10,762 nt of DNA from a virus (Duplodnaviria > Heunggongvirae > Uroviricota > Caudoviricetes): the IMG/VR virus record IMGVR_UViG_3300024344_000001. The stretch is one strand, 5' to 3'. The position numbers and the translations under genes were made by a program. The notes below the pieces were generated by a model. It was given only the letters and a program-made list of their open reading frames with translations, ran no database searches and was not told the origin of the DNA. Shown in pieces: positions 1 to 10,762 of the stretch. Within the stretch, counting starts at the first letter, position 1; each line of letters starts with the position of its first letter.

Positions 1-2
1 GC

Positions 3-260
3 AGTTTGTTTACATGGACAGGTAGGACTATGTGTTACTCCAAACCTCTCTGACCATTGGAAGATTATGTATTCATGGTTATCATGAGTAACAGTATCAA
101 TGTAATACTGATTCCCAACAGTAGTCTCTACCTTTGGTAAGGTAGATGTCCTATTTGCCTGCAAGAAAACAGGAACAAGTAAAACGGTTAGAATAAAGAC
201 AATAGCAACCATTACTAATATCTCAGTAATGGTTATACCACGGCGTTTTGGTGTTGTCAT
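3..260 (-). CDS. Prepilin-like (type IV pilin/pseudopilin N-terminal motif) membrane protein, 3'-truncated by window edge
   Basis: Not in ORF track. ATG at 260 overlaps the upstream TGA (ATGA); 86 open codons to the edge: MTTPKRRG|ITITEILVMVAIVFILTVLLVPVFLQANRTSTLPKVETTVGNQYYIDTVTHDNHEYIIFQWSERFGVTHSPTCPCKQT. Basic leader, Gly(-1), Glu(+5), about 20 hydrophobic residues. Confidence 0.75.
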   Translation of the reverse strand, partial: MTTPKRRGITITEILVMVAIVFILTVLLVPVFLQANRTSTLPKVETTVGNQYYIDTVTHDNHEYIIFQWSERFGVTHSPTCPCKQT

Positions 261-784
261 TTCACTCTCACGATCTTACATGCGTCTCGCCATAAGTTAG
301 AACAAAGGGGAGACCTTACCTTTGGACCCATGTATAGGAATGAGAATCCGGCATCAGAAGACTTACTGGTTAAGTCACCAACAACACACAAACCATCCTC
401 ACACACTTCTTGTACTATGTACTTACCACGACTTGTGGTATATTGATTCTCACCGTCACTATTTCTGTAGTACGGACCTGACCCTCCGACGACGCGGATA
501 CGGGTGCCTTTGGTAAGACTCTCCCAGTCCGTAATCTGGTTAGGCAGGACTCTATCAGTATGGGTCTTGATCTTAAACTTGTAATCGCAGCTAGGGCACT
601 CACGAGTACGTACACCTAAAATAGATTCACAGCCGGGGCATGTCTTCTTACCACGACCGTGATTACTTCTCTTAGGCTGAACTACACGCTTCTCAAACTT
701 GTGGTGACAATGAGGACAGCGATGGGAACGCGGACCAGTTGTACCACTACATTCAGGGCATGTTTTTTGTCCACGTTTACCCAT
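257..784 (-). CDS. Tandem double zinc-ribbon protein (175 aa)
   Basis: Likely start MGKRGQK at 784, just after the upstream TGA. Two repeats, GQKTCPECSGTTGPRSHRCPHCHHKF and GKKTCPGCESILGVRTRECPSCDYKF, give four CxxC motifs. Confidence 0.8.
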   Translation of the reverse strand: MGKRGQKTCPECSGTTGPRSHRCPHCHHKFEKRVVQPKRSNHGRGKKTCPGCESILGVRTRECPSCDYKFKIKTHTDRVLPNQITDWESLTKGTRIRVVGGSGPYYRNSDGENQYTTSRGKYIVQEVCEDGLCVVGDLTSKSSDAGFSFLYMGPKVRSPLCSNLWRDACKIVRVK

Positions 785-785
785 A

Positions 786-1142
786 TCAATACTCCAAACC
801 TTCCTTAGAAGCAAGTGTCCGCAAGCGTTCTGGCCACTCTTCTGGAAGAGAGCAGTCATGTATATCCTGTAGGTCACTACAGAAGTTTACCATATCGTTC
901 AAATGAGCTTCAACACCACAATCAACATAATCAAAAATTGGAATCGCATCCCTTACGGACTCCTCATGGATATGATTACCCTCAATTGAAGGTGAGTATC
1001 TGTCATCTGGAATTAAGCATCCAACAGCACACTTTGTGCCATAATTAGCACGATAGCTGCACACACCAGTCTCATCGAGACACTGCTTGTTCTGAGTGAG
1101 TAAATGATTTTTGACAGTAGTAAAGATCTCTTGTTTGTTCAT
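786..1142 (-). CDS. Conserved phage hypothetical protein (118 aa)
   Basis: MNKQEIFTTVKNHLLTQ...CSYR...KCAVGCLIPDDRY resembles a recurrent phage hypothetical pattern (recalled); ATGA coupling to the HD gene. Confidence 0.8.
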   Translation of the reverse strand: MNKQEIFTTVKNHLLTQNKQCLDETGVCSYRANYGTKCAVGCLIPDDRYSPSIEGNHIHEESVRDAIPIFDYVDCGVEAHLNDMVNFCSDLQDIHDCSLPEEWPERLRTLASKEGLEY

Positions 1143-1711
1143 GATTCTCTCTTGTTGATAGGTTCGTTCCTGGCGAGTTTCGCCTGCATCACAGTATCAT
1201 ATCCGGCTTCGATGCTTTTGTCAAGCTGATTCTCCAAGAATCCATCGATTCCGCGAAGAACTCCCGCTAACTTCACACTTTCGTCTAAGTAAGTATGAAG
1301 AAAATCAGGATCGCCGTCCATTTCAGACAGGTTATCAATTCTATCTGCCAGCTTAATCAGCTTACCAGCCGCACTAATCCTGGAGATACGGTTGAACTCA
1401 GCAGCCTTACGTTCCGCCCTATTCATATTAGGGTACTCGGACTTTTCGTACTGGTTCGTTACCTCCAAAACATATTCTGCAACCGGTACACCAAACGAAT
1501 CCACAAGATCCGGGTATGTAACATCAGTATCCTCAATCGTATCATGTAGAACTCCCGCAATAATAAGGTCATCAAAGTCTGGGTATCTATCCATAATACG
1601 GAAAGCTACCCTTACTGGATGGGCAATGTAAGGAACGCCGGAATACTTCCTAAGCTGATCCTTATGATGTAGGTTAGCGAACGTGATCGCCCTTAGCATT
1701 GTATCGTTCAT
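1139..1711 (-). CDS. HD-domain RelA/SpoT-type hydrolase (small alarmone hydrolase, Mesh1-like)
   Basis: Motifs AITFANLHHKDQLRK, PYIAHP, LHDTIEDT (HDxxED) and KLADRIDN match RSH hydrolase domains; there is no synthetase domain. Confidence 0.9.
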   Translation of the reverse strand: MNDTMLRAITFANLHHKDQLRKYSGVPYIAHPVRVAFRIMDRYPDFDDLIIAGVLHDTIEDTDVTYPDLVDSFGVPVAEYVLEVTNQYEKSEYPNMNRAERKAAEFNRISRISAAGKLIKLADRIDNLSEMDGDPDFLHTYLDESVKLAGVLRGIDGFLENQLDKSIEAGYDTVMQAKLARNEPINKRES

Positions 1712-1719
1712 AATGGTTT

Positions 1720-1812
1720 TTAATGTGTTGGTTGATAATACACATACATGCTCTTAATAGTCATGATAACTTGACCATATGGTGCAGAACTAATAGGTTG
1801 CCACTGATTCAT
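1720..1812 (-). CDS. 30-aa ORF, possible truncated remnant of a WQPIxxAP (DUF551-like) phage protein
   Basis: Not in ORF track. MNQWQPISSAPYGQVIMTIKSMYVYYQPTH*; ATG overlaps the upstream TGA; fills the 1712-1808 gap. Confidence 0.55.
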   Translation of the reverse strand: MNQWQPISSAPYGQVIMTIKSMYVYYQPTH

Positions 1813-2066
1813 CCGAGTCTACCAATCTTAGAAAGATCAATTCCATGAATAAACAGTAGACGACTTACAGCCGTTCCATAACATGACTCTTTGTATTCTG
1901 TCTGGTTCTTACGATACTCTTCCCACTGACAGATGAACCCAATTCTATCATGGAGATTATCAAGGTATAGGGCGTTTTGAATAGCCTTCTCAATAGTCTT
2001 GATTTCTGCTAGTGGTTGAATGTGTTTGTGATGATCCTCACACATACCCTCTGTCATGTCCAGCAT
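1809..2066 (-). CDS. Hypothetical protein (85 aa)
   Basis: Fits the operon packing, 1 nt after the upstream TAA. Confidence 0.7.
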   Translation of the reverse strand: MLDMTEGMCEDHHKHIQPLAEIKTIEKAIQNALYLDNLHDRIGFICQWEEYRKNQTEYKESCYGTAVSRLLFIHGIDLSKIGRLG

Positions 2067-2067
2067 G

Positions 2068-2283
2068 TTAGTCTCCGTAAATAGATTGACCTTGTTTTTG
2101 TGCCGCTGACTCCAGAGCCTTCTCTAACTCCGGTGAGATATGTTCGTACCTATCCGGTTCCTTCCACTCAGGAGGGCCATTACGAGCACTATCAAACAGT
2201 GAGGATAGAATGATAAACCCGACTGTGCATATAAACGCCCAGTACAGGAACTTACCTAAAGGATCTGGTTTTTGACTAGACAC
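2068..2283 (-). CDS. Small single-TM membrane protein (71 aa)
   Basis: GTG at 2283 with GGAGG 6 nt upstream is a better start than 2316; hydrophobic segment FLYWAFICTVGFIILSSLF. Confidence 0.7.
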   Translation of the reverse strand: MSSQKPDPLGKFLYWAFICTVGFIILSSLFDSARNGPPEWKEPDRYEHISPELEKALESAAQKQGQSIYGD

Positions 2284-2653
2284 TCTGTTCCTCCAATGAC
2301 TTAACTGCCGCAGCAATCAACTCAGGGTAAGTAGGATAAGTACCAGACCATGCCTGATAGTCCCACTCCTGCTTCGCAGTAGCAACAGTAATGGACTTAT
2401 CATCGTAATCAAACCAAATCTTCATCATGCGACCAAAAACGTAGTCGCCGTGAATTTCATTAGGGCGACTGTGAGACGGCCCTGGATAGTCACCAGCATT
2501 AGCAACATTATTCCAAATGTCTTCCTTGCTGGCTCCACCATTGTCCTGAAAGGCACCCATACCCATAGGACCACCGCAGGCATTCCATGCAAGCCACAAT
2601 GCTTCCTTAATTACTTCTTGTGGGTTATCAACTTCAATAGTTACTCGTGACAT
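2276..2653 (-). CDS. Hypothetical phage protein (125 aa)
   Basis: AAGGA SD; GMG and DYVFGRMMK motifs resemble a recurrent viral hypothetical pattern (recalled). Confidence 0.8.
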   Translation of the reverse strand: MSRVTIEVDNPQEVIKEALWLAWNACGGPMGMGAFQDNGGASKEDIWNNVANAGDYPGPSHSRPNEIHGDYVFGRMMKIWFDYDDKSITVATAKQEWDYQAWSGTYPTYPELIAAAVKSLEEQSV

Positions 2654-2682
2654 TTCATTTCCTTTACTTAATACGGGTTAGG

Positions 2683-3330
2683 TTAGCACCCACACCTATA
2701 ACCAGAGTTATCTCTATGTTTAGTAGAGAAGTAACGACCAGTAAACAGAGAAATATCTGTCCAGAATTCTCTGAGATCTCTCTCAAAGTCAACATCGCCG
2801 TATATCTCAGTACCGAAAAACAAAGTCTCTCCACTCACGGCCTGGTCAATAAGTCTACTTGGAGTAGCATAATACTCTTCAGCAAACTTACGTATACGTT
2901 CCAGTGCCGCTCTCTGAGTCTCAGTCAGACTATCAGCGGTCCAACCTCCATCAATGTCAACCTGAGAGCAACAACTCCACGCATTAGGATCAATGATATC
3001 ATCAATGTCCTTTACGGGCTTAGTTACTGGTTCCGGCTCACAAATATGATCCAGGTCTGGATGCTGCCACTGATGACGCATACCTGTAACTGTGTTAGGA
3101 AACAGGAATACCCAGAACTTCTCACCAACGTATACTGGACAGTCTAAGAATGGATCTACGATACCAACGTTATCAGAATATCCATCACTAGCAGTGCCAT
3201 CTTCATTGATGCGAACAGCAGTACCTGGCTCCATATTATCATCAGCAATACAAGGGAATACAGCTACATGAATAGCATCACGCATTACCTCTATGTCATC
3301 AGGAATCTTTTGTCCTAGTTTCGGTTCCAT
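2683..3330 (-). CDS. Hypothetical protein, paralog B (RDAIHVAV/GIVDPFL family)
   Basis: 215 aa; shares RDAIHVAV, VGIVDPFL, KFWxFLFPxTVTGMRHxWxHP, AWxCC and terminal CxC with 3340..4023. Confidence 0.85.
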   Translation of the reverse strand: MEPKLGQKIPDDIEVMRDAIHVAVFPCIADDNMEPGTAVRINEDGTASDGYSDNVGIVDPFLDCPVYVGEKFWVFLFPNTVTGMRHQWQHPDLDHICEPEPVTKPVKDIDDIIDPNAWSCCSQVDIDGGWTADSLTETQRAALERIRKFAEEYYATPSRLIDQAVSGETLFFGTEIYGDVDFERDLREFWTDISLFTGRYFSTKHRDNSGYRCGC

Positions 3331-3339
3331 AACAATCTC

Positions 3340-4023
3340 CTAACAGGAACAACTCCAACCCATACCTAAACGGTGGTCGTCGTCGTATTTTTCACCCGTA
3401 TACGTTTCCAGGTGCTTCCAGAATAGATTATGATCTTCACCTAAGTCACCACTATTATGTAGGTCGTGACCGTTAGCAACGATATATCTATCCCAACTTT
3501 CTCGATTATCACCAGACTTTGTAGCCTGTGCGATAAGTTCAGTCAAATCAAAGTTCCATCGGTCGCAGAAGTCCTGTAGCCAACGATAACTTTCTTCAGC
3601 TTCATCCTGCTGCCAATGATCTTCATCATAAACCTCACCAGCACAACACGCCCATGCTTCTTGGTACTCATACTCTCTGTCATTGAAAGCAGGAATACTA
3701 TCAGTTCTTTCCTTGAAAGCAGGGTGCATCCAGTGATGACGCATACCAGTCACAGTACCTGGAAATAAAAAACCCCAGAACTTCTGACCCTTCTCTACTC
3801 TCCAGTAAGTTACTTCACTAGCATTTAGAAATGGGTCTACAATACCAACGGCGTTGCCATAATTGCCGTTATATGCTGTATACTGATCTGTACTACCTAG
3901 GCGGAATGCACTACCAATAGATAGATCCTCACCCGCAGTCATAGGTACAACAGCAACATGGATAGCGTCACGATTTACATCGTCGCCTTCCCCAATTAGG
4001 TGTCCAAGATTAGGTTCAGACAT
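3340..4023 (-). CDS. Hypothetical protein, paralog A (RDAIHVAV/GIVDPFL family)
   Basis: 227 aa; same motifs as the neighbouring paralog. Confidence 0.85.
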   Translation of the reverse strand: MSEPNLGHLIGEGDDVNRDAIHVAVVPMTAGEDLSIGSAFRLGSTDQYTAYNGNYGNAVGIVDPFLNASEVTYWRVEKGQKFWGFLFPGTVTGMRHHWMHPAFKERTDSIPAFNDREYEYQEAWACCAGEVYDEDHWQQDEAEESYRWLQDFCDRWNFDLTELIAQATKSGDNRESWDRYIVANGHDLHNSGDLGEDHNLFWKHLETYTGEKYDDDHRLGMGWSCSC

Positions 4024-4267
4024 TTTTTACTTCCTTCAATGCTTCACTTAGAAAGTTACCATCTACCAACCATTGACCATCAATGTCTTCACATTCGTTA
4101 GCAATAGTAGCCAACAGGTGATTGTAATCGCCGCTCATAGCATCTGCCAGGATATCATCAATGTACTTCTTATCGAAACCCTGACGGCGAGCAGCAGTAG
4201 AAAACGCCCCCATAATAGAGAAAGCGTTACCATCAAGACCTACTAGCGTGAGTTTAACCTTGTCCAT
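4016..4267 (-). CDS. Conserved phage hypothetical protein (GxDGNAF...SGDYxHLL)
   Basis: LTLVGLDGNAFSIMGAF...AARRQG...AMSGDYNHLL resembles a widespread phage family of unknown function (recalled). Confidence 0.85.
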   Translation of the reverse strand: MDKVKLTLVGLDGNAFSIMGAFSTAARRQGFDKKYIDDILADAMSGDYNHLLATIANECEDIDGQWLVDGNFLSEALKEVKNV

Positions 4268-4269
4268 TA

Positions 4270-4842
4270 CTACCCCTTAGCGTAAGAATTCCATATTTCC
4301 AGATCCAACTCAGCAGGATCTCTACCCATGTCTCTTGAGAGACCTAAGAACTTCTGTTCCAATTCAACATAACGGCGACTTGAGCCAGGAGTCTGCTTAG
4401 GGGCATTTATACCCTTATACCTCAACCATTTCAGTATATGTACGTCTAACACAGCAATTTGTGCATTAGGACGTGAGTGCATGATAAAGAAACGGCTAGT
4501 CTTAAACCCAACGCCGTGTATTTGCTCTAATTGACTGATAGAACAGTGTTCTAAGTTAATTCCAGACCATGCCGCCGACAAGAAAGCCTTAGCACGCTGG
4601 TTGTAACACCCAAAACCCAACCACTTCAGTACAGTAGTCAGTTTCTTATTGTCCATCTGTCGTAGTCTATGGAATAGGGTAGGTCCATCATATTCGGACA
4701 CCAGCCACTCTTCAAACAACCACAACTGATTAGCAATAGTCTTACTGTTCTTACCGGCTACTGATATACTAAACAGGAGAAACCTTTGTAGGTCGTCTGT
4801 AGAGCGTTCAAAATCGGTAATCTTACTGGGATCAATCTTCAC
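4270..4842 (-). CDS. Helix-hairpin-helix DNA glycosylase/AP lyase-like protein (Ogg-type)
   Basis: HhH motif LEQIHGVGFKTSRFF with Lys, then IAVLDVHILKWL with Asp, as in archaeal/bacterial Ogg enzymes; GTG start with AAGGA SD right after a promoter. Confidence 0.8.
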   Translation of the reverse strand: MKIDPSKITDFERSTDDLQRFLLFSISVAGKNSKTIANQLWLFEEWLVSEYDGPTLFHRLRQMDNKKLTTVLKWLGFGCYNQRAKAFLSAAWSGINLEHCSISQLEQIHGVGFKTSRFFIMHSRPNAQIAVLDVHILKWLRYKGINAPKQTPGSSRRYVELEQKFLGLSRDMGRDPAELDLEIWNSYAKG

Positions 4843-4872
4843 GGCGTATCCTTTTCGTTTGAGTATGCCACC

Positions 4873-4900
4873 ATGATACTCGGCTCGCCGCGAATGTCAA
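4873..4900 (-). promoter_or_regulatory. Sigma70-like promoter
   Basis: TTGACA(4900-4895)-16 bp-TATCAT(4878-4873) in the intergenic gap upstream of the glycosylase gene. Confidence 0.7.
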
Positions 4901-4946
4901 GCGGATTTCGGCCAATTAGATCAATTTTTCTGGATCAAAGTCCTCA

Positions 4947-5168
4947 TTAGATTTTCTCCTGTGCTGCATCAATTAAATCGTTAATGGAATCAATACAAAC
5001 CTCAACAACGTGTGCTGAGTGTTGCATGATAGGATCTCTTTCCTTACCGTATTCCTCAATTAACTCTTGAAACTCAGTACGAAGACCGATAAGAGATTGA
5101 CGAGCCATAGTAACGCCGTCAATCACCCCACGCCGCCAATGAGGATTAAGTTCTAGTTCTTCCGTCAT
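4947..5168 (-). CDS. Hypothetical protein (73 aa)
   Basis: Likely start MTEELEL at 5168, ATGA overlap with the upstream stop. Confidence 0.7.
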   Translation of the reverse strand: MTEELELNPHWRRGVIDGVTMARQSLIGLRTEFQELIEEYGKERDPIMQHSAHVVEVCIDSINDLIDAAQEKI

Positions 5169-5347
5169 GAGAAGAAACCTCCCCAATAAAGAAGACCTAA
5201 CCAAAATACGGTCTTAACCATCCATATACCAAAATTTTGTGCATGTGTATTATCTAACGTTCCGTCTGAATTAGCGGAAGTAACACCTGCTCGTACACCA
5301 AATACACAGGCGATTAGAACAAGTAGTATAATTTGTGGTAAACCCAT
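5165..5347 (-). CDS. Small two-TM membrane protein (60 aa)
   Basis: Likely start MGLPQ at 5347 (TGATATG junction); two hydrophobic segments. Confidence 0.7.
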   Translation of the reverse strand: MGLPQIILLVLIACVFGVRAGVTSANSDGTLDNTHAQNFGIWMVKTVFWLGLLYWGGFFS

Positions 5348-5348
5348 A

Positions 5349-5558
5349 TCAATCATAACTTTCTATCAAAGGTTCATTCTTCCACTGCCAGTTACCAGTA
5401 GTAGTATTGTATTCAGCCTGATTTCTCCGTATTAGTTCCGTTTGCCAGGTTTCCTCAGTAAAGTGATGGGATATACCCATACCCAAGATTGCTCCTAGCA
5501 TAAAACATAAGAACAAACCAAATCCAACAGCAGCACCAGCAGTCTTATCGTCATACAT
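5349..5558 (-). CDS. Small N-terminally anchored membrane protein (69 aa)
   Basis: AGAAVGFGLFLCFMLGAILGMGI hydrophobic helix followed by a polar tail. Confidence 0.75.
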   Translation of the reverse strand: MYDDKTAGAAVGFGLFLCFMLGAILGMGISHHFTEETWQTELIRRNQAEYNTTTGNWQWKNEPLIESYD

Positions 5559-5578
5559 AACTAAACCCTTCTTCCTTG

Positions 5579-5938
5579 TTATGGGGTTTTCTGACCATGA
5601 CCGAGTAGAAGTTTCTCAGTCGCCGTAAGTTTTTTAAGGGCCTTAGCCTTAACCTTTTCTTCACCTACAATTCGTTCTTCTGTACGAAAGTAGTTCTTAT
5701 TCCTGGAAGCCGCCAAGACATTATCTCGATCTTCTTCACTCCAACTAGCATATACTTCGTTGGTTGGTTCTTTGCCATCAACGCCGTTTTGAACTATTAA
5801 GTAAACTATCTTCTTCATGTTAGTATCCTTCTGGTGGGTTGTAGGAATAGATTGTTGAGGGTTCCTAGCCCGCTGTGCCCACTCCTGAGCAAGACGTTTA
5901 TTCTCTTCTCTAGCTCGACGGTATGGATTGAACGCCAT
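5579..5938 (-). CDS. Hypothetical protein (119 aa; alternative internal start at 5818, 79 aa)
   Basis: AGGAG 6 nt before ATG 5938; AAGGA 7 nt before ATG 5818. Confidence 0.65.
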   Translation of the reverse strand: MAFNPYRRAREENKRLAQEWAQRARNPQQSIPTTHQKDTNMKKIVYLIVQNGVDGKEPTNEVYASWSEEDRDNVLAASRNKNYFRTEERIVGEEKVKAKALKKLTATEKLLLGHGQKTP

Positions 5939-6164
5939 CATCTTCTCCTAACACATAGGTGCTATACACATGAGAAATACAGTATATGATACGATCACTA
6001 TCCCTGTAAAAACAGTCGTACTTAGTACCGCTAATAGCATTAGCTATGTCAGGGCATATGTCATACAGGTTGTTGAATAGGTGTTGTCCTACTCTGTACT
6101 GACTTGGTCTGGTATGAATGCAGTCTAACCACTGTGTGAATTCACTCGTAGTCATCGTCTTCAT
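5910..6164 (-). CDS. Conserved phage hypothetical protein (RxGQxLFN...DxFY)
   Basis: YRVGQHLFNNL...PDIANAISGTKYDCFYRD resembles a recurrent phage pattern (recalled); start could be 6155. Confidence 0.75.
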   Translation of the reverse strand: MKTMTTSEFTQWLDCIHTRPSQYRVGQHLFNNLYDICPDIANAISGTKYDCFYRDSDRIIYCISHVYSTYVLGEDDGVQSIPSS

Positions 6165-6258
6165 ATTCCTCTAATTCTTCTGTGTAGTAGTCACCTTGAG
6201 GGATTACATTACCGAAGTCGGAAGCATTGTTGCTTACAGAATTGATAAACTCTAGCAA
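6142..6258 (-). CDS. Small acidic protein (38 aa)
   Basis: Not in ORF track. TTG start overlapping the upstream stop; MLEFINSVSNNASDFGNVIPQGDYYTEELEEYEDDDYE*; fills an 87-nt gap; weak SD. Confidence 0.5.
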   Translation of the reverse strand: MLEFINSVSNNASDFGNVIPQGDYYTEELEEYEDDDYE

Positions 6259-6500
6259 TCTAACTCAGTAACATAAGTAGACAGGCACCCAGCTTCATCC
6301 AAAACCTTATCGAATGCTTCCTGGAGCCACTCATAACCCTCTGTAGGTTCATCACCGTACTCAATATGAGAATTATACCCCTCTGGGTAATTATGCGTAT
6401 GAAACATAGCTTTCTCAACCTCCCCGTAGTCCTTACCAGACTTAACGGAGACTTCTTGAATCAGGTCGCCAACGTAGCACATTCTGTCAATACTGAGCAT
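6252..6500 (-). CDS. Acidic hypothetical protein (82 aa)
   Basis: Co-oriented ORF, GGTGG upstream of ATG. Confidence 0.7.
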   Translation of the reverse strand: MLSIDRMCYVGDLIQEVSVKSGKDYGEVEKAMFHTHNYPEGYNSHIEYGDEPTEGYEWLQEAFDKVLDEAGCLSTYVTELDC

Positions 6501-6577
6501 TAGTCCACCGTTTCTGTTTGTAGTTTTCGCATCGCCGTTTTCTTTCTTAAAAGTGGGTTTTCTACCTTTTCCTATCT

Positions 6578-6763
6578 TTACTCGTCCTCATTTGTGGGAT
6601 CTATACCCATTTCCTGTTCCCACTCATAGTTCATATCTGCGTATTCACTCTCTATGTCTATAACGTCCCCAACTACGGGTTGGGTGGTCAATACCACGTA
6701 TGCTAAGATAAGGGCATCAGCGACTAGGAAACACAGTAAAAACACTGATAAGTAGGTGAGCAT
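6578..6763 (-). CDS. Single-TM protein with acidic tail (61 aa)
   Basis: Hydrophobic N-terminal 25 aa, then a D/E-rich tail. Confidence 0.7.
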   Translation of the reverse strand: MLTYLSVFLLCFLVADALILAYVVLTTQPVVGDVIDIESEYADMNYEWEQEMGIDPTNEDE

Positions 6764-6883
6764 CTAACATCCCCAAAGTAGGAGCATAATGAGTACAGTA
6801 ACACACACCAATACAACATAAAACTCAATACTATATAGGAGAGAGGGGACAGGGGAGGGATTTTTGCGGTTTGGATTTTTCAA
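6764..6883 (-). CDS. Small membrane peptide (39 aa; start uncertain)
   Basis: AAGGGGG 9 nt before TTG 6883; MKNPNRKNPSPVPSLLYSIEFYVVLVCVTVLIMLLLWGC*; its TAG abuts the next ATG. Confidence 0.45.
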   Translation of the reverse strand: MKNPNRKNPSPVPSLLYSIEFYVVLVCVTVLIMLLLWGC

Positions 6884-6975
6884 GGTCGTGGTCCCCCTTT
6901 GACGATAAAGCAGCAAAAACACTACTAAAATCGCCCTCCAGAGTTTCAAAATGAGTCAAATCGGTCCAGTTATGA

Positions 6976-7050
6976 GTGAGTGTAGGGGCTTATGAGACAA
7001 GTTTTGCCACTTATCAAGTGCAGATTGTGCCTCGATTTCACCCCTCTCAC
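6976..7050 (-). ncRNA. Candidate structured leader or small RNA (nested long hairpin at predicted transcription start)
   Basis: Nested pairs GUGAG/CUCAC, AGGGG/CCCCU, GAG-ACAA/UUGU-CUC and CACUU-GAU-AAGUG, beginning just after the -10 box. Confidence 0.35.
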
Positions 7051-7053
7051 TAC

Positions 7054-7082
7054 ATTATATCACCCAAATGGGCGAATGTCAA
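7054..7082 (-). promoter_or_regulatory. Perfect-consensus sigma70 promoter
   Basis: TTGACA(7082-7077)-17 bp-TATAAT(7059-7054), with A/T tracts upstream. Confidence 0.9.
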
Positions 7083-7177
7083 CCATTTTCGACCCAAAAT
7101 ATCAAAATTATCACTCCCGGAAAGTCAAAAAACCCAGCGTTTTCGGCGTTTTGGTCTGTTTTCCCGCCTAGGGAGTA

Positions 7178-7366
7178 TCACTCGTCGGCTTTAGCCTCCT
7201 CGGGGAACTTATAAGAGGAAGATTCAGTATGCCCATTAACCTCAAGAATACCAATTAAGATATTGCAACGATCTTGTAGGGCGGCGATTGTGGTATCCTT
7301 GGAGTCACATAGTTCCTCCAGTAGTCCTACCTTGATCTCCAGGGTCTCAACTAATATTTCTCTCAT
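7178..7366 (-). CDS. Hypothetical protein (62 aa)
   Basis: GGAG 9 nt before ATG 7366 (MREIL) is better than 7381. Confidence 0.65.
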   Translation of the reverse strand: MREILVETLEIKVGLLEELCDSKDTTIAALQDRCNILIGILEVNGHTESSSYKFPEEAKADE

Positions 7367-7433
7367 TACAAATTTCTCCATTTTGGCTGACTGTGGTCAA
7401 ACCGGCGTCTAGGGGAGGATCGCGTAAGACACG

Positions 7434-7625
7434 CTAGTCTATAGTATGAACTATTAAGTGATAGCACTGAACTACAGACATAGCGGCGGATGTAAACGAG
7501 ATACCAGCCGATACTTTTAGTACGATTGGCGGCAGTTCTTCAAAATCAGCGGTTAATATATGTCCTGCGAAAGTAAAGAACATAACACCAATAAACAAAT
7601 ACAACAAAGCTTTTGCAACAATCAT
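7434..7625 (-). CDS. Small two-TM membrane protein (63 aa)
   Basis: Two hydrophobic segments; TAATG coupling to the upstream gene. Confidence 0.7.
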   Translation of the reverse strand: MIVAKALLYLFIGVMFFTFAGHILTADFEELPPIVLKVSAGISFTSAAMSVVQCYHLIVHTID

Positions 7626-8050
7626 TAGTTGATCCTCATGATACTAAGAGGTCTATGTTTCCGACCACGAGTCCAGCAGTGAGCTTGGCCCTTAGTAACG
7701 GCGAGCATATGTCCACTGGTAATAACCAAGAACTTATGATCTGGGTTCAGGTCACGTTCACACTTTGACACGGATTTAGGGAGATTCCCAATTTCGCGAA
7801 CGTTGATTCCCAGTTCATCCAGGACGGCGAAAGTCACTGACCGTGGCGTAGGCTTCCTATGTTCCCTACCTTTGACAAGGAACAAAGTCCGAACATAACC
7901 ATATGACAGGCCGGATAGAATAGCCACGGCTTTAACACTACAGTCGTTCTGTTCGCCGTAATCAATCGATTCCTTGGCTACTCGCTTGAATTCTTCTGTC
8001 TGTTCTTTAGCGGCGACTGTTCGTGTTGTTGAAATGCGACTCTTCATCAT
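7625..8050 (-). CDS. Putative papain-like/peptidase C39-like fold protein (141 aa)
   Basis: EQNDCSVKAVAILSGLSY (Cys at helix start) and FLVITSGHMLAVTKG (His on strand) resemble a recurrent phage Cys/His family; fold is inferred. Confidence 0.55.
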   Translation of the reverse strand: MMKSRISTTRTVAAKEQTEEFKRVAKESIDYGEQNDCSVKAVAILSGLSYGYVRTLFLVKGREHRKPTPRSVTFAVLDELGINVREIGNLPKSVSKCERDLNPDHKFLVITSGHMLAVTKGQAHCWTRGRKHRPLSIMRIN

Positions 8051-8298
8051 TTACTCCCAAGGTACTGGTTTAACATGTAATCCACAAAATCCGATGTTAT
8101 CACTGGCTCGTCGCCAATGTCATCCATTTTTATACTTTTAACAAGAAAGAAGGGCGTTTTTGAAAGAGTATGATCTGTTCGCACATATACTTTCTTAGTG
8201 CTACTTAGATACATATCTCCGAACTTTATCCTCCTGTATTCGCCCGTATACTCAAATCCTTTTGGTAACTTAGGTAACTTGATACTGACTGTATCCAT
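8047..8298 (-). CDS. Hypothetical phage protein (83 aa)
   Basis: GAGG SD; LPKGFEYTGEYR pattern; ATGA coupling to the downstream gene. Confidence 0.75.
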   Translation of the reverse strand: MDTVSIKLPKLPKGFEYTGEYRRIKFGDMYLSSTKKVYVRTDHTLSKTPFFLVKSIKMDDIGDEPVITSDFVDYMLNQYLGSK

Positions 8299-8340
8299 AA
8301 AACTTCCTCATTATTAGTTTGCGATTTGTCTGTCTGGTAG

Positions 8341-8412
8341 AAGCGAACGAAGTGAGCTTAAATCGTATTAACGAAGTTGATTCGATTTTTCTTCGTCCTT
8401 CGGACTCGTCAG
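8341..8412. other. Cluster of C-GAA-G triloop hairpins with tandem GA mismatches
   Basis: Plus strand AAGC-GA-AC-GAA-GT-GA-GCTT (8341-8359) and AAATCGTATTAAC-GAA-GTTGATTCGATTT (8360-8388); minus strand GA-GTCC-GAA-GGAC-GA (8408-8394). Confidence 0.6.
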
Positions 8413-8509
8413 TTTATCTTACCGAACAGAGTTTTTAAGTTACAAAACACAAAATCACATGGCTTACGGGCAAAGCCCAAGTAAGCTATTTGAATGACTC
8501 TCACCTTAT

Positions 8510-8537
8510 ACTATACAGCCAAGAACCCATTTGTCTA
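8510..8537 (-). promoter_or_regulatory. Sigma70-like promoter
   Basis: TAGACA(8537-8532)-16 bp-TATAGT(8515-8510) in an intergenic gap. Confidence 0.7.
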
Positions 8538-8545
8538 GCACCAAA

Positions 8546-8565
8546 TCCGAATTTTTCCGAATTTT
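8546..8565. repeat. Tandem 10-bp repeat TCCGAATTTT x2 upstream of the -35 box (UP-element-like phased A-tracts)
   Basis: Exact repeat at 8546-8555 and 8556-8565. Confidence 0.7.
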
Positions 8566-8580
8566 CCCAAAATCGCCCCT

Positions 8581-8763
8581 TTAGGCGGTTTCGCAGACCT
8601 CGCACATTACCCAGTCTTCCATATCGATACGCTTCATGAGTCCCTGACCCACCAGCACGGCTACGATCTGCTCCTCAGCCCGCGTCAGGTCTTCCGCATC
8701 AATTCCATTTAACGCCCACGCAATTTCCTTCAGGGCGTCTTTATCAACTTTAACCAGGCTCAT
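8581..8763 (-). CDS. Hypothetical protein (60 aa)
   Basis: AAGGG SD before ATG 8763 (MSLVKVDK). Confidence 0.7.
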   Translation of the reverse strand: MSLVKVDKDALKEIAWALNGIDAEDLTRAEEQIVAVLVGQGLMKRIDMEDWVMCEVCETA

Positions 8764-8789
8764 CACATACCCTTTCTGCTGACAGTTCA

Positions 8790-8815
8790 ACAAATGACGT
8801 ATCCGAAGGGATACG
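8790..8815 (-). terminator. Possible weak intrinsic terminator or processing hairpin
   Basis: CGTATCC-CTTC-GGATACG followed by TCATTTGTT, just after stop 8823. Confidence 0.4.
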
Positions 8816-8822
8816 GTAAGAC

Positions 8823-9206
8823 TTACTTATCAAGAGCTAAGAAAAACTTAACTCTGTCATGTGGCATAACATAATTCTTACCGTTCTGGTTAGTAACGAT
8901 AATAGTATTCTTAGTAGCACGGGGCTTACATCCAAGAATAGTAAATACATCTTTACCACTCGAAAATGTGCGGCCCAGGTCACTCTCAGTCATACCATAG
9001 CGGCGACAGTAAAACTTAAAGTCTTCTGCTGCCTTGGAGCTTTGAGATCCATCAGCATTATCGGCGGCAATATCCAACTTTATTGTGAACACAGTATCCG
9101 TAAAACTACCACGCCCAAGGGATACACTAACGCCCTCATAATTAAATGCGGACATATGATTCTCCAGGGCCTCACGAATATCTTTACACTTAGCATGGTT
9201 CAACAT
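8823..9206 (-). CDS. Conserved phage hypothetical protein (127 aa)
   Basis: AAGG SD, directly behind promoter 9260-9287; YGMTESDLGRTF...GKNY resembles a recurrent phage pattern (recalled). Confidence 0.85.
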   Translation of the reverse strand: MLNHAKCKDIREALENHMSAFNYEGVSVSLGRGSFTDTVFTIKLDIAADNADGSQSSKAAEDFKFYCRRYGMTESDLGRTFSSGKDVFTILGCKPRATKNTIIVTNQNGKNYVMPHDRVKFFLALDK

Positions 9207-9259
9207 GACTTACCTTTCATTTGCTGACTATTAGATGATCGCCGTATCGGCTTCCTTTG

Positions 9260-9287
9260 AGTATACCACTCTATCAGTAAATGTCAA
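9260..9287 (-). promoter_or_regulatory. Sigma70-like promoter with extended -10
   Basis: TTGACA(9287-9282)-16 bp-TATACT(9265-9260), preceded by TGG. Confidence 0.85.
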
Positions 9288-9302
9288 GCGGCGTTTCGGA
9301 AA

Positions 9303-9331
9303 ATAACAAAAGTCGCTGGCTATGATATGAT
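9303..9331 (+). promoter_or_regulatory. Possible antisense promoter
   Basis: ATAACA(9303-9308)-17 bp-TATGAT(9326-9331), with TGn extension (TGA 9323-9325). Confidence 0.3.
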
Positions 9332-9360
9332 TGGTGTATCGGCCCCGTTGGGGCAGGACA

Positions 9361-9413
9361 GGGGTGAACAAATGTCCACCCCACACACGGCGGGGTGAAC
9401 ACATGGACACACC
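9361..9413. repeat. Two 22-bp imperfect palindromic direct repeats (period 31)
   Basis: GGGGTGAACAAATGTCCACCCC (9361-9382) and GGGGTGAACACATGGACACACC (9392-9413), 18/22 identical. Confidence 0.7.
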
Positions 9414-9472
9414 TACTTGCCACATTTCTGTGCTAGTAGTGCCAACAAAACGAGCAAACATAGTTGCGTCAT
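9413..9472 (-). CDS. 19-aa hydrophobic micro-peptide (type I toxin-like)
   Basis: Not in ORF track. AGGAG 8 nt before ATG; MTQLCLLVLLALLAQKCGK*; directly behind promoter 9519-9546. Confidence 0.55.
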   Translation of the reverse strand: MTQLCLLVLLALLAQKCGK

Positions 9473-9482
9473 AAACTCTTCT

Positions 9483-9656
9483 CCTAACCTTATGGGGCAC
9501 ACGGACTTACGTCTACTCATTGTACCATAAGATCAGGAATAGTCAACCCCTAGGGCGAGCGATTGTGAGATTCGTCGTAACGTGTTGGTATCATTGGACT
9601 TACGGCGAAGCGAAGGGCCGGGCCGGTCGTAACTCCTTACGTCGCAACTACTTACG
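9483..9656. repeat. Three 29-bp imperfect palindromes C(G/C)TAAC-N17-CTTACG
   Basis: 9483-9511 CCTAACCTTATGGGGCACACGGACTTACG; 9576-9604 CGTAACGTGTTGGTATCATTGGACTTACG; 9628-9656 CGTAACTCCTTACGTCGCAACTACTTACG. Confidence 0.75.
9519..9546 (-). promoter_or_regulatory. Sigma70-like promoter with extended -10
   Basis: TTGACT(9546-9541)-16 bp-TACAAT(9524-9519), preceded by TGG. Confidence 0.8.
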
Positions 9657-9837
9657 ACCAGTGATTGGTCGTGATGATCGGATGTTCACCAACAGGGATA
9701 TTTTGTAGGGTGAGAATCAATTCCTCCCTAGTCAGCGGTGCGGGTGACTTAGCTCCCCATATTAGGGTGACCAGTTCCGTGTCCCAGTCAATCAAAACCT
9801 GAAGATATTCGCCAGAATCAGAAGAAATATAATACAT
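9652..9837 (-). CDS. Hypothetical protein (61 aa)
   Basis: GGAG SD before ATG 9837 (MYYISSDS); the track's longer N-terminus runs through a terminator. Confidence 0.6.
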   Translation of the reverse strand: MYYISSDSGEYLQVLIDWDTELVTLIWGAKSPAPLTREELILTLQNIPVGEHPIITTNHWS

Positions 9838-9847
9838 GAGATTCTCC

Positions 9848-9889
9848 AAAAAAGAAAAACCCAGGGGGCACATAAAGCCACCCCTTGGG
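9848..9889 (-). terminator. Intrinsic terminator after the DUF932-like gene
   Basis: GC-rich stem CCCAAGGGGTGGC-TTTATGT-GCCCCCTGGG followed by TTTTTCTTTTTT. Confidence 0.8.
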
Positions 9890-9903
9890 CCACCACCAAC
9901 CAC

Positions 9904-10761
9904 TTACGCAGACAGTGCCAATCCTTCAGCCTTGAGAACCTCGGTTGAGCTACCCGCCTTGAGGATTCTATCGAATGACGTGTTGAACGCCGTTCGACGT
10001 GTTGACTGATGCTGAGTCCAACCCTGAACAGCGTTGTACGCTTCCCAGGCAGACACAACACCGACACCGTTTGACAAGTCTCGACCTGTCTTCTGTCGTT
10101 CGTTCCACAGTCGGTCAAAGATTTCTTGAGTACGATTGCGGTGAATCGTAACCTCTCGAACACTCTCACCAGCAGCAGCACGACCGAGATTCTCAGCCGA
10201 AGGCTGACCATAAACTTCATTCAAGAAGTCGGCCATATTAACTTGTCGTCTTTCCATCTGATCGATAACATCAGTCAGAGTAGACCAACCATTTTTCAAC
10301 AGGTTGAACTGTTCGACCAGTGTATCCATCTGGACACGCAGACCGGATGTGTGACGAATGGAAACAGCAAGGCCGGAAACCTTACGCATCCATGACAGGT
10401 TCAGGCAGGCATCGCGGTAGTAACCCAAGATAGCCTTGAAACCCCTGCCATCGAAACCACCGGACACCATGAACCGTGGCCAGATATTATCCGCACCATT
10501 GTAGATGGATCGGCGGAAGCCGTCAGTCGGAGCGATGGACACATAGTGACCATTGCGGAAGTGACACTGCAAATTGACTTCGCAGTCAAACGCATGTTGT
10601 GCGGCTTCACACAAGGCGGTCACGTCATCAGTCGTATGCGGCACATACCGCGAACTGATCGACTTGACACCTTCCAGGTAGCCGGTGTCAGAACGGAACA
10701 AACCGTACTGATCGGTCGGCATGTTGTCGGGACCGAACAGCGGAAACTTATCGACTGCGAA
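9904..10761 (-). CDS. DUF932/DUF945-like phage/plasmid protein, 5'-truncated by window edge
   Basis: The frame stays open upstream of ATG 10722 (FAVDKFPLFGPDNMPTDQYGLFRSD). The pattern YGLFRSD, SRYVPH, G-x-DG, YRDACLNL, SIRHT, SAWEAYNAVQGW is typical of the family (recalled). Confidence 0.7.
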   Translation of the reverse strand, partial: FAVDKFPLFGPDNMPTDQYGLFRSDTGYLEGVKSISSRYVPHTTDDVTALCEAAQHAFDCEVNLQCHFRNGHYVSIAPTDGFRRSIYNGADNIWPRFMVSGGFDGRGFKAILGYYRDACLNLSWMRKVSGLAVSIRHTSGLRVQMDTLVEQFNLLKNGWSTLTDVIDQMERRQVNMADFLNEVYGQPSAENLGRAAAGESVREVTIHRNRTQEIFDRLWNERQKTGRDLSNGVGVVSAWEAYNAVQGWTQHQSTRRTAFNTSFDRILKAGSSTEVLKAEGLALSA

Positions 10762-10762
10762 G

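Follow-up and report, generated by a model that had tools for sequence, protein, structure and literature searches.

A phage protein that joins a predicted prepilin-type signal to a putative zinc-binding head

P0001 is a 97-residue phage protein composed of a class III (prepilin) signal, a variable linker, and a three-stranded head of about 35 residues. Its gene lies at the edge of the window, the 10,762-nucleotide stretch of viral DNA analysed here. The initial annotation read the protein as a decoy pilin. That proposal holds in part: the signal is real, selected, and of class III, but the most conserved part of the protein is a His/Cys head that is often found on other anchors. Rather than a pure decoy, P0001 is more likely a surface-acting protein that reaches its place by the host pilin pathway. 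We give roughly even chances to the reading in which the head is the working part, displayed via the host prepilin pathway and, by analogy with published phage pilins, most likely serving superinfection exclusion.

The open reading frame is on the minus strand, starts with an ATG at 260-258, is read toward base 1, and is still open at the window edge. Residues 1-86 are encoded within the window (3..260, minus strand), and the full gene occupies L001:10001-10294. P0001 is annotated as a gene in the ENA (138-kb contig), JGI, and Logan assemblies; the window is 99.94% identical to the ENA contig, and the P0001 DNA is identical in the five other loci compared. The minus strand contains every motif first reported for this region (KRRG/ITITE, a hydrophobic run, VPVFLQANR, and HSPTCPC). 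The domain was described as ending in HSPTCPC; the motif is there, but the protein continues for 14 residues after the last Cys. The idea that P0001 is a pilin gene broken by a split or frameshift was rejected, as its reading frame is intact and the next gene, which encodes a SEC-C-motif protein (L001:10296-10625), is unrelated.

P0001 shares an ATGA (257..260, minus strand) with the zinc-ribbon gene upstream, whose stop codon runs into its start codon, which points to translational coupling. The nearest upstream sigma-70-like promoter, identified by consensus match only (11/12; 1196..1224, minus strand), lies two genes upstream and would drive 1142-786, 784-257, and P0001. The four best promoters of this type in the window (11-12/12; 7082-7054, 9287-9260, 4900-4873, and 1224-1196, minus strand) all point in the coding direction. 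A perfect 10-bp inverted repeat with an 8-nt loop (207..234, minus strand) covers P0001 codons +2 to +10, which are exactly the codons that depart from the pilin consensus. For the surrounding region (180-290, minus strand) the mRNA is predicted to fold with a z of about -3.8, the second lowest among 44 gene starts, and this modelled fold, which includes the repeat, may hide the P0001 start site. A brake on translation and a scar left by template switching are two possible explanations of the repeat. The hairpin was not seen in the 17 relatives compared and is therefore not a family feature.

The signal begins with a basic prepilin leader (residues 1-8; 237..260, minus strand), recognised from the sequence and the PilFind rule, in which Gly8 at -1 is encoded by 239-237. 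Prepilin peptidase is predicted to cut after this residue, between 237 and 236. The leader is followed by a pilin-type alpha1 helix (residues 9-37; 150..236, minus strand), a single membrane span with Glu13 at +5 (224-222) and Pro30 at +22 (173-171). The AlphaFold2 (AF2) model of P0001 has a helix at residues 11-37 with pLDDT 83-98. Class III signals consist of a hydrophilic leader ending in Gly and a hydrophobic stretch of about 21 residues that includes Glu5 (PMC4471445). With 23 uncharged residues after Glu13, P0001 is selected by the PilFind rule, which asks for the motif within 35 aa together with a run of 14 uncharged residues (PMC3244431). This rule passed 35 of the 4439 ORFs in the loci examined, comprising 18 family members, three other true prepilins, and 14 chance hits (a chance rate of about 0.3%). 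Profile searches with PF07963 and TIGR02532, the check initially suggested, gave no match for P0001; among 35 aligned relatives they matched 19 and 16, respectively. P0001 also has weak PilA/GspG matches (E 2e-4 to 1e-2), limited to residues 3-48. An eight-residue leader identical to that of P0001 is found in a bacterial GspG (L171:737-1162) within a T2SS cluster of GspF, G, H, I, J order, possibly by chance, since this gene was found by pattern search.

As a control for circularity, only positions +6 to +28 were scored against 116 bacterial prepilins. Among the 28 relatives that score above zero, Glu is found at +5 in all 28 and Gly, Ala, or Ser at -1 in 26. Positions -1 and +5 are conserved in these members, but 26 of 66 relatives have no class III signal at all and carry the head on lipoprotein or plain anchors, which partly refutes the decoy proposal on the terms set in the initial annotation. 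P0001 itself scores -2.2 bits and is more drifted than most relatives; despite the low score, Gly, Glu, and Pro still fall at -1, +5, and +22 in its best register. Pro at +22 is present in 31 of the 40 class III members. The deviant residues noted earlier in P0001 are confirmed but are not unique to it (Ile at +1 in three of the 40 members, Thr at +4 in four). Ratios of pN/pS, taken from six pairs of close relatives, are 0.32 for the signal, 0.60 for the linker, and 0.19 for the head, the lowest of the three; by this measure purifying selection acts on both signal and head and is strongest on the head. Glu5 is needed for filament assembly and dispensable for processing by the promiscuous prepilin peptidases (PMC4471445), so its retention suggests contact with an assembly machine. 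PilD, PilB/GspE, and PilC/GspF are absent from five related phage records, two of which are at least 99% complete, and no assembly ATPase, platform protein, or peptidase was recognised in 35 kb of the P0001 contig. The related phages would therefore have to use host machinery.

Beyond the helix, residues 38-51 form an unstructured linker (108..149, minus strand; pLDDT about 62) that varies from about 7 to 28 residues in relatives. The uncatalogued head (residues 52-85; 6..107, minus strand) is modelled with confidence by AF2 as a three-stranded meander (strands 52-59, 62-69, and 72-77) with a short helix (82-85). P0001 thus has no globular pilin head: its long helix stops at residue 37, and a low-confidence linker leads to a separate three-stranded unit (whole-protein pTM 0.39). 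Relatives were collected by phmmer (34 full-length proteins) and by C-terminal patterns (38 IMG/VR loci); the non-redundant His-type members number 66. Four head residues are invariant or nearly so, namely His62 (77-75), His77 (32-30), Cys81 (20-18), and Cys83 (14-12), all minus strand and all putative zinc ligands. The resulting tetrad, H-x14-H-x3-C-x-C in P0001, is intact in 63 of the 66 members, with 10-22 residues between the two His.

The head appears, from these comparisons, to be a phage-specific domain. It belongs to no Pfam family (Kre9_KNH and OSTbeta were rejected as below the cut-off and found in one member only), and a scan of bacterial species genomes detected none. In 401 Planctomycetota genomes there were two weak matches without the His/Cys end, one of them resembling GroES. 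Foldseek found no match in the PDB at E<=0.001, VIA-align of the structure gave a best Z of 3.9, and a PDB sequence search with P0001 returned nothing; these negatives do not prove a new fold. A literature search found no paper on a head of this type or on phage mimics of the DUF1559 type.

The pattern HKGNCK[FY]C retrieved a large sister family of phage lipoproteins, and a scan for it located at least 119 loci (L049-L167). This family is very abundant in uncultured phages, has a C-x(10-23)-H-x3-C-x2-C head, and lacks a Pfam model. Profile-profile alignment matches it to the P0001 head with 95% probability (E 3e-8). Among the matches listed, all 93 scorable sister members have Cys at the column of His62, which was outside the search pattern; the combined head pattern is H/C-x(10-22)-H-x3-C-x(1-2)-C. 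The exchange of His for Cys together with an odd number of Cys points to a zinc site, as the three Cys of the sister family fit a metal site better than disulfides. The head is accordingly read, from sequence conservation, as probably a zinc-binding mini-domain, and the modelled strand topology makes a putative tetrahedral zinc site plausible. A Cys81-Cys83 disulfide in the periplasm, instead of the putative zinc, is possible. Structure prediction of a homodimer with zinc scored 0.02, which is evidence neither way.

The head is carried on three kinds of anchor. The 66 His-type members, manually curated, comprise 40 with a class III signal, 15 with a lipoprotein signal, and 11 with a plain anchor. 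In the Cys-type set a lipobox is present in 84 of 95 proteins and a class III signal in one (L117), among the matches listed. Head comparison puts one plain-anchor and two lipoprotein members at the top of the matches to P0001, the highest identity being 50% (to the lipoprotein P0036). The head tree intermixes anchor types, with 15 changes for class III, at least two of them forced by well-supported branches; built on 34 columns, it is weak, and class III monophyly is borderline rejected (p-AU 0.050). To judge from sequence, the three anchors are interchangeable, and all would place the head outside the cytoplasmic membrane. Some signals are eroded: L039 is without E+5, and P0010 and P0007 have N or T at -1. 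A duplicated gene block in one phage contains paralogous class III copies (L005:6001-6291 and L005:7547-7858) in which signal and tail are nearly identical and linker and head have diverged. Three related large phages encode a second, long prepilin-type protein of 287-402 aa (L046:1069-2277, L047:1190-2053, and L048:1204-2067), one of which has a weak DUF4886 match.

The source is, by strong inference from the roughly 35 kb of the 138-kb contig that was read, an early-type region of a large phage. This region holds densely packed small genes on the same strand, together with five tRNAs (three Glu, Asn, Ile) and a gene for a secreted, trypsin-like protein that has a collagen-like repeat (tRNAs and protein at L169:12624-15386, L168:5595-5670, and L169:16234-17445); it contains neither a recognisable structural gene nor a lysis gene. 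Neighbouring genes match PHROG 11912, 11575, 990, and 17693 strongly (E 1e-22 to 1e-42). Relatives of one neighbour occur in phiM12, CcrPW, and Erwinia jumbo phages, and tandem PHROG 11912 paralogues with Cys-rich ends (2683-3330 and 3340-4023, minus strand) have relatives in phiM12, CcrPW, and jumbo phages. Other minus-strand genes of the window encode an HD_4 hydrolase (RelA/SpoT-type HD domain; 1139-1711), an Ogg-HhH glycosylase-like protein (4270-4842), and a DUF932 protein (9904-10722). Downstream of P0001 are genes for an RF-1-domain (ArfB-like) protein (L001:12109-12480), two metallophosphoesterases (L001:13260-14703), and a GmrSD_N-HNH fusion (L001:19016-20294). In the ESM Atlas the clusters nearest to P0001 by features are viral, as are four of the five nearest by structure. 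IMG/VR and the cultured phages yielded no close relative of P0001, its 90% cluster has a single member, and no gene neighbours are common to the P0001 phage and its relatives. An integrase is present in one of five related phage records, and the family may therefore occur in both lytic and temperate phages.

The signal is, on sequence grounds, derived from a PVC/Armatimonadota type of prepilin. The suggestion of a PVC-type host suits the family, whose N-terminal consensus is close to that of Planctomycetota prepilins and of which 20 of the 40 class III members score best to this phylum (positions +20 to +31), but P0001 itself is best matched to the Armatimonadota type (12.5 versus 3.7 bits, with reference samples of five in a pattern-biased panel). 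Only one neighbouring gene, a DUF5658-like gene 2.5 kb downstream of P0001, points, weakly, to Planctomycetota: weak homologs are found in 11 of 151 Planctomycetota genomes, in none of 101 Verrucomicrobiota genomes, and in one of 101 in an Abditibacteriaceae-centred (Armatimonadota-group) panel. In our judgement a Planctomycetota host is slightly favoured, plausible but unproven.

Phage pilin mimics have recently been published as a defence strategy, and the design of P0001 differs from theirs. P-FimU, the pilin of Pseudomonas aeruginosa F10-like prophages, retains the complete pilin fold (2.7 A over 130 positions); its gene belongs to the tail cluster, and it can complement a fimU mutant. Truncated phage P-PilA proteins of about 60 aa have also been described (PMC12952977). 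By analogy, P0001 would work most like these proteins: all are phage-encoded, have a type IV pilin N-terminus, and come without their own pilus machinery, and for all of them host processing and assembly are presumed to serve phage-versus-phage defence. In P0001, by contrast, a floppy linker leads to a His/Cys head that is not pilin-like, the gene sits among small early-type genes, and the head also occurs on non-pilin anchors. The likeness of P0001 to pilins ends at residue 48 rather than extending over the whole length, and without a pilin fold it is not a member of the P-FimU type. P0001 shares with type IV pilins and T2SS pseudopilins the basic leader to Gly, Glu+5, about 21 hydrophobic residues, Pro+22, and a single span, but it falls below PF07963 and TIGR02532, lacks the alpha1C/beta-sheet head, and has no fold match. 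The first 33 residues of its family follow the consensus of the planctomycete DUF1559/SBP_bac_10 prepilin-type proteins (PF07596) and of their equivalents in Armatimonadota, including a PAVQAAR-like stretch, whereas P0001 has no DUF1559 domain and no H-X9-DG tail and is 97 rather than about 300 aa long; P0001 gave no PF07596 match, and PF07596 is absent from the families listed for the 35 aligned members. Small phage lipoproteins (weak matches to PHROG 19356 and 8801 and to BFVD A0A6J5N866) have the same head by profile-profile comparison and are the top viral fold matches; they differ in the lipoprotein anchor, in Cys as first ligand, and in C-x2-C in place of C-x-C.

What the signal and the head contribute can be weighed on this evidence. 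A pure decoy, in which entry into or blockage of the host T4P/T2SS would be the work of the alpha1 helix by itself and the head would serve only as a steric cap or be carried along, would account for the conservation of G-1, E+5, and P+22 under a signal pN/pS of 0.32 and for a family consensus that mirrors Planctomycetota prepilins, and truncated PilA-like phage proteins of about 60 aa have been proposed to act in this way (PMC12952977). It sits poorly with a head whose conservation exceeds that of the signal and in which a specific tetrad is maintained, and it leaves no pilin role for the heads that lack a pilin signal in 26 of 66 relatives and in 94 of the 95 sister proteins listed; we regard it as a serious but unlikely alternative. 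The opposite view, that the class III signal is simply a convenient membrane anchor borrowed from the abundant prepilin-type proteins of the host, involves no pilus engagement and gives the head an unrelated periplasmic job such as metal handling or binding of outer-membrane or cell-wall proteins. The exchange of three anchor types, the eroded signals of some members, and the drifted signal of P0001 with no PF07963 match are consistent with this view. Glu at +5, however, is kept in 28 of 28 independently chosen members while neighbouring positions drift, which counts against a plain anchor because such an anchor does not need it, and we consider this account doubtful.

Two further proposals are far less probable. 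P0001 might saturate or inhibit prepilin peptidase as a competitive substrate, as the initial annotation also suggested, given a cleavable-looking site with non-canonical +1, +3, and +4 residues and the promiscuity of these peptidases (PMC4471445); this would leave both the head and a conserved E+5 that processing can dispense with unexplained, and most class III relatives have a canonical, easily cut site, making the idea very improbable. A virion or lysis (spanin-like) component is suggested by the many relatives that are small lipoproteins, and is the most improbable of all, given that the 35 kb read contain no recognisable structural or lysis gene and that neighbours are not conserved among relatives.

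The reading of the head as the working part is supported by its conservation (the tetrad in 63 of 66 members, pN/pS 0.19) together with the anchor swaps. In this mechanism, the P0001 gene would be transcribed early from a host-type promoter, SRP/Sec would insert the protein, the host prepilin peptidase would cleave it behind Gly8, and its head would fold around one zinc ion. Retention of Glu+5 and Pro+22 would allow P0001 to join the pilins of the host and to dock at the type IV filament machine or co-assemble with it, and this delivery would bring the head to its target. The head would bind a host envelope protein; phage receptors, entry channels, and components of the pilus or T2SS are candidates. 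By analogy, the benefit would most likely be superinfection exclusion during infection. A broader and rather improbable generalisation is that the head is a portable zinc mini-domain, widespread and phage-only, that acts as an envelope effector and whose export path is chosen to suit the host; in Planctomycetota-type hosts it would take the form of a "modular pilin", a non-pilin head on a DUF1559-type alpha1 helix that is incorporated in type IV filaments.

The P0001 family appears to borrow from pilins the export and assembly helix alone, and to use it to carry a phage-specific head that is elsewhere a lipoprotein. This head is very common in uncultured phages (at least 119 sister loci), yet it is without a Pfam model or a solved structure. 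P0001 is small enough for direct testing, and the natural anchor variants separate "anchor" from "effector". The family would bear on the little-known attachment and competition of phages of Planctomycetota and related phyla. If the modular-pilin reading is true, P0001 would be a probe for what the hundreds of planctomycete prepilin-type proteins assemble into, and it would suggest that planctomycete phages use type IV filaments as receptors.

Follow-up and report, generated by a model that had tools for sequence, protein, structure and literature searches.

The window, as the whole 10,762-nt stretch of viral DNA analysed here is called, contains three 29-bp palindromic elements, termed boxes A, B and C. 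The genes near them all lie on the minus strand, with a DUF932 gene as the upstream gene. The features of this region are as follows.

9413–9472, minus strand: predicted micro-ORF (19 aa, hydrophobic) behind the promoter, with an SD sequence
9483–9511, unstranded: box C, single and degenerate, covering the predicted start site and the edge of the SD
9519–9546, minus strand: predicted sigma70-like promoter (TTGACT, 16 bp, TG-extended TACAAT), between box B and box C
9576–9604, unstranded: box B, the promoter-proximal box; its minus strand has one mismatch to the IHF consensus WATCAANNNNTTR
9605–9627, unstranded: GC-rich linker of 23 bp between boxes A and B, giving a box period of 52 bp
9628–9656, unstranded: box A, the distal box of the doublet, symmetric and of IHF type (11-7-11; matrix score 33.9, rank 1 in the window)
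9652–9837, minus strand: ORF of 61 aa without a family match; its end lies in the outer arm of box A
9865–9884, minus strand: intrinsic-terminator-like hairpin after DUF932
9898–9908, minus strand: half-site look-alike at the DUF932 stop codon, not a full box
9904–10762, minus strand: DUF932 gene, 3' part only, its start being beyond the window; the source contig gives a length of 303 aa

The pattern TAAC-N16-ACTTAC has exactly three matches in the window (9483–9511, 9576–9604 and 9628–9656), each 29 bp long, and in order-3 Markov simulations it was absent from 299 of 300 sequences and matched once in the remaining one (0.3%). The same segments are the top three of the window when scored with a matrix of the box family (33.9, 14.1 and 10.6, the next best being −3.3). 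The initial annotation, made from the sequence alone, had noted three elements of equal length, two upstream of a −35 hexamer and one covering the micro-ORF's predicted start site and SD edge, and these observations hold: the sigma70-like promoter lies between the boxes starting at 9576 and 9628 and box C, which begins 7 bp past the −10. Its account of the arms requires revision, as the geometry is 11-7-11 (TAA-N4-TT-N7-AA-N4-TTA) and not 12-5-12, and the arms are not asymmetric; TAA at positions 3–5 and TTA at 25–27 are invariant in 27 oriented doublets from the family, and the AAC/AAG difference is local variation.

Boxes A and B form a doublet around the GC-rich linker. The centre of box A lies at about −130 relative to the predicted start site and that of box B at about −78, with box B starting 58 bp before the −35. 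The spacer of box B, TGATACC, is seen again in the proximal boxes of relatives, and a start-site box like box C is found again in the last array unit of loci L001, L023 and L025.

The TAA of box A doubles as the stop codon of the 61-aa ORF (9837–9652). Two consecutive genes had been described as ending in near-identical arms; this is correct for the 61-aa ORF, whereas the arm at 9908–9897 is only a half-site. As a full site the latter was rejected, having no second arm and a full-site score of −33, with a half-site chance expectation of 0.3 per window (P ≈ 0.27); it owes part of its sequence to the Ala codon and stop with which DUF932 ends in several relatives too. The copies of GACTTAC at 8820–8826 and 9207–9213, previously read as bracketing a 127-aa gene, were likewise rejected as sites, coinciding with that gene's stop codon and RBS/start region, with no partner arm and full-site scores of −52 and −44. 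Outside the boxes GACTTAC is mildly over-represented on the plus strand (four copies against 0.8 expected). The proposed tie between elements and stop codons is true of box A and is a minority feature of the family, in which the TAA of the upstream ORF comes from the doublet in 7 of 112 cases; ten ORFs end inside the first box and 23 end 60 bp or less before it, which fits dense packing of genes against the unit head.

A GC-rich hairpin (9376–9410) follows the 19-aa micro-ORF in a region with a folding z of −2.1; relatives are without this micro-ORF and instead have short hydrophobic ORFs directly before the last doublet. The 127-aa gene (8823–9206) is a member of the mostly viral family PF27402 (Y4mA_C), and no relatives of it were found in IMG/VR. 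Elsewhere in the window are two tandem paralogous genes (2683–3330 and 3340–4023; 85-nt repeat, 71% identical), of which the 227-aa member matches phrog_11912, and near them an Ogg-HhH glycosylase-like gene (4270–4842) and an HD-domain gene (1139–1711).

Relatives of DUF932 and a pattern scan led to phage loci with many copies of the element. DUF932, which has no cultured relative in the GenBank phage set, is a conserved landmark just ahead of the last array unit. The family profile has invariant TAA (positions 3–5), TT (10–11), AA (19–20) and TTA (25–27) around a variable 7-bp centre. The family matrix is symmetrised by construction, and symmetry was therefore checked on the 27 oriented doublets, in which none was forced; it holds there as well. 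The period of the doublets is mostly 50–53 bp, with 41–42 and 58 bp also occurring, their linkers (mean 81% GC) are mostly 21–24 bp long, and they recur every 0.5–2 kb in arrays. The window's own phage, a 138-kb contig 99.9% identical to the window, has 16 boxes over ∼12 kb of its early region, as counted in 30 kb of the contig: one single box, seven doublets and box C. The window holds the last unit of this larger array, and the initial annotation had seen the array's tail. In relatives, which it had proposed to scan as a check, such arrays are confined to the early region; G001–G004 have 6–24 boxes, all in one early region, and none in the other 100–150 kb. The box-bearing phages are uncultured, aquatic and ∼140–160 kb in size. 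Two related phages, G012 (100% complete) and G015, are essentially box-free, and loci from their group share early gene families and promoters with the box-bearing phages.

Tandem 280-bp repeats of a doublet-bearing unit in L020 and L027:9555–10200 are either a recent duplication or an assembly artefact. Just past the last array unit an AG(T/C)CAGC repeat is found, often at intervals of ∼60 bp (in the window at 9223–9229 and 9315–9321). Such series occur at L001:7233–7467 and in L003, L005, L008, L011 and L016, and relatives without boxes have them as well; they are iteron-like and possibly mark an origin or a packaging signal.

The doublets are polar with respect to promoters: a co-oriented sigma70 promoter lies within 130 bp downstream of 59 of 146 doublets, whereas the reversed arrangement was observed twice. 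The distance separating the −35 from the proximal box has its maxima at 58, 68 and 78 bp, i.e. in helical steps, and the box-to-promoter distances in the window's phage are 78, 78, 74, 88, 89, 79, 117 and 58 bp. Spacing inherited among related phages inflates the phasing statistic; since these phages are not independent, distinct genome–distance pairs outside the main peak were counted, of which 17 of 25 were in phase (p = 0.014). A promoter is recognisable within 130 bp of only ∼40% of doublets, and few are seen in some arrays, such as those of L019 and L032. In many of the near-consensus sigma70 early promoters (L001, L003, L023, L025, L030 and L196) the spacer between −35 and −10 contains G(C/A)CGAT, a second promoter motif found phage-wide.

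The box halves resemble the AA-N4-TTR part of the IHF consensus, WATCAANNNNTTR (PMC8942017). In register, 132 of the 267 boxes are within one mismatch of this consensus and 53 match it perfectly, against 42.9 ± 5.7 boxes within one mismatch (maximum 59) when the spacer letters were shuffled; the WATC part of the consensus was absent from the box search pattern. About half of the boxes, A and C among them, deviate from WATC, and the total mismatches are one in box B, two in box A and four in box C. When phage Mu (positions 1–6000) was scanned with the matrix trained on the phage boxes, the sole perfect IHF consensus, at 933–961 between c and ner and 60 bp before a candidate −35, ranked 1 of 5972. 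We take this to be the IHF site acting on Pe. Control of single phage promoters by IHF is textbook knowledge, with Mu Pe and lambda pL among its sites of action. IHF acts on Mu Pe from a specific site (PMC3820752), and phase-dependent activation by IHF has a precedent (PMC2753651). Three consensus sites at lambda attP are in the TT-N7-AA register and rank 11, 70 and 1620 of 48,474; none of the ten top matrix matches in lambda is a perfect consensus, and the matrix is overall a poor predictor of E. coli IHF sites. The likeness to IHF sites is therefore real, but the specificity is not that of E. coli IHF.

High-affinity E. coli IHF sites have a 5' dA/dT tract. This tract is missing from the boxes, which have a mirrored TAA-N4-TT arm in its place. 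The IHF sites of Mu Pe, lambda pL and attP share with the boxes the AA-N4-TTR half, the TT-N7-AA core and their common register, and at Mu Pe the distance to the −35 is also similar (60 bp in Mu, 58 bp in the window and 58, 68 or 78 bp in the family). In contrast to E. coli IHF sites, the boxes are symmetric, with TTR on both sides, have CG flanks and are paired at 41–53 bp across a GC-rich linker, with 6–24 repeats per early region. By sequence they would belong to the E. coli IHF-site class only in part: they agree with it in register and phasing but lack the dA-tract.

The box motif is also present in bacterial chromosomes, either singly or paired inside MITE-like elements with terminal inverted repeats. 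These elements are ∼130–150 bp long with two inner boxes 46–58 bp apart (L034–L113, from OZ252228.1, CAXGRO01 and OX639990.1, and L037, L104 and L163), and one Latescibacterota chromosome has dozens of MITE-like copies, with 94 pattern matches. In the Planctomycetota genome G055 (L162, L164 and L166–L168) single boxes are found between inverted CAACC/GGTTG motifs, an arrangement resembling mobile-element ends or the architecture of CRISPR leaders. IHF sites occur inside transposon ends, MITEs and BIME-1/RIP repeats, and a placement between inverted repeats is typical of IHF. They are also found in CRISPR leaders (bioRxiv 10.1101/2023.05.26.542337). The paired boxes between inverted repeats in Latescibacterota, Entotheonella and Planctomycetota chromosomes are similarly placed, whereas the phage doublets lack terminal inverted repeats and point towards promoters.

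No PF00216 (HU/IHF) protein is encoded by the box-bearing phages searched, and a phage-encoded HU/IHF protein was rejected as the binder on this ground. Comparison of box-bearing with box-less phages produced no recognisable regulator specific to the former, only enzymes, GP88 and small family-less ORFs. These two results, together with the presence of the motif in bacterial chromosomes, indicate that a host protein is likely. The residues with which IHF-beta reads its site are Arg42, Glu44 and Arg46 (bioRxiv 10.1101/2024.06.24.600358). In Planctomycetota, proteins with the beta-type R-x-E-x-R motif are common (at least 18 of 29 HU/IHF loci), and a symmetric box would be expected if both subunits carried the IHF-beta residues, a structural link that we infer. 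Planctomycetota are only a lead as the host; the MAG bins of the box-bearing contigs are scattered over many phyla and point to no host.

Several other explanations were considered. The initial annotation had proposed tyrosine-recombinase-like sites delimiting shufflable cassettes of early genes, and tyrosine-recombinase-like geometry is indeed present, with inverted arms around a 7-bp spacer (11-7-11). Inverted arms, a short spacer and a position at gene-unit boundaries are shared with Xer dif/pdif, loxP-type sites, the lambda att core and integron attC sites. Gene order between doublets differs among relatives, and in a gene replacement between L025 and L026 homology resumes inside a box. 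However, exchange of the lambda, Cre or Xer type needs matching overlaps, and the spacers are identical in only 6–7% of within-genome box pairs and in 3 of 118 doublets; they differ even on the two sides of the L025/L026 junction, which would fit homologous exchange in a shared repeat. Of three junctions aligned, this one ends in a box, and the other two are indels at direct repeats within promoter leaders rather than in the palindromes. One of these, 254 bp long, distinguishes L025 from L026. The other, of 212 bp (L196:6563–6774 against L197/L198), is found within the population of the window's phage; it comprises a small ORF and the next promoter and has near-identical promoter-leader repeats on both sides, ∼100 bp downstream of a doublet. 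A check for a Xer/Int gene gave no PF00589 or PF00239 member in the near-complete (88–98%) box-bearing relatives G001–G004, the one recombinase match being in fragment G018. In addition, box-less relatives hold the same early genes, and cassette excision or shuffling would leave the fixed phase to promoters unexplained. The boxes also differ from the known recombination sites in having neither spacer homology, nor a recombinase found with them, nor a folded bottom strand. It is therefore very unlikely that they are core sites for a tyrosine recombinase, possibly a host Xer-like enzyme; the boxes lie at unit boundaries and may act as passive patches of homology.

The indels recall the promoter-early-stem-loop (PeSL) cassettes of T4-like phages (PMC2839356, PMC4122927), in which crossovers map between the −10 and the ATG (PMC2839356), as do the 254-bp and 212-bp indels. 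Common to both is a hypervariable early region in which the heads of ORFan units, each with a sigma70 promoter, are repeated. The PeSL repeat, however, is a transcribed stem-loop terminator, whereas the boxes lie upstream of the −35 and show neither a fold nor covariation, and IHF is not mentioned in the 2010 PeSL paper. The boxes are thus not PeSL members, yet the region behaves like a PeSL region. The imperfect inverted repeat in each box also raised the possibility of hairpins in RNA or in single-stranded DNA, such as terminators or attC-like folds. RNAalifold gave no consensus structure for the boxes, covariation measures over the 27 oriented doublets were all at or below those of shuffles (paired cells 77.9% against 80.0%), the folding z of the window doublet is −0.06 and no Rfam match was found. 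The RNA hairpin or attC reading was rejected on these results, and hairpins of either kind are extremely improbable.

That the elements are operators of a dimeric regulator, as was also suggested initially, is correct in so far as they appear to be dimeric-protein sites tied to a promoter, but a bending protein of the host IHF/HU family is likelier than a phage repressor. Palindromic, promoter-polar boxes that are confined to the early region, with box C and three equivalents overlapping a start site, would suit another dimeric regulator, of phage or host origin, that switches early promoters off or on. Against this, no DNA-binding-like family is restricted to box-bearing phages (two small ORFs are family-less), the motif is also found in unrelated chromosomes and MITEs, most boxes are 40–60 bp upstream of the −35 rather than on it, and the spacer is enriched for WATC. 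Such a regulator is accordingly unlikely, although less so than an architectural array in which the same bending protein would serve DNA entry, the start of packaging or a replication origin, the link to promoters being due to co-duplication. The array begins ∼330 bp from the divergent, terminase-holding block in the window's phage and is near the terminase in G002, and the iteron-like AG(T/C)CAGC series follows the last unit; however, the distance to the promoter shifts in ∼10-bp steps and the iteron-like series is also present in box-less relatives, making this architectural role quite improbable.

The preferred interpretation, with a probability of about 0.65, is that the boxes are binding sites for a host IHF-beta-like protein that tune early promoters, rather than recombination sites, even though the related phages G012 and G015 have similar early regions that lack boxes. 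Each box would consist of two back-to-back AA-N4-TTR halves around a TT-N7-AA core and would be bound by a host HU/IHF-family dimer, probably with IHF-beta reading residues in both subunits. Two boxes about five helical turns apart would head each early transcription unit, the doublet keeping to a fixed helix face upstream of a sigma70 promoter of the host type. By bending the DNA there, the protein could switch the promoter on or lift its silencing, as is known of IHF at Mu Pe and lambda pL, while box C, over the start site, might damp the promoter of the last unit. As a by-product, the repeated heads of doublet plus promoter could provide short homology for PeSL-like gene exchange. It is conceivable, if doubtful, that the doublets form a nucleoprotein device, in which two symmetric U-turn bends five turns apart would wrap incoming DNA around a homodimeric IHF-beta-like protein and a further factor would read the GC-rich linker, the array shielding the first-expressed region from silencing and focusing gene exchange.

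The boxes are not a new kind of system, but the literature searched contains no description of the paired-box element, nor of a genome-level design in which most early units are headed by symmetric twin boxes, a dozen or more in all. One question stated as open (bioRxiv 10.1101/2024.06.24.600358) is whether IHF-beta-like proteins form homodimers and recognise specific sequences in lineages that lack IHF-alpha; the boxes offer a direct test of it, the family making hundreds of natural variants of one site available. If the nucleoprotein device exists, its boxes would give bacterial lineages that have only IHF-beta their first defined binding motif. The presence or absence of boxes among related phages could also help to assign their hosts.
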